Shown: one piece after another, positions 1-64,000 of the stretch | How positions within the stretch are numbered: the first letter of the stretch is position 1 | Layout: the number at the start of each line of letters is the position of its first letter | DNA from: Dictyostelium discoideum | Lineage: Eukaryota | Direction of reading: 5' to 3' | NCBI GenBank assembly: GCA_000004695.1 | Contig: CM000151.3 | Span: forward strand, 6,016,001 to 6,080,000 | DNA: 64,000 bases | The notes under the pieces: model-generated | Told to the model about the DNA's origin: nothing | The model's input: only the letters and a program-made list of their open reading frames with translations | The model's database searches: none | Program-made: the position numbers and the translations under genes

Positions 1-78
1 AATGTAAGTTTTTTAATTAATTTTTTCATTTTTTTGTATATTAATTAACTTTTTTTTTTTTTTTTAATATATATTTAG

Positions 79-653
79 TTACCAAAGAAAATATTGAAAG
101 ACATATTATGTTGACTCAAGCTGAACAATGTTCATTCTTTAAACTTTTAATCCAAGTTTTAAATGCAAAGAAAACTATTGATATTGGTGTTTTTACAGGT
201 CTTTCATCATTAACTGCAGCATTGGCAATGGGTGACGAAGGTAGAGTTGTTGCATGTGATGTTTCAACCGAATATACTCAACATGCACTTAAATTCTGGG
301 CTAAAGCAGGTGTTGATCATAAAATCAATTTAAAGATTCAACCAGCTTCAAAAACATTACAAGAATTAATTGACCAAGGTGAAGAGAATACTTATGATTT
401 TGTTTTCATTGATGCTGATAAAACTGGATATGACACTTATTATGAATTATCACTTAAATTAATTAGAAAAGGTGGAATCATTGCCATTGATAATGTTTTA
501 CAACATGGTCGTGTTGCAGATCCTAATGCCAATGTAGAACCAAATTTAGTTGCAATTCGTGCACTCAATGATAAAATCTTAGCTGATAAACGTGTTACTA
601 AATCATTACTCCCAATTGCTGATGGTATCACTTTAATTACTAAAATTAATTAA
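79..653 (+). CDS. Class I SAM-dependent O-methyltransferase (caffeoyl-CoA/catechol OMT family), 3' exon only; the 5' exon lies upstream of the window
   Basis: Window opens inside an intron (donor-like gtaagt at 4-9, acceptor ttag at 75-78). Open frame from 79 to the stop at 651-653. Translation (VFTGLSSLTAALAM...FDFVFIDADK...GGIIAIDNVLQHGRVADP) matches SAM-binding motifs and the C-terminal half of the caffeoyl-CoA OMT fold; the first in-frame M at 108 is internal to the domain. Confidence 0.8.
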
Positions 654-1000
654 ATATTAAAAAAAAAGTGTTTAGAAAAAAAAAAAAATAAAAAAATAAT
701 GAATAAATTTTGTTTTTTTTTTTTAAATAAATAAATAAAAAAAAAAAAAAAATTACCCAGTTGGGATAAATGATATTTTAATTTTATTAACTTTTTTTTT
801 ATTCTTTTTTTTTATTTTTTCTTTATTTATTTATTTTTATTTATTTTTTATTTAAATTAATTTTTATTTAAATAATTAAATTTAAATTAAATAGTTTTGA
901 TTATTCCAAAAAAAAAAAAAAAAAAAAAAAAATTGTAAGTTGTGAAGTTTAATTTCAATATTTAATTAACTGACAACTAATAATCTTTTTATTTATTTTT

Positions 1001-1044
<44 letters not shown>

Positions 1045-1174
1045 GCGAAATAGTTTTTTTTTTTTTTTAATTTTTTTTTTTTTTTATTAATTTCGACAAA
1101 CACACAACACAATTATTTATTGATATACAATATATAAAATAAAATAAAATAAAAGAAAAAAATAGTTAAAGAAT

Positions 1175-2008
1175 ATGGATGTATTAATTAGATTACCAAA
1201 TATAAATTCAAAAAATCAAGATATTAGCGAAAATGAAAGAATTATAAATTTTAAAATAAAGGATAAAGAATCCTTTTGTGAAGAATATTTAAAATATAAG
1301 ATTTTTGAAAAGACATTTATTCCAATAGCATTTCAATATTTAAAATTAGTGTCATCAAATTTAGATAGTATAGAACAACAACAGCAACAACAACAGCAAC
1401 AACAACAACAACAACAACAACATTTAAAAGTTTATGATTTATTATTACGTGTAAATGGTGGTAAAGGTGGTTTTGGTTCATTATTGAAATCTTCAGGTAC
1501 AAAAGTTGGTCAAAAGAAAACAACCAATTTCGATGCATGTAGAGATTTAAGTGGTAGAAGATTAAGACATGTAAATAATGAAGCTAGAATTAAACAATGG
1601 TTAGAAGATGAAGAAGCTAGAAAGATTGCAATGCAAGAATTAAAAAAGAAATTTAATGATTCAAATGATAAACATGTTGAAGAATTTAATGATACACAAT
1701 TTCAAAAAGAAACTGAAGATATACATAAAAAAGTTTCAAATTCTGTTGAACAAGGTTTAAAATTACAAAAAGAAAATAAAAATTTAGAAAACAATAAAAC
1801 TACTACCACCACCACAACTACCACTACTACTACAACTGCCACTACACCAAAAACAGTTGATAGATTTAAAAAACCATCAAATAATAATACGAAACCAATT
1901 TCAATGTTTGTTCCAGATTTCGATGATGATGATGAAGAAGAAGAAGAAGAGGAAAGTGAGGAAGAGAAAAAAGATTCAATTAAAACAAAAGTTTCAAAGA
2001 CTAAATAA
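1175..2008 (+). CDS. sde2: SDE2 homolog (ubiquitin-like N-terminus processed at GG^K, then SDE2 domain)
   Basis: Single 277-aa ORF containing LRVNGGKGGFGSLLK...TNFDACRDLSGRRLRHVN, matching the diagnostic SDE2 motif. Poly-Gln (CAA)n tract and acidic poly-D/E tail; AT-biased codons. Confidence 0.8.
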   Translation: MDVLIRLPNINSKNQDISENERIINFKIKDKESFCEEYLKYKIFEKTFIPIAFQYLKLVSSNLDSIEQQQQQQQQQQQQQQQHLKVYDLLLRVNGGKGGFGSLLKSSGTKVGQKKTTNFDACRDLSGRRLRHVNNEARIKQWLEDEEARKIAMQELKKKFNDSNDKHVEEFNDTQFQKETEDIHKKVSNSVEQGLKLQKENKNLENNKTTTTTTTTTTTTTATTPKTVDRFKKPSNNNTKPISMFVPDFDDDDEEEEEEESEEEKKDSIKTKVSKTK

Positions 2009-2019
2009 TCATTTAAGGA

Positions 2020-2054
<35 letters not shown>

Positions 2055-2396
2055 ATAATAAAATAAAATCTAATGTGTATATTTGTCAATTTTTTTTAAT
2101 ATAAAAAAAAAAATTAGGTCTTATTTTTCTTTTTCTTTTCTTTTTTTTTTTTTTTCTTTTTTGTCTTTTCTAATTTTATTTTACCCCTTCTAATTATAAT
2201 CACGATTAAAATTATTTGAAAAAAAAAAAAAAAAAAAAAAAAATTTAATATTAAATACTTTCACAAACCAGTGAAAAAAACAAAAAATAATTTTTTTAAT
2301 TTTTTTTTTTTTTTTTTTTTTATTTTTTTTTTTTTAATTTTGTTTTTTTTTTTTTAAAAAACTAATCAGCTGGTATATAAAATCACCCAGATTATA

Positions 2397-2432
<36 letters not shown>

Positions 2433-2481
2433 TTTATATATATATACAAATATAGTTTTTATTTGTATTTATTTATAAATC

Positions 2482-5400
2482 ATGGATAAATTTAAAGGTA
2501 AAATAAAAGGGATATCCCAACAAAGAGGGGAGCAAGGAAAATTTCAATTTGATTTTAAACTTATAAGTGTTGAAAATTTACCAGTTACTGGTAATTGTTT
2601 TGTATCATGGAAAAGAGGTACAAAATCAGCAAGTAACGGGAAAACAAAAGCTGTTACAATCAATTCAAATAAATCAGCATCATTTAATCATTCTTTTTCA
2701 ATGGTTACAACATTATATAAAGAAAAACCACCAAAGAAAACTTATGAATCAAAAACTATTGCAATTTCAATTAAAGATGTAATTATTATTTTATTATTAT
2801 TATTAGTTATTATTAATTATTATTACTATTATTATTATTATTTTTTATTCTTTTTTTATTTTTTTTTTTTTATTTTTTTTTATTTTAAACCATGTAAAAA
2901 TTAAAGATAAAAATAAAAAATTTACAACAGGATTATTTTTTTTTATATTTATTTTTATCTTTAATTTATTTTTATCTTTTTTTATTTATTTATTAATTTA
3001 TTAATTAATTTATTTATTTATTTATTAATTTTATAATAATAAAAAAATGATATATATATATTTATTTATTTATATAATTATTTTAGGAAAAAAATAAAAA
3101 ATCAATTGCAAAAACAATGATAGATTTAGCAGATTTTACAAATTTTAAAGATGAACAATTTAAATCAATTCAAATTAAACAAAAAAAGGGTGGACCAATT
3201 GTAATTGCAATGAATATAAAGAGTAAAGAGATGGAAATTAATCCAGATGATGAACCAGCAACAGAGACCGATTTAAATTCAAATGATGGTTCCGATGATG
3301 AAGATGGTGAAGATTTTGAACAAGATGAGGATAACTCATCATCGTCATTAAATACCAATAGTAAATATAGTAATACCAATAATATCACTGGTAGACTAAA
3401 TGATGATGATATTTTAGCACCAACAAATGGAGGTGGTGGTGCTTTTAAAAAGATGTCTGCACCAATTTCATCAACTAAATCTGAATCAATTTCATCCAAT
3501 TCATCCACACCAACTAAAACATCAACACCATCAACACCACCATCACATTCAGTTGAACCAACAACCACAGTGAAACCATTTAGTAATGATACAGAGGCAG
3601 AATTGAATGCATTACTCTCAAAACCATCATCTAAACCAAAAACTATAGCAGAACCTGTAAAATCAACACCAGTAGTATCATTATCATCTGCTTCCAACTA
3701 TAATCCAGGTAAAGATAAAGATTGGAAGAGAGAAGCTGATGATGCAAATCATAGAGTTCAACAATTGGAGAGACAAGTGGAAGTATTACAAAGAGATTTA
3801 AAAATGAATCAAAACATTGCAGCCAATGGTGGCGGTGGTGGTGTATCACAACAAGAGTTTGCGGATTTAAAGAAAAGATTTAGAGAGATTTCAGGTGATA
3901 ACATTGATTTAGAGGATAAAGTTAAGGAATTGGAAGAGAAATTAGCAAATGCATACAGACAACAACCAATCTCACAAGCGGCAGGCGGTGCAAGTAGACA
4001 ATTAACCGACCTCCAAGAACAAGTACGTCAAAAGGATGCATCTATTCAAGAGTTAAATATAAAGAATAGACGTTTGGAAAGAGATCTTCAAGATAAGGAT
4101 CAAGAGATTGCAGATCAAACTGAACAAGTTAAATACTATCAAGAACAAGTTAAATCTGCTCAATCCGCTGCACAAAAAGCTATTGCTGCCGCAGCTGCAG
4201 CATCCTCCTCATCAAGTGGACCATCAAATGAAGAGGCACAAGAGGAGATCGCATACTTAAAGAGAGAAATACAATTATTGAAGGATCAACAACAATCATC
4301 ATCGGTTGCAGTTGGTGGTGGTACATTAGAGTTAAAGAGAAGAATTCAAGATCTTACCAGAGAGGTTAAAGAGAAAGACGATGCATTGGCTAAATTGAAA
4401 TTGGGTGGATCACCAACATCAGCAGGTGGTTCATTATCATCAATTGCCGCACAAACCTCTAGTAATTTAACCATTACAAACCTTGAGAAACAAAACACAG
4501 AATTGAATAAAACATTATTAACACAACAACAAGAGATCGATAGATCAAAACAAGAGATTCAACAATTACAACAACAACTTTCACAAGCACAAAAGAAGAT
4601 CAATAGTGTTACCAATTCACCACCACCATCAGTCATTACCACAGAGGAACTATTGAAACGTGAAAATGGTGACCTCAAAGATAAAGTTGCCGCTCAACAT
4701 CACGAAATTAAACGTATTCAAGAGAAATATGATCAATTGAATTCAAGATTCAATGATGAAATCGAAGAGACCAACAATGTAGTCAATGAATTAAGACAAC
4801 GTGAAGAGGGCCTTGCTAGAAAGGTCGAAGAGTTAACTCAAGAGAATCAACAAATGGAACATAGATTGGCCAATGAAATGACATCCGCTTCAGCATTGAG
4901 TATGTCTGCAATGTCTGCACCAAGTAAATTTAGTTCACAAAATAGAGATAAAGATAGACAAGAAAGAGAAAATGCAGAGAGACAACTTGAACTCGCAAAA
5001 ACTGAATTATCACGTGAAAGAGAGAAAACCAAGAGATTCGATAGAGAACTTAAAGACTGCAGAGAACGTATTCGTCTCTTGGAACTTCAAGTTGAAGAAG
5101 GTGGTGGTTCAGTTATCAAACAAGAGAATCAAGATAAGGTTGAAAGTAGACTCATCGAACAATGTATTTACACTCAACCATTGACTTTTGTCGATGGTAC
5201 TGGTTCAGTTGCTTCATCATTATACGAACAACTCACTGATATTTGTGCATTCAGTCAAGAGAATGGTAAACTCTTTACCAAAGTTTATACAGCCCTTCAA
5301 CAAGCACTCGAAAGATCAATGTACAATTCAACAGATTTAGCCTATTGGTTATCAAATATTGCTGGTCTAATCCATTTAATTAAAGATGGTCCAAACAATA

Positions 5401-6287
5401 TAGACGATGATCGTGATCCAATTATCGATGGTATCCTCATCATGCAAAATAATAGTTTCTCTTCAACATCTCAAAGAAAAACTCCATCTCAAACTTTTTA
5501 TTATCAACTCGAAAACCTTTTAAGAGAATCCTACTCATTACTTTTACATAGTATTTATAACAAGTTAAGACCAAAATTAACAAAAATAATTAGTTTTGGT
5601 ACATGTATTTTAGATAAAAAAACGTAAGATTTTTTTTTAAAAAAAAAAAAAAAAAAAAACTTTATATTTATTTTAATATTTGAATTTATACTAATTTTTA
5701 TTTTATTTTATTTTTATTTTTTTGAAAGTAATAGATTTTCAGCAGCAGAAAATGATGCAGATATTAATAAGATTTGTAATATTTTACAAAAGTATATAAA
5801 TTTATTAAAGGATAAATTTATTTTTGATTCAATTATTCAACAATTCTTTTCACAAACTTTCCATTTCATTAGTTACACATTATTAAATGAAGTTTTAAAT
5901 GGTGAGAATTATTGTACACCAAGTTCAGGTTTCAAAATTAAATTAAGTTTATCTAAAATGGATGATTGGTTATCTTCATCAGAAGAAAGAGAATTACTTT
6001 TACCAGCAAGAGATCATTTTATGTCAATCATTGAAACTGCTAATCTTATGGTAATCGATAAATCAATTTTCACAGATTCTGATAGTGTTATCTCTGCTTT
6101 TGAAACTTTGAATATCCTCCAAATTAAAAAACTTTTAGAAATCTGGAAACCTGATAATCTCTCACCTGATCCAATTCCAAAGAAAATCATTGCAAGTTTA
6201 AATCAACAATTGGACTTAAATACTCATCAAAGAAATCTTGTAGTTGATCCAACAATTTTAATTGATGTTCAACCAAAACTCTCTTAA
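2482..6287 (+). CDS. NT-C2 domain / long coiled-coil / C-terminal DIL (dilute) domain protein, 3 exons
   Basis: Exons about 2482-2778 (donor gtaatt), 3087-5623 (acceptor ttttag; donor gtaaga) and 5729-6287 (acceptor aaag; intron 105 nt keeps the frame). Exon 1 gives an NT-C2-like N-terminus (KFQFDFKLISVENLP...CFVSWKRG). Exon 2 is heptad-rich coiled coil. Exons 2 and 3 encode a DIL-like domain (LAYWLSNIAGLIHL...SGFKIKLSLSKMDDWL). Frames checked across both junctions. Confidence 0.75.
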
Positions 6288-6498
6288 AATTTAAAAAAAT
6301 AAAAATTAAAAATAAAAATAAATATAGTAATAATAATAATAATAATAATGATAGAAAACAAATAAAATAAAATAAAATTTAAAAAAAAAAAAAATTTATA
6401 GTCCAAAAAAAAAAAAAAAAAAAAAAAGATCCAAGAATAAATTTTTTTTTTTGTTTTTTTTTTTTTAAAAAAAGTATAATAATAAATAATATTTTTTT

Positions 6499-7089
6499 TT
6501 ATTTTGTTGGAATATTCATACGAATTAATTTTGCAGGATTACCAGCAATAATAGAATTATCAGGGAATGATTTGGTGACAACAGAACCAGCACCAACAAT
6601 AACGTTATTTCCTAAAGTGACACCAGGTAAAATTATAACATTACCACCACCCCAAAAATTATCACCAATTGTAATTCCTTTTGTAAAATTTTCATCTGAT
6701 CCGCCAATTCTTTCAGATGGTTCGAATGGGTGTGTAGCTGTATATAATTGAGAGTTTGGACCAATCATTGCGCCATATCCAATTCTAATTGGACCATCAT
6801 CATTTAATATGCAATTATGATTAATAAAGAACTTATCTCCAACATGAATATTAACTCCATAACTAACTTTAATACCTTCACGAACAATCACAATTTCACC
6901 TGTTGAACCAAATAACTGTTTAATAATTTCTGGTCCTTTTTTACCATCATCTTCATCACTACCAATTAAATTATTAAATTGTTTATTTAATCTTCTTGCA
7001 CGTAGTCTTAATTGATCTAATTCTGGATCTTCAAATCTATATCTTAATCCTGTCACCATTTTCTCTCTTTCTGTTAATACCGGTTCCAT
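6499..7089 (-). CDS. Maltose/galactoside O-acetyltransferase (Maa/LacA family, left-handed beta-helix hexapeptide repeats), intronless
   Basis: 196-aa ORF ([11 protein letters not shown]...[40 protein letters not shown]...[25 protein letters not shown]) colinear with bacterial Maa. Confidence 0.9.
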
Positions 7090-7574
7090 TTTATATTTAT
7101 TATTATTATTATTAAATTATTATTATTTTTTTTTTTTTTAACCAGTTTGCACTAAAAAAATTTTTTTTTTTTTTTTAAAAAAATAAAAATAAAAATAAAA
7201 ACAAAACGAAAATTTGTAAATATCTGAAAAACAAAAAAAAAAAAAACAATAAAATTTCAAAAATATCGTTACCACGCATAAATTAATTTCAGTAAAAGGC
7301 ATTATAATTTATTGTAACTGTTTATGTAATTATTTTATTATTAAACTTTTTTATTATTATTTTAATTTTGATTTTTTTTTTTTATAGTTTTTTTTTTTGT
7401 TTTTCAGATATTTCTTTTTTTATTTTTATTTTTATTTTTATTGTTATTTTTTAAAAAAAAAAAAAAAAATTTATTTTAAAAGTTGAAATTTCGTTATTTT
7501 TTTAAAAAAAAAAACTGTAAATTGTAAGCTTAAACTAAACATTTTTGGTAATATTATTTTAATAATTAATTTGA

Positions 7575-7630
<56 letters not shown>

Positions 7631-7715
7631 AATTTTTATTGATAAAAAACAAAAACGAAAAAGTTAAAACGAAAAAAAAAAAAAACAATTTCGTTTTTAA
7701 TTCATTATTTTCAAA

Positions 7716-10322
<2,607 letters not shown>

Positions 10323-10329
10323 ATATTAA

Positions 10330-10374
<45 letters not shown>

Positions 10375-10462
10375 ATAATAATAATAAATAAATTAATAAA
10401 TAAATAAATAAATGAATAATAAAAAGAAGTAATAATTAATTATTTTTTAAATTTTATTTTTT

Positions 10463-10864
10463 TTATTTTTGGAAATTTTCTGTTGTTAAATTTTTAAATG
10501 AAATTGGAGTAAATGGTTTTTCACAAAATTTACAATACCATCTTTTATTATCATGTTTAAACGATGGTAATTCATTACATTTCTTACATCTAACATTTGA
10601 TTGTAAATGTTCAATTTGAATTTTATTATTATTATTATTTTTAAGTGGTTCAATTATTTTTTTTTGGTCTTTTGTTTTTTTAATTATAATTGGATTTGAA
10701 TTTGTTAATTTATTTTTTTTTTCTTTTACATTTGATATTTTTTCTTGAGAATTTGAATTAATATTTAATGGTTTTTGGTTTAATAAAAATTCAATTTTAA
10801 TTTTATAATTATCATTATTAAAATTATTATTGTTGTTTGAATTATTAAAATTTGGGTTTATCAT
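10463..10864 (-). CDS. Small protein with C-terminal C4 zinc-ribbon (C-x2-C-x14-C-x2-C, then EKPFTPISF); lineage-specific, paralog of 15763-16185
   Basis: 133-aa ORF with N-rich N-terminus. C-terminus RCKKCNELPSFKHDNKRWYCKFCEKPFTPISF is nearly identical in spacing to the paralog (CKKCNCPPSFRHDKKRWWCGKCEKPFTPISF). Confidence 0.55.
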   Translation of the reverse strand: MINPNFNNSNNNNNFNNDNYKIKIEFLLNQKPLNINSNSQEKISNVKEKKNKLTNSNPIIIKKTKDQKKIIEPLKNNNNNKIQIEHLQSNVRCKKCNELPSFKHDNKRWYCKFCEKPFTPISFKNLTTENFQK

Positions 10865-10951
10865 TTTAAATTTTTAACGATGTTAAGAAATAATAACAAG
10901 GATTATTTTTTTTTGATTATTAAAGGAAATTATTTAAATTAATTGTAAAAG

Positions 10952-10994
<43 letters not shown>

Positions 10995-11640
10995 ATTGCA
11001 CACTTTAGTTTTAAATTTAAAAAAAAAAACTAAAAAAAAAGAAAATAAAATAACAAAATTGGAAAAAAAAAAAACAGGATTCAAATTTGATCGATAAAAA
11101 TGGAAATCTATTGGTAGTTTTTAATCATTAACATTGTTATTAGAATTAAAAACAAAACATCACACCAATTTTTTAATTTTTTTTTTTTTTTTAATTACCT
11201 TAAAGGTTTTATTTATTTTTTTTTTAAAAAAAAAAATAAAAAAAAAAGTGGTGATTTTAATATATAATTTTTTAATTACCCAAATATAAAAAAACCTTTT
11301 ATTATTGGTTGTTTTTATTATACCTCACTACAATGAGTTAATTTGATTTTGGCTAGTCAGTTTTTCTTTGTGTGAAAAAAAAAAATAAAAAAATAAAAAA
11401 AAAATAAATATTAATATTTACTAACTGATTTAACAAAAATGAATATAGTAAAAAAAAAAAAAAAAAAAAAAATTATTTAGTATATACCCCACATTTAAAA
11501 CTATTTTTTTTTTTTTACAAAATAAAACTTGACCAACACAAATTTTATAAAAGTTAGCATAATAAAAAAAATAATAATTCCAATGATTAAATTTTTAATT
11601 TAAATAAAAATAAAAAAAATTATAGTAATATTAAAAATTA

Positions 11641-11671
<31 letters not shown>

Positions 11672-11806
11672 CTGTTTAATGTTCTTATTACTTTAATTTT
11701 TTTTTAAAATAATAAAGATAATTTTATTTAATATATAAATAGTAATATAATAAATATAAATAATAATATATTATATGTTTTTTTTTTTTTTTTTTTTTTT
11801 TTGAAT

Positions 11807-12964
11807 TTAAATTGGGATTGTTAATTTATACATGTCATTAACTAATGGACTTCCTGAAATTTCACTGAGTGAACCTCTGCTAAAGTAAAATTCTACACTA
11901 CATTTTCTGATATGTTTGAAATAGAAGCTACCGATTGTACTTGGAATTGGAGTTTGAATATAAGTTTCTGGATCAACTAATGGTAAAATGGTTAATTGAG
12001 TCCATTCATTTGTAATTAAATCAAAACGCCATACATCCATAAAGTTGGTGTATTGATAATTACTTCCACCAATTAAGAAAAGTTGATTTTGATCGGAATA
12101 AATGAATTTGGCATTATCTCTATTTCCTGGTCCTTTGGTTACATCAAAGAGATGTTGCTTCCAAACTTTTGTTGATAAATCAAGACTCCATAAATCGCCA
12201 AGATAATTACATTCATTGGTGGTGTAGGTACTACAATTGGTATAGCCGCCATAGGTGAAAATTGAATCTAATTCTTCATTATAGTGTAAATGATGATGAG
12301 CTCTTGGGGTTGGTGATGCACCTACTACATCGACTTGTTGCCATCCATTGACAGAATCAAAAACAATGGTATCAGTTTTAAGGGCACCTGGAACACGAAT
12401 GAAGGCTGGTAAGGTTGAAGTTGAACCACTGAAAGCATAAGATTTACCTGTTTTGGAGACGGTTTCGGCTTCAACTGAACGATTGGCAAGGTTTTGTTGG
12501 AATGAAGTTTGATTGAGTTCTGTCCAAACGTTTTTTCTAACATCATAACGTTGGGTTGAGTTATAAACTATATTGATACCTCTTCTGAATGGACCACGAC
12601 CACCGGATAAATAAACATAATTTCCTCTTTTATCATGGAACATCATTGTTTCTGCTCTTGGTGTAATTGAACTTGGTGCCATAAGGTTGGTCCAACTTGA
12701 TGTTTTAACATTAAAAACATAAAATGAATTAATTGCTTCATCATTTGGATATGAACCGTTAAGACCTCCAAATACATAGAATAATTCATTTCTTTCATCA
12801 TATGCACTTGAACCATCCCATGCAAGTGGTGGCAAACTTCCTTTTTGTTTTACTTTTTCCCATGAATATTTATTACAATTATCACATTTCTTATGACAAT
12901 CAATTAAACATACCAAAGAAAATAAACAAACCACTATTAATAAAAATTGAGATTTTAAATTCAT
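11807..12964 (-). CDS. Secreted Kelch-repeat beta-propeller protein (galactose-oxidase-like fold), signal peptide
   Basis: 385-aa intronless ORF. N-terminal hydrophobic signal (FLLIVVCLFSLVCLIDC). Repeated YVFGG / YLSGG / TYGGY / FLIGG kelch blade motifs with W residues at blade spacing. Confidence 0.8.
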   Translation of the reverse strand: MNLKSQFLLIVVCLFSLVCLIDCHKKCDNCNKYSWEKVKQKGSLPPLAWDGSSAYDERNELFYVFGGLNGSYPNDEAINSFYVFNVKTSSWTNLMAPSSITPRAETMMFHDKRGNYVYLSGGRGPFRRGINIVYNSTQRYDVRKNVWTELNQTSFQQNLANRSVEAETVSKTGKSYAFSGSTSTLPAFIRVPGALKTDTIVFDSVNGWQQVDVVGASPTPRAHHHLHYNEELDSIFTYGGYTNCSTYTTNECNYLGDLWSLDLSTKVWKQHLFDVTKGPGNRDNAKFIYSDQNQLFLIGGSNYQYTNFMDVWRFDLITNEWTQLTILPLVDPETYIQTPIPSTIGSFYFKHIRKCSVEFYFSRGSLSEISGSPLVNDMYKLTIPI

Positions 12965-13487
12965 TTTTTTTTTTTTTGTGTGGAATTTTTTAAAAAAAAA
13001 TTATTAACACAACAAAAAAAAAAAAAACACGAGTGTTGATTTTGTTTTTTAAAAATTTTGGCCAGATATTGTTTAAAAAAAAAATAAAAATAAAAAAAAA
13101 ATAAAAATAAAAAAACACAACAAGTGGCTTCCAAAATTATTTTTTTTACGGTCATTATTTTGAAAATTTTTTTTGTTTGTTCGAAACTATTTTTAGCATT
13201 TTTTTTTTAGTTTTTTACATTTTATTTAATTTTTTAAATTGTACCATTTTTTATCTCAACATAAGGGGTATATACCATTTACTATATATTTTTTTAATTA
13301 ATTTTTAAAATTATTTCCTTTTAATTATTTAAAAAAATATATTTTTAATATTACAACATTCCCAAAACCCCTTTTTCCCTTCTTCCAACCTATTAAATTT
13401 TAAAATTATTAATAAAACAAATAAAATAAAATAGGATAAAATAAAATAAAATTAAAAAACATATTTTGTTGTAAAATAAATAAAAGT

Positions 13488-13660
13488 TTATTCGGATTTA
13501 ACAGGTATTTCTTTAATAACTTTGGCTGGATTTCCAGCAATAACAACATTACTTCCAAATGATCTAGTTACTACAGCTCCAGAACCAACAACAACATTAT
13601 CACCTAATGTGACACCAGGTAAAATTATTGCTCCACCACTTTTATATATATTTATTTATT

Positions 13661-13720
<60 letters not shown>

Positions 13721-14238
13721 ATAAAATAATTAATAATTAATAAATAAAAATTAACAAATATTAAAGAAGGAGAAAAAAAAAAAAAAAAAAAATGAAGAAA
13801 AAAAAGGAGAACCTACCCAATCCAAGCATTATCTCCAATTGTAATAGGCTTACCAAATTCTAAACCAGAGTTACGTTCAGTTGGATCAATTGGGTGAGTT
13901 GCAGAATATAATTGAACATTTGGAGCTAACATTGCATTCTTTCCAATTGTAATTGGGCAAATATCTAAAAATATGGCACCAAAATTTGCATAGAAATTCT
14001 CACCAACGTGAATATTGTAGCCATAATCCACTCTTAATGTTGGTTCAAGATAAATCTTTTCGCCAGTTGATCCAAATAATTGTTTGGTGATATCTTTTCT
14101 TTCCAACTTATCCATGCTATTATTAAATCTATGAATAAGTTGTCTGGCTTCGGTTCTACCTTTACATAATTCTTCATCACCTGGGTCATACATTAATCCT
14201 TTGGTCATTTTTTCTCTTTCTGTCATTTTGGTATCCAT
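13488..14238 (-). CDS. Maltose O-acetyltransferase paralog 2 (Maa family), 2 exons
   Basis: Exon 1 is 14238-13817 (ends ...ITIGDNAWIG, donor gtaggt). Intron 13816-13639 is mostly poly(A)/poly(T). Exon 2 is 13638-13488 and encodes [49 protein letters not shown]. The joined protein is colinear with E. coli Maa. The + strand ORF 13522-13740 is an antisense shadow of exon 2. Confidence 0.8.
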
Positions 14239-15032
14239 TTTGTAATTATTAATAAAATTAACTAATACTTTTTATTGGTTGTTGTTGTGTTGTTTTAGTT
14301 TGTCGCTTAAACTAAAAAAAAAAAAAATAAAAGCCCTAAATAAAAAATAAAAAATAAAAAAAACAAAAAATTACAAGATGCGTCACCAAACTTGACAGCG
14401 TTACAATCTTAATTAAATTTATTTTTTATTTTTTTTATTTTTTTTTATTTTTTTTTTTTATTTTTTTTAATTTTTTTTTTTTTATTTTTATTTTTATTTT
14501 TTTTTTTTTTTCTTTTCCCTGTTTTTTTTTATTTTTATTTAATGCATATCTACTGCATACACGAAAAATTTTGCCCAATATATTTTTAAAGCATAGATTA
14601 GATATTTACTTTTTTTTGTCAAAACATACACATTGCTTTTTTCAATATTGAAAAAAAAAAAAAAAAAAAATTAACGGGGCGACAAAAAAAGGTTAAAATT
14701 GTTTGAAATAACAATAAAAAAAAAATTTAATGTGGGAGGATACAACATTTCTTTGGTAATTTTTTATTAATTTTAACTTGATTTTTTATTAAATTTTCTA
14801 ATAATAGTTTAACTTTTAAAAGGTTTCATAACAAAATTTGGGAAAATGTTACCTTTTCCATTGCCTGGGGGAAAGGGATTGTAGGGTGGTGCTTTTCTAT
14901 TTCCCCCTGATTGCTAATTTAAAGTTGATGTTAATAAATAATTTTTTTTTATTTTTATTTTTATTTTTTTTTTAAAAAAAAATTTCTATCATTATTTACC
15001 GTTGGATATCCATTCATTGTTGGTTTTGGTGA

Positions 15033-15067
<35 letters not shown>

Positions 15068-15416
15068 AAAAAATAAGAAGCTTTTGGGAAATTTTAAACA
15101 AAAAAAAAAAAACAAAAAAATAAAAAAATAAAATAAAATTTTAACCTGATATTTTTAAATAAAAAAAAAACAGATATTTTAAATAAAAATAAAAAAAGAT
15201 TTTTTTAAAATAAAAAAAAAACAAATTTTTTAAAATAAAAAAAAAGACCCGAAGTGGCATTTTTATTTTTTTTTATTTTTATTTTTTTTTATTTTAGTAT
15301 CCTCCATCAATTTTATAAATGTTATCATTCTATCCTAAAAATGTTGTATGTGTAATTTTTTTTTTTTTTTTTTTTTTTTTGAAAATAAATTTATTTTAAC
15401 CTTTTGTGTTTAGATT

Positions 15417-15500
15417 ACCGGCTCTTTAATTAGGCCAGGACCTACAATATTTCCAGCAGGTTCGAACTCTGGTGGTAAACCAACTCCAGCAATATCAATT
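15417..15500 (-). other. Orphan GC-richer exon-like island: acceptor-like tttatttag followed by an ORF (ILNVCLIDIAGVGLPPEFEPAGNIVGPGLIKEPVI*) with no identifiable upstream exons
   Basis: Local G+C far above flank. Host-preferred codons on the minus strand (ttc, ggt, cca, gaa). Bounded by poly-T/AG on one side and a stop on the other. Could be a terminal exon, gene fragment or decayed element. Confidence 0.25.
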
Positions 15501-15664
15501 AAACAAACATTTAAAATCTAAATAAATTAAAAAGAAGAAAATAATTCTTTAATTTCAATTTCAATTTTTTTTTTTTTTTTTTTTTCAATTATGTAATTCT
15601 TTTTTTTAAAACAATTTTTAATAGAGTCATGTAGAATGATAAAGATGAAAAAACTATTTACAAT

Positions 15665-15696
<32 letters not shown>

Positions 15697-15762
15697 TTTA
15701 ATTGAGGCAAGATTTTCAAAATTTAAAATATATAATTTTTTATTTTTTATTTTTTTATTTAT

Positions 15763-16185
15763 TTATTTTTTATTTTTTTCAAAATTATCTCTTGTTAAAA
15801 TATTAAAAGAGATTGGAGTAAAAGGCTTCTCACATTTACCACACCACCATCGTTTTTTGTCATGTCTGAAAGATGGGGGACAATTACATTTTTTACATTT
15901 GATATCAATTTTCAATTGGTCATTTATTATTTTTTTTTGTGATTTTTCTTTTTTTAAACTAATTTTTTTTTGTTTAAATTTTGTAATTTTTGGACTTTTT
16001 GGGATAATTGATTTTATATTTGTATTAATATTATTATTATTATTATTACTATTATTTTTATTATTATTTGGAATAAAATTAGTTATTGTTGAATAATTAT
16101 CATAACTTTCTGGAAAACCCAAAGGATTTAATAAAAAATTAATCTTTAATTTTTCATTTATTTTATTAAATTGGAAGCTATCCAT
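15763..16185 (-). CDS. Small C4 zinc-ribbon protein, paralog of 10463-10864
   Basis: 140-aa ORF with the same C-terminal C-x2-C-x14-C-x2-C...EKPFTPISF module. It sits in the same position relative to a Maa paralog as the first copy. Confidence 0.55.
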   Translation of the reverse strand: MDSFQFNKINEKLKINFLLNPLGFPESYDNYSTITNFIPNNNKNNSNNNNNNINTNIKSIIPKSPKITKFKQKKISLKKEKSQKKIINDQLKIDIKCKKCNCPPSFRHDKKRWWCGKCEKPFTPISFNILTRDNFEKNKK

Positions 16186-17382
16186 TTTATTGATTTATTT
16201 TTTATTACAATATTTATTATTTGTTTAATTTTTTATTTTTTTTATTTTTTTTTTTTTTTTTTCAAAAAATTATAAAAACAATTTTTTTATTTTGCGATTA
16301 TGGTAATTTTTTATAGTTTATAAGACAAATATAATTGAAAAAAAAGTAATCAACCTTGTCCAATTATTTTCAATTTAAGCAAAAAATAAAAAAATAAAAA
16401 AAATTAAAAAATAAAAATAAAAAAAAAAATTAATAAATTAATAAATAAATGATTATTTTTTTCATTAAAATTATTTAAATAATGTTGCAAGGTATTTAGA
16501 ATTTTTTTGTTAAAAAAAACAAAACCAATTTGGAAAAAAAGGGAATCTTAATGGTAGTGTTTATTTGAGTGTGAAATGTGTTTGGTAGTTATTTTTTTTT
16601 TTTTTTTTTTTTTAATTTTTTTTTTTTTTACATATAATTGATGCACTAAAAAACCCCCTTTGAGTGTGATTGTTTAAAAAAAAAATAAAAAAAATTTATA
16701 AAAAAATAAATTAGTTTTTACTTTTGTTAATCTTTAACAACAAGATATTATCTTTAATAATATTATTTTGACTTACTTAATATCACCACACCAATAAATA
16801 AAAAAGGAAATTAAATTGAAAAAAAATTGATATTTTAAAATTATTGGAATATGTGTTTTTTGGATTATTTGTGTGGTTAAAAAGGGGGGAGAGGGGGTAG
16901 AAATTTAACACATGGCTCACGTGCTCAATCTGGACAGTATAATTATTTTATTAAATACAATGAACACACAAATATAATGGCAAGAAGTGATGTGGATTGT
17001 CAGTTAACATTTTTTATTTTTAAATTTTTTTTTTAATATTGTTAATTATTTTGATTTGTATTTTTTTTTTACTTTTTAAACAATTTTATGTTATCCTTCT
17101 TGTTTTATTCTTTATTATTATTATTTTTTTTTTTTTTTAAGTTTGATTAAAATGATGATAAATACACTGATTTACTCATAAAGGGTTAAAATTAATTGAA
17201 AGTGTTTGTTATAAAATATAAAAAAAAAATATTAAAAAAAAAATTAAAATAAAAAAAAAGAAATCAAAAATAAAAAAAGATAAATAAATAAAAAAAATTT
17301 ATATTGCATATTTAAATTTATTGTTTTATTTTTAATTTTGTTATTTTTTATTTATATAATTTATTTTTTTCAATAAACTATT

Positions 17383-17844
17383 TTAAAACTTAATTTTTCC
17401 ACTTAAAATTGAAGAATACATTTTCATATCTCCTCTGAAAGACCAAATTGGATATTTGAAAGTTGCTGGTTTATTTTTTTCAATAAAGAAATGACCTGTA
17501 AATAAAAAAAAAAAAATAAAATAAATAAATAAAAAAAAAAAAAAAATGAATATTAGTATTTATTAATAAAAAAAACTTTATTATTAAAAAATAAATAAAT
17601 AAAAAAAATAATAATTACCAGCCCAAGCAAAACTATAACCAAAAACCAAAGCTAATAATAAATATCTGTATTGTCCAGTTAATAAAGCATAAACAATAGT
17701 TAAGAAACCTAAGGTGGTACCAACAAAGTGTAATCTTCTGTTAGTTCTGTTAGTGTGTTCCTTTAAATAGTATGGATAAAATTCTTTAAAGTTGTTATAT
17801 ACAATGAGTTCTTGTGCCATTTTTGAATTACCTGTTTTAAACAC
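17383..17844 (-). CDS. DUF962 / Mpo1-like small membrane protein, 2 exons
   Basis: Exon 1 is 17844-17619 (FKEFYPYYLKEHTNRTNRRLHFVGTTLGF fits the DUF962 signature), donor gtaatt, intron 17618-17496. Exon 2 is 17495-17383 (HFFIEKNKPATFKYPIWSFRGDMKMYSSILSGKIKF*). The true start may be the second Met (MAQELIVY) at 17820. Confidence 0.65.
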
Positions 17845-18545
17845 TGAAAATGTTAAATAAAAATGAAAAAAAAAAAAAAAAAAAAAAATTCATTCCCAAC
17901 GATTAATTGAAAAAAAAATTAAAAAAAAATTAAAATAAATTGTTTTTTTCAATTAATCATTCCAAAAAATCAAAAAAAAAATCAAAAAATCAAAAAAAAA
18001 AAAAAAAAAAAAAATATCTACTCACTCGTCATGGTCAAAAACTTTCGAAAAGTTATTAGAACCATTAAGAATAGAAGTTTTGTGCATGTCTATGATAAAA
18101 TGGTATCAAAGATATTAATTATTAACAAAATCTATTTTTTTAAAATAAAATTATTTTTTAATAATATTATTATTTTTTTTTTTTTTTTATTTTAATTATT
18201 TTTTTTAACTTTTTTTTTTTGGTGTGACCAAATAAAAAAGAATGTTATCATCAACAATGGTAAAAAAAAAAAAAAAATATTTTTGAACAAAAATTACCAT
18301 TTCCTTTTTCGCCATAACGATAATATTTAATTTCGGAATTTGACAAAAAAAAAAAATAAAAAGAGTTCCATGAAAAAATTAATAAAAAAAAAAATAAAAT
18401 AAAAATAAAAAAAATTAAAAAAATAAAAAAAAAAATAAAATTAATTAAAAAAAAAAAAACATTAATTCTCAAATTTTTTTTTATTGTATTTTTTATTTTT
18501 TTATTTTTCAAAAAACCCAATTATTTACTCTTCACACACACATAA

Positions 18546-21716
<3,171 letters not shown>

Positions 21717-21797
21717 AAAAAATAAAAAATAAAAATAATAAAATAATAAAACAATAATAATAAAAATGATAATAAATTAATAATTTAATTTTTTTAT

Positions 21798-24206
21798 TTA
21801 AAATCTTTTTTTATTACGTGGTTTTCCAATTTTAGCTTTTAGTTCAACTTTTTTATTTTTTAATTTTCTTGGTTTTAATTTTGGTTTATATTCTTCTTTA
21901 TATTGTTCTTGTTCTTGTTCATCTTGTTCTTGTTCTTCTTGATCATGTTGTTGTTCATCTTGTTGTTGAAGTTCATCTTTATAGATTTCAGATTCTTTAA
22001 TACCTAAAAGTTTTGGTGAAATCTCTAATGATTCAATACCTTTAGCTCTAATTTGTTTAACACGTTCAATGTTTGGTTTTTGTAATGATCTAGCTTGAAT
22101 ACGCCAACATTCACCTAAAATGATTGAAGATGCTTGTGAAACGTTTAATGATTCAATTAAACCTGTACCTGGAATTGAAATTGAAACAGTTGACTTTTTA
22201 CTAATTGTTCTACTAATACCCTTTGTTTCTGAACCTAATACCAATACAATTGGTTTAAGTCCTAAAACTCTATTTGACTCATCAGAATATAATGAGATAT
22301 TCTTTGTTAATGATTTTAGTGGTTTGAATTGTTCAACGATGCCATTGTCAGCATTGTCATCAATGAGTTTATTACTTGCAGTTGTAACTACTTCCCAACC
22401 ATTTTCAACAAATTCATCTAAAACTTCAGCAGCATCTCTACGTAAATAAAGTTGAGAGATATTACAATATTCAACAGCACCACGACTGCTACGATAACTT
22501 TCAGCAGAGTATGGATTGATTGAGCCTGTTTTCTTATCAAATTCATTCACAAAGATAACAGATTCAACACCAAATAAAACAGCACTACGAATGATTGCAC
22601 CAATATTTTGAGGATTTTCAATTCCATCCAACAATAAAACCACTGGTTTTGAACCTGAACCTAATGAATTGAATTTAATTTGATTTAAAATTTTTGATTT
22701 TGAAAATTCACTAGAGAAAGAATGAACTTTATTGGTGAATGGTGAATTTGAAAGGAAATTGGCTTTTTCCATCTCTTTATCAAATAATTCTTTAGTTGGC
22801 ATACAATATTTCTTTTTTGTAACTGCACAAATACCACCATGATGAATTGTACCACTAACTTTTCTTAAAGTTTCTTCACTCTCTTCTTCATTCAATATTT
22901 TATAAGTTTTACTTGAATCTACAAAATGTTTAATCAATGCTTTCAATTCTAATTTATTATCTTTATAAAATTTACTGTCAATATATAATTTAACTAAATC
23001 TTCTGGTCTTCTTTCAAATATTGATAAAACTGATCTAATTTGTGATATATGTATTTCATTCTTTTTTTCTTCATTATAATTATTATTATTATTATTTTCT
23101 TGTTTTTCAATTTCATTTTCATTTTCATTTTCATTTTCATTTTCATTTTCATTTTCATTTTCATTATTATTATAATTATTATTATTATTATTATTATTTC
23201 TATTATAACTATTATAATTATTATTATTATTAGTATCATCAATATCTATACTACTTTTAGATTTTAATATATAATTTCTATTTTGAGTATCAGTTATTGT
23301 GGGTTTTTTATTTGGTTGGTAACTTTTTAAAGGTGGTGTTGGTAAATCTTCATTTTCAATTTTTTTATCTTCATTGGTTTTTAAATTTCTAACTCTTTTT
23401 TGACTAAATACTTTTTCACTATTTAGAGTGACAATTGGTGAAGGTTCATCATTATTTTCCAAATTTATATTTTTATAAGATTTTCTTTCTTTTGTTAACA
23501 TACTACCTAAACCCATTCTTGAAGATTTAATTGGTTCTTTATCAAAAGTTTTTAATCCATAAATTCTTTTTTGAGAATCAATAGTTTTTTCATTTTCATG
23601 TTTATTAATAGTTTTTGAAGGTTTTAATCTTGAATATCTTTTTGGAGAATCATCAATTTTTTCATTTCCATTATTATTATTATTATTACTATTATCATTT
23701 ATTGGTTTTATTGTTTTAACTCCACTTGAAGTTCTTTTTTGAGAATAAATAATTTCACGATCTACATTATTATTATTATCGTTGATTTTTTCAATTCTTG
23801 GTTTTATTGAAACTTCTGATGAAGTTCTATTTTTAGTGACTTTTTTACTTTCATTATCAACATTGTTGTTACTATTTTTTGGTTTAGTTATAACTTCACC
23901 TGAACTTCTTTGAATGTCACCTGAATTTACATTTATATCATTATTTTTATTAATGTTGTTGTTGTTGTCGTTGTTATCATTTTTTGGTTTTATAATAACT
24001 TCACTTGAATCTCTTAAATTTCTTCTACCTCCTTTAGTTGAATATGATAATGATGGAATTATTGATGTTAACGAATTAGATATTATCATTGTGGATGATA
24101 TGCTTTGATTTCTACCAATAATATTTAATACTCTGGTACCACTATTTGATAAGGATAACATTTTATTTGAGCTATTATTACACCTGTTTAATATGTTCCC
24201 AAACAT
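21798..24206 (-). CDS. SpoU/TrmH-family RNA 2'-O-ribose methyltransferase (MRM1-like, probably mitochondrial) with about 500-aa low-complexity N-terminal extension
   Basis: 802-aa ORF. C-terminal SPOUT motifs VVLLLDGIENPQNIGAIIRSA, IVLVLGSETKGIS and IPGTGLIESLNVSQASSIILGE. N-terminal MFGNILNRC... is presequence-like. Contains (NE)8 from an (ATTTTC)n repeat. Confidence 0.8.
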   Translation of the reverse strand: MFGNILNRCNNSSNKMLSLSNSGTRVLNIIGRNQSISSTMIISNSLTSIIPSLSYSTKGGRRNLRDSSEVIIKPKNDNNDNNNNINKNNDINVNSGDIQRSSGEVITKPKNSNNNVDNESKKVTKNRTSSEVSIKPRIEKINDNNNNVDREIIYSQKRTSSGVKTIKPINDNSNNNNNNGNEKIDDSPKRYSRLKPSKTINKHENEKTIDSQKRIYGLKTFDKEPIKSSRMGLGSMLTKERKSYKNINLENNDEPSPIVTLNSEKVFSQKRVRNLKTNEDKKIENEDLPTPPLKSYQPNKKPTITDTQNRNYILKSKSSIDIDDTNNNNNYNSYNRNNNNNNNNYNNNENENENENENENENENEIEKQENNNNNNYNEEKKNEIHISQIRSVLSIFERRPEDLVKLYIDSKFYKDNKLELKALIKHFVDSSKTYKILNEEESEETLRKVSGTIHHGGICAVTKKKYCMPTKELFDKEMEKANFLSNSPFTNKVHSFSSEFSKSKILNQIKFNSLGSGSKPVVLLLDGIENPQNIGAIIRSAVLFGVESVIFVNEFDKKTGSINPYSAESYRSSRGAVEYCNISQLYLRRDAAEVLDEFVENGWEVVTTASNKLIDDNADNGIVEQFKPLKSLTKNISLYSDESNRVLGLKPIVLVLGSETKGISRTISKKSTVSISIPGTGLIESLNVSQASSIILGECWRIQARSLQKPNIERVKQIRAKGIESLEISPKLLGIKESEIYKDELQQQDEQQHDQEEQEQDEQEQEQYKEEYKPKLKPRKLKNKKVELKAKIGKPRNKKRF
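23113..23166. repeat. (ATTTTC)9 hexamer repeat encoding (NE)n on the minus strand inside the SpoU gene
   Basis: Direct inspection of cattttcattttc... Confidence 0.9.
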
Positions 24207-24577
24207 TGTTTTTTTTTTATTCGTTTTTTTTTTAGAATGAAAAATAAATAAAAAAAAAATGGAATTTATTTTTTTTTCGTTTTTTATTTTTTTTTTTTTT
24301 TTTTTTTTTAAAAATTTTATTTAATTATAAAAAAAATTATTGTCTAAAAAAAAAAAAAAAAAATATACCATTCTTTTTTTTTTTTTTTTTTTATATTCTA
24401 AATAATTTTTTGTATTTTTGAGTCTTCTAAATCTATATTAAAATAAATAAAATTAAAAAAATAAAAATAAAAAAATATAAATTTTCAAATCTGTTAAGAT
24501 ATTTGGAAAATTTATTGATGAAAAAAAAAAAAAAATCCCAAAATATTATTTTTATTATTTTTATTTTTTAAAAATTA

Positions 24578-25543
24578 TTAACATTTATTTGTTAAAATAT
24601 TAATTAATATAGTAATAAAAGTTGTTGTCGGAGAGGTAATGAAATTATTAATTTCATTGTTTATAAGATTACGACAATTTTCATTTTGAGTAGCAGTTTT
24701 AATTAAAGTAATAAATAAATTCCAAGTTAATGAACTTTGAGCAATATCATCAATGGCAAACATGGACATTACAACATTATTTTGATTTTTTGAAAATCTT
24801 GGAATAAATGGTGGGAAATCAAAAATTGATATCATTGATGATGGTAATGATTTACTTAATGTTGAAACTTGAGTATAGTTTGTATTAAAATTAACAACAG
24901 CAATGACATCAACAAAATGAGCCCAACCATTCCCAAATTTCTTTTCTTTCAATGGTAATAACGATAGAGTATCTTGAAAGATTTGACTAGCTTGGCCAAT
25001 ACTTCCAATGTGAGCATCCCACATTACTTTTAAAATTTTATCATCATTACCAAAACTACCATTATTTTTAATATTGATAATTTCTTGAAAGAATATATCC
25101 CACTGATGCATGATGTTTTGATCACATTCTAAATAGGTTGTACAGAATCTATTATCATCAATTTTAAATATTTCAACTTGTGGTACCAATCCATTATTCA
25201 TTGCTGATAAATATGGTATCACTGATAAATAATAATTCATATTACCCCACCATGATTTTAAATTAATATTTGTTGAATTTTGAATTTCCAATCTTCCAGA
25301 ACGATTTTGCCATTCCAATTGTAATTGTAATCCATATAAACAATTATTTAAATTATCAGTACCAAAAACTGGAATATTTGTTGAATTAATTAATGTTTTA
25401 TACAAATCAATTCTCTCTTGATAAACCCATGGATTTACTACTTTGGAAAAAATTAATGAAAAATTTAAAATTAAAATAAATAATGATAATAAATTATTTT
25501 TAATATAAATCATTTTATTATTATTATTGTTAATAATGATCAA
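24578..25543 (-). CDS. Secreted/membrane-anchored protein of unknown function (signal peptide, N-glycosylation sequons)
   Basis: 321-aa ORF with a hydrophobic N-terminal signal (LLSLFILILNFSLIFS). No recognisable catalytic motif. Confidence 0.5.
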   Translation of the reverse strand: MIIINNNNNKMIYIKNNLLSLFILILNFSLIFSKVVNPWVYQERIDLYKTLINSTNIPVFGTDNLNNCLYGLQLQLEWQNRSGRLEIQNSTNINLKSWWGNMNYYLSVIPYLSAMNNGLVPQVEIFKIDDNRFCTTYLECDQNIMHQWDIFFQEIINIKNNGSFGNDDKILKVMWDAHIGSIGQASQIFQDTLSLLPLKEKKFGNGWAHFVDVIAVVNFNTNYTQVSTLSKSLPSSMISIFDFPPFIPRFSKNQNNVVMSMFAIDDIAQSSLTWNLFITLIKTATQNENCRNLINNEINNFITSPTTTFITILINILTNKC

Positions 25544-25811
25544 AATGATTTTTTTTTTCTAATTTCAAACTTGTGTTTTTTTTATTATTATTTTTTTTTT
25601 TTTTTTAAATTATATTATTTTTTTTTTTTTTTTTTTTTATTTGGTATTATCATATCTCCCGTTAAAAAAAAGTAAAAAAAAAAAAAAAACCCCTACTTTG
25701 CTAATGCTGATGGTCTTATTTTTTGACCATTAACAACAAAAAAGAAAATCAATACACAAAAATCACGTGGCATCATAAAAAATGTTTTAACAACTATTAA
25801 CTTGGGTTCCG

Positions 25812-25852
<41 letters not shown>

Positions 25853-26280
25853 CAATGAAAGGTCACAAACACACTGGTGTGGTCATCTTGAAAAGTCATT
25901 CTAACTTTTTTTTTTTTTTTATAATAATTATTATTTTCATTTTCATTAATTTTATTTTTATTTTTATAACATTTAATGGTGCTTAAAAATAATAAAAAAT
26001 AAAAATAAAAACTATTGGTTTAAAACAAATTCTGTAATTTTATAATTTTTCAAACATTGTAACTTTTATTTTTATTTTTTTTTATTTTTTTTTTTTTTAT
26101 TTTTGTTTTTATTTTTTATTTTTATTTTTATTTTTATTTTTATGTTTGTTGATTTATTATTTCCAACATTTTCATGTTGCTGATATTATTATTACTTATT
26201 ATTTCTATTATTCAATATGAATAATAGTAATTTTGAATATTTTTTTTTTAGTTTTAAAAAAAAAAATATATATTTTAATA

Positions 26281-28641
26281 TTAAATAAGTGGTAATGTAT
26301 CATTATTTTTGTTATTACTTCCATCATTGGAGTGATGTTGGCTGTTATTGTTAATAATAATATTGTTGTTGTTGTTATTGTTATTACCATTATCATTATT
26401 ATTATTATCACTTTGATGAATACTATCAGTATTTATATTTATATTTAAATCTAAATCTGAATCGAAATCCAAATCTTCATCATCATCATCTTCCTCATCA
26501 TCATCGAAACGTAATGGATTAGAATCCAATTCATGATCGTGTGAGGATTGAATAACCATTTTTTCAAAGATTTCAATTGCTTCATTTGCTAAAGGTGGTA
26601 CTCTCTTTCTAAACCAAGGTTTGAAGTATTTATCATCAAATGATTCATAAAGTTTAGTTCTATCTTTTTGTTTGGTTTGCTTACTCATTGGTTTTGAAAT
26701 ATTGTCCAAAGACTGATCGGTTTGTGATGTTTTAATACCCAATACTCTTAATAAAGGATATGTACCCATACCAAACACAAAGATTGTAAACACCACAACC
26801 AATAATGTATTGGTTCTAATATATGCATTCATATGTTCATCCTCTGAAATATAATCCAAAGACAAAGAGAATGCAAATGCTCCTCTTAAACCTGCAAACC
26901 AAATAGCAACTTGAATTACCCATGGTATTTTTGTCTTTAAAAATTTATTTAATAAAAAACACATTGGAAATACTGATATTGCTCTTGCTAAACATGTAAA
27001 TAACTTAATTTTAAAAAATATATATATATATATATATAAATATTAGATAAGTATTTTAATTATTAATCTATTTATATCTATCTGTAAATATCATATGACA
27101 CACTTACAATACTCCAAGAGAATAAACCAAGATCAAATTTGAATTCATGGGCAGTTAAACTTAAACCAAAATAAAGGAATAAGAAAGTTTCAGAGATGAA
27201 AGCAGCAGTTCTAAATAATTGACCACTTGTTAACTTTGTATAGGGTGATAAACTATAGGCACCATATTGATTTAAAGTGATACCGAAAAAGAATACCGCC
27301 AATACACCAGAGATATCCAATGCACCTGCCAACACATAAGACATATATGAAAACATAACCATGAAAATGGTTTCCAATGCAGGGAATTTACCAATGTTGA
27401 TCCATTTCAAAATCAATGATAATAACAATGCCATAACTACACCCAATATTACTGAACCAATTGCAACCACTGTAAACATTGCACAACTTATAATGATATC
27501 TCTTGTACTTGTATCTTCAACAACACTATATAACATCATTGAAGTTGCATCATTTAAAATACTTTCACCTAGTACTAAAATATATAACATTGGATCAACA
27601 TTTAATGCTTGAAAAATTGCTAATGTACAAACTGGATCTGTACTACTAATAATTGATCCAAATCTATTTTTTTATAATAAAAAATCAAAAAAAAAAAAAA
27701 AAAAATATATTTATTAGCATCACATATGTTGGTGAATTGAATTGAATTGAATTGAATTGAATTGAATTGAAAATATAAAATACTTACGCAAATGAATCTT
27801 TTAATGAAAGTGCTATTGATACACCAAAGTAACCAACTATATAAATGCCAAATCCAACAACTAAAAATGTAATAATTGTACCAAATACAGCAAACATTAA
27901 AATTGGTCCAATATTATTAAAGAAATCAGTCTGAAAAAAAAAAAAAAAAAGAAATAAATTATTAATATTTATTTTTATTTTTTATTTTTTATTTTTTATT
28001 TTTTTATTTTTTTATTTTTTATTTTAAAAAATACAAACTTTATGTAAAGAATAACCAGTTTCAAAGATAATTGTTGGTAAAATGAATAAAAAGAAATTCT
28101 CTGGTTCGAAACTAACGACATGATTTACAATATCACTATAAAAGAATCTGAAAACAATACCCAATATAATTCCATATGTGACGACGGCAACTGATTCTGG
28201 TACGAATGGTATATCCAATGAAATGATGAAATAAACTATTAATACTGACCCTGTTAAAATTAACATAATAATAAAGATAATTGTATTTGCTTCACGTTGA
28301 TTTGCTAATGCATTTTGTTTGGTATTGTTTTTTTCGCCACAGCTACCACTATTACTACTACTACCGAATAATATTTCAGTACTACTACTATCTATACCAA
28401 TATCATGTATTAAATGATTTTGATTTTCTGGTGTTATTAATATTTTATTATTATCGTCGTCATCATCACCATCACCATCATTATTATTATTAATATTAAT
28501 ATTTTTGTTGTCGTTATTGCTATTATCACTATTATAATGATTATTGCTTTTTATTAATGTTGTTTTAGTCGATGAAACACTTGAGTAAAATAAAGATAAT
28601 AAAAGAACAACTATTAATATATAACTTTTGTTCAATTTCAT
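26281..28641 (-). CDS. Na+/H+ exchanger (CPA1/NHE family), 4 exons
   Basis: Exons 28641-28039 (signal plus TM, ...ETGYSLHK, donor gtttgt), 27930-27788 (TDFFNNIGPILMFAVFG..., donor gtaagt), 27663-27108 (FGSIISSTDPVCTLAIF...LGESILNDA...SWSI, donor gtaagt) and 27003-26281 (LFTCLARAISVFP...FAGLRGAFAFSLSL..., acidic tail). Phases 0/2/0 are consistent and colinear with human NHE1 core motifs. Possibly Dictyostelium nhe1. Confidence 0.8.
27727..27771. repeat. (GAATTG)7 hexamer repeat inside NHE intron 2
   Basis: ggtgaattgaattgaattgaattgaattgaattgaa. Confidence 0.9.
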
Positions 28642-29300
28642 TATTATTTTTTATTTTATTTTTTTTTTTTTTTAAAAGTTTTTTTTTTTTTTTTTTTTTC
28701 GTGTAATAAATATGTATAAATTGTATGTGCGTTTTGTTAAAAATAATTATCACTTCTTGTTTTTTTTTTTATTTATTTATTTATTTATATTTTTTTTTTT
28801 TTTTTTTTTTTTTATCTATAATAATTAAAAAAATAATAAAAAAAAAAAAAAAAAAAATTTATAATTATAGTAATATTATGACATGAGAGTAAAATGAATA
28901 TTATTTGAATATCTTTGTGTGTGAAGGGTGGTGTGGATGTCTTTGAAAATTTTAAAATAAAAAAGAAAAAAAAAAAAAAAAACAAAAAACAAAAAAAACA
29001 AAAAAAAAAAAAAAAAAAATTAAACAAAGCAAAAAAAATAAAAAATAAAAAAAAAAATAAATTAAAAAAAAAATAAATAAAAAAAAGCATCTTAACTGGT
29101 AAAAGTTTGAAGTCTTTATTTCATGTCAAAAAGTACCTTTTTTTTTTTTTGTTTTTTTTTTAATTTTTTTTTAATTTTTTTTTTTTTTTTATCCTGTATA
29201 GAATCTAAATTGTAGATAAATATCTACACATCAACTTAATCTATGAAAATAGTTTTGACACTTGAGAAAATAGAAAAATATTTTTTTTTTATAAATAATT

Positions 29301-29348
<48 letters not shown>

Positions 29349-29705
29349 ATAATAATAATAATAATTAAAATTCTTATAATTATTTTTTATTCCCACCCAA
29401 GAAAAAAAAACATCATCATCATCATCATTGCTGCGACCTTTTATAAAAAGATATTTTTGCGTTTTTGTTTTTTTTTTATTTTTTTATTTTTAAATTTTTT
29501 TTTTTTTTTTTTTTTTTTCAAAACTAAATCTTTTTTTTTTATTTTTTTATTTTTTTTTTTCCTCTAAATATCCCAATTTTATTATTTATTTTTATTTATT
29601 CATTTATTTTTTTACCAACCCTTATTTATTTAATTTTTTTTTAAAATAAGAAAAAAAAAAAAAAAAAAAAAAAATAAATAAATAAATAAATAAAATTTTT
29701 AAAAG

Positions 29706-31953
29706 ATGACAATATGTCAACCAATTCCATGTGGTGGATCCTATTTTTGGAATATAGTTGAACCATATAAAAATGATGAATATGTATTTGTAATGCAAAG
29801 TTATAATGGACCATTTAGGTGGAAATCAGAAGAATATAGAATCGTTTTAATGTGTGGTCCAAATTCAAATGGCTACATTATAGCCACATCAACTTTATTT
29901 AGTGAAATCTTTTCAAATTGGGAGATTATCACAACAATTTATAAAGAAAAGATTGAAAAAACAGGTCTTAGTCATTTCTCTGACACTTTTTTAATACAAC
30001 TATATAAGAAATTAGCTAAAAAATTATCACAAGTTAATTCTCCAATCTTTACAGAAGAGGAACAAAATATTCAACCACCACCACAACCACAACTACCACC
30101 TCAACAACCACCACCACCACCTCAAATACAAGAATCACAACCAATCCAAGAACAAATTGAACAAATTATATTACCAACGACATTAGAATTTCCAAAAAGT
30201 AGAGATAATGAAGAAATTAAAATTATTAAAAAAAGAAAAATCGTGGCATTATTTAAAACATTATATAGAGTTGATGCAATGACAATTATTGAAAGGGATT
30301 ATAGTTCATCAAGTCAATGGATAGAATGGGTTGATGAGTCTACAGGAATGAGACCAATTCATGTCGCTGTCGAAAGAATGAATGTTCAATTGGTTAAATA
30401 TTTAATTGAACGTAAAGCAGATGTAAATATAAAAGATAATCAAGGTTGGTCACCATTACATTTCTCATCATTTGCTGGTAGTTTAGATATTTGTCAAATT
30501 CTATTAGATCAAGGTAATGCTGCTGTTTTAACAATTTCAAAAGATGGTACATTACCATTACATTATTTAATTAGACATTGTTATTCAATAAATGTACCAT
30601 CTTCATCATCAAATAGTAATAATAATAAAGATAATAATAATAATAATTATAAAGATAATAATAAGTTTAATAGTAATTTATCAATTAATTATAATAATGG
30701 TGGAGATTGTAATAATTTAACATTAAAACAAAAACAGGAAAGTAATAATAAATTATTTTCAATTTTATCATTATTACTTAGTAAAGGTACACCAATAAAT
30801 GCAAAAACTATACGTGGTGAAACTGCATTACATCGTGCATGTTATTATGGTTCAGCACAGTCTGTTAAATTTTTACATCAAAATGGTGCAGATGTAAATG
30901 TTCAAAATTCACGTGGTGAAACACCACTTTATTTCGCAGTTGTAAGTCGTCAACGTGAGATTGTAAAACTTTTAATCGAATATGGTAGTGATGTTAATAT
31001 TGGTGGTGAACGTTCTGCTTTAAAAGCTGCTGATAAAACAAACCAAAATGAAATTTATTATTTTTTAGCTGGTTTTTCTGATGAAAAATCTGTATCTGAT
31101 TCAAAAAGAGATTATTATAATAATAATGATGAAAATGATAGCAATAATAATAATAATAATTATAATGATGAAAATGATAATATTCATAGACATAATCAAA
31201 ATAATCAAGGTAATAATCAAAATCATTCAATGGATTGTTGTTCAAAGATTGAAAATGGTCAAGAATGTAGTTGTGGTGATTTAAGTAATACAGCACATCC
31301 ATTCTATCCACATGTTTTCGTTTTCATTGATTTTCCTGCTGGTACAACTCATTGCTCCTATTGTAAATACTTATTATGGGGTATTAGAAAACAAGGTTTC
31401 CAATGTGAAGTTTGCTCATACATTGTTCATTCAAGATGTAAAAGACAAGCAACATTAACAAATACTTGTGGTATACCTGATTCAAAAGAAACTATTTCTT
31501 CTTCAGTTGTAAATGATTTCTTAACAAAATCAAGAGACCAAAATATTAATAATAATAATGAGGAAGAAGGTGTAGAAGTAGTAGAAGAAGATCATCATCA
31601 TAATAACATCAATAATAACATCAATAATAATAATAAAAGATCACCACAAAGAAAACAAACAATAAGACAACCATTACATAAACAAAATATTAATAGAAAA
31701 AGATTAGAAAGTTTATATAATCATTTCATAACATTGGATAAAGAAAAGAAAGGTTCAATTTTAAAAAAAGATTTTGAAAAATGTTTAGGTCCAATCATTA
31801 ATAGCTCAGAATCATTATCAAATGCTTTATTTTTAGGTTTTAATCCAAAAAAACATGATAAAATGAGTTATGTTGAATTTTTAACTGGTGTTTCTGTATT
31901 ACAAAATTCAACTTTTGATAAACAAATTCAATGTAATTTATATAATTTTTATG

Positions 31954-31985
<32 letters not shown>

Positions 31986-32491
31986 TTAATTTATTAATTT
32001 TATTATTATTATAGTTTCATTTAAAATGCTAGCAGGTGAAAAAGGTTATATTACAGTGGAAGAGTTTTTATCAATTTTAGAATCAATCTATTCTTCATTA
32101 ACAAATTTAACTATTGTAACATGTAATCCACAAGCATTTCTAAAAAGATTATTCCCTGAATTTTCATTTAGTTATCAAAGAAAACAAAAACTATTATTAC
32201 AACAACAACAACAATTACAGCAGCAACAACAACAACAACAACAACAGCAGCAACAAAAATCATCATGGTCCTCAACTTCACCTTCACCTTCATCAACTAC
32301 TAATTCTCTTAGAAATAGTTTAAGACTATCAAGAGCTATAGATAATAATAATAATCATAATAATCATAACCATAATCATAATAATAGTAATATTAACAAT
32401 GAAGATGATTTAAATCTTGATTCAGATTCAGACTCTGATTCATTCCCAACACCATCAACCTCTCCACTTTTATTTAAAATTGGTATAAAAA

Positions 32492-32531
<40 letters not shown>

Positions 32532-32545
32532 GCAACAACAACAGC

Positions 32546-32583
<38 letters not shown>

Positions 32584-34557
32584 GAACAACAGCAACAACA
32601 ACAACAAGAAAACCAACAAATAATAAAAGATGAGAATGAAACAGTAGAAAATCAATCACAAGAGATAAAGCAAAAAGAAGATGAAAATCAAAAAGAAGTT
32701 GAAAATCAAAAACAAGATTTAAAAAATCAAAAAGAAGAAAAAGAAGAAGAGGAAGAAATAAAGGAACAAAGAAAATTTGAAACCAAAAATGATAATTTTG
32801 TTCAAGTTAATACAAAGAAATCAGTTAGAGGTAGTATATTTTTTGCACCATTAGATTCACATGAAAAAATTAATAATATTTCAAGTATTGGTAATCATAG
32901 ATCTTTAATTAGAAATAGTAGTAGTAGTGTATTAGATAATAATAGTAATAATAGTAATAATAATAATAATAATAAAAACAATAATGAATCTACAGCAACA
33001 CCAAATACAACTAATTCAACAACACCAATTACATCAGCAACAACATCAACATCATCATCTCCATCATCATCATATAAAAGTCAATCATTACCAGATTTAC
33101 CATCACATATACCAAAAACACCAACAAAATCATCAATTATAAATAATAATAATAATACATCAAAAACAATAACAACTAAATCATCATCATCATTTGAAAA
33201 TGGTTTAAATAATAGTGGAATTGATAATAATTATATTAGTAAAAAAGAAAAAATTGAAAATGATAAAGTTTTTCAATTAAATGGTAGAATTTATTTTAAA
33301 GAATTTAAACAAGCATTATCAGATAATTTATATTTTGTAAAGAGTTTAGGTTTAGTTAATCATTATGAAAATCCATTGATTAGAGAAACTGAGGGTAATG
33401 ATGGTCTATTGGTTAATCATTCATCGAATTGGGTAACATCACAAGGTAAAGATGTATCAATTGGTCATATAAATTGGGAGTTAATTCAATATATTATGAT
33501 TGGTATTAGAAGGTCTGCAGGTGAAGCCATCGTACTAACCAATAGAGCAACATTGAAGCCTAAAGATTTTGAAATGGTTGTTGAATTCAAATATGATGGT
33601 TGGACATTCAAAGATCATTACCCATTAGCATTCAAAAAGATTAGAGAAAGATTAGAAATTGATCCAAAGATGTTTATGTTTTCCTTGGGTCCTGAAAGAG
33701 TGTTTGGTAATTTACTATTAGGCAATCTTTCAGTGTTGAGTGAAATGAACTCTAGTGGTAAAAGTGGCAGTGTTTTCTTTAGATCGACAGAGGGTGATTA
33801 TTTAATTAAAACCATTCCAACACATGAAGAATCAATATTGAAAGCGGTTTTACCAACTTATGTACAGCATTTACAAAAATATCCAAATAGTTTATTAATA
33901 AAGATATTGGGTTGTTATACACTTCAAATAAAGGGTAAAGCAGAGATGAAATTCTTGGTCATGAATAACCTTTTCTTCACTCCATTACCATTGTCTGAGA
34001 AGTACGATTTGAAAGGCTCTGTCATCAATAGAAAAGTTGACAAGAATGATTTACTCTTACCTGATATCGCTTTAAAAGATCAAGAATTTCATAGAATACT
34101 CGATATTGGCCCAGAGTTTAAAGCACCATTATTAGAACAAATCGAACATGATACAATGTTTTTAGAATCTCATAATATCTGTGATTATAGTTTATTGGTT
34201 GGCATTCATACTATAGATGAAAATTCACCATTGGCTCTTTCGGATGATGATGATCCTGATCTTTCAAATGTGGGTGGTGTTAAAAGAGACACTTGGAAAG
34301 TATTGGAAGAAGAATTCTTTAAAAAAACTAGTGGTAAAATCTCTTTATTTCAAAAGAATTTTGGTGGTATCCTTTCAAAAAATAAAAAAGAAGTTTATTT
34401 CATCGCTATCATCGATACTTTTACCGCTTGGGATTGGTGGAAAAAGTCTGAACGTGCCTTAAAATTCTTGGGTAATGATTTAGATAAAATATCTGCTGTT
34501 AATCCAACTGATTATCGAAAAAGATTTCAACATTATGTTTCAAAAATTGTTCAATAA
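29706..34557 (+). CDS. Large multidomain phosphatidylinositol-phosphate kinase: N-terminal unknown domain, ankyrin repeats, C1 (DAG/phorbol-ester-type) zinc finger, NCS-like EF-hand pair, poly-Q/N linkers, C-terminal PIP5K catalytic domain; 2 exons
   Basis: Exon 1 is 29706-31932 (donor gtaatt at 31933). Intron of 82 nt contains poly(A)30. Exon 2 is 32015-34557. Ankyrin motifs (PIHVAVERMNVQLVKYLIERKADVNIKDNQGWSPLHF...). C1 domain (HPFYPHVFVFIDFPAGTTHCSYCKYLLWGIRKQGFQCEVCSYIVHSRCK). EF-hand region spans the splice (FDKQIQ|FSFKMLAGEKGYITVEEF). PIPK motifs (GKSGSVFF, DYSLLVGIH, IIDTFTAWDW). The alternative donor at 31982 is rejected by frame. Confidence 0.8.
32488..32630. repeat. (CAA)n/(CAG) coding microsatellite (poly-Gln about 45) in PIPK exon 2
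   Basis: Direct inspection. Confidence 0.9.
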
Positions 34558-35212
34558 ATTTATTATTAAAAAAAAAAAAAATAAAATAAAAAAATAAAAT
34601 AAAAGTTAATAAATTGTTGTATTGCCACCAAAAAAATTTAATTTTATTTATAAAAAAAAATATATATATATATAAATAGATTTTATTTTATTTAAAAGTG
34701 AGGTTGTTTAAAAAAAAAAAAAAAAACAGATACAGATAACTCCTGGTACTATGGTGAATGTATCAATGAGGTTTAATTGTATCAGTTTGTTTTTATTATA
34801 TGTTTATTTAATTGGAAACAACACTACATGATAAATCTAATATGGGATTAAAGATTTATCAAGATCATCTTTATTGCAAGAAAAATTATAAAAAAAAAAA
34901 AAAAATTTAATAAAATGCTAGCAATTTGTTGTTTGAAAGAATTTGTAAATTAGGGGTATAAAAATTATTTTGAGAATACAAATTGGGGGTATTTGTTTCA
35001 TTTATTTTTATTTGTGTGTTTGGAAATAAAAATTTTAAAAATAATAAATAAATAAAATAAAAAATTGAAAAAAAAAAAAAAAAAATGAACATACAATTAA
35101 AGTTAATTATTTAATATTATAAATATATATTTTTTTAATATTATAAATATACATACATATATTTTTTTTTAATATTATAAAAATATATTTAAAAAATTTC
35201 TAAAAAAATAAA

Positions 35213-35875
35213 ATGTGTGGAATTAGTGGTTGGGTAGATTGGTCAAATAAAAATGATTTATTAAAAGAAGTTGCAATAATTCAAAGAATGAATCAAAGTG
35301 TTTATCATAGAGGACCAGAGGAAGGTGGAATTTGGAAATCAAGTGATGCATTATTTGGACATCGTAGATTATGTGTTATTGATGCAGCAGGTGGTAAACA
35401 ACCAATGATTTTTAAAAAAGGTGATAAATCAATTGTATTATGTTTTAATGGGGAATTATATAATTTTCAAGATTTAAGAAATGAATTAATTTCTTTGGGT
35501 AATCAATTTAAAAGTCATTCTGATACTGAAGTAATTCTAATGTCATATATTCAATGGGGTGAACAATGTGTTAAAAAGTTTAACGGAATGTTTGCAGTTG
35601 CAATCTTTGATGAAGAAAACCAAAAATTATTCCTTGCAAGAGATCATCTTGGTGTTAAACCATTATTCTATTGTACTAGAGGTGATTCCATTCTTTTTGG
35701 TTCAGAAATGAAAGTTTTACTAGCAAATAATAAATTGGTTAAAGCAGAAGTTGATAAAGATGGTATTGCTCAATTATTTTATTTGGGTGCATTTCGTACA
35801 CCAGATATTGGTTGTATATTTAAAGATATACATGAAGTATCACCTGGACATTCAATTACATTTAATAAATCATTA

Positions 35876-35939
<64 letters not shown>

Positions 35940-37150
35940 TCTCTTTCACTACAACTGGTCAAAAAGAATATTGGAATTTAAAATGTTTACCACATACTGA
36001 TGATGTTCATCAAACAAGTAAAAAACTTAGAGGATTAATTGAAGGTGCACTTTCAAGACAATTAATATCAGATGTACCAATTACATTTTTATTATCTGGT
36101 GGTTTATCATCTAGTGTATTGGTTTCATTGGCATCATCACTATCGAAATCATCATTTCCTGAACCATGTCCAATTAATGAAACTAGTATTTTGAAAACTT
36201 TTTCATGTGAATTTGAAAATGATGATAAAGATTATAAAGAAGAAATTGAAGGACCAAAAAAACCATGGGTTGAAAAGGTTGTTAAAAATGTTCAAAGTAA
36301 TCATATTTCCACACAATGTAATGTTGATAATTTAATAAATACAATTTCATTACCAATGAAAGCAAGAGATCTTCCAAGTTTTTCAAAATGGGAAACACCA
36401 TTAAGACTAATGCTAAACAAAGTAAAAGATCATGGTGTGGTTTTAATCTCTGATGAAGGTTCTGATGAAATATTCTCTGGTTATGATTGGTTCAAAAAAC
36501 AATCTTCTTTAAATATGGATAGATTACCATGGATTGGCAATATCTATAATAATATCAATCATTTCTTAAAGGATCAAATATTAGAACAAGTTGATTTTAT
36601 GAAATATGGTGAGCAAGTCTATCAAAAAGCCATTAAAAACATGCCAGTGCTACAAGGTGAGGATGAAACTCAAGTAAAACAAAGAGTTGCCTCTTGGTTA
36701 TTTATTAAATACTTTTTAGTATATATGCTTGAACGTGAAGATAGAACATCAATGTCTCAATCATTAGAAGTTCGTGTACCTTATTGTGATTATAATTTGG
36801 TTGAATATTGTTGGAACATACCATACAATATGAAATCAATTGATGATATTGAAAAAGGTATTTTACGTCGTTCAATGGCTCAACAATTACCAAAAGATAT
36901 TTTATATCATACAAAGGATAATTTCCCATTATCAGTTAAAGATACAAATTTCTTTATTTCAGTTTGTAGTCTATTGGAAATTGAATTAAATAATCCATCC
37001 TCACCAATTTTAAATTTTATTAAAAAGGAATCAATTATGGAAATTATTAAAAATAAATATGATGAAAAATATCAAACCTATCAAAATCAAAGTGTTATTG
37101 AACATTTACTTCAAGTAAATACATGGATCATTGATTATAATGTTAAATTT

Positions 37151-37156
<6 letters not shown>
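35213..37156 (+). CDS. Asparagine synthetase-like glutamine amidotransferase of the bacterial AsnO/LtsA type (class II Ntn Cys-2 GATase plus PP-loop ATP pyrophosphatase), intronless
   Basis: 647-aa ORF. Opens MCGISGWVDW (like Bacillus AsnO MCGITGWVDF) and carries the SGGLSSS PP-loop. Host-like AT-rich codons and a poly-N19 insert argue it is a native gene, not contamination. Confidence 0.85.
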
Positions 37157-37185
<29 letters not shown>

Positions 37186-37306
37186 AAATAATAATTACTA
37201 GTTATAAAAATAAATTTAAAATTTTAATATATTTGAAAAATGGAATTAAATAATACATTTAATTAACCATTGAGTTTATTTAATTTTATTATTTTTATAA
37301 ATTGTT

Positions 37307-38202
37307 TTAATGTTGCTTAATTAAAGAGATTTTATCTAATCCTCTTGATTGTTTCAAACCATTATTTGTTAATAAAATGATGCCATCACAATTTCCATCT
37401 TTTGGAATATTAATAATAAAATCATTTTTTTCATTAATATTATTGTTAACACTATCATCATTATTCTCTATTTGAAACTTGTGAGTGATCATTTCATTAA
37501 TTTCATCTGTTTTAAATTCAATCACTGTTTGAGGTTGTACATCTTGTTTTTCAATATTATAAATAATATAAATAAATGTTAGTTTTGAATCTTCAGTTTC
37601 ATTATCTTCGTTTAATGAACTTGAATATTGCTTTGTGTTTTTTTCAATTCTAAAACCTTTTGAAGTTGAATTAAAATCAATATTGAATTGATTTGTTTTT
37701 TTATCCAATAAACTTTGTGTTAACTAAATAAAAACAATAATAAAAATAAAAATAATAAAATATATTAATATTTTATTAAAATCAATTAAATTAATAAATA
37801 TTAAAATTAAAAAAATAATAAATAAATACAAACCTTAATAATTAAATATGAAGCAATTATTCCTATTGAAATAATTGTTACAATAGTGGCTGATAATAAA
37901 ATTAAACCAATTATACTTTTACGAACCCAAATAAAAATTAATGAAAGTAATGTACCTAATAAAACTGAACCAATACCAATTTTATAAGCCATATCTGATC
38001 TATTTAAAATATTTCTACATTCAGTTGCCAATAATTTATATTGGTCAAATGTTAAATAACCTTCTAATTCATTTGGTAATTGAGTTGGTATTATTATTCT
38101 ATCTGAATGGCTACCCTCTTCTAATTTACAATTTTCACAACAACAAGTAGGGAATTTTAAATCTATACATTCTTTTTTTTTATAATTTTTTAATTTTAAC
38201 AA
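37307..38202 (-). CDS. Lineage-specific single-pass membrane protein (Cys-cluster N-terminus, TM helix, N-rich C-terminus), 2 exons; tandem paralog of 38662-39659
   Basis: Exon 1 is 38202-37834 (donor gtttgt), intron 110 nt, exon 2 is 37723-37307. The paralog shares IIIPTQLPNELEGYLTFDQYK and the C-terminal TKQY...FIYIIYN blocks. Confidence 0.55.
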
Positions 38203-38661
38203 ATAATTTTATAAATTAAATATAAATAAATATAAAAAAAAAAAAAAAAAAAAAAAAAACTATAAATAAATAAAAAAATATAATAAATAAATAAATTAAT
38301 AAATAAAAAAAAAAAAAAAATCAATATTATTATTTGTAAATTAAAAAACCAAAAAAAAAAATAATTTTAATAACAAAAAAAAATTTGTTTGATTTCTTTT
38401 TTAAAAATAAATTTATATTAAAATAAAATAAAAATATTAAAAAAAAAAAAAAATCATCCGACGTGGTGAAAAGTGTGAAAGTCTCACCAAAACCACCACC
38501 CCCCCCCCCACTTACACTAATTTTTCCAAAAAAATAAATAAAAAAAAAATAAAAATTAAAAAAAAAAAAAAAAAAAAAAAACTGTAATTATTTTTAGCAT
38601 ATTTTTGTATGATTTACATTTTATTATACACATATAAAAAAAGTTAACTATATATTAATTT

Positions 38662-39659
38662 TTAATTATCATGGTCATAATTTTTTAGATCTTGTTCTTC
38701 TTGATCTTCTTCTTCATAATCGTTCAAATTATTATGAATTAAAGATGTTTTATCATCAATTACAAGGTTTTCCTTACTTTTACTAGTGATGAGAATAGTT
38801 TTCATTTGAATACCTTGGTAATTGCCACTACTACCACCACCATTATTATTATTATCATCATCGAAATTATTATTTTGATTATTTTCATCAACATCACTAC
38901 AATTTTCATCGGTACCACAGTTACTATGAGATTCATTTGAAAGATTGAGTAATTCCTTTTCATCGATTGAATAATCTTGAGATGGAGAAGCCTCTTCGAT
39001 GATTTCACTATTGTTATCAACATTTGAAGAAGTTGATTGCTCTTCAGAAGAGTTTAGCATTCCATTAGTTGTGTTATTTGAGTTGTAGTGAATATAAATA
39101 TAGGTGAATCTTGAAATTTTATCTGACAAGAAATTTTGAGTGAGACTATCGAAATATTGCTTGGTCTTCTTTTCAAGAATGATTCCTTTTGCGCTATATT
39201 CAGAATTTAATTGTTCAATTTTTTGGTCCAATTGAGGTTGGACAGACTTGTAGTGTATATTTTTAATTTTATTAATAATTATATTTTTTTTTTTTTTTTT
39301 TAAAGGAAAAAAATGTTTAAAAAAACCCTTACCTTTAAAAGCATTGCAGCAAAAGAGAAACCAGTGAATAAAATAAATAAAACGGCTATTGTTAATAAAA
39401 TCAATAATTTTCTATCATTATAAATATTAATATAGAGCAAAGAAATTAAGCTTGCCACAACTACTGTAACTATAATGGATTTATAAGCTTCACTAGTTTT
39501 ATTAATAATATGTCTACAATCTGTGACAATTCTTTTATATTGTTTAAATGATAAAACTCCTTTCAATTGATCTGGTAATTGTTCTGGAATAATTATATCA
39601 TCTGAATAATAACGTGAAAAGAATGAATGTGAATTTGTTGGTACTTTAAATTTAATCAT
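38662..39659 (-). CDS. Tandem paralog of 37307-38202 (single TM), 2 exons
   Basis: Exon 1 is 39659-39333 (donor gtaagg), exon 2 is 39246-38662. Conserved blocks IIIPEQLPDQLKGVLSFKQYK and TKQYFDSL...FTYIYIHYN. Confidence 0.55.
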
Positions 39660-39934
39660 TGTCTCTGTTATTAATATTGGAATTTTTAAATTTGGATTTT
39701 GATTATTTATGGAAATTGATGAATCTATTTTTTTTTTTTTTAAAATCTATTAATAATTTTTTTTTTTTTTTTTTTTATTAAATCAAAAAAAAAAAAAATT
39801 ATTTATATTTTTGTGGGTGTGTGTTTAGGTGATTAAAGAAGAAGGATGGAAGGAAGGAAGGAAATAAATAAAAAGAAAAAAAAAAAAAAAAAAAAGAAAA
39901 AAAAAAGATTAAAAATAAATTATTTATATTGTTG

Positions 39935-39967
<33 letters not shown>

Positions 39968-40869
39968 TTATTTTTTGAAGAAATCTGGGGAATTTGTGGG
40001 GAGTGCGAAGTGAATTATTGCCAGCTGGCAGTTTTTGGTGCGAAGTGGTGAAATATTTAAACAGAAAATTTATGGCATTGATTATAAAAAAAAAAAAAAA
40101 AAAAAATTTTTTTTTTTGTTTAGCTTTTTATATTAAAAATAAAAAAAAAAAAAAAAAAGAAAAAAAAAAACCAATTTTAAATAAAAAAAAAATAATAAAA
40201 AAAATAAATTTAAATATCTTTAGAGTGAGAGTTTCAGACCAGTCAATCAAATGTCATTCTTTTTTTATTCAATCACAATTATGTCGTGAAAATTTTTTTT
40301 ATTTTTTGTTTTTTTTTTTTTTGCCCTGTTTAATTTTATTTATTTTGATTTTTTGTTTTTTTTAATTTTCTATTTTTCTTCAAAGAAACTGATTATTTTT
40401 TACAAAAAAAGATTTTTTAATTTTTTTTTTTTTAAATTGCGTTCCACATTTAAGTGTTTTTCCCAATACCAATAATTATCTTAATTTATTATTTATATTT
40501 TTTTTTTTTTTTAAAATTTCTTTCATTTTTGTTTTTTTTTTTTTTTTTTTCTTTTCTAAACATTTTTTTTGTGAATCAAAAAAATAAAAAAATAAAAAAT
40601 TAAAATGACTTTTTTTAATTATTATTTTAATTTTAAATTTCTTTTGGTCGAAATGACTGAAAATAAGTTTTTGTGAGTATGATTTTTTTTTTTTTAATTA
40701 TTTTTAATTTTTTATTTTTTTATTTTAGTTTTTAGTTTTTTTTGAAATAATATTTTAATTTTAAATTTCTTTTGATCAAAATGTGAAAATAAGTTTTTGT
40801 GTGTACATTTTAATTATTTTTAATTATTTTTAGTTTTTTTTTTATTTTTTTTATTTTTTTTTTTTTTTT

Positions 40870-42918
40870 CTAAACAGTTTGAATCTTTTTAAATTTTGAT
40901 CTTGATGGATCATATTTTTTTCCAGTTCTTCTAGTTCTATCTTCTTCATAGGAAGCATAATTACCTTCATGAACGATTACTTGACCATCACCTTCAAATG
41001 CAATAATATGAGTACAAAGACGATCTAAAAAGTAACGATCATGACTAATGATAACAGCACAACCTGGATAATCTTCAATGGCAGTTTCTAAATTACGTAA
41101 TACATCAACATCCAAATCATTGGTAGGTTCATCCAATAATAAAAGATTACAACCTCTTTTAATCATTTTTGCAATATGAACACGATTACGTTCACCACCA
41201 GATAGAGAGCCAATGAATTTATCTTGTTCTGGACCACGGAAATTGAATTGAGAGATGTATTCTCTTACGTGAATTTTATAATTGTCACCCATAACTACAT
41301 CATCGGAGCCATCGGCAACCTCTTCATAGATGGTTTTCTCGTCGTCCATTGAAGCACGTGATTGTGCGACGAACCCCATACGAACGGTTTCACCCACTCT
41401 AATTGAACCGGTCAATGGTTTCAATTCACCAGTCATGATTCTAAAAAGTGTTGATTTACCTGTACCATTTGCACCAATGATACCAACGATTGAACCAGGT
41501 TCAATATCGATATTTAAATTTTTAAATAAAGTTCTACCATCAAATTCCATACTAATATCTTTGGCTTCAAATACTACTCTACCTAAACGTGGACAAGGTG
41601 GAATTGAAATTCTACCTGGTTCTCTGAATTTCTCTGGTGCACTTGCCACCAATTCATTGTATTTATCAATACGAACTTTATTCTTTTTAGTTTGAGCTTT
41701 AACACCACCTTTAAGATACTCCAATTCCTTTTTAATGGCTTTCTTTCTTCCCTCCTCCTTTTTATTCTCCATTGAGAGACGTTGCTCCTTTTGTAATAAC
41801 CAACCCGAGTAATTTCCTTTGAATGGTATGAGTGAACCACGATCAACCTCTAAAATCCAATTGGCGACATTATCTAAAAAGTAACGGTCATGAGTGATTG
41901 CAACCACTGTACCACGGTAGTCATGCAAGAAACGTTCTAACCATGCAACACTTTCTGCATCCAAATGATTTGTTGGTTCATCCAATAGTAATACATCAGG
42001 ATTTGAAATTAGTAAACGTGCCAATGCAACTCTACGTCTTTCACCACCTGACAATGTTGTTACATTACTATCACTTGGTGGGCAATTTAATGCGTCGATT
42101 GCAATTGCAATCTTTCTCTTTAAATCCCAAAGTCTTTCTTCCTCAATAATATCAGCCAATTCATCTCTTCTCTTTTCCAATTGTTTTCTTTCTTGTTTAG
42201 TTAACTCTTCATCTTCATCCTCTAATCTTTCCTCGATCTCTTCATGTTCATCCAATATCTCCTTCTTTTCTGCTACACCATCGAAAATATTCTCCTCAAC
42301 AGTTTTATCTGCATCCAACTCTGGTTCTTGATGAAGGAATCCAACTGTTAATCCTTTTGAATATAATACTTGTCCATCATGTTCCGTATCTTCTTGTGAT
42401 AAAATACGCATAAATGATGATTTACCACTACCATTGGTACCAAGTAAACCAATCTTTGATCCTTCTAAAAATGAAAGTGATATATCTTTTAATAAAATTT
42501 TACCATCATCTAATCTTTTATTAACTCCAACCATTGATAATATAACTTTATCTGTTTGATGTTTATCTGCTCCTGTTTTTTTTTCATTTCCTTTTTTTTT
42601 TGCTTTTTTAAAAAAATAAATTAATATTTAAAATTTTAAAATATTATATATTATATGTATGTGTGAGTGATTTTTAATAAATATTTACTTACTTGAATAT
42701 TGTTGAATTAAACCATATGATAAATTTTTGTTTAATTTTAAATTTTCATTTTTATTATTATTATTATTTAATTGAATTGAATTAACTATACTTTCTTTAT
42801 TATTTAAAGTAGTAATTGAAGTTATTGATTTATTTACATTTGTAATATAACAATATCCATTCTTTGTTGAATTAAGCAAAGATAATGGTTTTCTTAATTT
42901 TGAAAATGATGAAATCAT
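40870..42918 (-). CDS. ABCF-family ATPase of bacterial EttA (YjjK) type, two ABC domains and no TMD, with an N-terminal presequence-like exon; 2 exons
   Basis: Exon 1 is 42918-42693 (MISSFSKLRKPLSLLNS... basic and hydroxylated with no acidic residues, donor gtaagt). Intron is 120 nt. Exon 2 is 42572-40870. Exon 2 has blocks near-identical to E. coli EttA (LLLDEPTNHLDAESVAWLERFLHDYRGTVVAITHDRYFLDNVANWILEVDRG, LSGGERRRVALARLL, LLLDEPTNDLD). Homology starts before the first Met of exon 2 (KVILSMVGV aligns with EttA FVYTMHRV), which supports the splice. Possibly abcF4. Confidence 0.85.
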
Positions 42919-42990
42919 CCTTTGTTTACATTCGAAAAATAAAAAAAGTAAAAAAAAAAAAAAAGTTGAGCTAAAAAAAATCTAATTTCC

Positions 42991-43045
<55 letters not shown>

Positions 43046-43161
43046 GATAAATTAATTATTCGTTTTTTTTAATATTTTATTTTATTTTATTTTATTTTAT
43101 TCTATTTACAATTCGTTTGTTATTTCAGTTATTTATTTATATATATTTTTTTTTTCAATGA

Positions 43162-43427
43162 TTAATTTTTAGTTGATTCATTTGATTCTAAGATTACATT
43201 TGAAATTGCATAATCAGTATCATGAGAAATTGCTAGATGAATTTTATTAATACCCAATTCTTTGAAATATGATTCAGTTGTTTCTAATAAATTTACATAT
43301 GGACGTCCATTTGATTCATTTAAAATTTGAATATTTTGAAAATTTAATTTTGAACGATCTTGATTTCCAATTGCTTTATAAATTGATTCCTTTGCTGCCC
43401 ATCTACCTGCTAAATATTCAAATCCTC

Positions 43428-43476
<49 letters not shown>

Positions 43477-43755
43477 TAATTCACTATTATCGTTATCATC
43501 AATACTTTCTGTTATTGATGCTGTTGGATTTAGTGATTTAAATATTGATATTTCAACTTCATTAAATGCTCTTTTTAAAAATTTATCACCATGTCTTGGA
43601 ATTATCATTAAAAAAAAAAAAAAAATTAATAAAAAAAGGTGGAAAATGATAATAAAATATTTTAATTATTAATTATATTAAAAATACCTTTTAAATGATG
43701 ATTCTAATCTTGATATCTTTACAATATCATTTCCAATACCAAATATCTTATTCAT
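43162..43755 (-). CDS. Holo-[acyl-carrier-protein] synthase (AcpS-type 4'-phosphopantetheinyl transferase), 2 exons
   Basis: Exon 1 is 43755-43688 (MNKIFGIGNDIVKISRLESSFK, donor gtattt). Intron is 93 nt. Exon 2 is 43594-43162 (RHGDKFLKRAF...LAGRWAAKESIYKAIG...NGRPYV...LAISHDTDYAISNVILES). Colinear with bacterial AcpS, with a poly-N18 insertion. Confidence 0.75.
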
Positions 43756-43894
43756 TTTTTTATTTTCTTTTTTTTAATTTAAAATCAATTTGAAAACTTT
43801 TTCAATTTTTTTTTTTTTTTTTCATTTCTCATTTTTACATTTTTTTTTTTTTTTTTTTTTAATTTACCTCCAAAACACACACATACATAAAATA

Positions 43895-44583
43895 ATGAAC
43901 AATGAAGGATCTGCAGTTATAAGTATGTAGATATCAATTTTTGAAATGGTTTAAATAATAATAATAATAAACTAATACAAAATATTATTTTAAAATAATA
44001 ATTTAAAGATGAAGACGATGATACAAGTTTATTAGTAGTTATTTTAGATTGTAATGTTTATTCATGGGGTAATAGAGAGAAATCATTACAAGATGCGATA
44101 AGTGGTATGAATGATGATAATGACAGTAGTAGTAGATATAATGGTAGTACGACAATAGGGAACAATAATAACAACAACAATAACAATAATAGCAACAACA
44201 ATAATAATGTAAATAAAAGATTAATCAATACAAGTAAAAACAATTATATAGGATTCAATAAATTTTTAGAACACTTTATGGTATTTATAAATGCATATTT
44301 AATGCTAAATCAAGAGAATCAACTTGCAATCATTTGTTCTAAAATTGGTGAAAGTTCATTCGTTTTCCCACAATCAAATATTGATCAATATCAACAAGAA
44401 CAACAAGAACTTGAACAACGACAACTAAATGAAAATGGTGAACTATTACCAACACCCAATAAAACTATTCAAGGTCAAATATTAGCTAAATTACAAAAAT
44501 TAGATTTAGAAATAAAACATGATCAAACTGATATATTATCTTCAAGTTTCTCTGCTTCCATGTCAATTGCTTTATGTTGTATG

Positions 44584-44615
<32 letters not shown>

Positions 44616-44626
44616 TATTTACTAAT

Positions 44627-44682
<56 letters not shown>

Positions 44683-44963
44683 TAAATTAGATATAAATAG
44701 AATTAAAAGAGAAACACCAACAATTAAACCAAGAATTTTAGTATTTAATATATCACCAGATGTTTCATCACAATATATATCTGTAATGAATTGTATTTTT
44801 TCATCACAAAAGCAATCGATACCCGTTGATTCTTGTATACTTTCTCAATCAGATTCAACATTTTTACAACAAGCTTCACATTTAACGAGTGGTATTTATT
44901 TAAAACCACAAAAACAAGAATTATTATCACAATATTTATTGGTATGAATTATTATTATTTTTG

Positions 44964-45013
<50 letters not shown>

Positions 45014-45338
45014 TATGTTTCTAATATTTAATTTTAATTTTATAATAATAATAATAATAATATTGTAGACTACATTTTTATTAGATACATTATCAAGAAA
45101 ATCATTAGCATATCCAACATTAAAATCAGTTGATTATAGGGCATCATGTTTTTGTCATAAGAGAATTGTGGATATTGGTTATGTTTGTTCGGTTTGTTTA
45201 TCGATTTTTTGTGGTCACTCATCATCATGTTCAACTTGTGGAACTAAATTCTCTTTAAAAATAGATTTAAGAAAACAATTAAACAATAATCCCACCACTA
45301 CTACTTCTGCAACCTCAACAGTAAATAATAAATCATAG
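43895..45338 (+). CDS. gtf2h3: General transcription factor IIH subunit 3 (TFIIH p34 / Tfb4), 4 exons
   Basis: Exons 43895-43922 (donor gtatgt), 44009-44578 (DEDDDTSLLVVILDCNVYSWG..., donor gtatgt), 44691-44941 (YINRIKRE...KPRILVFN...QYLL, donor gtatga) and 45069-45338 (VDYRASCFCHKRIVDIGYVCSVCLSIFCG... zinc-binding C-terminus). Colinear with human GTF2H3, including the ALCY|I junction. Confidence 0.8.
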
Positions 45339-45635
45339 TTGAAAACTATAATCTTTATTTATAGAAGTTCAAATTTTGTATAAAAAAAAAACCAAAAATA
45401 GATTTTTTTTTTTTTTATTTATTTTTTATTTTTTTTTATTTGCCATTTTCTAATTTTCCTCTGATTTCACGAATCAATCATTTTTTTATTCTTTTTTTAA
45501 TTAATAAAATTTTAAAATTATTTCTATTTTTTTTTTTTTTTTTTTTTTTTTTCTAAAAATAGATTTTTTTATTTTTATTTTTAATTTAATATTAAAAATA
45601 TGATAATGGTTTGTATCGGGATAAGTATTTTAAAT

Positions 45636-45666
<31 letters not shown>

Positions 45667-46121
45667 AAAAAAAGGGAAAAAAAAATGAAATTAAAATAAA
45701 AATAAATTGGGTGATAATAATTTTTTTTATTACTCAACTATTAACCCATTCATTTTATGTAACCACAGTGGTATATTTTCATGTAAATTTAGGAGAGAAA
45801 CTCTTTAAAATTATTGGACAATTCCAATTAATTTAAATGTTTGACTGAATGGGTTAAAATTATTTTGGGTATCCCATCAGTCATGATTTCAAATAAAATA
45901 TTTTGAAAATAGGTCAAATTTTTTTGGATTTTTTTTTTTTTTTTTTTTTATTTTTATTTTATTTTATTTTTTTTTTTTTTTATTTTTTTTTTTTTTCAAA
46001 AAAACTGATTTCATATTCTTATAAAAAAAAAAAAAAAAAAAAATTATTATTATCTTCATAAAATAATACCACAAACTAAAAAATCAAATATATAAATAAA
46101 TATATAAATAAATAAATAAAA

Positions 46122-46613
46122 ATGTCAACAACTAATGATGCCAACACTACAACTACCACAACTAAAACTAAAGAACAAATTGAACAAGAGGCTATTGCCA
46201 GTTCAGTGATTACAGCAGATGCCAATAACTCATTACCACAACCAAAAGGTGAAGAATCTATCAAAATGAAAGAATCACTTGAAGATAAGAAAGCCGATGC
46301 AAATTTAGGTTCTGGTGCTAAAGATCAAGAGGTTTTCTTTGTTAAAGATTCAAATGGTGAAACCAAAGAAATCGGTAAAGAGATCACCAATCATAAAACC
46401 ACCCTTTACTTTAAAGGTTGTAAAGATGGTGTTTTCACAATCTCTGCTCGTGTTACTAAAATTATGATTGAAGCTTGTCAAAGATGTACTTTTAACTTTA
46501 AAGGTAGAATTTTTACAAATACCATTGAAGCTTGGAAAACTGTTGACTGTAAAGTTAATGTTTGTATCAAAAATTATTTTTTATAAAAAAAAGAAAAAAA
46601 ATATGTTTATTAA

Positions 46614-46661
<48 letters not shown>

Positions 46662-47145
46662 GATTTTAAATGATCAAGTTAAAACATTACAAGTTGATAT
46701 GACCTCTAGAATGTCAATTACATTTGATACAAGAGATTCACTCCATAGTATTATTTGGAGTGGTGTCAATGATATGAAACTTTATTTCTCTGATGAAGCT
46801 GGTTTCGAACATCATACTGGTTTCGAACAAATGAAAGCAGTTTATCCAGAACAAGAGCTTTCATTCACCGTAGATCAATTCACAACTCGTTTCATTAAAG
46901 GTGTACTCACAACTGAGCAAATCATTCGTTTAGCCAATGGTTATCCATCAACTGAAAGAGAAGCAAGTGAATTTGATGCAAATGAAGAATTAAATAAAAA
47001 GAGAGCTGAAGAATTTATTAGAAAGAGATTAGCCGATAATGGTATCAGTTTAGGTACCGTTGGAATGAAAAAACCTGAAGTTGGTAGAAATGATGTTTGT
47101 CCATGCGGTAGTGGAAAGAAATATAAAAAATGTTGTTCAAAATAA
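46122..47145 (+). CDS. Beta-helix C-CAP/cofactor-C-like (TBCC/CARP-type) domain protein with C-terminal SEC-C-like Cys motif, 2 exons (tentative function)
   Basis: Exon 1 is 46122-46559 (donor gtttgt), exon 2 is 46663-47145 (acceptor tttatag). Repeated V/I-x-x-C beta-strand pattern (TLYFKGCKDGVFTISARVTKIMIEACQRCTFNF...ITFDTRDSLHSIIWSGVNDMKLYF). Ends CPCGSGKKYKKCC. The exon 1 donor choice is uncertain; 46553 is the alternative. Confidence 0.6.
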
Positions 47146-47216
47146 ATAATTGAATAATATATATATATATATTTTTTTAATAATATAATAATAATATAAA
47201 TAATAACAACATCCAT

Positions 47217-47218
<2 letters not shown>

Positions 47219-47315
<97 letters not shown>

Positions 47316-47316
47316 C
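47219..47316. repeat. Pure (CAA)32 intergenic microsatellite
   Basis: caacaacaac... uninterrupted, about 96 nt, downstream of the TBCC-like gene stop. Confidence 0.95.
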
Positions 47317-47886
47317 TATATAAACGCCTGTATTAAATAAATTAAATAAACAATATTACGAACTTGTATTTAAATAATGACATTCATTTTTTTTATTTAT
47401 TATCATTAAAAGTAGAAATTTTTTTTTTTTTTTTTCTTTTAAGCTGTCCAATTAAATTATTTCTCCTGTATTTCAATGCCACAAAAAAAAAAATAAATAA
47501 TAAATAAATAAATAAATCAGGTCCTCTTTGAGATACTTGTTCACATTATTATTATTATTATTATTATTACTTAATTAATTCATCAAATTGAAAGTCATAT
47601 ACTAATCATATATTCTGCCAAAAAAGATACATTACTGAAAGAGTGCTCCTCAATAGTTACGAATCTATTGATTTCATACTCAGACAAAAGTCCATCGAAC
47701 TTCAATAAAAAGTTCTTTAAATTCCTTTACCCAAATTTATTAATTTATTTCTAATCCCATGCATTTTTAAAATTCAAATAAAATAAAAATAAAAATCTAT
47801 TTTTAGGATTAAAGAAAAAAAAAAAAAAAAAGAAACAAAATAATAATAACAATAAAAAAAGCGCAGAATTCTTGAGATACATTTAA

Positions 47887-47920
<34 letters not shown>

Positions 47921-48230
47921 AAATTTTTTTATTTAAATTTTTTTTTATTTTAAATTTTTTTTATTTTTTATTTTTTTTATTTTTTATTTTTTTTTTTTTT
48001 TAATTTTAAATTTTTTTTTTTTTTTTTTAAATAACTTTGAAAAAAAAAAAAAAAAAAAAAGGTGTTGTTTTTACATTATTCAAGAAATCAAAAAAAAAAA
48101 AAAAAAAAAAGAAAAAAAGAAAAAAGAAAAAAAAAAAAAATAAAAAAAGATATATTACATTATATTATATTATATTATTATATTATATTATATTATATTA
48201 TACTATATAGACACACAAACATAAAGAAAT

Positions 48231-49776
<1,546 letters not shown>

Positions 49777-49903
49777 TTAAAATTACCAATGACTATCATT
49801 GGAATTCAATATATAATAATAGAGAAATAAAAACAATGATACCACTTTGTAGATTTAATTATTAAAATAAAATGAAAACAGAATAAAAAAATAAAAAAAA
49901 AAA

Positions 49904-49943
<40 letters not shown>

Positions 49944-50449
49944 ATTTATTTATAATATTATTATAATTATTATAACTTGGAAATTAGTTAAAATAATAAT
50001 TATTAACCACACTGTTTTTTTTTTTTTATAAAAAATTTATTTAAATCACACTTTTAATATTTAAAATAGGAAAAACTAAAAATATATTTTTTATTTTTAT
50101 TTTTATTTTTTTTTTTATTTTTTTTTTTTTATTTTAAAAATTATAACTTTGAACAGTGAATCTGTTAATTTTTTTTATTTTATTTTATTTTTTTTAATTT
50201 TTTTTTTTATTTTATTTTTTTTTAATTTTATTTTTTTAAAAAAGAAAAGGATTTCAAGAATAATTATTTTCAGAGATAAATGTAATTAAAAGAATTACTA
50301 TTTAAAATAAATTAAAATAAAATAAAATAAAATAAAATAAAAAAAAAAATAAATTTAATTAATTTTTTTTTAAAAAAATAATATTATAATTTTAATAAAA
50401 CTATAGATAATAATAATAATAATAATAATAATTATAAATATGAGAAAAT

Positions 50450-50835
50450 ATGGAAAAGAAAGATAAAAATGAAAAAATCATATCAAGCTCACCAATAAAT
50501 ATTTTTAGGCGATATTCCATTGCAGATGTTGGAAGTGGAAGCTCAATTAGTAGATTACAGCATGATAGTAATAATAATAATTCACCATTAGTACCAACAT
50601 CTTGTGATTCACCAACTTCAAATTTTAAAAGAAGAGTTGCAGAAAGTAAAATTGTTAAAAAATTAAAAGTTTTAGAATTTGTAAATGAAAAAAGGGAAGA
50701 ATTTCAAAGGGATTTATATAAAGATGGAAGAGCTTCACAATTAATTAGAACAAAAGATAAATTTTCTTTTGTTTTGGGTAAATATTAATTGATTTTTTTT
50801 TTTAAAAAAAAAAAAACAATTTATTTATTTAAAGA

Positions 50836-50866
<31 letters not shown>

Positions 50867-51981
50867 GAATATTAGGTGTTTTAAATTTATGTGTAATTTC
50901 ATTTATTTGTGGAAAATATCCATTATATTTACAATACTTCTTTTCAGGGGAATATTTAGTATTATTTGCAACAAGAATAATATTATATAAAAGAAAAAAG
51001 TTACATTATTTTCTTTTTGATTTTTGTTATTTTGCAAATTTAATGTTGTTATTTTTCATTTATGGATTACCAGATAGGCAATGGTATTTTATAACTTGTT
51101 TTTGTATAGCCAATGGTCCATTATTAGGTGCGGTAATACCTTATAGAAATAGTATGGTGTTTCATTCATTGGATAAAGCAACCTCTGTGATTGTTCACAT
51201 TTTCCCATCATTGGTAACCTATAGTTTAAGATGGAATGATGAATTCTTATTTTCAAAACAAAATCAAATAGAGGAACCAAATTGGAAGAATTTCTATTTA
51301 TATCCAATTATTGCATATTCAATTTGGCAATTGGTTTATTTCTTTTGGGTTGGTAAATTTAAAAAGGATACAATTAAAGAGAATAATTATACAACATCAT
51401 TATCATTCTTATCGACTATTAAAGAAGGTGAAAAAGGTTCATTAATTTCAAGATATTTAAATTTTGCAAAACCAAATCATCGTTTATTCTTTTTTATTTT
51501 CTCTCAATTCACCTATACATTATTAACAATTTTACCATGTTGGCTATACTACAAATACCAAGTGATCCATTCATTGTATTTAATATTCGTTGTAACAGTT
51601 TGCCTTTGGAATGGTGCAAACTTTTATATCGAATACTTTAGTAGTAATTATGTAGCTCAAATGAAAGCAAGAGAAGAACGTTGGACAAAAATTATCATGT
51701 CTTCAATTGGTAATACTACAAGTTTCAATTCAAATTGTGATTCTCCAATAATGGAATATTCAAAACAACAACAACAGTCAAATACCCTAAATTCAACTCA
51801 TCATAAAAAAGAAAAACCAAAGGATCATTATCAACAATTAACACCTCCTAATCTAAAACATCAAAAAGGACACGAAACTCAATTCGATAGTGATACTAGT
51901 TATATTGGTCATGAGGATTTAGCACCTGATACTGATGATGTTCACCATCATTATAATTATTCATCAAAACCAAATCAATAA
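50450..51981 (+). CDS. Multipass membrane protein, tentatively DUF2838/GPC1-like (glycerophosphocholine acyltransferase family), 2 exons
   Basis: Exon 1 is 50450-50777 (donor gtaaat), exon 2 is 50876-51981 (acceptor tattag). Hydrophobic helices plus a conserved-looking KLHYFLFDFCYFANLML block. Family assignment is from memory of the DUF2838 signature only. Confidence 0.55.
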
Positions 51982-51993
51982 AAGATCATAATA

Positions 51994-52028
<35 letters not shown>

Positions 52029-52093
52029 AAAACAATATCTAAATAATTTTATTTTCTCGTTTTCTTGTTTATTTTCATTTTTTTAACTTTTAT

Positions 52094-54054
52094 TTAAAAA
52101 AAGGAAACTAATAATAAAATTAAAGAGATTGTGAGGGTATTAACTAAAATTTTTGATGATGAGGATGTTGTTTTTTCAATGTTATCACTTGGTATTTGGG
52201 TAGTTGGTTGAGAGGTTCCTTGAATTGATGTTGGATTTGGAGTTGTTTCAACATTTACAACATTACAATCTGGTCCGGTGAATGGTACTTTACAATAAAG
52301 TTTACCATTGAAACAATAGGAATTTTCATTTACTTTATCACATTCATCGGTTTTTGATGGAGTTTGAGTTGGAGAAGTTGTTGAAAAGCCTGATGTAGAG
52401 GAAAAGGTTGTTGAAGATGAAGATGATGATGATGATGAAGATGAGGTAAATGTTGTTGTTGTTGATGATGATAAAGAGGAGGAGGTTGAAGATACAAATG
52501 ATGTGGTTGTAGAAATTTGACCAGATGATGCATTTGGTAGGTTGGTATTACAGTTCATAATTTTACCAATGTCACAAGAGATATGTCTACCAATACAGGT
52601 AATTTTACGCCATGCAGAACATGTAACTGATTGTTCACCATTTTTAGTACCACATTCAAAAAATGGATTGGCACAATAGGTATCACCTTGACCATGACAT
52701 TCAATCTTTTCACTACCTTGGTTTGTAATTTCTAAAATTCCTTTAATTGGATTAAATGAGCATACAACTTGACTATCATCACTTGATGAGCTTTCCCATG
52801 AATCAGAGTCTGAGCCAGAGTTTGAAGATTCTGAAGATGACCAGTCTGAAGATGACCAATCAGAAGATGACCAGTCACTTGAGCTACCGTTACATCCATT
52901 TGAGGAGTCAGTTGAGGAACCACTTGATGATGATTCAGATGATGTACTATTGCTTGATGATGATTCGGATGAAGAACCAATACTTGATGATTCGGATGAT
53001 GTACTAATGCTTGATGATGATGATTCAGATGACGATGAGCTTGGTCCACTAATAATAAATTTAACATTATTTTCAGTGTAAACTACTTGATAACCGGTTG
53101 TAATATGAGTCTCACTAGATGATTCAACAGAGTAAACATTAATAACTCTGAATAATGTTGAATTAATTGCTAATGAATTGAAATTAATAATATTAAATTC
53201 ATTATCGATATTCAATAAATTAGAGTTAACAAAGACTATCAATGTTGAGTTATTAATATTTAATTCATCACTAATATTAATGGTTGAGAAATCTGATGGT
53301 TTTTTAATGTAAATGATAATTTTTGATTCATTTTCGTCGTCTTGTAAAAGGGTACCATTGATATTAATGGTTGAGATTCTATTTGAGCTACCAATTGTAC
53401 CATAGTTATAAATTTTAATTGATTCTAAAGTACCATTACCAAGAACAGTTGTACTATATCCAAGTAATAATGGTAAATGAGATTTAATTCTTATTGGTTG
53501 GCCAGATGCAATTGAAGTTAAATCTAATTGACCTAAACCTAAAATAAATGAATTTGCTTCTACAATAATTTCATTTTTAGGAATATAAGTGGAGTTTAAT
53601 TTTGAATTTTGAATTTCAATCATACCCAATGTAATATTTTCGCTTTCGAATGATAAAACAGCATTATTATATAAATAGATATTGGTTGTTTCTAATCCTT
53701 TTCCATTTGATTTTCCCACTGAGAATATACCACCTTCAAAGTTAATAGCAGTTGTTGGAGCAAATGAATGAATTGATGAATCAAAACAAAAAATTGAATC
53801 TTTAAATGAAATTCCTGATCCACCAGTTATTTCAGCACCGATGCCACATAAATGATATGATTCAATTGAAACCAATGAACCTTCATCAACTTTTAAAGTT
53901 GGCTCAAAACCTCCATAGAATGTGGTTGTTTCTGAACCAATTGAAACAAATGATGAACCTTTAATTAAAACAGTGCTTGATCTATTATTTAATACAAATG
54001 AATTTCTACTAATAAAGTTTGATTGATCAATTATTAATTCATTCTAAATTTAAA

Positions 54055-54109
<55 letters not shown>

Positions 54110-54766
54110 ATTAATAATCCAGTTGAAAAAAAAAAAAAATATTTATTTTTTTTTACTTACAGAAATATAATTGATAATAAGTTGATCAGTAGGATAATCT
54201 TGTGGTGTATATCCTCTATAAGTAAGAGAAGAGTTAAATGTAATAATTGGGTAAACAACAAGGGAGACACCAGTGATTAAAATATTTGAATCTGTGGCAA
54301 TTAATTCATTTGTATAACTTTGATAACTTGCTAATAAAGTATCTTTAATTTCAAAATTATCAATATTGGTAATTTTAATAGGACCATCAACACCGACTTG
54401 AGAATTTTCCAAAACTATTGCAATATTACTATCTTTAGAATCACCAACAATTTCAATATTTTCAAATGCAGAGAATGATGAAATTAAAGAAAAAGTTGAA
54501 TTGTCTGCCATTAATAAATTGGAATTTATCATATTGAAAACTGTACCATCAATAACTTGCAATGAATGTGGTAAATAAAAATCATCTTGGTTATTTAATT
54601 CTACATAATTATTTTGAATGATAGCTTCGTCATTTATAGTTGGCACATTATTTGTTGACCATGATCTTGGGTCTGTATATATTGTATTTGATCCGATCCA
54701 ATTTATAATATCTGATTTCACAACAGAAATTATTGATAAAAATAAAATTAAAAATTTTAATTTCAT
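52094..54766 (-). CDS. Secreted Ser/Thr-rich cell-surface glycoprotein with Cys-rich EGF-like modules and a C-terminal hydrophobic (GPI-signal-like) tail, 2 exons
   Basis: Exon 1 is 54766-54161 (signal peptide MKLKFLILFLSIISVVKS, donor gtaagt). Intron is 117 nt. Exon 2 is 54043-52094 and is in frame upstream of the track ORF. Contains (SSSDW)3 repeats, Ser-rich tracts, CDKVNENSYCFNGKLYCKVPFTGPDC (EGF-like), and ends LILLLVSFF. Confidence 0.65.
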
Positions 54767-55470
54767 TTTTTTATTATATAAATTTATATTTTAAAATTAA
54801 AACTAAATTAAAAAAAAAAAAAAAAGAAAATAAAAAAGAAAAAAAAAGAAAAAAAAAAAATTTTTAGTTTCTTAGCATTCAAAGAAATCGAAAAAAAATA
54901 ATAATACTCAAAAAATTAAAAATTAAAAAAAAAACTGATTATAATTTGAACCAGCAAAGTTTTCCACGGTTTTTTTTTTTTTTTAAAACAAAATGGGCGA
55001 TGATCGTAATTTTTTTTTTTTTTTGGCCAATGGTTGGGAAAAAAAAAAAACTTTTTCCTTGATAACAAAGAGAAATACTTTTTCTTTAATCACAAAGGAA
55101 AAAAAAAAAAAAATTAAAAAAAAATTAATTTTAAAATTTTTTCTGCAAAAAAAAAAAATTACAATAAATATCTTGGAAAAAAAGAACTTTGGAATTTTTT
55201 TTTTTTTTAATTTTTTTTAATTTTTTTTTTTTTTTTGAAATGGGCGATCCTCAAAAAAAAAAAAAAAAAAAAAAAAAGCGAGATTGTTAAATTAAGAATT
55301 ATAAAAATAGATATTATTAAAAACTATTTGGTAAAAAAAAAAAAATAAAAAAAAAAATAAAAATAAAAAAAAAAATGAATAAATAAAATCATTTCGAATC
55401 CAAATAACTAAATTTTATTGTCAATTTTAAAAAAAAAAAAAAATATCAAAAATTTAAAAAAAGATTTTTT

Positions 55471-57759
<2,289 letters not shown>

Positions 57760-57817
57760 TTCTTTTTAAATTAATCTTGATAGGTAATATGATAGAGGTT
57801 TCATTACAATATATTTT

Positions 57818-57850
<33 letters not shown>

Positions 57851-58152
57851 CAATTTTTAAAATGAAATTAATACAATGTGACATATAAGTTAAAAAAAAA
57901 TTAAATAATGAAAAAAACAAAAAAAAAAAAAATTAAATAATGATAATAAAAAAAAAAAAAAAATTAATTTGGAAATTTAAAAATTTTGGTGGGATTTTAT
58001 TTATAACGGATAAAAAAAATAAAAAGTGGAGAAATGATGATTTAATATTTTTAAATAAAAAAAAAAAATAGAAAAAAAAAAAACAAACCAAAGATTAAAC
58101 AAATCAAAGAAAAAACAATTTTGTATCTTTTTAATTTTATTTATTTCTATTT

Positions 58153-58197
<45 letters not shown>

Positions 58198-58431
58198 AAT
58201 TCTAATAAAATGAAAAAAGAAAAGAAAAAAAAATTGGCGCTAAAAATTAATTTTTTAATTTCTTTTTTTTTTTTTTTTTTTTTTTTAATTATTTCAAAAT
58301 CCACCACAAACACTGAAAGTAGATATAGAGGAAAAATTAATTGATATCATATAAACATAAATTTGTACATATTATTTAAATAAGTAAACAAATAAATAAA
58401 TTAATAAAAAAAAAAAAAAATAAATAAATAA

Positions 58432-60592
58432 ATGGCAACAAGAGCAACAAGAGCAGCATCAGAAGTTGCAAAAACTAAAGCAGCAACCAATTTACCAAGT
58501 ATAAGAAAAAGAAAATCAATCGAGAATGAAGAAGAGGAATCCAAACATAATACATCAATTAACGATGATGGAGAATTAGATAGTGATATTGATGAAGAGG
58601 ATGAATCAAAATTTGAAAAAGAATTTACTGTTAAAAAAAGACAAAAGAAATCACCAGCAAAAACTCAACAACAACCACAAAAATCAATCACTACACCAAC
58701 TAAACCTACACCAACTAAAACAACCTCAAAACCAACTAAACCATCAGCTACTACATCTCCATCACAACAAAAACAATCTTCCCAATCATCTCAAAATACT
58801 AGTAAAAAACAAGCAACCTCATCATCATCACAACAATCAACACAACAAAAGAAGAAAGAAACTAAAATTAAATATAACTTAAAACCAATTAACATTGAAA
58901 GATTAGCAACTTATGATCAACATATGAGTGGTACACTTTCAAATGAAAAAATAATAAAAAGATTAAAGGTATGAATTCAATAAAATTATTAAATAGCAAT
59001 AATAATTATATATTAATAAAGATCTTTATTATTATTAAAAAAATAGAAATTAGATGAATATTTACAAGATAAAAAAAGAGGTAATACAGAAGGATTAGAG
59101 ATTGTATTAGAAGTTTTAATTGATCCAAAGTTTGCAGATAATAAAATATTTGAAATTAGATTAATGACATCATGTTGTTTATCAGAGATATTTAGAATCT
59201 ATGCACCAACATTACCATTCGATATGGTGGTATTAAAAGTTGTATTCAAATTATTTACGGAACAAGTTTTACAAGGTGATAAAGTTGATAAGAAATTATT
59301 TCCACAATATTTCCAAATGTTGGAGAGATTATCAGTGATAAAGGTATTTGCATTATTGGCACTTGTAGACTCATCAATGTTGACACCATTCTTTAAAGAT
59401 TGTCTATCAAGAGTGCATGGTGATAAAGAACATCAACCAATGGATATAATGTTTTCAACTCTATTAAACACGATCTTGGAATCATTAGAAGAGGTACCAA
59501 CTTCACTTTGGAATGAATTATTAGAATCATTGATTGAACGTGAAAAAGGTGGCGTACCAACATCAAAAGCAATCTTTACACATGATTTAATTGAAACAAA
59601 TTCAAGATTCCTTCAAGTTCATTTTGATTTATTCTTACAAGATTTATTAGAACCTGAAATATTAGCAGGAGGACAGCAACAGCAACAACAAGATTCATCA
59701 TTAAGTAATAATGGTATTTCAAAACAATTAAAAAAGAAAAAGAATGAAATTCTATTTGAAATGTTTAATATTTTACCAGAATTTATTTATCCAGCATTAC
59801 AAAATTTAGAATTTGATTTAGAGGATGTTAATGCATCAATTAGAAAAGGTGCAGCAATAGTGTTATCAAGATGTTACTCGACAGAAAGTGCCTCTGATGA
59901 ATTGATTGCTCAAAGACCAACATTGTACACAACATTTTTAAATAGATTTCATGATGTTGATATTAAAATTCGTACAGTTATGATGGAATTTTCAGAACAT
60001 TTTACCACCACATCAGATTTGGAAATGGAAAGAGTTTTAAAGAGTGTTCGTGACAGATTTAGAGATTCAGAACCTGATATTAGAATTAAAGCCATTCAAA
60101 TCTTTCAAAAGTATATCATAAAGAATCCAGAGTTGATGAATCCAGAGTTGATGTCTGAATATTTGGAGAGAGTTAGAGATAAAGATAGCAAAGTTAGGAA
60201 GGATGCTGAAATTTCCCTATCAACCGTTTGGAGATCAGTTCGTGAAAAGTATGGTCCAATAGATGATTGGTCAAATACATTGATCGATTGTTTCTCAACT
60301 ATTCCAAATACATTAATTCATTGTTTAGGTCTTTATGATGATGATAAATATAGAATAGAGATTGCTTTCGATTCAATTCTTTTACCACAACATAGTGATG
60401 TTAAAAATAGATCACAAGTATTCTTGGAGATTTATAAATATTTAGATGAATCAAATAAACAATTATTTAAAAAGTATTTAGAAGAAAAGAAATCATTACG
60501 TCAAGAATTTTTAGCATTAATTCAATTTTTAAAGAATCCAAAAGTTGTTGGTGGTTCAACTACACCAACTTCAAAGAAATCACAACCACCTC

Positions 60593-60631
<39 letters not shown>

Positions 60632-62862
60632 TACAACAACCTGAAAATGATATTGAAGTTTATATTACACATGTCGATAATTTATTACCAAAATTTATTG
60701 GTGAAAGTTCAAAGAAATTAGTTCGTCAATTGATTACACCATCGAATAAAAAGATTTTAGATTTATTGGTATTAATCTCTGATATAAATACAACATTTCA
60801 AGAACAATATAATATAAAGATTTCAATTATATCAAAGGCTCAAAATGAATCATCATTCTCAGAGTTTATAAAATATATGGTAAATAAATTGGCATATTCT
60901 ATAGTTGGTAAAGAGAATATTAAATATTTGTTAAGAGGATTAAGAAGTGATTTAGGTTTAGATAATTTCGATAAAAATAATCCAATTGATTTATTGGAAG
61001 AGTTTAACGAGAAAATCTACGAGAAAGAGGTTAAAGATGGTGTACCAGAGACATTAGAGGTTTTATTGATGTTGTCTCAAGTCTATGCAAATATTTTCGA
61101 TGATTATGGTGATCAATTAGTTGGTTTCTTAACTTGTTCAAAGTCAATAGTTTATCCAGTTTTACAAATTCTATCAAATTCTTGGAAAACTTTGAAACTA
61201 TCAAAGAAAACCCTAAAGAGTACATTGGATATGTTATTAAGATTGACTCAAGTACCACAACCAACACTTGCAAGATTAGCATTCAAAACCTTTATTAAAT
61301 TTGCAACACCAGCTTTAACAAGTATAAATTCAACCAATGGTAAAGTTGATAACAATAAATTAGTGGTCACATTGAAAGATTTAGCAAATAATTTATTCGA
61401 TCAATTAGAGGATAAATCAAAGAATCTCCTTTCAATTCTAGAGGTAATTGGTTGTTTGGCAAAGGGTTATTCATTAGTATTATCAGAACATTTGGATACA
61501 TTGGATATTTTATTAATTAAAAAGATTATGACTGGAGTTTGTACATTGGATTTCAATCAAAAGGTACAATTAAATAAATCTGTCGAACATCATTTAAATA
61601 CTTCCTATAGTAAAGATGTACTAATAAAGATTGCTGCAATTAAATGTATGTCAAATTATCTATTGGGTTTACGTGAAATTACAAAGAAATCTCATGAAAT
61701 GGTTAATATGCTATTCGAATTCTACATTGGTTTAGACAAAAATAAAACTTACAATGATTTGGAAAAGAGTCATCTAAAAATTCATATTGCAATAGGTTTA
61801 TTAAGAGTTTTCCAAAGAAGTCAATACGAGAAAGAAATTACACCACAACAATTCATTCTTATTTGTAATTCTACCTCTATCACTACTAAACAAAGAGGCG
61901 ATCCATTAATTAGAAGATTAATAGAAAAGTTGGCAAAAGTGATGATTTTAAATCGTTTACCAATGAAGTATATGGCTGCTTTTGGTATGGCTGCTCAACA
62001 ACCTTATTCTGTGTTGGCATTGGTTCGTAAACATTCAACATCAATTATAAAAACTAGAAGAATGGTTATATCTCGTTTGGCTGCATCATTATCAATGGCA
62101 AAGAATTTAACCGAGTTTTATCCAGAATCTTCAATGCCTTACTTTTTATATGTAGTTAGTCATCGTGAGGATTTTGAAAGGGATGCTCCTGATTACATTG
62201 AATCAGCATGTTATTTAAACTTTTTCATCGATCTATTGGTAGAGGAAGCCGATAACTATTCAATCATTCATACTATCTTTACAAAGCTAAAGAGATCAAC
62301 TGATGCACTCGATAAAAAATCAAAGAATCATATTATTGCTGCTGAATTGGGTCTTCAAATTTTAACTCATCAATATCAACAAAAGAAATGGAAACCACAA
62401 AAACATCCTATTGTTATTGTTTTACCAGAGAAATTCTATATCATTCATGATGATCAAGATGAAATGTCAATCGATGATGAAGTTACCTCAATTAAATTAC
62501 CAAGTTTATTACCAAAAAGATTTAAATTACCACCTTTACCTTCTATTACTGATCAAAATAATAATAATAATAATAATAATACTAACTCAACCAATAATGA
62601 TGAATCAGAAAAAGATGAAAATAATAATAATAAAAATGATAATGATAATGATAATGATAATGATGATAATTCCACTACAGCAGTACCTCAAAAATCAATA
62701 ATATCAAAACCTCCAGCCAAAAAAGTATCAAAAAAAGCAGCAGCAAAACAAAAATCACCAAAAAAGAAAACAAATAAAAAGAAAAAACAATCTAGTAGTG
62801 AAGAGGAAGTATCTAGTAGTGAAGAGGAAGATGAAAGTCAAGATGAAGAGGTCGAGAATTAA
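58432..62862 (+). CDS. pds5: Sister-chromatid cohesion protein PDS5 homolog (HEAT-repeat), 2 exons
   Basis: Exon 1 is 58432-58968 (low-complexity basic N-terminus ending KIKYNLKPINIERLATYDQHMSGTLSNEKIIKRLK, donor gtatga). Intron is 78 nt. Exon 2 is 59047-62862, starting KLDEYLQDKK...FADNKIFEIRLMTSCCLSEIFRIYAPTLPF (compare human PDS5 [22 protein letters not shown]). HEAT-repeat body about 1270 aa; acidic/basic tail with poly-Q/N. Confidence 0.85.
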
Positions 62863-62880
62863 GGAGATAATTATATTAAA

Positions 62881-62931
62881 AAATAAAAATAAAAATAAAA
62901 ATAAAAATAAAAATAAAAATAAAAATAAATA
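62881..62931. repeat. (AAAAAT)8 hexamer repeat in the 3' flank of PDS5
   Basis: aaaaataaaaataaaaat... Confidence 0.85.
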
Positions 62932-63795
62932 ACAAGATCAATAAAAATAATAATAATAATAATCAATTATAATAATAAAAAATAATAAAATAAATATTAA
63001 TAATAAAAAATTAATAATAAAAATAAAATGATTTCATATTATTTGTAAACATAAAATCTATATCATTGTATTATGACTACAAAAAAAGAATAAAAAACAA
63101 AAAATTAACAAAAAAATTAATAAATAAATAAAAAAAAAAATAAAAAAAAATCTTATTTATTTAAGAATATGATAGAACATAATAAAAACAACCAGAATAA
63201 AAAAAAAAAAATAAAAAAAATAAAAAAACAAAAATATAACCATTCCTAAAATAGAACCACTGGGGTTTAAACCCAATAAAAAAAAAAATAAAAAAAAAAT
63301 TAATGAAATAAAATAAAAATCCAAGATATCTAATCACACCTTCGTTATTATAATTTTTTTTTTTTTTTTCTTTCCTCAAGTTATTTATTCCAATGATTTA
63401 TCTAATCAAAATACCTTTTTTTTTTTTTCGTTTTTATCCACTTTTTTTTATTTATTTTATTTTATTTTATTTATTTTACTTTTTTTTATAATTAAAAAAG
63501 AATAGGTATTCTTTTGTTAATATTATCTGATAATAAAAAAATAATATGCAAATCTACCTTTGGTTATTAATAATTAGTTGGTTCTTTAAAAAATAATATG
63601 AATAATGTAACATTATATAACATAACATAACATAACATAATATAATATAATATAATTGAAATAGATTTATTTTAATATCAAAATTCTAGAAATGTTTGTT
63701 ACTTGGGTTTTTTAAAGTCTCCCATATAACCTATAAAAATTTTACAATTAGTCTTATAATCGACTTCATTTTTTAACAACTAATTATAATATTTG

Positions 63796-63828
<33 letters not shown>

Positions 63829-64000
63829 AAAATTTTTTAATTTAATATAATTAAAATATTATTTTATTTATTTATTTTTTTTTTTTTTTTTTTAAATCTG
63901 TGGGCGTTAACAATCCGAAATTGATTTAAAAAGGTTTTTTTTTTTTTTTTTTAATGATTTAATTGTGCAAGTAAAAAACTTAATCAACATTTAATAAAAA

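Follow-up and report, generated by a model that had tools for sequence, protein, structure and literature searches.

DDB_G0275505 of Dictyostelium discoideum: a motor-less protein with an N-terminal NT-C2 domain and a myosin-V/XI-type tail

The Dictyostelium discoideum gene DDB_G0275505 encodes a protein in which an NT-C2 domain is followed by an acidic motif, a linker, an interrupted rod with heptad periodicity and a tail with the fold of a myosin-V/XI globular tail domain (GTD); a motor is absent and the layout is kept in many protists. Since a C2 domain is joined to a cargo-binding tail without a motor, the protein is probably a stationary membrane-to-cargo linker and not a motor. The gene lies in a stretch of 64,000 nucleotides (the window), where exons 2482-2778, 3087-5623 and 5729-6287 can be joined in frame to an open reading frame of 3393 nt, which comprises 1130 codons and a TAA stop. 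The translation is identical over its full length to XP_643599.1 / EAL69503.1 / Q86IC6 (UniProt) from strain AX4. The locus is an annotated gene of unstudied function, and the database name of Q86IC6 is only "C2 NT-type domain-containing protein". The reference annotation already contains the gene with its three exons and its two domains, so there is nothing new in the sequence itself.

Searches for DDB_G0275505, for its accession, for NT-C2 together with DIL or dilute, and for NT-C2 together with Dictyostelium gave no relevant paper among those that could be searched. The NT-C2 domain was reportedly defined by Zhang and Aravind in 2010, and DIL is said to be listed among its partner domains in that paper or in the InterPro entry. 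For most readers this will be an ordinary multidomain protein, catalogued and uncharacterised, and of modest interest. Work on the cargo-binding tails of myosin V usually deals with them as portions of a motor; in this protein such a tail is placed on a predicted lipid anchor, both in an amoeba amenable to genetics and in many other protists. If the protein is indeed a docking factor, GTD function without a motor could be tested cleanly, and the surfaces that set cargo specificity would also be revealed.

Domain architecture

The features of the protein, all on the forward strand of the window, are as follows.

2536-3248, + strand: NT-C2 domain, residues 19-153, Pfam PF10358, spanning intron 1
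3246-3332, + strand: conserved acidic motif DDEPATETDLNSNDGSDDEDGEDFEQDED, residues 153-181, from the alignment of dictyostelid orthologues
3333-3707, + strand: S/T/N/P-rich linker, residues 182-306, presumed disordered from its composition
3708-5102, + strand: interrupted heptad-repeat rod, residues 307-771 (about 465 aa), from a crude heptad scan with shuffle control
5115-6284, + strand: myosin-V/XI-type GTD, residues 776-1130, from profile and fold matches, spanning intron 2
5841-6158, + strand: Pfam DIL core PF01843, residues 983-1088, inside the GTD
5943-5945, + strand: Leu1017, at the position of Myo5b Tyr1714 in alignments
6051-6053, + strand: Val1053, at the position of Myo5b Gln1748 in alignments, within the block ANLMVIDKSIFTD

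An N-terminal NT-C2 domain had been proposed in an earlier, sequence-only reading, and this proposal holds: the Pfam match is well above the curated threshold (E 7e-25, 87.8 bits against a cut-off of 25.2) and covers profile positions 5-142 of 143. The AF2 model of the domain, with a pLDDT of 89, is an eight-strand C2 β-sandwich at the extreme N-terminus, and the best 50 matches found with Foldseek in the PDB are, with few exceptions, C2 domains, among them Munc13 C2B, E-Syt2, cPLA2 and CEP120. The N-terminus is rich in lysine, and the net charge of residues 1-155 is +13. A W43-K-R45-G46 motif (2608-2619, + strand) lies within the domain; R45, G46 and K91 are invariant among 31 family members, the pattern W-K-R-G-x-K is conserved, and a basic N-terminus with an invariant (K/R)-R-G motif is found throughout the family. 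The NT-C2 domain of EHBP-1 binds endosomes rich in PI(4,5)P2 by means of basic patches, including one at the extreme N-terminus (PMC4894640). By analogy with this one characterised relative, the NT-C2 domain of DDB_G0275505 is assumed to bind lipids.

The acidic motif that follows is the best-conserved stretch among the dictyostelid orthologues, with a mean identity of 0.81 compared to 0.62 and 0.63 for the two end domains, low values for the spacer and 0.24 for the linker at residues 182-306. Motifs resembling D/E-x-(M/P)-T-E also occur after the NT-C2 domain of distant family members. Motif and linker together set about 150 residues (153-306) between the NT-C2 domain and the rod.

The coiled coil of about 500 residues that was originally suggested stands in part: a heptad rod exists, but it is about 465 residues long and interrupted, and the presumably disordered linker in front of it had been overlooked. 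In a crude home-made scan, heptad windows covered 398 of 460 rod residues, against 106 ± 49 in 200 shuffled sequences (maximum 219), and the heptad periodicity therefore exceeds what is expected from composition. The rod consists of about eight segments of 29-87 residues separated by about seven breaks, which include glycine runs, PPP611-613 and an S/A-rich stretch at 700-722. It also contains a conserved island at residues 505-532 (4302-4385, + strand), GGGTLELKRRIQDLTREVKEKDD. Pfam matches of the rod to SlyX, XLF_CC and Acb2_Tad1, and of a paralogue to Rab11-FIP3 and CENP-F, were below the cut-offs and were taken as coiled-coil noise.

At the C-terminus, the DIL domain that had been claimed is recovered far above threshold, with full coverage of the profile (E 4.8e-26, 91.4 bits against a cut-off of 24). 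The label is too narrow, as the DIL core of about 105 residues lies within a whole GTD of about 355 residues. In a PDB profile search, positions 14-355 of the profile align with positions 21-358 of the Myo5a GTD chain (E 1.6e-17), and the GTDs of Myo5a, Myo5b and MyoXI are found with E values of 1e-17 to 1e-19 over about 340 residues. The AF2 model of the GTD was built from 7 close sequences and is of low confidence (pLDDT 61), so it was used for fold assignment only. With this model, the best 30 Foldseek matches are all GTDs of Myo5a/b/c, MyoXI, Myo2 or Myo4 over about 345 aligned columns, with TM values of 0.43-0.62 (0.50-0.62 for the Myo5/XI chains) and 14-20% identity to the myosin GTDs. 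The profile and fold matches agree in pointing to a C-terminal module that is a complete myosin-V/XI GTD with both subdomains.

The protein was described from the outset as motor-less, and this is borne out: no Pfam match to a myosin head or an IQ motif was obtained in the 1130-residue protein, and the myosin P-loop GESGAGKT is not present in it. Compared to the class V/XI myosins Myo5a/b/c, MyoXI-K and yeast Myo2/Myo4, DDB_G0275505 shares the fold and sequence family of the GTD and a coiled coil adjoining it, but it lacks motor, IQ neck and P-loop and carries an NT-C2 domain at the N-terminus instead.

Motor-less DIL proteins also exist in animals, namely Afadin/Canoe, RADIL and RASIP1, which combine RA, FHA, DIL and PDZ domains. 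No Pfam match to RA, FHA or PDZ was found in DDB_G0275505, and in contrast to a DIL of the Afadin/RADIL type the solved structures closest to its tail are all myosin GTDs.

The known Rab11-contact hot-spots of myosin V are Tyr1714 and Gln1748 of Myo5b (PMC3858360, PMC5021521). The equivalent of this interface was not found in the GTD of DDB_G0275505, where Leu1017 and Val1053 occupy the two positions. The first is Met or Leu in 31 of 38 family members; the second is Val, Ile or Met in 34 of the 38 and Gln in none, and the surrounding block ANLMVIDKSIFTD is invariant in dictyostelids. Two residues that myosin V requires for Rab11 binding thus have hydrophobic counterparts throughout the family. 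To judge from these alignments, a Rab11 bound in the myosin-V manner is probably not the partner. As both hot-spots are replaced, no specific cargo can be named. A further difference concerns Lys1706 of Myo5a, which binds the motor head (PMC3858360); its equivalent is Glu1004, situated in a variable loop.

A protist family

An exhaustive search yielded 36 non-orthologous cluster representatives with an N-terminal NT-C2 domain, a C-terminal GTD and no myosin P-loop. Both domains were confirmed by Pfam in nine of the ten representatives tested, among them proteins of Pelomyxa, Mastigamoeba, Balamuthia, Vermistella, Phalansterium, Cavostelium, a heterolobosean and Anaeramoeba. A truncated jakobid transcript has an NT-C2 domain and part of the tail, of which Pfam recovered the NT-C2 domain only. 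As judged by these profile matches, the motor-less combination of NT-C2 and GTD recurs across Amoebozoa, in a heterolobosean (Discoba) and in Anaeramoeba, and it is a family spread over several protist lineages and not a local oddity. Animal, fungal or plant members were not encountered among the 20 matches whose names were looked up (16 named). Uncharacterised examples are Heterostelium XP_020437976, Cavenderia DFA_06780, Pelomyxa KAH3766501 and KAH3745530, Balamuthia KAL6066397, and Anaeramoeba KAJ5074139, which is mislabelled "myosin-7". In D. discoideum the best explanation treats the gene as single-copy; no paralogue surfaced in the homologue search, which by itself does not prove absence.

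The family members share the two-domain layout with DDB_G0275505, but their spacer is not always heptad-like. A heptad segment immediately precedes the GTD in 33 of the 36. Spacer length varies from about 110 to about 1000 residues, and in three members a heptad signal is absent; the mechanism is therefore not defined by a long rod.

Possible functions

The role of tether or Rab effector that was first suggested is a reasonable one, judged by the domains of the protein. We consider a mechanism that would involve five parts: an NT-C2 domain of the calcium-independent type with a Lys/Arg-rich N-terminus, the acidic motif, a floppy linker, a segmented coiled coil of about 465 residues, and the GTD. 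The plan would resemble that of a class-V myosin tail, with a membrane anchor in place of motor and lever arm. The NT-C2 domain could attach the protein to a membrane that is acidic and rich in phosphoinositides, as it does in EHBP-1. The rod would most likely form a parallel dimer; dimerisation is assumed here on the basis of the home-made heptad score, and the rod has many Gly/Pro breaks. We infer that the GTD binds cargo; the paired GTDs would then catch a vesicle or organelle by a receptor, and the reach would be determined by the hinged rod, whose length would not exceed about 70 nm. The outcome would be static capture or retention and not transport. An NT-C2-anchored, dimeric, motor-less myosin-V-like tail that serves static capture is the best explanation overall, and we would give it an even chance of being correct.

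A wider proposal, which we find rather doubtful, is that NT-C2-spacer-GTD proteins form an ancient eukaryotic family, a stationary counterpart to myosin V. Such proteins might dock organelles on phosphoinositide-marked membranes with a cargo-binding tail of the kind that myosin V has, using the surface of the Val1053 block with a specificity unlike that of known myosin-V receptors.

Two other functions can be considered. In the first, the protein acts like EHBP1 as a GTPase-switched linker: the NT-C2 domain sits on an endosomal membrane, and the switch is a small GTPase that binds the C-terminal module. EHBP1 is composed of an NT-C2 domain, a CH domain and a Rab-binding coiled coil, and its overall plan is similar to that of DDB_G0275505, with a spacer between a membrane anchor and a C-terminus that binds a partner. 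The N-terminal Pfam family is common to EHBP1 and EEIG1, and in EHBP1/EHBP-1 and EEIG1 the NT-C2 domain lies right at the N-terminus and basic residues precede its strand 1, as in DDB_G0275505 (PMC4894640). EHBP-1 is regulated by the binding of RAB-10 to its C-terminal coiled coil (PMC4894640), and in DDB_G0275505 the surface around Val1053, which corresponds to the Rab site of myosin V, is invariant in dictyostelids. The high conservation of the acidic motif next to the NT-C2 domain would also fit. This motif may mask the basic NT-C2 domain until the GTPase binds, a detail that is pure conjecture. However, a CH domain, a C-terminal bMERB domain (DUF3585) and a CaaX box were not found in DDB_G0275505 (Pfam E <= 1; C-terminus …VQPKLS), and no GTPase partner is indicated. 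The GTPase-switched linker is considered unlikely. An orthologous relationship to EHBP1 was rejected, given that these elements are missing and that the C-terminal module is a myosin-type GTD.

In the second, the dimer of motor-less GTDs takes up the organelle receptors of the class-V-like myosins of Dictyostelium, and either holds the cargo at the NT-C2-bound membrane or just competes with the motors. "Tail-only" myosin constructs are used experimentally as dominant-negative agents, and the protein could conceivably be their natural equivalent. Such a brake or decoy would agree with the homology of the GTD to the myosin V/XI cargo domain over its full length and with the coiled coil in front of it, an arrangement also found in the motors; Glu1004 at the position of Myo5a Lys1706 would suit a GTD that has given up the regulation of a motor head (PMC3858360). 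Yet identity to myosin GTDs is as low as 14-20%, and the comparison covered myosin GTDs other than those of the Dictyostelium class-V-like myosins. Since the Rab11 hot-spots differ family-wide, receptors shared with the motors are not indicated. The brake or decoy appears quite improbable. Static capture by a membrane-anchored tail is the reading that we prefer.

Gene model

The architecture discussed above depends on the joining of three exons. The following elements, on the forward strand, make up the model.

2482-2778, + strand: exon 1, codons 1-99, ATG at 2482, GT donor at 2779, in-frame splice
2779-3086, + strand: intron 1, 308 nt, G+C 5%, GT..AG, missing from the spliced mRNA contig
3087-5623, + strand: exon 2, codons 100-944 and 2 nt of codon 945
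5624-5728, + strand: intron 2, 105 nt, GT..AG; 5624-5734 in the transcript, which uses the next AG (5733-5734)
5729-6287, + strand: exon 3, TAA at 6285-6287, with acceptor 5729 as chosen in XP_643599.1

The model had been proposed as frame-consistent across both introns, and the in-frame 1130-residue reading frame that equals the reference protein confirms it. The G+C content is 5-7% in the introns and 26-35% in the exons. An mRNA contig (L001, Logan) of 3479 nt, whose 5' end carries an Illumina adapter and which is about 99% identical to the window, is collinear with the three exons, contains neither intron and has an uninterrupted reading frame; its positions 348-2887 match exon 2 with 99.8% identity. 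Its 5' end is at about 2457, some 25 nt upstream of the ATG, and the upstream neighbour SDE2 ends at 2008, 474 nt before the gene. With the upstream space limited by the end of SDE2 and the start of the mRNA, there is no room for further upstream exons, in agreement with the absence of a motor. Exon 1 was correctly assigned to this gene, as the NT-C2 match and the confident AF2 β-sandwich cross junction 1 and the spliced transcript joins the exons.

A gene-model artefact, with exon 1 or 3 belonging to another gene or an upstream motor exon overlooked, might be suspected from another D. discoideum assembly that has the locus as two models of 1022 and 109 residues, and from prokaryote-style ORF calling that gives just the 836-residue exon-2 ORF, but it is hardly tenable and is refuted by the domains that run across the junctions (NT-C2 across the first, the GTD across the second), the mRNA contig, the identical layout of seven full-length orthologues and the position of SDE2. 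The flanking genes are unrelated eukaryotic genes, and the genomic neighbourhood was rejected as a functional clue.

The transcript agrees with the predicted junctions in all but one position. It reproduces junction 2778|3087 and donor 5623 to the letter, but the acceptor used is 5735 and not 5729. Intron 2 thus has tandem acceptors 6 nt apart, and in this sole transcript contig available Asn946-Arg947 are lost.

Gene model and transcript

DDB_G0275505 lies in AT-rich DNA with long homopolymer tracts (23% G+C over the window), as is usual for Dictyostelium. Joining of its three exons gives a 3393-nt ORF with in-frame splicing, and both introns are of the GT..AG type with a G+C content of 5-7% versus 26-35% in the exons.

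Genes in the window, with coordinates and strand
1175-2008, plus strand: SDE2-family gene (PF22782, E 2.8e-28), upstream of DDB_G0275505
2482-2778, 3087-5623 and 5729-6287, plus strand: exons of DDB_G0275505
6499-7089, minus strand: maltose/galactoside O-acetyltransferase-like hexapeptide-repeat gene (Mac cap and Hexapep), convergent and downstream
32026-34557, plus strand: PIP5K-domain gene, making PI(4,5)P2, about 26 kb from DDB_G0275505
55471-57759, minus strand: 762-aa ORF without a Pfam match at E <= 1e-5

The SDE2-family protein carries a poly-Gln run, a GGKGG motif and a poly-Thr/acidic tail, and the acetyltransferase-like protein belongs to a bacterial-type enzyme family. The window also contains genes for an Ank+C1 protein, asparagine synthase, an ABC-F ATPase, PDS5, a DEAD helicase, a kelch protein, a GH2 mannosidase-like ORF and a SpoU methylase. 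No functional link of the PIP5K gene or the other window genes to DDB_G0275505 is apparent.

By exact look-up the 1130-aa translation is identical to XP_643599.1 / EAL69503.1 / UniRef100_Q86IC6, so the three-exon model proposed in the sequence-only reading, with the frame kept over both introns, is exactly the reference gene model. The matched D. discoideum AX4 entry sits on an 8.48-Mb contig and is named "hypothetical protein DDB_G0275505", or "C2 NT-type domain-containing protein" in UniProt. In the D. discoideum assembly ACTFIR the locus is annotated as two proteins of 1022 and 109 aa, a split gene model.

The splice evidence comes from a single mRNA contig, L001 (3479 nt, Logan assembly of run SRR24091725, Illumina adapter at its start), which encodes an unbroken 1129-codon ORF with NT-C2 and DIL. 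Because it aligns in three collinear blocks (2457-2782, 3087-5623 and ~5735-6326) at 99-99.8% identity, it comes from a spliced transcript of a closely related strain. The proposed junction 2778/3087 is found verbatim and donor 5623 is used, but the proposed acceptor 5729 is not: L001 uses the AG at 5733-5734, and its exon 3 starts at 5735, 6 nt downstream, which preserves the frame and drops Asn946-Arg947. Every dictyostelid orthologue keeps both residues, so the annotated acceptor is probably in use too. The 3' sites of intron 2 (…gaaAG/TAATAG/A…, 5724-5736; the reference at 5729, L001 at 5735) look like a tandem acceptor pair. A gene-model artefact is ruled out by domain continuity over both junctions, by the mRNA contig and by the orthologues.

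Domain architecture

Pfam detects NT-C2 (PF10358, residues 19-153, E 7e-25) and DIL (PF01843, residues 983-1088, E 4.8e-26), each at more than three times the curated bit threshold, and nothing else significant in the 1130-aa protein. Both predicted end domains are thereby borne out. The NT-C2 match crosses the exon 1/2 boundary (residues 99/100), and with the junction in L001 this places exon 1 in the same gene, as had been assumed. An AlphaFold2 model of residues 1-158, built on 31 family sequences, is a single eight-strand sandwich (mean pLDDT 89) with strands on either side of this boundary. Of its best 50 Foldseek matches to solved structures, nearly all are C2 domains, including Munc13-1 C2B, E-Syt2, cPLA2, CEP120, ferlins and PLC.

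The C-terminal module is larger than the Pfam DIL core. In phmmer, residues ~811-1124 align with globular tail domains (GTDs) from Myo5a, Myo5b and plant myosin XI, and a dictyostelid profile pairs its positions 14-355 with 21-358 of the Myo5a GTD chain (E 1.6e-17). The AlphaFold2 model of the GTD is of low confidence (pLDDT 61); with this low-confidence model the best 30 Foldseek matches were myosin V/XI/Myo2/Myo4 GTDs over ~345 aligned columns, followed only distantly by exocyst and Munc13 helical-bundle domains.

The claim that there is no motor stands. Pfam found no myosin head or IQ motif in the 1130-aa protein, the GESGAGKT P-loop is absent from it, L001 begins ~25 nt upstream of the ATG, and the SDE2 gene ends at 2008. 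The protein belongs to both the NT-C2 and the DIL/GTD families. The missing motor excludes it from the class V myosins; the absence of a CH domain, a bMERB domain and a CaaX box rules out an EHBP1 orthologue, and that of RA, FHA and PDZ domains a relative of afadin or RADIL. The overall observation of a motor-less protein running from NT-C2 to DIL is confirmed.

Between the end domains, residues 307-771 form an E/Q/L/K/R-rich rod with about eight heptad-compatible segments in a simple a/d-position scan. Heptad windows cover 398 of 460 rod residues, versus 106 +/- 49 (maximum 219) in 200 composition-preserving shuffles scanned in the same way, so the proposed coiled coil of about 500 aa is roughly right in extent. 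It is not continuous: with breaks at G-runs (347-351, 399, 509-511, 539-547), PPP611-613 and an S/A-rich stretch (700-722), the rod is predicted to be hinged. A coiled coil extends ~0.15 nm per residue, and the 465-aa rod would reach at most ~70 nm if fully coiled. An island at residues 505-532 (window 4302-4385; GGGTLELKRRIQDLTREVKEKDD) is nearly invariant within the otherwise fast-evolving rod and may be a binding site. Residues 182-306 are S/T/N/P-rich, have an identity of 0.24 among orthologues and are presumably disordered.

The best-conserved stretch among orthologues (identity 0.81) is an acidic motif at residues 153-181 (window 3246-3332; DDEPATETDLNSNDGSDDEDGEDFEQDED), which may serve as a mask controlled by phosphorylation or as a site for a partner. 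It is Ser/Thr-rich and directly follows NT-C2; relatives from Pelomyxa, Mastigamoeba and Heterolobosea have similar D/E-x-(M/P)-T-E motifs after their NT-C2.

Relatives

Full-length orthologues occur across Dictyostelia (43-98% identity). In all, 1.84 billion cluster representatives were searched exhaustively with a profile, which yielded 776 matches at E <= 1e-3. When the best 150 of these were re-scanned with separate HMMs for the N- and C-terminal modules, 36 non-orthologous representatives (512-1545 aa) combined NT-C2 at the N-terminus with a GTD at the C-terminus, and a myosin P-loop was found in none of the 36. Names were looked up for 20 of them, and 16 were named. Both domains scored above the Pfam threshold in nine of ten relatives tested, the tenth being a truncated transcript.

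A second, longer dictyostelid paralogue clade (1290-1545 aa) includes Heterostelium, Cavenderia and Acytostelium (two copies), as well as Polysphondylium violaceum, whose N-terminal module was missed by the HMM re-scan. No member from Dictyostelium sensu stricto surfaced in the search, and the clade may have been lost there. Other amoebozoan members are from Luapelamoeba, Pelomyxa (two copies), Mastigamoeba, Balamuthia, Vermistella, Phalansterium and Cavostelium; outside Amoebozoa the family occurs in Heterolobosea sp. BB2, the jakobid Stygiella and Anaeramoeba ignava. The A. ignava protein KAJ5074139.1 is named "myosin-7", yet it is a 732-aa NT-C2 + DIL protein without a motor, and the name is wrong.

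The spacer from NT-C2 to GTD varies from ~110 to ~1000 aa, and in 33 of 36 members the GTD comes immediately after a heptad-like segment. The conserved unit thus consists of NT-C2, a variable spacer, a short pre-GTD coil and the GTD.

The sequence, gene model and both domain assignments of DDB_G0275505 are already public, and the paper defining NT-C2 reportedly lists DIL among its partner domains. In the searchable literature no paper was found that names the gene, its accession or the NT-C2 + DIL pair. The family is catalogued, functionally unstudied and of modest interest.

Possible roles

In myosin V GTDs, subdomain 1 takes up adaptor peptides (Spir and melanophilin among them) and subdomain 2 binds Rab11 (PMC5021521). 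Rab11 binding needs Y1714 and Q1748 of Myo5b (PMC3858360, PMC5021521), corresponding to Y1721 and Q1755 of human Myo5a, the Gln being Q1753 in the Myo5a numbering of PMC5021521. The hot-spots were placed on PDB chain 4lnz_A by an assumed numbering offset, which reproduces the published spacings among four hot-spot residues. With this offset, pairwise and profile alignments give Leu1017 and Val1053 as the equivalents of Y1714 and Q1748, both invariant in dictyostelids. Among 38 family members the first position is M/L in 31 and Y in three, and the second is V/I/M in 34 and Q in none, so a myosin-V-style Rab11 contact is not conserved in the family. Since Val1053 lies within ANLMVIDKSIFTD, a block of the highest-level conservation in the protein, we infer that the same GTD face may serve a different partner. 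Lys1706 of Myo5a is required for head-tail autoinhibition (PMC3858360); its equivalent is Glu1004, in a variable, indel-prone loop, which would fit a tail without a head to regulate.

The NT-C2 of EHBP-1 binds PI(4,5)P2-rich endosomal membranes via two basic patches, one of which lies at the very N-terminus, ahead of strand 1 (PMC4894640). In nearly all family members a Lys/Arg-rich N-terminus precedes strand 1; R45, G46 and K91 are invariant, K20, W43 and G53 nearly so, and the net charge over residues 1-155 is +13.

Together with what is known of EHBP-1 and myosin V GTDs, the basic N-terminus, the invariant R45, G46 and K91 and the charge make a dimeric membrane-to-receptor linker the best-supported reading. 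NT-C2 would sit on an acidic membrane and the paired GTDs would bind a receptor carried by a different membrane or particle, a layout like that of a myosin-V tail with an anchor replacing the engine. The earlier interpretation as a tether or Rab effector is plausible and only partly supported. The protein could instead resemble EHBP1, as a linker switched by a GTPase and with NT-C2 masked by the acidic motif, or its main role could be to compete for, or hold back, the cargo of class-V-like myosins; the anatomy is common to these two alternatives, which differ only in partners.

Follow-up and report, generated by a model that had tools for sequence, protein, structure and literature searches.

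DDB_G0275511 and DDB_G0275715 are old paralogs that lie 5 kb apart in the same orientation in the Dictyostelium discoideum genome, and sequence comparison identifies the four-cysteine module they share as the zinc finger carried by GbfA, the G-box binding factor (GBF). We put at roughly 80% the probability of a single explanation in which both genes belong to the GBF family and their products would act as DNA-binding co-regulators with one finger each. The genes were studied within a 64-kb stretch of DNA, which we refer to as a whole as the window, and an initial, sequence-only reading of that stretch had presented them as an undescribed family.

That label falls. Forbes et al. (2019; BMC Genomics 20:890; PMC6873476) recognised a six-gene 'GBF' family among the dictyostelid transcription factors, and their alignment of 'CxxC (RPT1) domain 2' (Additional file 1, Fig. 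S9) sets DDB_G0275511 and DDB_G0275715 beside gbfA. The family and both of its members in the window were thus already described in 2019, and correcting the record on this point is the main yield of our analysis. A lineage-specific zinc-ribbon family without a link to any characterised protein was a natural first reading: neither protein, and neither isolated module, reached the gathering score of any Pfam-A model; a PDB sequence search gave only non-significant ribosomal zinc ribbons (eS31, eS27); and NCBI names both proteins 'hypothetical protein'. This reading is refuted by the published placement of the two genes and by the significant similarity of their module to both fingers of GbfA orthologs, and we give it next to no credence.

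Two intact and conserved genes

Both reading frames are intact from ATG to stop in the translated window. DDB_G0275511 (ORF1; 10463-10864, minus strand) is a single-exon coding sequence for a single-finger GBF-like protein of 133 amino acids, and its length and both termini agree with the DDB_G0275511 row of Fig. S9 (PMC6873476). Its paralog, DDB_G0275715 (ORF2; 15763-16185, minus strand), is a single-exon coding sequence of 140 amino acids and is 100% identical to the NCBI entry 'hypothetical protein DDB_G0275715 [Dictyostelium discoideum AX4]'; the coordinates of both include the stop codon. BLASTP aligns the two proteins at 48% identity over 92 columns (E=8e-23), with the identity mostly within the C-terminal 45-50 residues. 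Orthologs of ORF1 at 84-88% identity are present in D. citrinum, and homologs of ORF2 at 54-89% identity are found in another D. discoideum assembly, in D. cf. discoideum and in D. firmibasis. A tblastn search revealed no third paralog in the 64-kb window, where the other matches were all to poly-Asn low complexity.

Two maltose O-acetyltransferase-like paralogs (PF12464, Mac) at 6499-7089 and 13813-14238, both on the minus strand, are 49% identical (E=7e-43), and each of them follows one of the small GBF-like genes downstream on that strand. Because each Mac paralog is paired with one of two paralogous GBF-like genes, and because both sets of paralogs are about 48-49% identical, the arrangement suggests an old segmental duplication of a two-gene unit. 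A DEAD-box helicase gene (7716-10322, plus strand) and a Kelch-repeat gene (11807-12964, minus strand) have come to lie in between. The helicase-like frame adjoins ORF1 and has extremely long poly-Asn tracts, with well over 100 Asn in its first ~200 residues; these tracts dominate unfiltered similarity searches that use N-rich queries.

Over the 49 C-terminal codons, ORF1 and ORF2 differ with dN=0.27 and a saturated dS=1.37, for a dN/dS of 0.19. Across homologs from D. citrinum, D. firmibasis and D. cf. discoideum, the finger, the C-terminal tail and an N-terminal FLLN motif are invariant, and the Asn-rich and poly-Asn linkers show indels. Together, the dN/dS ratio and the invariance across species indicate that both genes are under purifying selection and are maintained. 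One could instead see in them copies of a GBF finger exon that are decaying or have no function: the proteins are short and rich in low complexity, one finger has been lost, and a full-text literature search by both gene IDs returned no papers and no functional or expression data. However, both frames are intact, the ratio stays at 0.19 despite saturation at synonymous sites, and other Dictyostelium species have a separate ortholog of each paralog in which the same three elements are unchanged. We consider decay highly improbable.

The shared module is assigned to the GBF-type fingers

When ORF1 was searched exhaustively with phmmer against 1.84 billion cluster representatives, no more than 12 matches had E<=1e-3. 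Besides the ortholog of ORF1 itself, the best three (E=2.8e-11, 5.9e-11 and 1.4e-10) are proteins of 255-543 amino acids from Acytostelium, Tieghemostelium and a metagenome contig, and the module is present twice in each of them; Synstelium and a Physarum-like metagenome protein are among the weaker matches. The match at E=5.9e-11 is annotated 'G-box binding factor [Tieghemostelium lacteum]', and its residues agree with DLA_04746, the gbfA ortholog in Fig. S9 (PMC6873476). A protein from Heterostelium album is likewise named 'G-box binding factor', and the GBF-type finger occurs twice in every GbfA ortholog that we examined.

The D. discoideum GbfA protein was compared by way of its dictyostelid orthologs and the published alignment. 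A search with full-length T. lacteum GBF recovered five dictyostelid proteins only, and D. discoideum GbfA was absent from these results because low-complexity words crowd the candidate list. A profile of the 44-aa module alignment gave no matches in a 5.8-billion protein index, in which short queries share too few 5-mers.

We built a GBF-only HMM from 12 fingers of six GbfA-like proteins, with the small proteins left out. ORF1 scored 48.1 bits (E=5e-13) and ORF2 38.7 bits (E=5e-10) against this model; among the controls, for which we took 10,000 shuffles of matched composition and 899 segments from other ORFs in the window, the highest score was 9.2 bits. No variation is seen at C, C, H, D, R, C, C and F across 13 modules from the small proteins and the GBF proteins, and W, T and P hardly vary. 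Both ORFs have the two CxxC knuckles and the W/F-[KR]-H-D-x-[KR]-R-W-x-C ... K-x-F-T-P core. On these scores and invariant residues, the module is classified as a GBF-type zinc finger. Much of the sequence-only reading survives here. Translation places on the minus strand, at the coordinates of both ORFs, the C-x2-C-x14-C-x2-C arrangement followed by EKPFTPISF that it had described; its pattern F.HD.KRW.C..CEKPFTPISF is correct in both; and the C-terminal conservation it had noted exceeds chance by the HMM controls. It had also looked to an HMM match with a known zinc-finger Pfam family of defined function as evidence against novelty. The GBF-finger HMM in substance supplies such a match, although there is still no Pfam model of the GBF finger.

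The window fingers have in common with GbfA (DDB_G0288755) and its orthologs (T. lacteum KYQ94449.1, H. album PN500 GBF) the signature C-x2-C-x5-[WF]-[KR]-H-D-K-[KR]-R-W-[WYF]-C-x2-C-x-K-[PA]-F-T-P, with identical C-x14-C spacing and the same taxonomic range. For the two window proteins the ribbon can be written C-x2-C-x5-[FW]-[KR]-H-D-x-K-R-W-[WY]-C-x2-C-x-K-P-F-T-P. The proteins around the fingers differ. GbfA proteins are 400-700 amino acids long and have two fingers 60-85 residues apart and long Q/H/S/P-rich regions, whereas the window proteins, at 133-140 amino acids, have one C-terminal finger, a K-I-x-F-L-L-N motif and an ISF-x-x-LT-x-x-NF tail. There is one C..C-x14-C..C module per window protein, as against the tandem two of GbfA, and the rows of both genes are gapped in domain 1 of Fig. 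S9 (PMC6873476); the two are therefore paralogous, single-finger members of the family and not GbfA orthologs.

Other GBF-like genes in the same figure, with one finger or two, are DDB_G0278407, DDB_G0271640, DPU_G0065056, DPU_G0068222 and Phypo_08329 (PMC6873476). Unlike the window proteins, DDB_G0278407 and its orthologs keep two fingers (PMC6873476). The closest non-orthologous small relative, and the closest small one beyond the D. discoideum species group, is the D. purpureum protein DPU_G0065056 (P0011, 150 aa), which has a single finger at 60% finger identity. Its finger is N-terminal (residues 20-41), and the FLLN motif is missing, unlike in the window proteins; either its architecture differs or its gene model is without an upstream exon.

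Several other families were considered for the module. The best raw Pfam scores came from HypA (PF01155; 19.4 and 13.1 bits against a cut-off of 28.9), for which only the terminal CxxC...CxxC aligned, and weak matches to zf-BED, Sec23/24 and Rpr2 were driven by the Cys pattern. The GATA type (PF00320), a large C4 finger family of Dictyostelium, has the spacing C-x2-C-x17-18-C-x2-C; the spacer of both ORFs is x14, and PF00320 gave no match even at E<=10. The earlier statement that the module does not match RanBP2, TFIIS or C2H2 fingers stands, as no Pfam family reached threshold. Its suggestion of lineage specificity also agrees with our searches, in which the GBF-type module appears restricted to Dictyostelia and Physarum-like relatives.

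Anatomy and predicted structure of the two proteins

In ORF1 the finger, CKKCNELPSFKHDNKRWYCKFCEKPFTP (residues 93-120; 10505-10588, minus strand), has C93-K-K-C96, 14 residues and C111-K-F-C114, after which EKPFTPISF follows. It runs into a conserved C-terminal tail, ISFKNLTTENFQK (10466-10504, minus strand), with a short predicted helix, in which S122, F123, L126, T127, N130 and F131 are invariant in the alignment of small homologs. The ORF2 finger, CKKCNCPPSFRHDKKRWWCGKCEKPFTP (residues 97-124; 15814-15897, minus strand), has C97-K-K-C100, 14 residues, C118-G-K-C121 and then EKPFTPISF, and the conserved tail, ISFNILTRDNFEKNKK (15766-15813, minus strand), was delimited by homolog alignment and translation.

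The N-terminal regions had been characterised as variable and as acidic or N-rich. Neither variability throughout nor acidity holds: the first 40 residues contain 2-4 D/E and the whole proteins have a pI of 9.8-9.9, and an 11-residue motif, N-x-K-[IL]-K-I-x-F-L-L-N, recurs without change in each of the seven small homologs. The motif reads NYKIKIEFLLN in ORF1 (residues 19-29; 10778-10810, minus strand, coordinates checked by translation), where N19, K21, K23, I24, F26, L27, L28 and N29 are the positions invariant across those homologs. In ORF2 it reads NEKLKINFLLN (residues 10-20; 16126-16158, minus strand, from homolog alignment and translation). This candidate for a short linear interaction motif is not mentioned in the published GBF catalogue. 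GbfA orthologs (P0006, P0007, P0013, P0014, P0018) carry 'S-F-[LM]-L-P' near their N-termini; the F-L-L resemblance between the two motifs is very short and may be due to chance.

A Lys-rich stretch precedes the finger in both proteins. In ORF1 it is KKTKDQKK (residues 62-69; 10658-10681, minus strand, by translation), with K65 and Q67 invariant in the small-homolog alignment, and may serve as a nuclear localisation signal or contact the DNA backbone. The ORF2 counterpart, also located by translation, is KITKFKQKKISLKKEKSQKK (residues 66-85; 15931-15990, minus strand).

AlphaFold2, run on ORF1 with a 21-row alignment, gave a pLDDT of ~90-93 for residues 91-120 and ~50 elsewhere. The prediction has strands spanning 109-111 and 116-118 and, at 121-125, a short helix; a 49-residue model reproduces the elements of the full ORF1 model. 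ORF1 is thus predicted to contain a putative zinc-ribbon-like finger, modelled with confidence, within an otherwise disordered basic protein, in keeping with the earlier proposal of a four-Cys, zinc-ribbon-type mini-domain. Low model confidence over the N-terminal motif suggests that this region is disordered.

For both models, zinc ribbons (eL43, RPA12/Rpb9, NudC and eS31) make up most of the top Foldseek matches. These nearest structural neighbours contact RNA or protein, the window proteins have only one finger where GbfA has two, and the conserved FLLN motif and C-terminal tail resemble interaction motifs. The genes could then be GBF-family members whose finger binds protein or RNA and not DNA, making them adaptors that regulate GbfA or some other partner. 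Against this, conservation links the finger to that of a protein purified through its binding of G-box DNA (PMC6873476), both proteins are strongly basic and have a run rich in Lys adjoining the finger, and the nearest Pfam model is a DNA-binding ribbon of transposases. None of these three points is decisive; we judge the adaptor role unlikely and favour DNA binding.

Archaeal and transposase ribbons resemble the finger

Most family modules (9 of 13) match one Pfam model, PF12760 (Zn_ribbon_IS1595), all of them below threshold and with a best E of 8e-4. The two window proteins gave no match to it at all, and their relatives reached at most 20.3 bits (P0007, E=5.6e-4) against a threshold of 25.4. 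PF12760 is, like the GBF finger, a four-Cys ribbon of comparable length; in both, a basic/aromatic pair stands ahead of the second CxxC, and an F comes two or three residues past that CxxC.

A second resemblance is to archaeal 'RWYC' ribbons from Thermoplasmata and Bathyarchaeota MAGs (loci L001-L009). These have the C-x2-C-x14-C-x2-C spacing of the GBF finger, an aromatic residue five positions past the first knuckle and R-W-Y-C at the second, but are without its H-D and K-P-F-T-P motifs. Some sit at the N-termini of membrane proteins, and others form six acidic-linked repeats. At L003, the products of two tandem genes (2986-3582 and 3583-4173) each have a ribbon at the N-terminus, after which come hydrophobic segments that appear to span the membrane. 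The repeats align to the GBF-finger profile with an hhalign probability of 96.9% (E=1.5e-10, 25 columns), and the GBF-only HMM collects 109 bits over the six repeats of P0009 (L001, 68-1522). Such matches qualify the claim that only Amoebozoa have the GBF family, although the resemblance could be convergence.

These observations allow a different account of where the finger came from, which concerns its origin and not its present function. The GBF finger may be a diverged IS1595-type transposase ribbon or archaeal 'RWYC' ribbon, and the two genes relics of a domesticated DNA-binding domain from a mobile element. The sub-threshold PF12760 matches and the shared spacing and R-W-Y-C core of the archaeal repeats favour such a descent, as does one archaeal ribbon protein that passes the PF12760 threshold (27.4 against 25.4 bits). 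However, no GBF-type module reaches the gathering score of PF12760, the HD and K-P-F-T-P signatures are missing from archaeal and IS1595 ribbons alike, and short Cys-rich profiles often match through convergence. There is no transposase at the window genes, and no mobile-element feature was noticed adjoining them. Descent from an IS1595-type or archaeal ribbon seems to us quite unlikely.

A proposed role at G-box elements

Our preferred explanation, in which the two proteins are GBF-family members that bind DNA, draws its mechanism from GbfA. GbfA was found as a binder of G-rich elements in cAMP-inducible genes and has two putative zinc fingers (PMC6873476), and the response element of GBF, (T/G)G(T/G)G(T/G)G(T/G), occurs as closely spaced site pairs in sigN promoters (PMC2257962). 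In the window proteins, the four Cys of each finger would chelate one zinc ion, and the finger, aided by the adjacent basic stretch, would contact G/T-rich (CA-rich) DNA like that bound by GbfA. From a two-finger GbfA and paired sites, the simplest inference is one finger per half-site. With one finger each, the window proteins would either engage one half-site or associate in pairs by way of the N-terminal motif; they would then serve as small co-regulators or competitors at GBF-type elements. Judged by sequence, they are most likely small nuclear proteins that bind G/T-rich DNA and act with or against GbfA; the earlier guess of nucleic-acid binding agrees with their published placement among the GBF genes.

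G/T-rich, G-box-like elements lie at 16566-16970, 380-790 bp upstream of DDB_G0275715 (ATG at 16185) in AT-rich intergenic DNA, and include GAGTGTGAAATGTGTTTGG, GGTGTGG, TGTGTGG...GGGGGGAGAGGGGG and TGTGTGT; a further such element lies upstream of ORF1 at 11487-11493. Given the cluster upstream of DDB_G0275715, feedback on this gene is possible. Across the 64-kb window, KGKGKGK sites number 55, against 29.5±5.7 expected. A run of ~12 consecutive G on the minus strand, at 38496-38510, supplies 8 of the 55 matches in a window that is otherwise very AT-rich. As about seven clusters in the window are as dense as the one upstream of ORF2, the latter is weak evidence for regulation by GBF.

Two further, independent readings may be set beside our own, and together we rate them as doubtful. 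In one, the single-finger proteins are 'microprotein'-style modulators of the GbfA switch, which would either sit on single G-box half-sites or contact GbfA by means of the FLLN motif. In the other, the GBF finger descends from an archaeal 'RWYC' ribbon.

GbfA is essential for post-aggregative gene expression. As it is the master switch from early to post-aggregative Dictyostelium development, its small, one-finger relatives are reasonable candidate modulators. If the microprotein reading is true, GBF-dependent post-aggregative transcription would be tuned or antagonised by these proteins; if the archaeal descent is true, the GBF finger would not be an amoebozoan invention.

Follow-up and report, generated by a model that had tools for sequence, protein, structure and literature searches.

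Dictyostelium harbors the hssA/2C/7E families of small genes, which encode short low-complexity products rich in glycine and serine, and its regulatory elements are often G/C-rich boxes placed within AT-rich spacers. Closest to the locus described here are clade-restricted small-ORF ('microprotein') genes, with which it has in common a size of 40-45 codons, the lack of a gene call in several assemblies, homologues only in a narrow clade, rapid evolution and detection solely by genome comparison. In contrast to these, the present genes, as predicted from sequence, are spliced and form an inverted pair with a common upstream region. With the hssA/2C/7E families they share short Gly/Ser-rich products, and no such protein was among the results of a word-index search with the peptide of the minus-strand gene (gene S) or of HMMER with the antisense peptide of the plus-strand gene (gene G). 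Also comparable are the Class I RNAs and other DUSE-driven genes of Dictyostelium, which are small GC-richer intergenic islands and usually unannotated (Kjellin et al., 2021, PMC7919456), the DUSE element being defined as [AT]CCCA[CT]AA and located about 60 nt upstream of the gene or upstream of a TGTG box (PMC7919456). The mini-gene region differs from these by having no DUSE, Rfam or structural signal and by carrying conserved ATG, splice sites and reading frame.

The window analyzed is a stretch of 64,000 nt from D. discoideum chromosome 2, and the locus lies between DDB_G0275913 (Maa2) and DDB_G0275715 (ZnF2). A first-pass annotation had noticed several GC-richer patches here, and indeed GC content is 39% in 14812-14913 and 38% in 15413-15517, compared to a background outside long open frames with a mean of 14% and a 95th percentile of 30% (60-nt windows); the strings quoted in that annotation are also found in the sequence. 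The exons of both mini genes fall within the GC range of exons. In the whole window, 13 orphan islands with at least 33% GC are present outside open frames of 90 aa or more, two of them being the islands already noticed and at least one other being Maa2 exon 2, a short exon of a known gene. The islands are probably exons of two divergent, paralogous and fast-evolving two-exon mini genes of one family, with the following features.

14540-14765, minus strand, islands A and B, 3' of gene S, including cctCCCACATTAAA and then a T-run
14785-14790, minus strand, AATAAA of gene S, 19 nt 3' of the stop codon, with a second copy at 14768-14763
14809-14913, minus strand, gene S exon 2 with stop, QSGGNRKAPPYNPFPPGNGKGNIFPNFVMKPFKS, TAA at 14811-14809 (first island of the first-pass annotation)
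14914-14999, minus strand, gene S intron from model enumeration, 86 nt, GTAAAT...AAATTAG, 8% GC
15000-15017, minus strand, gene S exon 1, ATG AAT GGA TAT CCA ACG (MNGYPT; second island, re-placed)
15018-15036, minus strand, gene S leader, short and A/C-rich, aaagtcaccaaaaccaaca, directly 3' of a T-run
15037-15295, no strand, intergenic region common to the starts of both genes, with an oligo(dT) run beside each leader
15296-15318, plus strand, gene G leader, agtatcctccatcaattttataa
15319-15345, plus strand, gene G exon 1, MLSFYPKNV
15346-15413, plus strand, gene G intron, 68 nt, GTATGT...GTGTTTAG (TAG end), 13% GC, with a T-run inside
15414-15521, plus strand, gene G exon 2 with stop, ITGSLIRPGPTIFPAGSNSGGKPTPAISIKQTFKI, TAA at 15519-15521 (third island, opposite strand)
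15521-15526, plus strand, AATAAA of gene G, directly at the stop codon, conserved in all four lineages

Gene S (40 codons, ATG at 15017) and gene G (44 codons, ATG at 15319) are each composed of two exons and diverge from start codons 302 bp apart. Both show the same layout, which is usual for Dictyostelium: an oligo(dT) run, a short A-rich leader, an exon 1 of 6-9 codons, a single AT-rich intron (about 70-86 nt) that begins with GTA.GT/GTAAAT and ends with TAG, an exon 2 of 34-35 codons, the stop codon and then AATAAA. By analogy with this usual gene anatomy, the gene S leader may correspond to a 5' UTR; the AATAAA at the gene G stop is a putative poly(A) signal and the copies 3' of gene S likewise have a putative function only. 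The common intergenic region, which contains a small conserved block at 15240-15262, is presumed to be a bidirectional promoter. Both genes would be transcribed, spliced and translated, with sharing of the promoter and any function of the products being equally putative. The earlier interpretation as exons of a fast-evolving small gene is supported, except that there are two genes and that 15414-15521 would be coding on the plus strand; the conflict in order and orientation met in the first pass arose because the islands belong to two genes on opposite strands.

The two-exon structure recurs in other genomes of the D. discoideum complex. For gene S, it is the same in lineages L002/L013, L003, L012, D. 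dimigraforme (L010) and D. citrinum (L011), all of which possess an orthologue of exon 2. In six of six lineages, start codon, GT..AG intron and in-frame stop are found at homologous positions; the ATG is kept in all lineages compared, as are the intron GT and AG at intron lengths of 86, 80/75, 69, 75, 64, and 69 nt. The exon 2 frame is the sole one open in all six lineages and has the highest codon log-odds among the six frames. It differs from the ATG GAA AAG|gtaac frame read in the first patch previously. The second patch had been placed at 14965-14997, which is AT-rich intron, the block between poly-T..aaag and g|gtaaat being in fact 15000-15036. Identity of the leader is 84-89% in L002, L003, and L012, and that of the block 14752-14811 3' of the gene is 87-90% in L002 and L003. 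Other models for the same stretch were discarded. A Maa2 N-terminal extension made of the gene S exons needs an acceptor and a frame that are deleted in L002, a second intron after AAAAG|gtaac leads into a downstream 'exon' with frameshifting indels between lineages (the read-through stop past this site being conserved in L002 and L003), and a plus-strand two-exon ORF via the first island (MWEDTTFL|C..SISP) has a stop following its ATG in L002 and L003.

The two-exon structure of gene G is the same in L002/L013 and L012, start codon, GT..AG intron and stop being kept in the window and L001, L002/L013, and L012, but not in L003, where ATG and donor are lost. Exon 1 reads MLTFHPKNV in L002/L013 and MFQVVATNP, likewise of nine codons, in L012, with donor GTAAGT in both cases. 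The L012 intron has 74 nt, and its exon 2 shows a 6-nt in-frame insertion and an identical end (FKI and stop). In the leader, TCCATCAAttt.TAA is kept in L002 and L003, while L012 has ATCATCAATTCTATAA. The sense frame of exon 2 has a codon log-odds of 12.4 and retrieves the D. citrinum sequence at a tblastn E-value of 6.5e-4. As a separate observation, L003 keeps an inverted Maa fragment adjoining gene G.

In D. citrinum and D. dimigraforme, the mini gene is present in single copy with two exons. For a window-independent comparison, an HMM of exon 2 from these two species only was used to search the window and loci L001-L011, translated into 7854 six-frame segments. First place was taken by the plus frame of 15414-15518 together with its orthologues, with E-values from 8e-4 to 2e-3 (best non-self match 8e-4), followed by the frames of gene S in L002 and L003 (0.06 and 0.6), and the gene S frame of the window reached 3.6, below two unrelated segments, so that the gene S values are marginal. 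No further copy was found with a full-family HMM of seven exon-2 peptides, and within 6 kb of the ZnF orthologue D. firmibasis has none. The sense frame is the sole stop-free frame in 10 of 10 exon-2 copies, at a chance of about 0.1 per copy when bases are shuffled. Exon-2 lengths are 102, 102, 102, 93, 96, 102 nt and 105, 105, 105, 108 nt; the differences of 0, 3, 6 or 9 nt are all multiples of three, while intron lengths vary freely. Exon 2 of both genes evolves in a frame-preserving manner, as is characteristic of spliced protein-coding genes. The pair resembles the outcome of an inverted duplication, an event by which gene S and gene G would have emerged from one mini gene that has remained unduplicated in D. 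citrinum and D. dimigraforme.

The predicted products, which would include peptides such as APPYNPFPPGNGK and PGPTIFPAGSNSGGKPTPAISIK, are small, rich in Gly, Ser, Asn, and Pro, devoid of any long hydrophobic stretch and probably disordered. Both contain the motif G-x-G-S/G-(N) ... P-x-x-x-P-x-G-S/G-N ... G ... P ... I/V/M-K-(P)-F-x-S/I. If real, they would extend the gene set of D. discoideum by a family of clade-restricted microproteins, which alters nothing fundamental.

The absence of a gene model, as stated in the first-pass annotation, applies to the NCBI annotations of L001, L002, and L003. None of the NCBI strain and species annotations examined calls either mini gene as such, although in strain ACTFIZ a model begins exactly at the gene S ATG. 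For AX4, on the other hand, Maa2 and ZnF2 have the accessions XP_643604 and XP_643606 (UniProt Q552S7 and Q552S5), and the number skipped between the two hints at a model located between them. The gene S peptide has no protein with common words in a collection of 5.8 billion (word-index search), and neither three gene G variants nor ten guessed AX4 gene models occur there as exact sequences. HMMER against 1.84 billion proteins, for which the antisense peptide of gene G was the only query, gave one spurious match, and Pfam, NCBIfam, and PDB gave none at E≤10. Thus, the two mini genes match no described protein and no Pfam, PDB or Rfam family, the gene G sense peptide being compared in the large collections as exact sequence only. 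A literature search on the gene identifiers of the locus and on Dictyostelium microproteins did not yield any report.

Between the window and L012, exon 2 of gene S is 61% identical, compared to 93% for the 3' half of its intron, and DNA identity of exon 2 in diverged lineages is only 55-61%. Among close lineages, 5 of 20 substitutions in gene S exon 2 are synonymous (permutation test, P = 0.48), and the gene G island, scored in the minus frame, has 4 of 8 (P = 0.12); these substitutions are statistically indistinguishable from neutral. Pairwise dN/dS, calculated on very few sites, ranges from 0.2 to 1.3, and the mini-gene dN of about 0.43-0.46 contrasts with a Kelch dS of 0.15. Faster change in the coding exons than in their own intron and flanks implies either very weak constraint on most residues or diversifying selection. 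The latter, with the peptides of this social amoeba acting, for example, as secreted factors or in cell-cell interaction, is a rather improbable interpretation, which would account for a coding exon whose divergence exceeds that of the adjacent intron several-fold and also exceeds that of the synonymous sites of neighboring genes. By this property, the pair might serve as a cheap candidate for studying adaptive peptide evolution among wild Dictyostelium isolates.

The same near-neutral pattern, including dN/dS values of 1.0-1.3 in some pairs and an exon conserved no better than the intron, could indicate that the open frames are non-functional, i.e., young or decaying ORFs or pervasively transcribed noise not yet eroded by AT-biased mutation, with a structure reflecting common descent only. 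Loss of gene G exon 1 in L003 would fit, as would the lack of annotated homologues (searched by words with the gene S peptide and by HMMER with the gene G antisense peptide). Nevertheless, this is unlikely, as ATG, GT, AG, and stop are retained at homologous positions and the frame has stayed open despite the low DNA identity of exon 2, every change in exon length is in frame, and under neutrality each diverged copy would have a chance of only about 0.1 of staying open.

With two mini genes as the preferred reading, the 35-aa peptide proposed in the first pass, an exact translation of the minus strand from 15517 to 15413, corresponds to gene G exon 2 read in antisense. Alternatively, 15413-15517 might be a minus-strand terminal coding exon (ILNVCL...KEPVI and stop) of a gene either with unrecognized upstream exons or destroyed by rearrangement. 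The frame stays open in each of the four lineages, has a codon log-odds of 14.7 versus 12.4 for the plus frame and GC contents by codon position of 0.60/0.37/0.17, and half of its eight substitutions are synonymous. Its codons had been described as host-preferred, which is partly correct, but the rare codons ccg, ggc, gag, and cta are present as well. Since the frames of both strands have their third codon positions in common, the coding look of the minus frame is expected as a by-product. Furthermore, the minus frame lacks an in-frame start, the 245 nt before ZnF2 contain no conserved upstream exon, and splicing of ZnF2 to the island was dismissed because none of its donors gives the right phase, that is, an open one. 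In L002/L013, AA replaces the acceptor AG, and in L002 this change is the synonymous ATC>ATT in the last codon of gene G; the acceptor-like tttatttag itself is the reverse complement of the gene G stop codon plus AATAAA. The minus-frame stop is not kept in L012. A resemblance of the peptide (EFEPAGNIVGPGLIKEPVI) to the C-terminus of the CAP/SCP (PR-1) type in the six-domain CAP protein P0125 (YRPAGNITNPGYYERNVL) comprises 8 of 19 residues on a strand that is probably not coding. This sole HMMER match has an E-value inflated by the five repeats of P0125, and with Pfam and PDB silent at E≤10, a CAP-domain relic was rejected. Overall, a minus-strand exon is very improbable, and the case illustrates a trap in extremely AT-rich genomes, where a short exon can look equally coding in its antisense frame.

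Just as improbable is a non-coding function of the islands, whether as G/C-box regulatory modules of Maa2 or ZnF2 or as a small structured RNA. Boxes of this type, embedded in AT-rich spacers, are common in Dictyostelium, and the G-rich run GGGTGGTGG at about 14882-14890 on the plus strand is conserved, but regulatory boxes would not be expected to preserve a reading frame and splice sites. The earlier suggestion of a non-coding RNA gained no support. In the region, Rfam (gathering and E-value modes, none at E≤10), ARAGORN and the DUSE motif search returned nothing, folding z-scores from -2.0 to +0.9 are unremarkable, neither single-sequence nor alignment folding gave a signal, and there were no compensatory pairs. 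ARAGORN accordingly predicts no tRNA gene; the GGTTCGAANCC box is not conserved, with the B-box-like core TTCGAA being TTTGAA in L002 and L003. WCCCAYAA has four matches in the 64-kb window, none of them in 14246-15762, and the near-match TCCCACAT at 14737-14730 is not conserved. A Class I terminal stem, the 11-nt motif and structure conservation were not found by Rfam, folding or covariation.

An origin of the islands as debris of duplicated genes (helicase, Maa or the paralogous Sybindin-Maa-RPS6 locus), as also considered in the first pass, is hardly credible even in this rearranged neighborhood, where ZnF1 shows 48% identity to ZnF2, Maa2 together with about 270 nt upstream of it is common to another locus and L003 has the inverted Maa fragment beside gene G, because tblastn for a helicase pseudogene between Maa2 and ZnF2 (suggested by D. 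firmibasis synteny) gave noise only, Smith-Waterman scores of the gene G island as a decayed Maa C-terminal exon are no better than those of shuffles, homology to the paralogous Sybindin-Maa-RPS6 locus ends at about 14510-14526, and the islands gave no match in tblastx and blastn-short searches of all other sequences, including Maa1/Maa2 and the rest of the window. A Maa remnant was likewise not detectable in 15526-15762, and a bacterial origin of the gene G island was dropped after plasmid blastn returned AT-rich noise only.

In 14540-14765, no conserved coding model was found, a plus-strand ATG model being destroyed in L002 and L003. The islands A and B located here show patchy conservation with indels that are not multiples of three and an identity of about 67% to L012, and possibly represent a 3' UTR or terminator.

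The GC-richer islands that the first-pass annotation had reported between Maa2 and ZnF2, on chromosome 2 of Dictyostelium discoideum, do exist: they reach 38-39% GC against a mean of 14% (95th percentile 30%) in 60-nt windows outside long open frames. The sequences quoted for them and the 35-aa translation are likewise correct when checked against the window. Across the 64 kb, just 13 islands with a GC content of 33% or higher fall outside open frames that are 90 aa or longer. Among the other orphan islands, at least one corresponds to a known gene's short exon (Maa2 exon 2); copies of the three islands were not found elsewhere in the window. The earlier observation as a whole is largely correct, except that its second patch should lie about 35 nt further along, at 15000-15036, the stretch 14965-14997 being AT-rich. 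Judged by sequence comparison, the islands are likely to belong to two opposed paralogous mini genes, gene S and gene G, so that the proposed "fast-evolving small gene" holds in spirit, while its anatomy as one gene does not.

Features of the locus (window coordinates)
13491-14238, Maa2, two-exon acetyltransferase gene left of ZnF2, DDB_G0275913
14540-14765, islands A and B, downstream of gene S, patchy conservation with frameshifting indels
14812-14913, first island, 39% GC, proposed gene S exon 2 (minus strand)
15000-15036, second island, 38% GC, proposed gene S exon 1 and leader (minus strand)
15413-15517, third island, 38% GC, proposed gene G exon 2 (plus strand)
15763-16185, minus strand, ZnF2 open reading frame, DDB_G0275715
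Kelch gene, DDB_G0275911
ZnF1, DDB_G0275511

On the plus strand, the third island gives a complete gene model, with leader agtatcctccatcaattttataa, exon 1 ATG TTA TCA TTC TAT CCT AAA AAT GTT, a 68-nt intron (gtatgt ... gtgtttag) and exon 2 (ATT ACC GGC ... AAA ATC TAA, followed by ATAAA), the predicted product being MLSFYPKNV/ITGSLIRPGPTIFPAGSNSGGKPTPAISIKQTFKI (slash, intron position). The 35-aa peptide previously taken as coding is the antisense reading of this exon 2, and reverse-complementing the gene G stop codon plus AATAAA yields its supposed acceptor, tttatttag. A divergent D. discoideum (L002) has lost that minus-strand acceptor through an ATC>ATT change, which is synonymous in the last codon of gene G. 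In D. cf. discoideum ACTFIY (L003), the ATG and donor of gene G are gone, and the family is therefore dispensable in at least one lineage.

Gene S is read from the minus strand, where a T-run leads into the leader aaagtcaccaaaaccaaca, exon 1 (ATG AAT GGA TAT CCA ACG), an 86-nt intron of 8% GC (gtaaat ... aaattag) and exon 2 (CAA TCA GGG ... AAA AGT TAA), with the predicted product MNGYPT/QSGGNRKAPPYNPFPPGNGKGNIFPNFVMKPFKS. The AAAAG/gtaac formerly suggested as donor is read through; what follows has the composition of an exon, and L002 and L003 keep the TAA at 14811-14809. Support for the gene S model from close lineages is weak: these diverge from the window by only 2-14% overall, exon 2 is conserved no better than its own intron, and substitutions are statistically neutral. 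No protein in a 5.8-billion collection has words in common with the 40-aa minus-strand frame. Islands A and B, further downstream, may be terminator or 3' UTR sequence. Also downstream of gene S is a recurring motif, CC(C)ACATTAA with a T-run behind it (window 14737-14721, twice at about 4689-4760 in L012, and at the equivalent places in L002 and L003), which is not an exact DUSE.

More distant loci were found via members of the 90% cluster of the Kelch protein, namely in D. dimigraforme (L010), D. citrinum (L011), D. cf. discoideum ACTFIZ (L012) and D. discoideum ACTFIR (L013). D. dimigraforme and D. citrinum each possess one mini gene of the same design as genes S and G, oriented as ZnF2. 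In L012, both genes are present in a head-to-head arrangement like that of the window; their donors are canonical (GTAAGT) and their introns 74-75 nt long.

Predicted mini-gene products in other genomes (slash, intron position)
D. dimigraforme: MMRNQISV/GAGSNRFPITSPVGSNNGKGNSCPTPFKPFNM, intron gtaaat..tgtag
D. citrinum: MNIRNVSVISM/GAGSNKNKPTIFPSGSNTANGCNGPKITIKPFTS, intron gtaaac..cacag
L012, gene S: MNRNIPT/GSGANIKQPFNPAFISTKGGPNFNKKPFSLY
L012, gene G: MFQVVATNP/GVGSIKQGPVSCPLGSNQLIGGKPTPKLPVKLSFKI

A tblastn match (E 6.5e-4) links the D. citrinum exon 2 to the plus-strand reading of the third island (PTIFPSGSNTANGCNGPKITIK against PTIFPAGSNSGGKPTPAISIK). An independent HMM was built from the D. 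dimigraforme and D. citrinum exon-2 peptides alone, hence without window sequences, and was searched against the 7854 open segments, in all six frames, that the window and loci L001-L011 contain. Self matches aside, it ranked the plus frame 15414-15518 highest, together with the orthologues of that frame (E 8e-4 to 2e-3); L002 and L003 came next with their gene S frames (E 0.06 and 0.6), and gene S of the window itself reached only E 3.6, below two unrelated segments. A profile search with all members did not reveal further copies. The sense frame proposed for exon 2 is the sole frame uninterrupted in all ten copies, the chance of a frame staying open after shuffling being about 0.1 per copy. 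The antisense frame with coincident third positions, to which the 35-aa peptide belongs, is open in seven of the ten, including all four of gene G, which is why it had looked coding. Exon 2 measures 102, 102, 102, 93, 96 and 102 nt in gene S and the single genes and 105, 105, 105 and 108 nt in gene G, differing only by multiples of three, with intron lengths of 86, 80/75, 69, 75, 64 and 69 nt and of 68, 73/74, - and 74 nt, respectively.

NCBI calls no gene between ZnF2 and Maa2 in a near-identical strain (L001), L002 or L003. In strain ACTFIZ, a model starts exactly at the gene S ATG; this 241-aa prediction (L012:4414-6113) runs on into Maa2-like DNA, has no acetyltransferase Pfam match and is probably a chimeric mis-prediction. 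The AX4 RefSeq and UniProt numbers are consecutive over Maa1, (helicase), ZnF1, Kelch and Maa2. Since one number is skipped between Maa2 and ZnF2 (XP_643604 to XP_643606, Q552S7 to Q552S5, thus missing XP_643605 and Q552S6), an AX4 model, present or past, may exist here; ten guessed models for the interval were all absent from the protein collection.

Among other origins considered for the islands, a CAP-domain relic was suggested by the single HMMER match of the 35-aa peptide among 1.84 billion proteins, a protein with six CAP domains. This match amounts to 8/19 residues, repeated five times, and was discounted because Pfam and PDB gave none at E<=10. Derivation from the Sybindin-Maa-RPS6 locus is not supported by the extent of homology, which covers only 14315-14510 (the Maa2 upstream block) and ends before the islands. 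A superficial resemblance between the third island's minus-frame peptide and the Maa C-terminus scores no better than shuffles. In D. firmibasis (L004), a single ZnF gene stands beside the helicase (order Mpo1-ZnF-helicase); the decayed helicase copy prompted by this synteny was not seen by tblastn. Kelch, Maa and mini gene are all missing within 6 kb there, and the ZnF2-ZnF1 block is therefore absent or elsewhere. RNA genes were detected neither with Rfam (both modes) nor with ARAGORN.

Identity of gene S parts to L012
Intron 3' half: 93%
Leader: 84%
Exon 1: 78%
Exon 2: 61% (a 12-nt gap, in frame)

Against L012, dN over the whole gene is about 0.43-0.46 for gene S and gene G alike, compared with a dN of 0.037 and a dS of 0.15 for Kelch in the same species pair; given this and the low exon 2 identity, the mini genes are fast-evolving. 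Pairwise dN/dS is 0.2-1.3 on very few sites. The fast change may reflect either relaxed constraint or diversifying selection. Divergence from L012 is uneven from ZnF2 to Maa2 (dS 0.15 for Kelch and 0.11 for ZnF2; Maa2-like DNA only 81% and mini-gene exons about 61% identical), and the interval may represent an old haplotype or unusually fast evolution.

D. citrinum and D. dimigraforme have one mini gene; the D. discoideum complex (window/L001, L002/L013, L003, L012) has the inverted pair and Maa2-like DNA. In L003, Maa2 exon 1 has a copy in inverted orientation (260 nt, L003:6553-6813, about 90% identical) that lies between ZnF2 and gene G, the order being inverted Maa 5' fragment, inverted gene G, gene S and Maa2. 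An inverted duplication of the mini gene together with Maa2 would be expected to leave such a palindromic, mirror-image layout; the window no longer shows any Maa remnant in the left arm.

The nearest relatives of Maa2 reside at the separate Sybindin-Maa-RPS6 locus in D. citrinum, other discoideum-group strains and D. purpureum; D. citrinum, among others, has a protein there that is 96% identical. Both loci share Maa2 together with some 270 nt of its upstream sequence (window 14315-14526; L005:4756-4945; L012:5040-6365), and no Maa lies between ZnF2 and Kelch in D. citrinum and D. dimigraforme, which argues that Maa2 was copied into the locus rather than arising by local segmental duplication of Maa1. 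Maa2 is 63-70% identical to Firmicutes sugar O-acetyltransferases (Carnobacterium, Streptococcus suis, Listeria), a value as high as or higher than that for its nearest homologue in D. purpureum (69%) and far above that for the window paralogue Maa1 (53%); it looks like an old bacterial acquisition.

A further orphan GC-richer island with a G-run (aaaaggggggagagggggtag) occupies 16836-16970, between ZnF2 and the Mpo1-like gene and outside long open frames. The best conserved non-coding stretch of the region is a 70-nt block at 14360-14429, some 130-190 nt before the start codon of Maa2, with one difference in L002 and three in L003. It contains an imperfect inverted repeat (AAGATTGTAACGCTGTCAAGTTTGGTGACGCATCTT), lies within the stretch common to the paralogous Maa locus and is probably a Maa promoter element.

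Follow-up and report, generated by a model that had tools for sequence, protein, structure and literature searches.

Does a single amoebal gene join ankyrin repeats, a C1 zinc finger, calcium-sensor-like EF-hands and a phosphatidylinositol phosphate kinase (PIPK) domain, and is the enzyme switched directly by diacylglycerol (DAG) and Ca2+, as the initial annotation proposed? The locus lies at 29706..34557 of a 64,000-nt stretch of Dictyostelium discoideum DNA (the window), on the + strand, as do all features below. A literature search, which did not cover the curated D. discoideum database annotation, found no functional study of the gene.

The locus is one real two-exon gene for a multidomain PIP kinase. 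The window's ORF listing holds two reading frames, 29706-31985 and 32026-34557, and removal of a sole phase 1 intron (31933..32014; 82 nt, GTAATT...TATAG, 4.9% GC with a 29-A run) fuses them into 4770 nt, or 1589 codons plus a TAA stop, rather than the 1590 aa first given. Exon 1 (29706..31932) encodes aa 1-742 and the first base of codon 743; exon 2 (32015..34557) carries the remainder of that codon through to the stop. Orthologues start (MTIC..) and end (..IVQ/E) at equal points in the alignment. The proposed donor at 31933 (CAAT/GTAATT) and acceptor (TATAG/TTTCA, last AG base 32014) both stand, supported by the GT..AG boundaries, the frame and a junction peptide, KQIQFSFKMLAGEKGY, that P0001, the annotated orthologue from D. 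citrinum, contains unchanged. Introns of identical position and phase interrupt the D. citrinum gene (87 nt; 8216-8302 of L002) and the D. purpureum gene (about 8846-8915 of L001).

The predicted order of modules, an N-terminal domain followed by ankyrin repeats, C1, NCS-like EF-hands and PIPK, proved real, conserved and unlike that of animal and yeast PIPKs. Pfam searches of the spliced protein found PIP5K, ankyrin families and C1_1, while EF-hand_7 and EF-hand_6 stayed under their cutoffs with 19-20 bits; the Pfam EF scores in T. lacteum are 45-53 bits. The conserved N-terminal domain (29706..30041; aa 1-112) comprises five beta strands and then two helices. The ankyrin domain (30318..31070; aa 205-455) matched Pfam ankyrin families at E values of 1e-20 to 3e-31, among them Ank_2 (3e-31) and Ank (4e-29, four stretches). 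Counting by eye in the alignment gave five repeats and a cap, in keeping with the at least four repeats first reported. A low-complexity Asn/Ser insert (30585-30740; aa 294-345) sits inside this domain, whose dN/dS with the insert excluded is 0-0.014. Between EF3 and the EF4 remnant runs a low-complexity linker (32173..33252; aa 796-1155), rich in polyQ, polyN, Ser/Thr and acidic stretches, that differs between species in length and sequence (77% identity to D. citrinum, dN/dS 0.36).

The kinase motifs suggest a catalytically active enzyme that forms PI(4,5)P2, the product originally predicted. The catalytic domain spans 33373..34554 (aa 1196-1589), with a Pfam envelope at 33727-34548 (PF01504, aa 1314-1587, 255 bits, E 1e-75, profile positions 4-288 of 288). 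Every PIPK catalytic motif is present: the GxSGS G-loop as GKSGS (33757-33771; aa 1324), the IKT lysine in LIKTI (33802-33816; aa 1339), DLKGS (34006-34020; aa 1407), DYSLL as CDYSLL (34180-34197; aa 1465) and IID in AIIDTF (34405-34422; aa 1540). Cys in place of Met in (M)DYSLL is common to the whole amoebozoan clade. Similarity to PIP4K2B (3e-33) and PIP5K1A (5e-32) in the PDB is equal. The activation-loop position said by Kunz et al. to determine PIPK specificity through a Glu/Ala difference is, by motif alignment, Glu1555 (34450-34452), where enzymes from fungi, plants and alveolates also have Glu and PIP4K2 has Ala. The PIPK domain evolves at a dN/dS of 0.027.

The C1 domain keeps all eight Zn ligands and has a remodelled lipid-binding loop. 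It lies at 31311..31469 (aa 536-588) and scored 42.5 bits against Pfam C1_1 at aa 536-585 (cutoff 26.5), and in the PDB it came closest to typical PKC C1 domains (1e-15 to 1e-8; B-Raf, 8e-3). The ligands stand in the spacing H-x13-C-x2-C-x13-C-x2-C-x4-H-x2-C-x9-C, compared with a typical H-x12-C-x2-C-x13/14-C-x2-C-x4-H-x2-C-x7-C. The last gap is x9 across all dictyostelids, but the first is x12 in the other dictyostelids. In typical C1 domains, Pro11 and a hydrophobic residue 13 are important, as mutagenesis of PKC-delta C1B is reported to show. The D. discoideum beta1-2 loop reads FPAGTTHC against FKxPTWC, with one added residue, Pro11 lost and His for Trp13. D. citrinum shares this loop and its C1 shows dN = 0 against ours; D. 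purpureum has FNTPTHC, keeping Pro11 and normal spacing, and the other dictyostelid groups have F-K/R-x-P-T/V/N-W-C. The beta3-4 loop, YLLWGIRKQG, retains hydrophobic residues 20 and 24, Trp22, Gly23 and Gln27. The description of a canonical DAG-type C1 holds for Trp22/Gly23/Gln27 and, apart from the altered spacing, for the Zn ligands but fails at Pro11 and hydrophobic 13, DAG-binding residues of the kind whose absence the initial annotation had itself named as counting against it. Lipid binding by this C1 may persist, since Trp22, Gly23 and Gln27 are kept; direct gating by DAG is uncertain.

The EF-hand region is larger than the recoverin-like pair first described and has degenerate loops. 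It does resemble neuronal calcium sensor (NCS) proteins and does span the intron, which falls between EF2 and EF3, but it comprises three EF units and a remnant of a fourth. EF1-EF3 occupy 31668..32172 (aa 655-795; dN/dS 0.10), and phmmer matched this segment to KChIP2 (3e-9), NCS-1/frequenin (5e-9) and calcineurin B (7e-6) in the PDB. The EF4 remnant (33253..33372; aa 1156-1195) adjoins the kinase, as EF4 does in P0135 and P0227, is conserved in all orthologues and has dN = 0. Among NCS hallmarks sought, we found neither an N-terminal myristoylation signal, the domain being internal (from aa 655), nor CPxG in EF1; judged by these features, the domain is NCS-like and not an NCS protein proper.

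None of the four D. discoideum loops shows the canonical Ca2+-binding pattern, defined as 12 residues with oxygen ligands at 1, 3, 5 and 12 and Gly6. EF1 (31737-31772, DKEKKGSILKKD) has Lys5; EF2 (31842-31877, NPKKHDKMSYVE) has Lys3, His5 and Asp6; EF3 (32029-32064, -AGEKGYITVEE) is one residue short and lacks Asp1. EF4 (33271-33306) reads FQLNGRIYFKEF followed by ..FVKSLGLV, and entered the ligand test as VFQLNGRIYFKE, with Val1. In other dictyostelids EF2 is a canonical DSNxDGKMDLxD, and some also have a canonical EF3, which in T. lacteum is DKNNNGYLTIGE. The EF4 position is canonical in P0135 (Pfam EF-hand_1, 28.6 bits) and in 18 other representatives, P0227 for example. Non-canonical EF-hands at times still bind Ca2+ or Mg2+. 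Because all four loops depart from the ligand pattern, direct Ca2+ gating is unlikely in the D. discoideum protein and has probably been lost.

A search for the same architecture across Amoebozoa, suggested at the outset, found it throughout the dictyostelids and in Protostelium. Seven full-length orthologues come from D. citrinum (ACTFIU_008240), T. lacteum, Acytostelium subglobosum (two: SAMD00019534_059890 and _114780), Cavenderia fasciculata and two eukprot models; those of T. lacteum and C. fasciculata are annotated as 'ankyrin repeat-containing protein'. The D. purpureum locus encodes all modules, and the complete architecture occurs in all dictyostelid groups. One transcript ORF of Protostelium nocturnum carries the N-terminal domain, ANK, C1, EF and PIPK, while the Planoprotostelium fungivorum protein (PRP85099.1) has ANK, EF and PIPK with no C1 detected by Pfam. 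Dictyostelid and protostelid orthologues share the order N-terminal domain, ANK, C1, EF1-3, linker, EF4, PIPK, and group-4 species share the intron. Other species differ from D. discoideum in their typical C1 loop, canonical EF2, in some cases canonical EF3, and much shorter linkers. Purifying selection on all the folded modules is strong, with dN/dS of 0-0.1 (0 for C1 and EF4) against 0.19-0.66 for the linkers.

Some of the closest kinase relatives lie beyond the slime moulds. EF-hand/NCS-PIP5K fusions have been published from Plasmodium, Toxoplasma and ciliates and described as alveolate- or Apicomplexa-specific (PMC3823935, PMC10543664). The best 150 of 14,268 matches in an exhaustive profile search include EF-PIPKs of Plasmodium coatneyi, P. 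berghei, P. ovale, Besnoitia and Gymnodinium at 283-320 bits. With a kinase-only profile these alveolate EF-PIPKs reached about 298-320 bits, and PIPKs of fungi, animals and plants about 185-254 bits. An EF1-3 domain occurs in 77 of 142 new representatives. P0227 has four canonical EF-hands contiguous with its kinase, and it aligns to D. discoideum EF2, EF3 and EF4. By these scores the protein's nearest kinase relatives form an old PIPK lineage in which a four-EF-hand, NCS-like domain precedes the kinase. Plasmodium PIP5K/NCS belongs to it, and the assumption that such kinases are normally just a catalytic core overlooked the published fusions. The predicted amoebozoan proteins contradict the alveolate- or Apicomplexa-specific status of the fusion, and in these comparisons the ankyrin-C1 extension is an amoebozoan novelty. 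That the EF-PIPK fusion arose only once is unproven, because alveolate EF domains (25-30 bits) resemble ours less than NCS-1/KChIP do (about 40 bits). On this evidence the design is old, conserved in slime moulds and related to the malaria-parasite kinase.

We consider the protein to be, quite probably, a PI4P 5-kinase whose N-terminal modules serve targeting and regulation, with Ca2+ ligation lost and the C1 loop remodelled. The enzyme would convert PI4P to PI(4,5)P2. Its ankyrin and N-terminal domains would bind partner proteins, its C1 would add membrane contact, and the EF domain would regulate the kinase from within the same molecule, packing on it through EF4. Activity could be coupled to Ca2+ and a DAG-like lipid, by way of EF2/EF3 and a typical C1, both in the ancestor and in such species as T. 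lacteum. With the Ca2+ ligands gone and the C1 loop reshaped in the D. discoideum/D. citrinum lineage, the modules would persist there in structural or regulatory roles independent of Ca2+, and any gating by lipid would be unlike classical DAG/phorbol binding.

Three other readings compete with this account. The locus might hold two genes, one for an ankyrin/C1 protein with its TAA stop at 31983-31985, the other for a PIPK with its initiating ATG at 32026: each ORF is open independently, the second begins with ATG, a PIPK-only model (P0131) stands in the D. purpureum annotation, and our search yielded no read crossing the exon junction. Yet that ATG, the first of ORF 2, sits within the EF3 unit, and a split would part EF2 from EF3 and break up the EF-hand domain. 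Three species share the position and phase of the GT..AG intron, and only 40 nt separate the ORFs, compared with the AT-rich (low-GC) spacers of at least 0.6 kb that flank the gene, upstream of 29706 and downstream of 34557. Five other species have annotated fused proteins, and the full set of domains occurs in one Protostelium transcript. P0131 is visibly truncated, since upstream D. purpureum ORFs encode its missing parts. Two genes are therefore wildly improbable, and the single-gene claim is upheld by the shared intron, the fused orthologues and the identical junction peptide. As to the enzyme itself, a type II-like PI5P 4-kinase, or another specificity, would suit PIP4K2B as best PDB match, the type II-like C-terminal segment ISAVNP..YRKRF and a neighbour-joining tree that places amoebozoan and alveolate EF-PIPKs with insect PIP4K2 (88% bootstrap), apart from fungal and plant enzymes. 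That tree, however, uses crude distances and contains no metazoan type I sequence; at the specificity position the protein shares the Glu found in type I, fungal and plant enzymes; and PI4P 5-kinase activity is reported for the related PfPIP5K/NCS (PMC3823935, PMC10543664). We regard a type II-like activity as quite improbable.

The third reading is the initial annotation's own: a direct switch operated by DAG through C1 and by Ca2+ through the EF-hands, forming a feed-forward node downstream of phospholipase C (PLC). It draws on the C1_1 score above threshold, the DAG-responsive PKC domains among the best C1 matches, the retained Trp22, Gly23 and Gln27, and the NCS-like EF domain. Other dictyostelids have the typical C1 motif, canonical EF2 and, in some, canonical EF3, which makes the model plausible for the ancestor. 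For D. discoideum, the absence of a canonical ligand pattern from all four EF loops and their sub-cutoff Pfam scores speak against its Ca2+ arm, and the inserted residue, lost Pro11 and His13 of the beta1-2 loop weaken its DAG arm. Dictyostelium inositol lipids are moreover ether-linked (PMC5813501), which would make alkyl-acyl-glycerol, and not classical DAG, the product of PLC. The direct switch is thus unlikely here, and we retain the PI4P 5-kinase with repurposed modules.

A broader synthesis is speculative, and we hold it with little confidence: EF-hand/NCS-PIPK could be an ancient module of Amoebozoa and Alveolata that became a coincidence detector in Eumycetozoa and was rewired in D. 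discoideum and D. citrinum. Were the module that ancient, the fusion would not be an alveolate invention. A coincidence detector would sense a PLC-released glyceride through C1 and Ca2+ through the EF-hands, remaking PI(4,5)P2 at active PLC. Rewiring, with loss of Ca2+ ligation and a reshaped C1 loop, might suit the alkyl-acyl-glycerol of ether-linked lipids.

Known systems share parts of this design. PfPIP5K/NCS (P. falciparum PF3D7_0110600), Toxoplasma PI4P5KA and ciliate PIPK1 likewise place NCS-like EF-hands N-terminal to PIPK, and the alveolate group also has long spacers of low complexity and, in the activation loop, a type-I-like Glu. Unlike our protein, they have no N-terminal beta/alpha domain, ankyrin repeats or C1, and EF similarity is only generic (25-30 bits); the D. 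discoideum loops are degenerate. Diacylglycerol kinases (DGKs) offer an analogy only: type I enzymes (alpha, beta, gamma) combine a lipid kinase with a recoverin-homology/EF-hand unit and C1 domains, and type IV enzymes (zeta, iota) with C1 domains and ankyrin repeats. Their modular logic is similar, but their DAGK catalytic domain is unrelated to PIPK, their domains come in another order and they act on DAG itself.

PfPIP5K/NCS is reported to be activated by Arf1 (PMC3823935). PikI (DDB_G0267588), PIPkinA and RpkA belong to the same PIPK catalytic family but are separate genes with different architectures; RpkA, a GPCR-PIPK, shows that fusion of signalling modules to PIPK domains does occur in amoebae (PMC3969243, PMC10399982, PMC3206951). 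A eukprot GPCR-PIPK, representing type IV in a set without RpkA, scored 187.7 bits with the kinase profile, second lowest, against 610.7 for the D. discoideum protein. NCS-1/Frq1, an NCS-type EF-hand protein, regulates the phosphoinositide kinase PI4KIII-beta/Pik1 (PMC10543664, PMC6563779). There the sensor is myristoylated and binds non-covalently to a PI 4-kinase of different fold, whereas the D. discoideum protein joins a sensor-like domain covalently to the next kinase in the pathway.

A single spliced gene encodes the kinase. The window has 12-13% GC between genes and ~30% in exons, and its AT-rich coding sequence is of Dictyostelium type. Two long forward-strand ORFs, 29706-31985 and 32026-34557, are separated by a gap of 40 nt. 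In between, splicing can use GTAATT at 31933 as donor and TATAG, with its end at 32014, as acceptor. Excision of this 82-nt intron (4.9% GC) fuses both ORFs in phase 1 and yields a coding sequence of 4770 nt (1589 codons plus stop), with FDKQIQ joined to FSFKMLAGEKGY at the junction. The initial annotation had the coordinates exactly right; its protein length, 1590 aa, exceeds the spliced translation by one.

Comparison with relatives indicates that the two ORFs belong together. The junction peptide is identical in the annotated D. citrinum orthologue (P0001; 90% identity over aligned codons), whose intron matches ours in codon and phase (8216-8302 of its locus, L002; 87 nt). In D. purpureum, a GTAAGT...TTAG intron interrupts the locus at the equivalent phase-1 position and one additional intron lies upstream of EF1, and a Protostelium nocturnum Trinity transcript (P0180) carries every module within one ORF. 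The conserved intron, the shared junction peptide and this fused transcript back the single gene originally proposed. That the ORFs are instead two separate genes is extremely unlikely: the ATG of the second ORF sits within an EF-hand unit, so such a split would halve a folded domain, and D. citrinum and D. purpureum share the intron at the same position and phase. A junction-spanning 38-mer had no matches in the metagenome contigs searched. Neither the spliced protein nor either ORF product had an exact match in a 15-billion-sequence collection that holds other D. discoideum proteins, and homology searches of this collection returned no D. discoideum orthologue. The intron contains a 29-A run (31952-31981), and its retention would extend exon 1 as ..CNLYNFYEKKKKKKKKK to a stop, giving a 759-aa ANK-C1-EF1/2 protein without the kinase.

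The protein is modular. In the spliced product, Pfam identifies ankyrin repeats at aa 218-432 (five models, E 1e-20 to 3e-31), a C1_1 domain at aa 536-585 (42.5 bits; cutoff 26.5) and a PIP5K domain at aa 1314-1587 (E 1e-75); its EF-hand scores, 19-20 bits, are all sub-threshold. Among PDB sequences, the three EF units at aa 655-795 match the NCS-family proteins KChIP2 (3e-9) and NCS-1/frequenin (5e-9), with calcineurin B as a further match (7e-6). The C1 finger lies nearest to the DAG-responsive C1s of PKC beta, gamma, theta and delta (1e-15 to 1e-8) and matches the atypical B-Raf C1 far more weakly (8e-3). Together, Pfam and PDB matches place ankyrin, C1, recoverin-like EF and PIPK modules in one protein, as first described. 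A Cys-rich insert, DCCSKIENGQECSCGD (31239-31286; aa 512-527), lies immediately N-terminal to the C1 finger and is shared only by the window and D. citrinum; other dictyostelids lack it.

Alignment of eight orthologues revealed conserved sequence, LNGRIYFKEFKQAL..FVKSLGLV, immediately N-terminal to the kinase (aa 1156-1195). Judged by alignment, this segment is a fourth EF-hand. Two relatives, P0135 and P0227, have a canonical EF loop at exactly this position, above the Pfam threshold in P0135. With EF4 before the kinase, the protein holds a four-EF-hand, NCS-like module; the likeness to NCS proteins noted at the outset stands, and the EF-hand pair becomes EF1-3 plus EF4. A 360-residue low-complexity insert keeps EF3 and EF4 apart, and EF4 adjoins the kinase. 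Within this linker, positions 32400-32700 have a strongly skewed composition and a very long, CAA-rich polyglutamine tract of ~50 Q (aa ~903-950). Mixed Q/P/S/L sequence replaces it in D. citrinum, marking the tract as fast-evolving.

The kinase domain has sequence features of an active enzyme, probably a PI4P 5-kinase. Every PIPK catalytic motif is preserved (GKSGS, the Lys of LIKTI, DLKGS, CDYSLL and AIIDTF), and we therefore rejected a kinase-dead pseudoenzyme. Overall similarity to PDB kinases is equal for PIP4K2B (3e-33) and zebrafish PIP5K1A (5e-32). An activation-loop residue acts as the specificity switch, Glu in PI4P 5-kinases and Ala in PI5P 4-kinases. Here it is Glu1555; Glu occupies this position in all amoebozoan and alveolate EF-PIPKs examined, and Ala in PIP4K2. 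Because of Glu1555 and the reported activity of PfPIP5K/NCS, the EF-hand/NCS-PIP5K fusion kinase of Plasmodium falciparum, conversion of PI4P to PI(4,5)P2 is the best predicted reaction and a probable one. The gene encodes a genuine, unusual multidomain PIPK, with PI(4,5)P2 as its very probable product. The MDYSLL motif reads CDYSLL (34180-34197) in every amoebozoan member examined, from dictyostelids and protostelids to Pyxidicula, with CDFSLL as a Pelomyxa variant; in place of the Cys, PIPKs of alveolates, fungi, animals and plants carry I, L or M. This Cys is a possible amoebozoan clade signature.

The sensor domains of D. discoideum have diverged from canonical forms. By loop comparison, all four EF loops depart from the canonical Ca2+ ligand pattern: position 5 of EF1 (DKEKKGSILKKD) is Lys, EF2 (NPKKHDKMSYVE) carries Lys3, His5 and Asp6, EF3 is missing one residue as well as Asp1, and EF4 has Val at its first position. 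In the other three dictyostelid groups, six orthologues have EF2 as DSNxDGKMDLxD, and D. purpureum (DSNKDDKLNLND) represents an intermediate state. T. lacteum EF3 is DKNNNGYLTIGE, and its Pfam EF scores reach 45-53 bits. The non-canonical loops argue against the direct Ca2+ gating initially predicted for D. discoideum.

Changes in the C1 finger are subtler. It retains all eight zinc ligands and, in the beta3-4 loop, Leu20, Trp22, Gly23, Ile24 and Gln27. The beta1-2 loop reads FPAGTTHC instead of the ancestral F-K/R-x-P-T/V/N-W-C, with one residue more, no Pro11 and His for Trp13; D. purpureum keeps Pro11 and the usual spacing, yet has His13. In PKC-delta C1B, Pro11 and the hydrophobic rim reportedly matter for phorbol/DAG binding and membrane insertion. 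The altered loop, set beside this precedent, makes classical ligand binding by this C1 doubtful. The proposed DAG gating is thus uncertain, favored by the zinc ligands and by Trp22, Gly23 and Gln27, and disfavored by the loss of Pro11 and Trp13. A coincidence detector would fit the ancestral form, and species like T. lacteum, better. Dictyostelium phosphoinositides are ether-linked plasmanylinositols (PMC5813501), and by inference PLC would yield alkyl-acyl-glycerol rather than DAG.

Selection has nonetheless preserved these modules. In the comparison with D. citrinum (overall dS 0.34), dN/dS of the window's gene is 0 for C1 and EF4, 0-0.014 for the ankyrin repeats, 0.027 for PIPK, 0.055 for the N-terminal domain and 0.10 for EF1-3, and 0.19-0.66 for the linkers. 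Such low values (0-0.1) led us to reject decay of the altered C1 and of the EF-hands that lack ligands. In NCS-type proteins, many EF-hands without Ca2+ serve as structural or regulatory elements. Most simply, both modules would be kept as working parts, the EF-hands as such elements and the C1 as a membrane-contact module.

The architecture reaches beyond dictyostelids to other Amoebozoa. The full form occurs in all four major dictyostelid groups, including D. citrinum, D. purpureum, Tieghemostelium lacteum, Acytostelium subglobosum (two paralogues) and Cavenderia fasciculata. We searched 1.84 billion representatives exhaustively with HMMER, using a profile of EF4 plus PIPK, and obtained 14,268 matches, the top-scoring of which outside dictyostelids are Amoebozoa. 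Protostelium nocturnum has the N-terminal domain, ANK, C1, EF and PIPK; Planoprotostelium fungivorum shares these modules except C1, Pyxidicula operculata combines ANK, EF and PIPK, and two further assemblies have ANK, C1 and PIPK. Among the best 150 matches, 77 of 142 new representatives carry the EF1-3 domain, including PIP5Ks of Plasmodium coatneyi, P. berghei, P. ovale and Besnoitia besnoiti and a Gymnodinium protein. A kinase-only profile scored dictyostelids at 553-661 bits, other amoebozoan ANK/EF forms at 280-406, alveolate EF-PIPKs at about 298-320, fungal its3-type enzymes at about 205-254, insect PIP4K2 at about 202-207 and plant PIP5K at 185. In a crude NJ tree, amoebozoan and alveolate EF-PIPKs cluster with PIP4K2 (88% bootstrap), with fungal and plant enzymes outside.

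Public annotation calls the orthologues 'hypothetical protein', 'ankyrin repeat-containing protein' or 'putative PI4P 5-kinase', and several models are irregular. D. purpureum DICPUDRAFT_37984 (P0131; GL871180.1; 348 aa, PIPK only) is truncated: at its locus (L001 6706-11179), ORFs 6706-8580, 8646-8894 and 8897-11179 supply the N-terminal domain, ANK, C1 and EF-hands, and no gene is called there. In P0005 (eukprot gene8352-10258_t), a phosphoribosyltransferase (PF00156) of ~190 aa replaces the last PIPK segment at the C-terminus and part of the kinase N-lobe is missing, probably because the gene model is fused or wrongly spliced and not because a domain was truly gained. The Cavenderia fasciculata model (P0007) has low-complexity sequence in place of ankyrin repeats 1-3, and the N-terminal domain is missing from the second A. 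subglobosum paralogue (P0006); either annotation errors or genuine losses could account for this. In two ANK-plus-PIPK proteins from Logan assemblies, the stretch that separates the ANK/C1 region from the kinase (P0182 aa 467-538, P0254 aa 678-766) gives weak PTB/IRS-like and GRAM-like matches, which suggests more domain shuffling in this lineage.

The gene sits among housekeeping neighbors: a DEAD helicase, a Kelch protein, a mannosidase-like glycosyl hydrolase family 2 enzyme, a SpoU methylase, asparagine synthase, abcF3, DUF2838 and PDS5. On chromosome 2 its immediate flanks are a Leg1-like gene and the asparagine synthase gene. One abcF3 exon (40873-42534, minus strand) exactly matches a cluster containing D. 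discoideum AX4 AbcF3. The downstream neighbor (35213-37156, plus strand; GATase_7 and Asn_synthase) encodes an asparagine synthase, lacks introns and contains an internal polyAsn tract; D. citrinum likewise has asparagine synthase downstream (L002 11469-13373). Synteny holds with D. citrinum and is looser with D. purpureum. No tRNA genes lie in the gene's neighborhood, and long ORFs at 3117-5627 (+), 52094-53875 (-) and 55471-57759 (-), of 836, 593 and 762 aa, had no Pfam matches at E <= 1e-5.

PI(4,5)P2 supply is central to Dictyostelium chemotaxis, phagocytosis and macropinocytosis. To our knowledge, only PikI, PIPkinA and RpkA have been studied among Dictyostelium PIPKs, which makes this gene a fourth, uncharacterized one. 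We rejected DDB_G0267588 as its identity, since that is PikI, a separate gene. The architecture suggests regulated, local PI(4,5)P2 synthesis. T. lacteum, with canonical sensor residues, and D. discoideum, with degenerate ones, form a natural experiment in which second-messenger gating would be lost and domains are kept.

The closest known systems are the EF-hand/NCS-PIP5K fusions. PfPIP5K/NCS joins an EF-hand/NCS-like domain to PIP5K and has PI4P 5-kinase activity (PMC3823935, PMC10543664), stimulated by Arf1 (PMC3823935), with relatives in Toxoplasma and ciliates (PMC3823935, PMC10543664). The group was labelled 'alveolate-specific' (PMC3823935) and the domain association 'unique to Apicomplexa' (PMC10543664); Dictyostelium is absent from Brown and Auger 2011, the phylogenomic survey underlying both papers. 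We found no description of an ankyrin/C1/EF PIPK in Dictyostelium in the literature. Of the DAG/Ca2+-gated kinase first envisaged, the unusual architecture and predicted PI(4,5)P2 synthesis hold up; the kind of fusion was already known, and Ca2+ gating is disfavored. Similarity of EF domains does not discriminate as a test of common origin, at 25-30 bits to alveolate domains and about 40 bits to free NCS proteins; the fusion may have arisen once or several times. The gene corrects a published phyletic-distribution claim rather than founding a new system class, its functional reading being drawn from sequence. The design is present beyond Apicomplexa and alveolates in an amoeba amenable to genetics and in related species, a model for sensor-domain control of the kinase that bears on the essential Plasmodium and Toxoplasma enzymes. 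The amoebozoan proteins extend the EF-hand/NCS-PIPK family: they share the fusion design with the alveolate members, and the ANK-C1 extension is amoebozoan.

Follow-up and report, generated by a model that had tools for sequence, protein, structure and literature searches.

Enzymes related to the glutamine-dependent asparagine synthetases do more than make asparagine. For example, TsnB9 is a hydroxyamidotransferase that acts in forming the hydroxamate of trichostatin A, and the beta-lactam and carbapenam synthetases catalyze the formation of an intramolecular amide. Among the Bacillus subtilis enzymes, AsnO, AsnH, and AsnB each complement an Escherichia coli asparagine auxotroph, according to the account of that work in a later paper (Yoshida 1999, cited in PMC5485061). 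That later paper also finds that deletion of asnO leaves the muropeptide profile unchanged (PMC5485061). Much of what can be said about the active site comes from human asparagine synthetase (ASNS). By cryo-EM, Asp-261 coordinates both of the Mg2+ ions bridging AMP and PPi (bioRxiv 10.1101/2025.10.16.682859). The nucleotide/PPi site is lined by Asp-294, while Glu-364 and Asp-367 hold the aspartyl moiety, the variants E364A/Q and D367A being inactive (PMC6748925).

The gene considered here lies in a window of 64,000 nucleotides of Dictyostelium discoideum DNA (GCA_000004695.1, contig CM000151.3, positions 6,016,001 to 6,080,000 of the forward strand); all coordinates below are those of the window. 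By a modest lean, the comparisons made here favor a domesticated Dictyostelium gene of bacterial AsnO-type descent that is now a neofunctionalized amidotransferase with a rebuilt Mg-ATP site. The remodeled PP-loop/Mg-ATP site is the most unusual feature of the protein and was missed in the first-pass annotation, which had been made from the letters of the sequence.

The gene and its protein

A complete open reading frame (ORF) runs from 35213 to 37156 on the plus strand and codes for an AsnO-like glutamine amidotransferase of 647 amino acids, followed by a TAA stop and interrupted by no intron. Inspection of the ORF finds, just as first annotated, an unbroken frame from ATG to TAA and a protein that begins MCGISGWVDW, and the domain models GATase_7 (1e-46) and Asn_synthase (7e-81) cover it from end to end. 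Because the surrounding DNA is only 22–27% GC, an ORF of 647 codons is not a chance product; NCBI assembly GCA_054883475.1 has the identical ORF annotated as a gene. A mis-called start codon or a hidden intron can be set aside, since the alignment with homologues is continuous except for a poly-asparagine tract and one insertion of 17 residues. The insertion, SKSSFPEPCPINETSIL (amino acids 311–327; 36143..36193, plus strand), follows the PP-loop helix in the alignment, is specific to the orthogroup, and is modeled by AF2 with lower confidence (pLDDT of about 69–79). The tract is a pure (AAT)21 microsatellite at 35876..35938 (plus strand) that encodes 21 asparagines (amino acids 222–242) in the loop between the domains, where the AF2 pLDDT is below 50 at residues 228–240. 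It had been counted as 19 residues and taken as a sign of long residence in the genome. The orthologues lack it or have a short version, and the closest species, D. cf. discoideum, reads NNDNDNN there; the tract is therefore recent and uninformative on long residence. A tRNA scan of the whole window found none.

The N-terminal part is a class-II (Ntn) glutaminase domain (amino acids 2–215; 35216..35857, plus strand) recognized by Pfam GATase_7/GATase_6. The ORF opens ATG TGT (M-C-G-I), so that Cys comes straight after Met (codon at 35216–35218) and aligns with the Cys of relatives; removal of the Met would make Cys2 the N-terminal nucleophile. The glutamine-binding and oxyanion motifs are in place (the Arg of HRRL, Asn-Gly-Glu, and the Asp of SDTE), and alignments show the glutaminase residues Cys2, Arg51-Arg52, Asn79-Gly80-Glu81, and Asp104 to be invariant in the orthogroup. 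The C-terminal Asn_synthase domain is a PP-loop ATP-pyrophosphatase-type domain (amino acids 271–639; 36023..37129, plus strand; Pfam PF00733, 7e-81) and reaches 273 bits where the cutoff is 21. The AF2 model of the protein has a pLDDT of 89.3 and a pTM of 0.90, with a low-confidence segment at residues 341–350. Alignment and model together show an intact Ntn glutaminase site and a PP-loop synthetase domain that is modeled as confidently folded.

Family relationships

The protein scores 436.9 bits with TIGR01536 (asn_synth_AEB) over residues 2–571, against a cutoff of 267.1. With the NCBIfam AsnB model NF006949 it reaches 271.5 bits in three fragments, against a cutoff of 499, and it also falls below the cutoffs of TIGR03108 (XrtA/PEP-CTERM amidotransferase; 316 vs 817), TIGR03104 (N-acetylglutaminylglutamine amidotransferase; 296 vs 570), and NF033535 (lasso-peptide cyclase; 186 vs 525). 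The best matches outside the amoebae are “asparagine synthase” proteins of Bacillaceae, about 607 amino acids long, with 41–44% identity and 550–585 bits. These begin MCGIAGWIDW or MCGIAGWVDW, which bears out the Bacillus-like N-terminus noted in the first-pass annotation. Among PDB entries, TsnB9 matches at 7e-93, E. coli AsnB at 134 bits (5e-38), and human ASNS at 108 bits (4e-30); set beside the Bacillaceae scores and the shortfall on the AsnB model, the last two agree with the early view that the protein is unlike the eukaryotic AsnB-type enzyme.

Assignment to the AsnO type follows from the top non-amoeba matches, all of which are Bacillaceae or Bacillales, and from the placement in trees described below. 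The AsnO label itself comes from the names in one cluster (a member is called “Asparagine synthetase 3”) and from length, in a sample from which B. subtilis AsnO is absent; of the 27 Bacillota loci that a scan of genome contigs found with P0009 as seed, none is from B. subtilis. Ten longer representatives suspected of belonging to the AsnB/LtsA type bear uninformative names. The label first given, “AsnO/LtsA-type,” merges two subfamilies, as LtsA shares 56% identity with B. subtilis AsnB and only 31% with AsnO (PMC5485061). The analogy with cell-wall amidation that came with it does not transfer either, because amidation of mDAP is a function of AsnB/LtsA and not of AsnO (PMC5485061). The bacterial gene neighborhood is of little help with function. 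In Bacillus gaemokensis and Rossellomorea the Bacillus-type homologue stands alone rather than in an operon, one flanked by a POT transporter, a LysR regulator, and a glycosyltransferase and the other by a sigma factor, a STAS protein, and a peptidase S9, and the flanks of these two homologues share nothing.

The Mg-ATP site

The PP-loop is where the protein departs most clearly from its relatives. In place of SGGxDS with its Mg2+-coordinating Asp, the loop reads SGGLSSS (amino acids 295–301; 36095..36115, plus strand), with Ser299 where the Asp should be. In the D. purpureum orthologue, the residue is Ala (SGGLASS), and since the orthologues have either Ser or Ala at position 299, that position offers no substitute for the Mg ligand. 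A second Asp, invariant in relatives, has become Lys349 (36257..36259, plus strand). In the SDEGSDE motif (amino acids 413–419; 36449..36469, plus strand), Asp414 replaces an invariant Gly, while Ser413, Glu415 (human Glu-364), and Asp418 (human Asp-367, the second Mg ligand) are unchanged. In the alignment, sites 299, 349, and 414 correspond to Asp-261, Asp-294, and Gly-363 of human ASNS, and the last two are, on that correspondence, residues predicted to line the nucleotide site. On its face, loss of the PP-loop Asp would predict loss of adenylation.

There are changes on the acceptor side as well. In LEREDR (amino acids 506–511; 36728..36745, plus strand), the substitution K509E reverses a charge beside the invariant Arg508. 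At His566-Thr-Lys568 (36908..36916, plus strand), an Arg that is invariant in the family has become His and the catalytic Lys (human Lys-466/E. coli Lys-449) is kept; S396P is a further change of this kind.

All six orthologues carry Ser or Ala at 299, Lys at 349, and Asp at 414. The 201 close relatives have Asp, Asp, and Gly at these sites in 100% of cases, and among 147 diverse cluster representatives there is Asp at 299 in 139, Asp at 349 in 130 (never Lys), and Gly at 414 in 140 (never Asp). None of the roughly 350 relatives sampled shows the triple change, which is confined to the window orthogroup. Of the 127 sites at which 198 bacterial members are 97% invariant or more, the window protein departs at 21, its paralogues at 6–13, and TsnB9 at 25. 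Many catalytic residues have been kept all the same: the alignments retain S295-G-G, S413, E415, D418, R508, and K568 in all six species, and D418, E415, and K568 (human Asp-367, Glu-364, and Lys-466) represent the second Mg ligand, the catalytic acid, and the Lys in 6/6 orthologues.

Possible functions

For a neofunctionalized amidotransferase, the sequence suggests the following course of events. Glutamine would be hydrolyzed and the ammonia handed to the C-terminal domain, which would activate a carboxylate acceptor with ATP and then amidate it. The Mg-ATP/PPi site would have been rebuilt by exchange of the PP-loop Asp for Ser/Ala, of the second invariant Asp for Lys, and of the invariant Gly for Asp, and we infer that metal and nucleotide handling differ from those of every sampled relative. 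Because this site and the acceptor-side residues (K509E, R566H, and S396P) have changed, aspartate, as used in housekeeping asparagine synthesis, is probably not the acceptor any more. A narrower proposal, offered tentatively, is that the enzyme is active with a noncanonical PP-loop (Lys-assisted, one-metal, or other) and amidates a Dictyostelium-specific acceptor instead of aspartate. The relocated carboxylate of Asp414 and the new Lys349 would then neutralize the charge of ATP/PPi, and the acceptor could be a carboxylate of development or secondary metabolism, for instance.

The protein could instead still make asparagine from glutamine as an ordinary auxiliary synthetase, the role assigned to B. 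subtilis AsnO, with unchanged substrate and with substitutions that are tolerated or that compensate for one another. Its score lies above the equivalog cutoff of TIGR01536, “asparagine synthase (glutamine-hydrolyzing),” the equivalents of Glu-364, Asp-367, and Lys-466 are kept, and the complementation of the E. coli auxotroph by the three B. subtilis enzymes points the same way. However, the PP-loop has lost its Mg-ligand Asp and two more invariant residues lining the site have changed, a combination without parallel in the sampled relatives, and charges have changed beside catalytic residues (K509E and R566H). The number of altered invariant sites is also comparable to that of TsnB9, which uses a different substrate. 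Dictyostelium is, in addition, believed to have a canonical eukaryotic asns gene. An ordinary synthetase is unlikely on this evidence.

It is similarly doubtful that the synthetase domain no longer adenylates, leaving a stand-alone or regulated glutaminase or a noncatalytic binding or regulatory protein. The fully conserved glutaminase residues would suit such a protein, as would the equivalent of Asp-261, which is Ser in the window protein and Ala in D. purpureum and so appears unconstrained between two residues that are not ligands. Lys349 and Asp414 might also form a salt bridge and fill the nucleotide/PPi site. Against this, the C-terminal domain is constrained like the N-terminal one (dN/dS 0.14–0.17 and 0.08–0.18, respectively). 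The retention of S-G-G, Ser413, Glu415, Asp418, Arg508, and Lys568 in six species argues in the same direction, as a dead site could do without them, but only weakly, since the orthologues are 71–92% identical between species.

Origin and domestication

The first-pass annotation had proposed an ancient horizontal gene transfer (HGT) from bacteria and had pointed to phylogeny as the way to check it. In neighbor-joining (NJ) trees, the window protein falls in the bacterial AsnO-like radiation, and TsnB9 and E. coli AsnB lie outside the AsnO-like clade; the tree sample was one without B. subtilis AsnO and without a named LtsA or B. subtilis AsnB. The eukaryotic (amoeba) sequences are monophyletic (9/9 at 87% and 10/10 at 80%), and the dictyostelid clade adjoins Bacillaceae at 56–64%, within Bacillales at 62–76%. 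The sister grouping with Bacillales has an NJ bootstrap of 48–64% and depends on the slower-evolving paralogues, which anchor the long branch of the window orthogroup. Without them, the orthogroup slips to a basal position in the AsnO-like clade, standing beside Bacillales in only 34 of 167 replicates. Bacillales are, on these trees, a candidate donor with moderate support.

The family is large (at E<1e-30, its cluster representatives number more than 18,000), and the eukaryotic relatives recognized among the best 120–150 matches listed are only Dictyostelium proteins and one EukProt sequence. This survey covered two sets of clustered proteins, one of 5.8 billion and one of 1.84 billion, in which about 25 clusters were checked by name and many representatives are nameless. 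With a clade nested in a bacterial radiation, a restricted eukaryotic distribution, and integration into the host genome, the reading of an ancient bacterial HGT is supported; neither grouping with eukaryotic or E. coli AsnB-type enzymes nor evidence of a standard asns has emerged to contradict it. A literature search for the gene as an HGT candidate found no paper that describes it.

Most likely, an ancestor of the dictyostelids acquired the gene once from a Bacillota donor, probably one like the Bacillales, and duplicated it later. A single origin of the dictyostelid genes is indicated by the D. purpureum orthologue P0005 and the paralogue P0006, because their introns are 2 nt apart at one shared Leu-Glu/Asp-Arg site, which in the window gene is the junction of codons 507 and 508 (LEREDR), where it has none. 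It is improbable that the paralogues reached the dictyostelids in several separate transfers from bacteria, or that the gene is an old eukaryotic one since lost nearly everywhere else. P0006 is closer to Bacillaceae proteins (55–57% identity) than to the window protein (46%), the placement of the orthogroup is unstable when it is analyzed alone, and long-branch attraction could draw long eukaryotic branches together and so inflate eukaryote monophyly. Yet monophyly holds at 81% when only the three slow paralogues are taken, as well as at 80–87% with the long branches, the introns of P0005 and P0006 nearly coincide, and eukaryotes are scarce among the best matches listed.

Whatever the number of transfers, this is a fully domesticated and probably functional Dictyostelium gene. 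Its GC content is 0.27 and its GC3 0.12, and its relative synonymous codon usage (RSCU) correlates at 0.98 with that of neighboring genes vs 0.68 with that of the Bacillaceae homologues, so the codon usage is host-like, as had been claimed. The flanking genes are an ankyrin-C1-PIP5K gene, an ABCF gene, and a PPTase gene. The statement that the gene is intronless amid intron-bearing neighbors is borne out by the three gene models next to it (the ankyrin-C1-PIP5K model upstream and two small ones downstream), each of which has intron sequence of about 85–110 nt judging from called lengths. Three sister species carry the gene in syntenic position and likewise without introns, and the D. purpureum orthologue and paralogues carry real spliceosomal introns. 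One of the D. purpureum paralogues adjoins a polyketide synthase gene. The only annotated copy in the D. discoideum species complex belongs to the lineage of the window gene, which is the most diverged of the paralogue lineages. The ORF is intact in six species, with NG86 dN/dS values of 0.11–0.19. Codon usage, synteny, purifying selection, and the introns of the D. purpureum relatives all uphold the earlier description of a long-resident gene rather than contamination. Only the protein's bacterial affinity speaks for bacterial contamination, an assembly artifact, or a decaying pseudogene, and these readings are ruled out by host composition (GC3 and the (AAT)21 tract), by its position within a 4.9-Mb contig between intron-containing eukaryotic genes, by synteny in three other species, and by an intact ORF constrained at a dN/dS of about 0.15 in six.

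Comparison with known systems

If the favored reading of a domesticated, neofunctionalized amidotransferase is right, social amoebae have one more domesticated gene of bacterial, probably Bacillota, origin, and one in which intron gain or loss, duplication, and differential loss can all be seen across dictyostelid species. It would also be a natural experiment on the PP-loop, in which the Mg2+-coordinating Asp and two neighboring invariant residues have been changed. Despite the change in the PP-loop, both domains are under purifying selection in six orthologues, as far as D. purpureum. The outcome would be either adenylation with another arrangement of metal and charge or an Ntn glutaminase attached to a repurposed nucleotide-binding fold. 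Because the D. discoideum complex apparently keeps only the derived copy, a knockout could show the function directly.

The Bacillales AsnO type (asparagine synthetase 3 in B. subtilis) shares with the window protein its two-domain architecture, its length class, and an N-terminus of the form MCGI[AS]GW[IV]DW. The window protein differs in the missing PP-loop Asp, the 17-residue insertion and poly-Asn tract, and in its host codon usage and eukaryotic genome. TsnB9 (PDB 7ylz) is the closest solved structure in both sequence (7e-93) and fold (TM 0.84/0.94, rmsd 2.3 Å), and it sets a precedent in this branch of the family for replacing aspartate as the acceptor and ammonia as the nitrogen donor. 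At 33% identity and outside the AsnO-like clade, however, TsnB9 keeps SGGLDSS, the Asp equivalent to position 349, and the Gly of SGE.

E. coli AsnB and human ASNS are like the window protein in their Ntn-Cys glutaminase, ammonia tunnel, and adenylating PP-loop domain, and the equivalents of human Glu-364, Asp-367, Arg-403, and Lys-466 are conserved in it. The aligned parts are only about 31% identical, the folds superpose less closely (TM 0.62/0.79, rmsd about 6 Å), and human Asp-261, Asp-294, and Gly-363 are all replaced. The beta-lactam and carbapenam synthetases, which exemplify neofunctionalization in the AsnB family, have the same fold (TM 0.55/0.71) at only 13–15% identity; their glutaminase is inactive, whereas that of the window protein has an intact site. 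To our knowledge, Dictyostelium has no peptidoglycan. The mDAP amidotransferases LtsA, AsnB1, and B. subtilis AsnB are glutamine-dependent members of the same superfamily that act on an acceptor other than aspartate, and they offer a precedent for recruitment, but they belong to a different subfamily from the window protein, set apart by published identities (PMC5485061). The family, the fold, and the presence of bacterial genes in Dictyostelium are already known, so this is not a categorically new system. What is new, as the alignments have it, is the loss of the PP-loop Asp together with D349K and G414D, found in the window orthogroup alone.

Gene, locus and domestication

The AsnO-like gene, at 35213-37156 on the plus strand, is a single ATG-to-TAA reading frame of 647 amino acids that opens MCGISGWVDW, and the uninterrupted frame agrees with the intronless gene of the first-pass annotation. 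The window has about 22% GC with coding tracts of poly-Q and poly-N, and the locus is present verbatim on a 4.9-Mb contig of the NCBI assembly GCA_054883475.1. The gene itself has a GC of 0.27 and a GC3 of 0.12, and its RSCU correlates at 0.98 with neighbouring genes versus 0.68 with Bacillaceae homologues, as the host-like codon usage read earlier would have it. The intron-bearing neighbours described there are borne out for the three adjacent models examined (the upstream ankyrin-C1-PIP5K gene and two small downstream genes), each of which needs an intron of about 85-110 nt to fit product length to gene span, while the AsnO-like gene needs none.

The ankyrin-repeat/C1-domain/PIP5K gene (29706-34557, plus strand) codes for about 1590 amino acids with very long poly-Q tracts, and a short intron near 31986-32025 divides it into two ORFs. 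At 4-6 kb downstream lie an ABCF-type ATPase gene (40873-42534, minus strand) and a 4'-phosphopantetheinyl transferase gene of the ACPS superfamily (43165-43608, minus strand), both also found in the syntenic loci of Dictyostelium firmibasis and D. citrinum. D. firmibasis, D. citrinum and D. dimigraforme share the arrangement, with the PIP5K gene on the upstream side and the two small genes and ABCF on the downstream side. The ORF is intact in all six orthologues, and Nei-Gojobori dN/dS is 0.11-0.19 overall (glutaminase domain 0.08-0.18, synthetase domain 0.14-0.17). Bacterial contamination and a pseudogene are both excluded.

The annotated Asn tract is present, at 35876-35938 on the plus strand, as a perfect (AAT)21 encoding 21 rather than 19 Asn. 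Its length differs among all species compared: D. purpureum has no tract at all, and D. cf. discoideum has NNDNDNN. The tract is a species-specific, fast-evolving coding microsatellite that expanded recently, and it lies in a disordered loop between the domains. It had been taken as a sign of long residence; given the NNDNDNN of D. cf. discoideum, it is no evidence of age.

Bacterial origin

The best-scoring proteins in a 5.8-billion-protein collection come from D. cf. discoideum, D. citrinum, D. dimigraforme, D. firmibasis and D. purpureum. In order of match, these orthologues (92-71% identity) are followed by the D. purpureum paralogues P0006 and P0016 (45%), then by "asparagine synthase (glutamine-hydrolyzing)" proteins of about 607 amino acids from Bacillaceae and other Bacillales (44-41%), and then by Ktedonobacteria and further Bacillota. 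The name "Asparagine synthetase 3," the UniProt-style name of Bacillus subtilis AsnO, is borne by one cluster member. A profile built from three slower-evolving eukaryotic paralogues (P0006, P0016 and the EukProt sequence P0055) matches Bacillaceae proteins at 53-57% identity, with no further eukaryotic member among the matches listed. An exhaustive HMMER search across 1.84 billion cluster representatives gives 18,306 relatives (E<1e-30) and, among representatives with cluster names looked up, adds one eukaryotic member, P0263.

In neighbour-joining (NJ) trees (605 columns, 200 bootstraps), all eukaryotic sequences group together, at 87% when 9 are included and 80% when 10 are, in a clade that adjoins Bacillaceae at 64% and 56% and lies within a Bacillales group at 76% and 62%, respectively; the hydroxyamidotransferase TsnB9 and Escherichia coli AsnB fall outside the AsnO-like group. 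The window protein and its five orthologues sit on a long stem branch, and once their paralogues are taken out they move to a basal position in the AsnO-like radiation. Analysed by themselves, the three slow paralogues are monophyletic at 81% and join Bacillaceae at only 48%. On these trees, the bacterial AsnO-like origin is firm and Bacillales are the probable donor. The central interpretation, an intronless bacterial-type AsnO-like amidotransferase that is a candidate for ancient horizontal transfer, holds, with only moderate support for the donor.

Introns give independent support for a single origin. In P0005, the D. purpureum orthologue, a 79-nt GT-AG intron separates the Leu-Glu codons from those for Arg-Glu-Asp-Arg; the 67-nt intron of P0006 lies 2 nt from that site and interrupts the homologous Arg codon. 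No intron is annotated in the window gene or in three of the four D. discoideum-complex orthologues, and the frame of the fourth, P0001 of D. cf. discoideum, likewise continues unbroken to the shared stop codon, which implies later intron loss. The C-terminal extension in the deposited P0001 model (L008:6001-8103) is spurious: in the genome the ORF finishes with ...NVKFV*, exactly like the window gene, whereas the model skips the stop and a poly-Lys/A-rich stretch by splicing.

A remodelled Mg-ATP site

Both profile and fold assign the gene to the asparagine-synthase family, in which it branches with the AsnO type and is not of the AsnB/ASNS type. Pfam places GATase_7/GATase_6 at residues 35-171 and Asn_synthase at 271-639 (7e-81). 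The protein scores 437 bits against the general NCBIfam equivalog TIGR01536 (cutoff 267) and 271 bits, well under the cutoff of 499, against the E. coli-type AsnB model; it is also well under the cutoffs for XrtA amidotransferase, N-acetylglutaminylglutamine amidotransferase and lasso-peptide cyclase. Among solved structures, TsnB9 (7ylz) is the top sequence match at 7e-93, with E. coli AsnB (5e-38) and human ASNS (4e-30) far weaker. An AlphaFold2 model from a 69-sequence alignment reached pLDDT 89.3 and pTM 0.90, with low confidence only in the poly-Asn loop (228-240), a lineage-specific insertion (~311-327) and 343-345. Foldseek gives the same ranking: TsnB9 (TM 0.84/0.94, rmsd 2.3 Å), then ASNS and AsnB (0.62/0.79), then beta-lactam and carbapenam synthetases (~0.55/0.71).

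What is added to the first-pass annotation is a remodelled Mg-ATP site. The hallmark Asp of the PP-loop SGGxDS is absent from the window protein; the motif is SGGL(S/A)SS throughout the orthogroup and SGG(L/I/V)DS in every other aligned sequence. When the six orthologues were compared with 201 relatives (198 bacterial and 3 paralogous), 18 sites at least 97% invariant in the relatives were changed in all six (6/56 N-terminal, 12/73 C-terminal), including D299S/A, D349K, G414D, K509E, R566H and S396P. With only the 198 bacterial sequences as reference, 127 sites are at least 97% invariant; at these, the window protein has 21 changes, the paralogues 6-13, bacteria a mean of 0.8 and TsnB9 25. In pairwise alignments, Ser299, Lys349 and Asp414 correspond to Asp-261, Asp-294 and Gly-363 of human ASNS. 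The three human residues line one pocket, and human ASNS has no activity when it carries E364A/Q or D367A (PMC6748925); Asp-261 is a ligand of both Mg2+ ions in the human enzyme (bioRxiv 10.1101/2025.10.16.682859). Among 147 diverse family representatives, the equivalent of 299 is D in 139, that of 349 is D or E in 137 and never K, and that of 414 is G in 140 and never D, so the S/K/D combination is unique to the orthogroup among about 350 sampled sequences. The PP-loop Asp is seldom lost (8/147, including one alignment gap). Residue 299 varies between Ser and Ala and the other two are invariant, which suggests that Lys349 and Asp414, not 299, now matter; they may either substitute for a Mg2+ ligand or occlude the site.

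The Ntn-glutaminase site is intact (Cys2, Arg51, Asn79-Gly80-Glu81 and Asp104 are all kept), the PP-loop domain is well folded, and both are under selection. On the synthetase side, the loop Ser-Gly-Gly, Ser413 (a ribose contact in ASNS), Glu415, Asp418, Arg508 and Lys568 are kept. With a Mg ligand lost and acceptor-side residues changed in charge, the protein is probably not a housekeeping Asn synthetase, and an ordinary auxiliary one seems unlikely. A glutaminase or regulatory protein whose synthetase is dead seems equally unlikely. The reading somewhat favoured is a neofunctionalised amidotransferase in which the nucleotide/metal site is altered. The protein would hydrolyse glutamine at Cys2 and deliver the ammonia to its C-terminal site for amidation of an ATP-activated carboxylate.

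Comparison with other family members and known systems

In D. purpureum (GL870957.1), P0016 and a large polyketide synthase gene (KS-AT-DH-MT-KR) lie about 0.9 kb apart in divergent orientation (L007:1-4106, minus strand, and L007:5001-7065, plus strand). The adjacency may hint at a role in secondary metabolism for P0016, or it may be due to chance, since Dictyostelium genomes hold many polyketide synthase genes. P0263 (DICPUDRAFT_150759), the fourth D. purpureum homologue and a very divergent one, lacks the nucleophile Cys (N-terminus MGITG) and carries R51T and N79D, and its synthetase site is canonical, with SGGxD, Asp and Gly kept; this loss pattern is the reverse of that in the window orthogroup. 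No orthologue of P0263 was found in other species among representatives with looked-up names. The N-terminal Cys is absent, with the PP-loop kept, in about a quarter of the 147 representatives (25 Ser, 5 Gly, 4 Ala, 1 Val), so glutaminase-dead relatives appear common in the wider family.

The earlier label "LtsA-type" should be dropped, because LtsA shares 56% identity with B. subtilis AsnB and 31% with AsnO, and mDAP amidation is abolished by deletion of asnB and unchanged by deletion of asnO (PMC5485061). In B. subtilis, asnO belongs to the mother-cell sporulation genes (PMC517825); according to Yoshida 1999 as cited in PMC5485061, it complements an E. coli Asn auxotroph. In Bacillaceae the homologues stand alone, and those compared have no gene neighbourhood in common. 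TsnB9 is the closest solved structure by both sequence and fold, and in the trees it does not belong to the AsnO-like group.

Follow-up and report, generated by a model that had tools for sequence, protein, structure and literature searches.

Two protein-coding genes of bacterial type lie side by side on Dictyostelium discoideum AX4 chromosome 2, within the 64,000-nucleotide stretch of DNA that was analysed as a whole and is called the window here. The initial annotation had placed them head-to-tail on the minus strand, and this is where we find them. AcpS starts at an ATG at 43755, comprises 43755-43688 and 43594-43162, and encodes a product of 166 aa. Its 68-nt exon 1 (43688..43755, minus strand) runs from M1 to the first two bases of R23 and includes R16 and the GIGND motif with the Mg-binding Asp10. 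A 93-nt intron follows (43595..43687, minus strand; GT..AG, phase 2, 10.8% GC), and exon 2 (43162..43594, minus strand, stop codon included) encodes the remainder of the group I PPTase domain, including the WAAKESIYK motif with E92 and K96. Exon 2 also carries a run of 16 AAT codons (43429..43476, minus strand), which specifies Asn63-Asn78 within a low-confidence loop insertion. There is an in-frame TAA 7 codons upstream of the ATG.

The AcpS stop codon is separated from the abcF3 ATG by a spacer (42919..43161, minus strand) with 11.5% GC and a T run of ~60 nt on the coding strand, which presumably accommodates the 3´ end of AcpS as well as the promoter of abcF3. The genes are thus as closely spaced as first described, although the exact gap is 243 bp rather than 240 bp. 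Starting at an ATG at 42918, abcF3 comprises 42918-42693 and 42602-40870 on the minus strand, and its 652-aa product is identical to the AX4 RefSeq protein XP_643616.1 (EAL69569.1), which falls in the same cluster as AAL87693.1, "non-transporter ABC protein AbcF3". Exon 1 (42693..42918, minus strand, 226 nt) codes for most of an N-terminal extension of ~92 aa, and the 90-nt intron (42603..42692, minus strand; GTAAGT..AG, phase 1, 10% GC) falls inside the conserved Y-S|(T)-K-K motif that ends this extension. Exon 2 (40870..42602, minus strand, stop codon included) encodes a complete EttA-type body, made up of ABC1 with its arm, the PtIM linker and ABC2. A repeat scan found one 86-nt duplicated segment 3´ of abcF3; besides this, it returned low-complexity A/T runs and the internal similarity between the ABC1 and ABC2 Walker B regions across the locus. 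No tRNAs were found in a tRNA scan of the locus.

On its other side, AcpS is divergent, across 351 bp, from the gene for the TFIIH subunit Tfb4 (44107..45304, plus strand; the 3´ limit is approximate, being the last tblastx match). The same divergent pair is present in D. firmibasis, D. purpureum, T. lacteum and H. album, and Tfb4 is the evolutionarily conserved partner of AcpS. The other neighbours in the window encode an asparagine synthase, a CAP_C/SEC-C protein, a PIP5K (named by its tblastx match to a PIP5K-annotated D. purpureum gene) and a WD40 protein (named from its D. firmibasis ortholog), together with small unknown genes.

The initial annotation had credited AcpS and abcF3 with the same architecture, in which a short exon 1 and an intron precede the conserved body. 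This description fails for AcpS, in which exon 1 codes for the catalytic core (GIGxD with Asp10, R16 and part of R23), whereas exon 1 of abcF3 codes for the N-terminal extension; the intron phases differ as well. The distribution of the two introns further weakens the comparison. D. firmibasis and H. album have the abcF3 intron at the same place; D. purpureum and T. lacteum lack it. The AcpS exon 1 boundary is identical in D. firmibasis, D. purpureum and T. lacteum, while the intron is absent in C. fasciculata and at another position in H. album. Because the D. discoideum and H. album abcF3 introns share position and phase, this intron is probably old and probably was lost twice. We considered abcF3 exon 1 as a relic of presequence gain by exon shuffling, and rejected this idea since the intron-less D. 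purpureum and T. lacteum genes have a comparable extension. A single short 5´-proximal intron is a commonplace gene layout in D. discoideum, and the common exon-intron layout of AcpS and abcF3 is superficial.

Families and functions of AcpS and AbcF3

The assignment of AcpS as an AcpS-type phosphopantetheinyl transferase (PPTase) is borne out by profile scores, fold and catalytic residues. The protein scores 91.4 bits against TIGR00516 (cut-off 59.8), 97.7 bits against TIGR00556 (cut-off 45.35) and 68.3 bits against PF01648 (cut-off 25). The Mg/CoA-binding residues D10, E92 and K96 do not vary among 10 dictyostelid sequences and fall on the bacterial motifs when aligned, and the catalytic motifs have likewise been pointed out by Nair 2011 (PMC3171403). 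With an AF2 model of the protein (mean pLDDT 82, 111 residues at pLDDT of at least 90), the top Foldseek matches are AcpS of E. coli (first, TM 0.91), V. cholerae and N. meningitidis (target-normalised TM 0.88-0.92). AcpS is a single-domain, AcpS-type (group I) PPTase of bacterial type. Its fold, a single alpha/beta domain, matches that of AcpS from E. coli (5VBX), S. pneumoniae (1FTE) and B. subtilis (1F7L) at TM 0.85-0.91, and these enzymes also share its catalytic Asp, Glu and Lys, with only 25-32% identity. Unlike bacterial AcpS, the Dictyostelium gene has a spliceosomal intron, and the protein has a disordered Asn-rich insertion of ~30 residues that separates its second helical segment from the long central helix. 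An 18-Asn insertion in a surface loop had been noted at the outset; the placement in a loop is supported by the AF2 model, where residues 50-75 lie between two helices at pLDDT <50, whereas the uninterrupted run is 16 residues long. In the alignment, the run sits inside a ~29-column insertion that is specific to the D. discoideum complex and missing from D. purpureum and more distant dictyostelids, and run length is variable among D. discoideum strains.

A grouping of AcpS with cytosolic fungal-type enzymes would have spoken against the idea of an organelle-gene neighbourhood. The protein instead stands apart from fungal FAS-type and Sfp-type PPTases in similarity searches, in the tree and in Foldseek. 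The PPT domain of fungal type I FAS alpha (2UV8, 4V58) and the Sfp-type PPTases share the PPTase superfamily PF01648 with Dictyostelium AcpS, but the fungal domain is a far weaker match (E 2e-7 to 2e-3, compared with 2e-15 for bacterial AcpS), and it is part of FAS alpha whereas AcpS is free-standing. No Sfp-type chains were among the AcpS matches at E <=0.01.

The biochemistry of this gene has already been published, and it agrees with the initial suggestion that AcpS serves mitochondrial ACP. The protein is the same as DiAcpS (DDB0217726) of Nair 2011 (PMC3171403), with matching R16/R23 numbering and GxD and WxxKExxK motifs, and was reported there as the sole AcpS-like D. discoideum protein in a Dictybase search. 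In vitro, DiAcpS transfers the phosphopantetheine arm of CoA to the serine of the stand-alone type II ACP DDB0184099, which has a mitochondrial import signal, and so yields holo-ACP, as it does with Rv1344. It was inactive on type I PKS/FAS ACPs, and FAS/PKS of D. discoideum are served by an Sfp-type enzyme of their own. The DiAcpS mRNA occurs throughout development, and no homologous-recombinant knockout was recovered (PMC3171403). The intron, the poly-Asn loop, the missing presequence and the gene neighbours are not discussed in that study.

AbcF3 proves to be EttA-like, as first proposed. It scores 764.3 bits against the EttA equivalog NF008775 (cut-off 599), a full-length match in which residues 93-650 cover profile positions 3-555 of 556. 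Against the stricter TIGR03719 subfamily model it reaches 768.2 bits, a near miss of the cut-off of 806.75, as would be expected of a diverged eukaryotic member. It contains two PF00005 domains and the PtIM linker (PF12848, residues 326-395), and a profile search gave no match to membrane-domain families. Both ABC domains have intact Walker B/catalytic Glu motifs (LLLDEPTNHLD and LLLDEPTNDLD), along with Walker A motifs (GTNGSGKS and GANGTGKS) and signatures (LSGGERRR and LSGGERNR). AbcF3 is colinear with residues 6-559 of E. coli EttA (YjjK; 4FIN, 3J5S; 565 bits), with which it shares two ABC domains, the ABC1 arm, the PtIM linker, Walker A/B with the catalytic Glu, two LSGGER motifs and the C-terminal tail. 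The alignment is continuous through E. coli EttA residues 95-140, the region of the arm, which in AbcF3 is 5 residues longer and very acidic. Two further features set AbcF3 apart from the E. coli protein: the N-terminal extension, most of which has an exon to itself, and a gene that is nuclear, intron-containing and AT-rich.

The D. discoideum AX4 ABCF proteins given in Table S1 of Murina 2019 (PMC6723617) are ABCF7, ABCF2, mEttA and ABCF6. AbcF3 is a member of the mEttA subfamily. That study describes the subfamily as bacterial-like, proposes that it arose by endosymbiosis, and predicts transit peptides for mitochondria in its members. No experimental study of any mEttA was found in the literature searched, and no functional study of Dictyostelium abcF3 was apparent from titles and term counts. 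By analogy with E. coli EttA, the most likely mechanism is one in which the N-terminal extension would direct AbcF3 into mitochondria, where its ribosome partner, unlike that of the E. coli protein, would be the mitoribosome. ATP-bound AbcF3 would enter the E site of this bacterial-type ribosome, its PtIM would touch the P-site tRNA, and early peptide-bond formation would be tuned by the ATP/ADP ratio.

Cellular compartment of the two proteins

No localisation experiment turned up in the literature searched; the mitochondrial localisation of AbcF3 is a prediction, and a weak one for this exact protein: published TargetP scores for the 652-aa Dictyostelium mEttA are 0.589 for mTP and 0.558 for other, in reliability class 5 (PMC6723617). 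This marginal score, and TargetP calls for the D. purpureum and Acanthamoeba mEttA that are not mitochondrial (PMC6723617), could mean that AbcF3 is an EttA-type protein that is not, or not only, mitochondrial, being cytosolic or dual-targeted with a target other than the mitoribosome. In the same vein, DiAcpS may act on the ACP precursor while this is still in the cytosol, as would fit the amoebozoan AcpS orthologs, none of which has an N-terminal presequence and all of which begin 2-12 residues ahead of the catalytic GIGxD. We regard these departures from a mitochondrial location as unlikely. Most mEttA sequences are predicted to be mitochondrial (PMC6723617), and an N-terminal extension of ~30-100 aa, which bacterial EttA does not have, is present in every eukaryotic mEttA examined. 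These extensions are basic, acid-poor and rich in hydroxylated residues; that of AbcF3 is Ser/Thr/Asn-rich, its first 40 residues include 5 K/R and 0 D/E, and no acidic residue precedes position 42. They end in a conserved (R)-x-Y|S-K-K motif, which we infer resembles an R-3 processing site; for AbcF3, the mature N-terminus is predicted to fall near Y74/S75. An EttA-type PtIM and arm would also suit a bacterial-type ribosome.

For DiAcpS itself, a mitochondrial location is putative. We looked for an upstream start or exon that could supply a presequence, and discarded this possibility given the in-frame TAA and Tfb4 only 351 bp away. The same start is also seen in 13 dictyostelid sequences and in Physarum, Arcella and other eukaryotes. 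The main text of the Acanthamoeba mitochondrial proteome paper makes no mention of EttA, ABCF or AcpS.

Age of the genes and origin of their adjacency

The description of the pair as bacterial-origin genes stands in the sense of bacterial type, an EttA-type ABCF and an AcpS-type PPTase. Recent horizontal transfer of one bacterial segment bearing the two genes, or an assembly contaminated with bacterial DNA, could be read from the fact that the closest solved homologs of both proteins are bacterial, and that the closest non-amoebozoan matches to AbcF3 are proteobacterial EttA with 53-56% identity. The likelihood of either is negligible in our judgement. Both genes have spliceosomal introns of ~10% GC, the flanks are 11-19% GC, and GC3 is 18.5% for abcF3 and 5% for AcpS, with 9-15% in neighbouring genes; the poly-Asn tract also argues against a bacterial segment. 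Orthologs are found in all dictyostelids examined and in Physarum and Arcella, with mEttA present in Ceratiomyxa too, and AcpS and mEttA are unlinked in most species. In a neighbour-joining tree, AcpS recovers the dictyostelid species tree, with 100% support for the dictyostelid clade, and Physarum, Arcella and other eukaryotes are set apart from the nearest bacterial AcpS. Introns, composition and wide amoebozoan distribution rule out a recent arrival. Judged by these sequence data, both are ancient, host-like nuclear genes of bacterial type, inherited vertically within Amoebozoa. Alpha- and gammaproteobacterial EttA are equally similar to AbcF3, and no single bacterial donor lineage emerges; the nearest bacterial AcpS matches are from the PVC group, in a protein too short for this to indicate a donor.

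The adjacency of the two genes is much younger. AcpS and abcF3 are next to each other only in the D. discoideum complex, that is, in D. discoideum strains, D. citrinum, D. firmibasis and D. dimigraforme, where they have consecutive locus tags; the arrangement in D. firmibasis is the same, with a spacing of 230 bp. The pair is unlinked in 6/6 species outside the complex, as seen from both loci on different scaffolds in D. purpureum, T. lacteum and H. album, from the AcpS locus plus scaffold sizes in C. fasciculata, where mEttA is inferred to be on another scaffold, and from scaffold sizes only in P. violaceum and A. subglobosum. At the AcpS loci of D. purpureum, T. lacteum, H. album and C. fasciculata, tblastn gave no ABCF match. 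Most probably, a local rearrangement that postdates the split from D. purpureum, on the branch leading to the D. discoideum complex, brought the conserved Tfb4-AcpS pair next to abcF3, which kept its old neighbourhood. The D. purpureum mEttA adjoins orthologs of the window genes at 26.5-34.5 kb, which suggests that abcF3 stayed put and that Tfb4-AcpS was joined to it.

The initial annotation had raised the possibility of a small neighbourhood of organelle-function genes, and a functional version of this idea can be formulated, in which AcpS and mEttA are co-regulated, through a shared chromatin domain or read-through, and coordinate mitochondrial lipoate/ACP biology with translation. Each product has a plausible role in mitochondrial processes, the two genes form a tandem with a short spacer, and the arrangement has been kept at a similar spacing in D. 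firmibasis and with consecutive locus tags in the rest of the complex. However, under neutral synteny very close relatives would be expected to keep the arrangement, and the linkage does not extend beyond the complex. The remaining window neighbours matched no mitochondrial family, and in C. fasciculata it is SdhA, a different mitochondrial gene, that lies 240 bp downstream of AcpS. The D. discoideum genome has roughly 12,500 genes. Because about 935 of them code for mitochondrial proteins (derived from PMC9118663), dozens of mitochondrial-gene pairs are expected by chance. We therefore consider a functional organelle-gene neighbourhood very unlikely, and it is just as unlikely that the tandem with its ~240-bp spacer now forms a co-regulated or read-through unit in the D. 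discoideum complex. Were there such a unit, it would couple mitochondrial ACP activation, and with it lipoate synthesis, complex I and Fe-S assembly, to the control of mitochondrial translation, but we see no sign of a function for the adjacency.

The reading we favour, with a probability of about 0.88, is that two unrelated and already described nuclear genes, one for the mitochondrial ACP PPTase and one for mEttA, came to be in tandem by chance through a recent rearrangement. Since both genes are annotated and published, and their pairing is lineage-specific and explicable by chance, the pair carries little weight as a discovery. The negative result is of use in that one candidate "organelle gene cluster" is removed. 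For specialists, a puzzle is posed by amoebozoan AcpS, which has no targeting sequence even though its substrate is a presequence-bearing mitochondrial ACP. D. discoideum abcF3, in turn, offers a tractable entry point to the question of whether an ABCF factor acts on a mitoribosome.

Two published genes side by side on the minus strand

Reading the minus strand of 40500-44200, and splicing it by hand and by script, gave two head-to-tail gene models in a window of 23% GC. The AcpS gene, a group I phosphopantetheinyl transferase, starts at ATG 43755 and consists of exon 1 (43755-43688, 68 nt) and exon 2 (43594-43162), parted by a 93-nt GT..AG intron in phase 2 (between 43688 and 43594), with a product of 166 aa. 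The ABCF gene starts at ATG 42918 and joins exon 1 (42918-42693, 226 nt) to exon 2 (42602-40870) across a 90-nt GTAAGT..AG intron in phase 1 (between 42693 and 42602), yielding 652 aa. The stop codon of AcpS lies 243 bp from the ABCF start codon. Because these models and this gap agree with the initial annotation, its coordinates, orientation, spacing and intron sizes for the two genes can be kept.

Its naming of the genes, as an EttA-like ABCF and an AcpS, was also correct, and both are already known from the literature. All 652 residues of the spliced ABCF agree with the D. discoideum AX4 protein XP_643616.1/EAL69569.1, whose 90% cluster contains AAL87693.1, "non-transporter ABC protein AbcF3"; the gene is therefore abcF3, and the model is the reference annotation. 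Among the four ABCFs of D. discoideum AX4 (ABCF7, ABCF2, mEttA and ABCF6), mEttA represents a bacterial-like eukaryotic subfamily of algae and Amoebozoa; its members are predicted to carry mitochondrial targeting peptides, its origin is probably endosymbiotic, and Acanthamoeba, oomycetes and a haptophyte are also reported to have it (Murina et al., 2019; PMC6723617). The AcpS of the window matches DiAcpS (DDB0217726), with exact agreement at R16, R23 and two motifs; this was the sole AcpS-like protein reported from a Dictybase search (Nair et al., 2011; PMC3171403). In that study DiAcpS turned the stand-alone ACP DDB0184099 (mitochondrial MitoProt score 0.99) into holo-ACP, the ACPs of type I PKS/FAS were not its substrates and were served by DiSfp, and no homologous-recombinant knockout of the DiAcpS gene could be recovered.

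Nearby, two tandem paralogous small genes without a Pfam match occupy 37307-39659 on the minus strand, each apparently with two exons, one encoding a hydrophobic C-terminus (ORFs of 119 and 131 aa) and the other with ORFs of 189 and 133 aa; their D. firmibasis orthologs are annotated as proteins of 293 and 241 aa. A two-exon plus-strand gene at 46122-47145 encodes a weak CAP_C-like region and a C-terminal SEC-C metal-binding motif, and its D. firmibasis counterpart is annotated as a single 304-aa protein.

History of the adjacency

The pair had been proposed to form a small neighbourhood of organelle-function genes with a common exon-intron layout, and synteny speaks against this. Consecutive AcpS-ABCF locus tags are found in several D. 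discoideum strains, D. citrinum, D. cf. discoideum, D. firmibasis and D. dimigraforme; in D. firmibasis the spacer is 230 bp and the order is that of the window (the TFIIH subunit gene Tfb4, AcpS, ABCF, the two small genes, asparagine synthase). The adjacency is missing in D. purpureum (AcpS on a 257,903-bp scaffold, ABCF on a 49,910-bp one), T. lacteum (1.47 and 1.40 Mb), H. album (3.24 and 1.05 Mb) and C. fasciculata (4.17 and 2.75 Mb), as well as in A. subglobosum and P. violaceum, where the two genes lie on contigs of unequal size. In four of these species, tblastn with ABCF against the 20 kb around AcpS found no match.

The divergent Tfb4-AcpS pair is older than the AcpS-abcF3 pairing. 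It occurs in D. discoideum, D. firmibasis, D. purpureum, T. lacteum and H. album (window 43756-45304; dictyostelid loci L001 8609-10521, L002 8734-10464, L003 8400-10780 and L008 7920-10558), with a common intergenic region of 115-740 bp; Tfb4 is not beside AcpS in C. fasciculata. The mEttA gene of D. purpureum adjoins orthologs of window genes at 26.5-34.5 kb (PIP5K, an ankyrin/C1 gene and a third gene). In the simplest history, abcF3 would have kept its old neighbourhood, and a rearrangement on the D. discoideum branch, later than its divergence from D. purpureum, would have brought the Tfb4-AcpS pair beside it.

No other gene around the pair matched a mitochondrial family. We take the D. 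discoideum gene total to be roughly 12,500. With the ~935 mitochondrial proteins implied by a mitochondrial compendium (PMC9118663), about 7% of the neighbours of mitochondrial genes should themselves be mitochondrial, or several dozen pairs genome-wide, a rough expectation that supports a chance adjacency of AcpS and abcF3. In C. fasciculata (L004 10001-12885), the gene 240 bp downstream of AcpS, in head-to-tail orientation, encodes a succinate dehydrogenase flavoprotein; two mitochondrial genes are adjacent here too, with another partner for AcpS, and farther on lie genes for a peroxiredoxin and an EF-hand NDH2-type dehydrogenase.

The likeness in architecture proved superficial. Some of the AcpS catalytic core is already encoded by exon 1 (GIGND, R16 and two bases of R23), whereas exon 1 of abcF3 encodes an N-terminal extension missing from bacterial EttA, and the introns differ in phase (2 versus 1). 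They also differ in distribution: the AcpS site is common to D. firmibasis, D. purpureum and T. lacteum, H. album has an intron at another site (codon 61) and the C. fasciculata gene is intronless, while the abcF3 site and phase are common to D. firmibasis and H. album, and no intron is present in the mEttA genes of D. purpureum and T. lacteum, where it was lost or never existed. One short 5´ intron is an ordinary D. discoideum gene pattern, and given these differences the resemblance reflects that pattern and not a common history.

The description of both genes as bacterial in origin is right insofar as they are ancient genes of bacterial type. Their coding sequences are fully host-like, with GC3 of 5% for AcpS and 18.5% for mEttA versus 9-15% for neighbouring genes, and introns and spacers of 10-19% GC. 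In a dictyostelid AcpS profile search, Physarum (42% identity), Arcella and other eukaryote transcriptome sequences rank above bacterial AcpS; a modest neighbor-joining tree, built on a short protein with few bacteria (124 columns, 200 bootstraps), recovers the dictyostelid species tree and sets eukaryote sequences apart from the sampled bacteria. Ceratiomyxa also has mEttA, with 54% identity and the extension. This composition and these wider amoebozoan relatives rule out a recent transfer.

DiAcpS and its asparagine loop

DiAcpS scores 91 bits against TIGR00516 (cut-off 59.8) and 68 bits against PF01648. Its closest solved relatives are bacterial (1FTE, 2e-15; E. coli 5VBX, 2e-14), while fungal FAS PPT domains match far more weakly (2e-7 to 2e-3) and the solved-structure matches include no Sfp-type chain. 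An AlphaFold2 model built from ten dictyostelid sequences has a mean pLDDT of 82, falling below 50 only at residues 50-75 and the last three, and Foldseek places it on E. coli AcpS with a target-normalised TM of 0.91; D10, E92 and K96 are invariant in the dictyostelid alignment. DiAcpS is an Mg-dependent enzyme that transfers 4´-phosphopantetheine from CoA to mitochondrial ACP, as shown in vitro (Nair et al., 2011; PMC3171403), and its fold and residues are confirmed here.

The asparagine run, previously counted as 18 residues, is 16 long (aa 63-78; 43429-43476) and does lie in a loop, disordered, between a helical segment whose last residue is 49 and a long helix at 79-98. The insertion is exclusive to the D. 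discoideum complex and varies in length among D. discoideum strains, from N16 in AX4 to interrupted tracts of N8-K-N3 or N7-K-N3; that of D. cf. discoideum is shorter. The plus-strand glutamine-hydrolysing asparagine synthase gene at 35213-37156 (PF00733, PF13537) carries a run of more than 20 Asn, a further case of the poly-Asn insertions routine in this genome.

DiAcpS and every amoebozoan AcpS ortholog begin just 2-12 residues ahead of the catalytic GIGxD (43688-43755; proteins P0007-P0013, P0161 and P0165), and in the window an in-frame TAA stands 7 codons 5´ of the ATG. An N-terminal mitochondrial presequence is absent from all of them, though the substrate ACP has one; sequence therefore does not show where in the cell mitochondrial ACP receives its modification.

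AbcF3 as a putative mitochondrial EttA

AbcF3 matches the EttA equivalog NF008775 with 764 bits over residues 93-650 (cut-off 599) and the stricter TIGR03719 with 768 bits, slightly short of its cut-off of 806.75; Pfam identifies two ABC_tran domains and the ABCF linker PF12848. The best solved-structure matches are E. coli EttA 3J5S and 4FIN (565 bits). The protein is colinear with E. coli EttA residues 6 to 559, keeping both Walker A motifs, both LLLDEPTN Walker B/catalytic Glu motifs, both LSGGER motifs and the arm region. The abcF3 3´ flank holds a direct repeat of ~86 nt with 84% identity, 126 nt apart (40658-40743 and 40784-40869), and is otherwise A/T low complexity.

The N-terminal extension is rich in Ser/Thr/Asn, with five K/R and no acidic residues before position 42. 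In most orthologs it ends in an (R)-x-Y|S-K-K motif, which is conserved across dictyostelids and Ceratiomyxa and which we read as resembling an R-3 presequence processing site. This motif is exactly where the phase-1 intron falls in D. discoideum, D. firmibasis and H. album (window 42603-42700; dictyostelid loci L007 10283/10347 and L008 11008/11109). The published TargetP prediction gives the same 652-aa protein a marginal mTP score (0.589, reliability class 5; PMC6723617); we consider AbcF3 probably mitochondrial, at about four chances in five. By homology to EttA, its mechanism is most likely one in which AbcF3 would be imported via the N-terminal extension and, in its ATP state, would bind the mitoribosomal E site, where its PtIM may contact the P-site tRNA and so modulate early elongation according to the ATP/ADP ratio.
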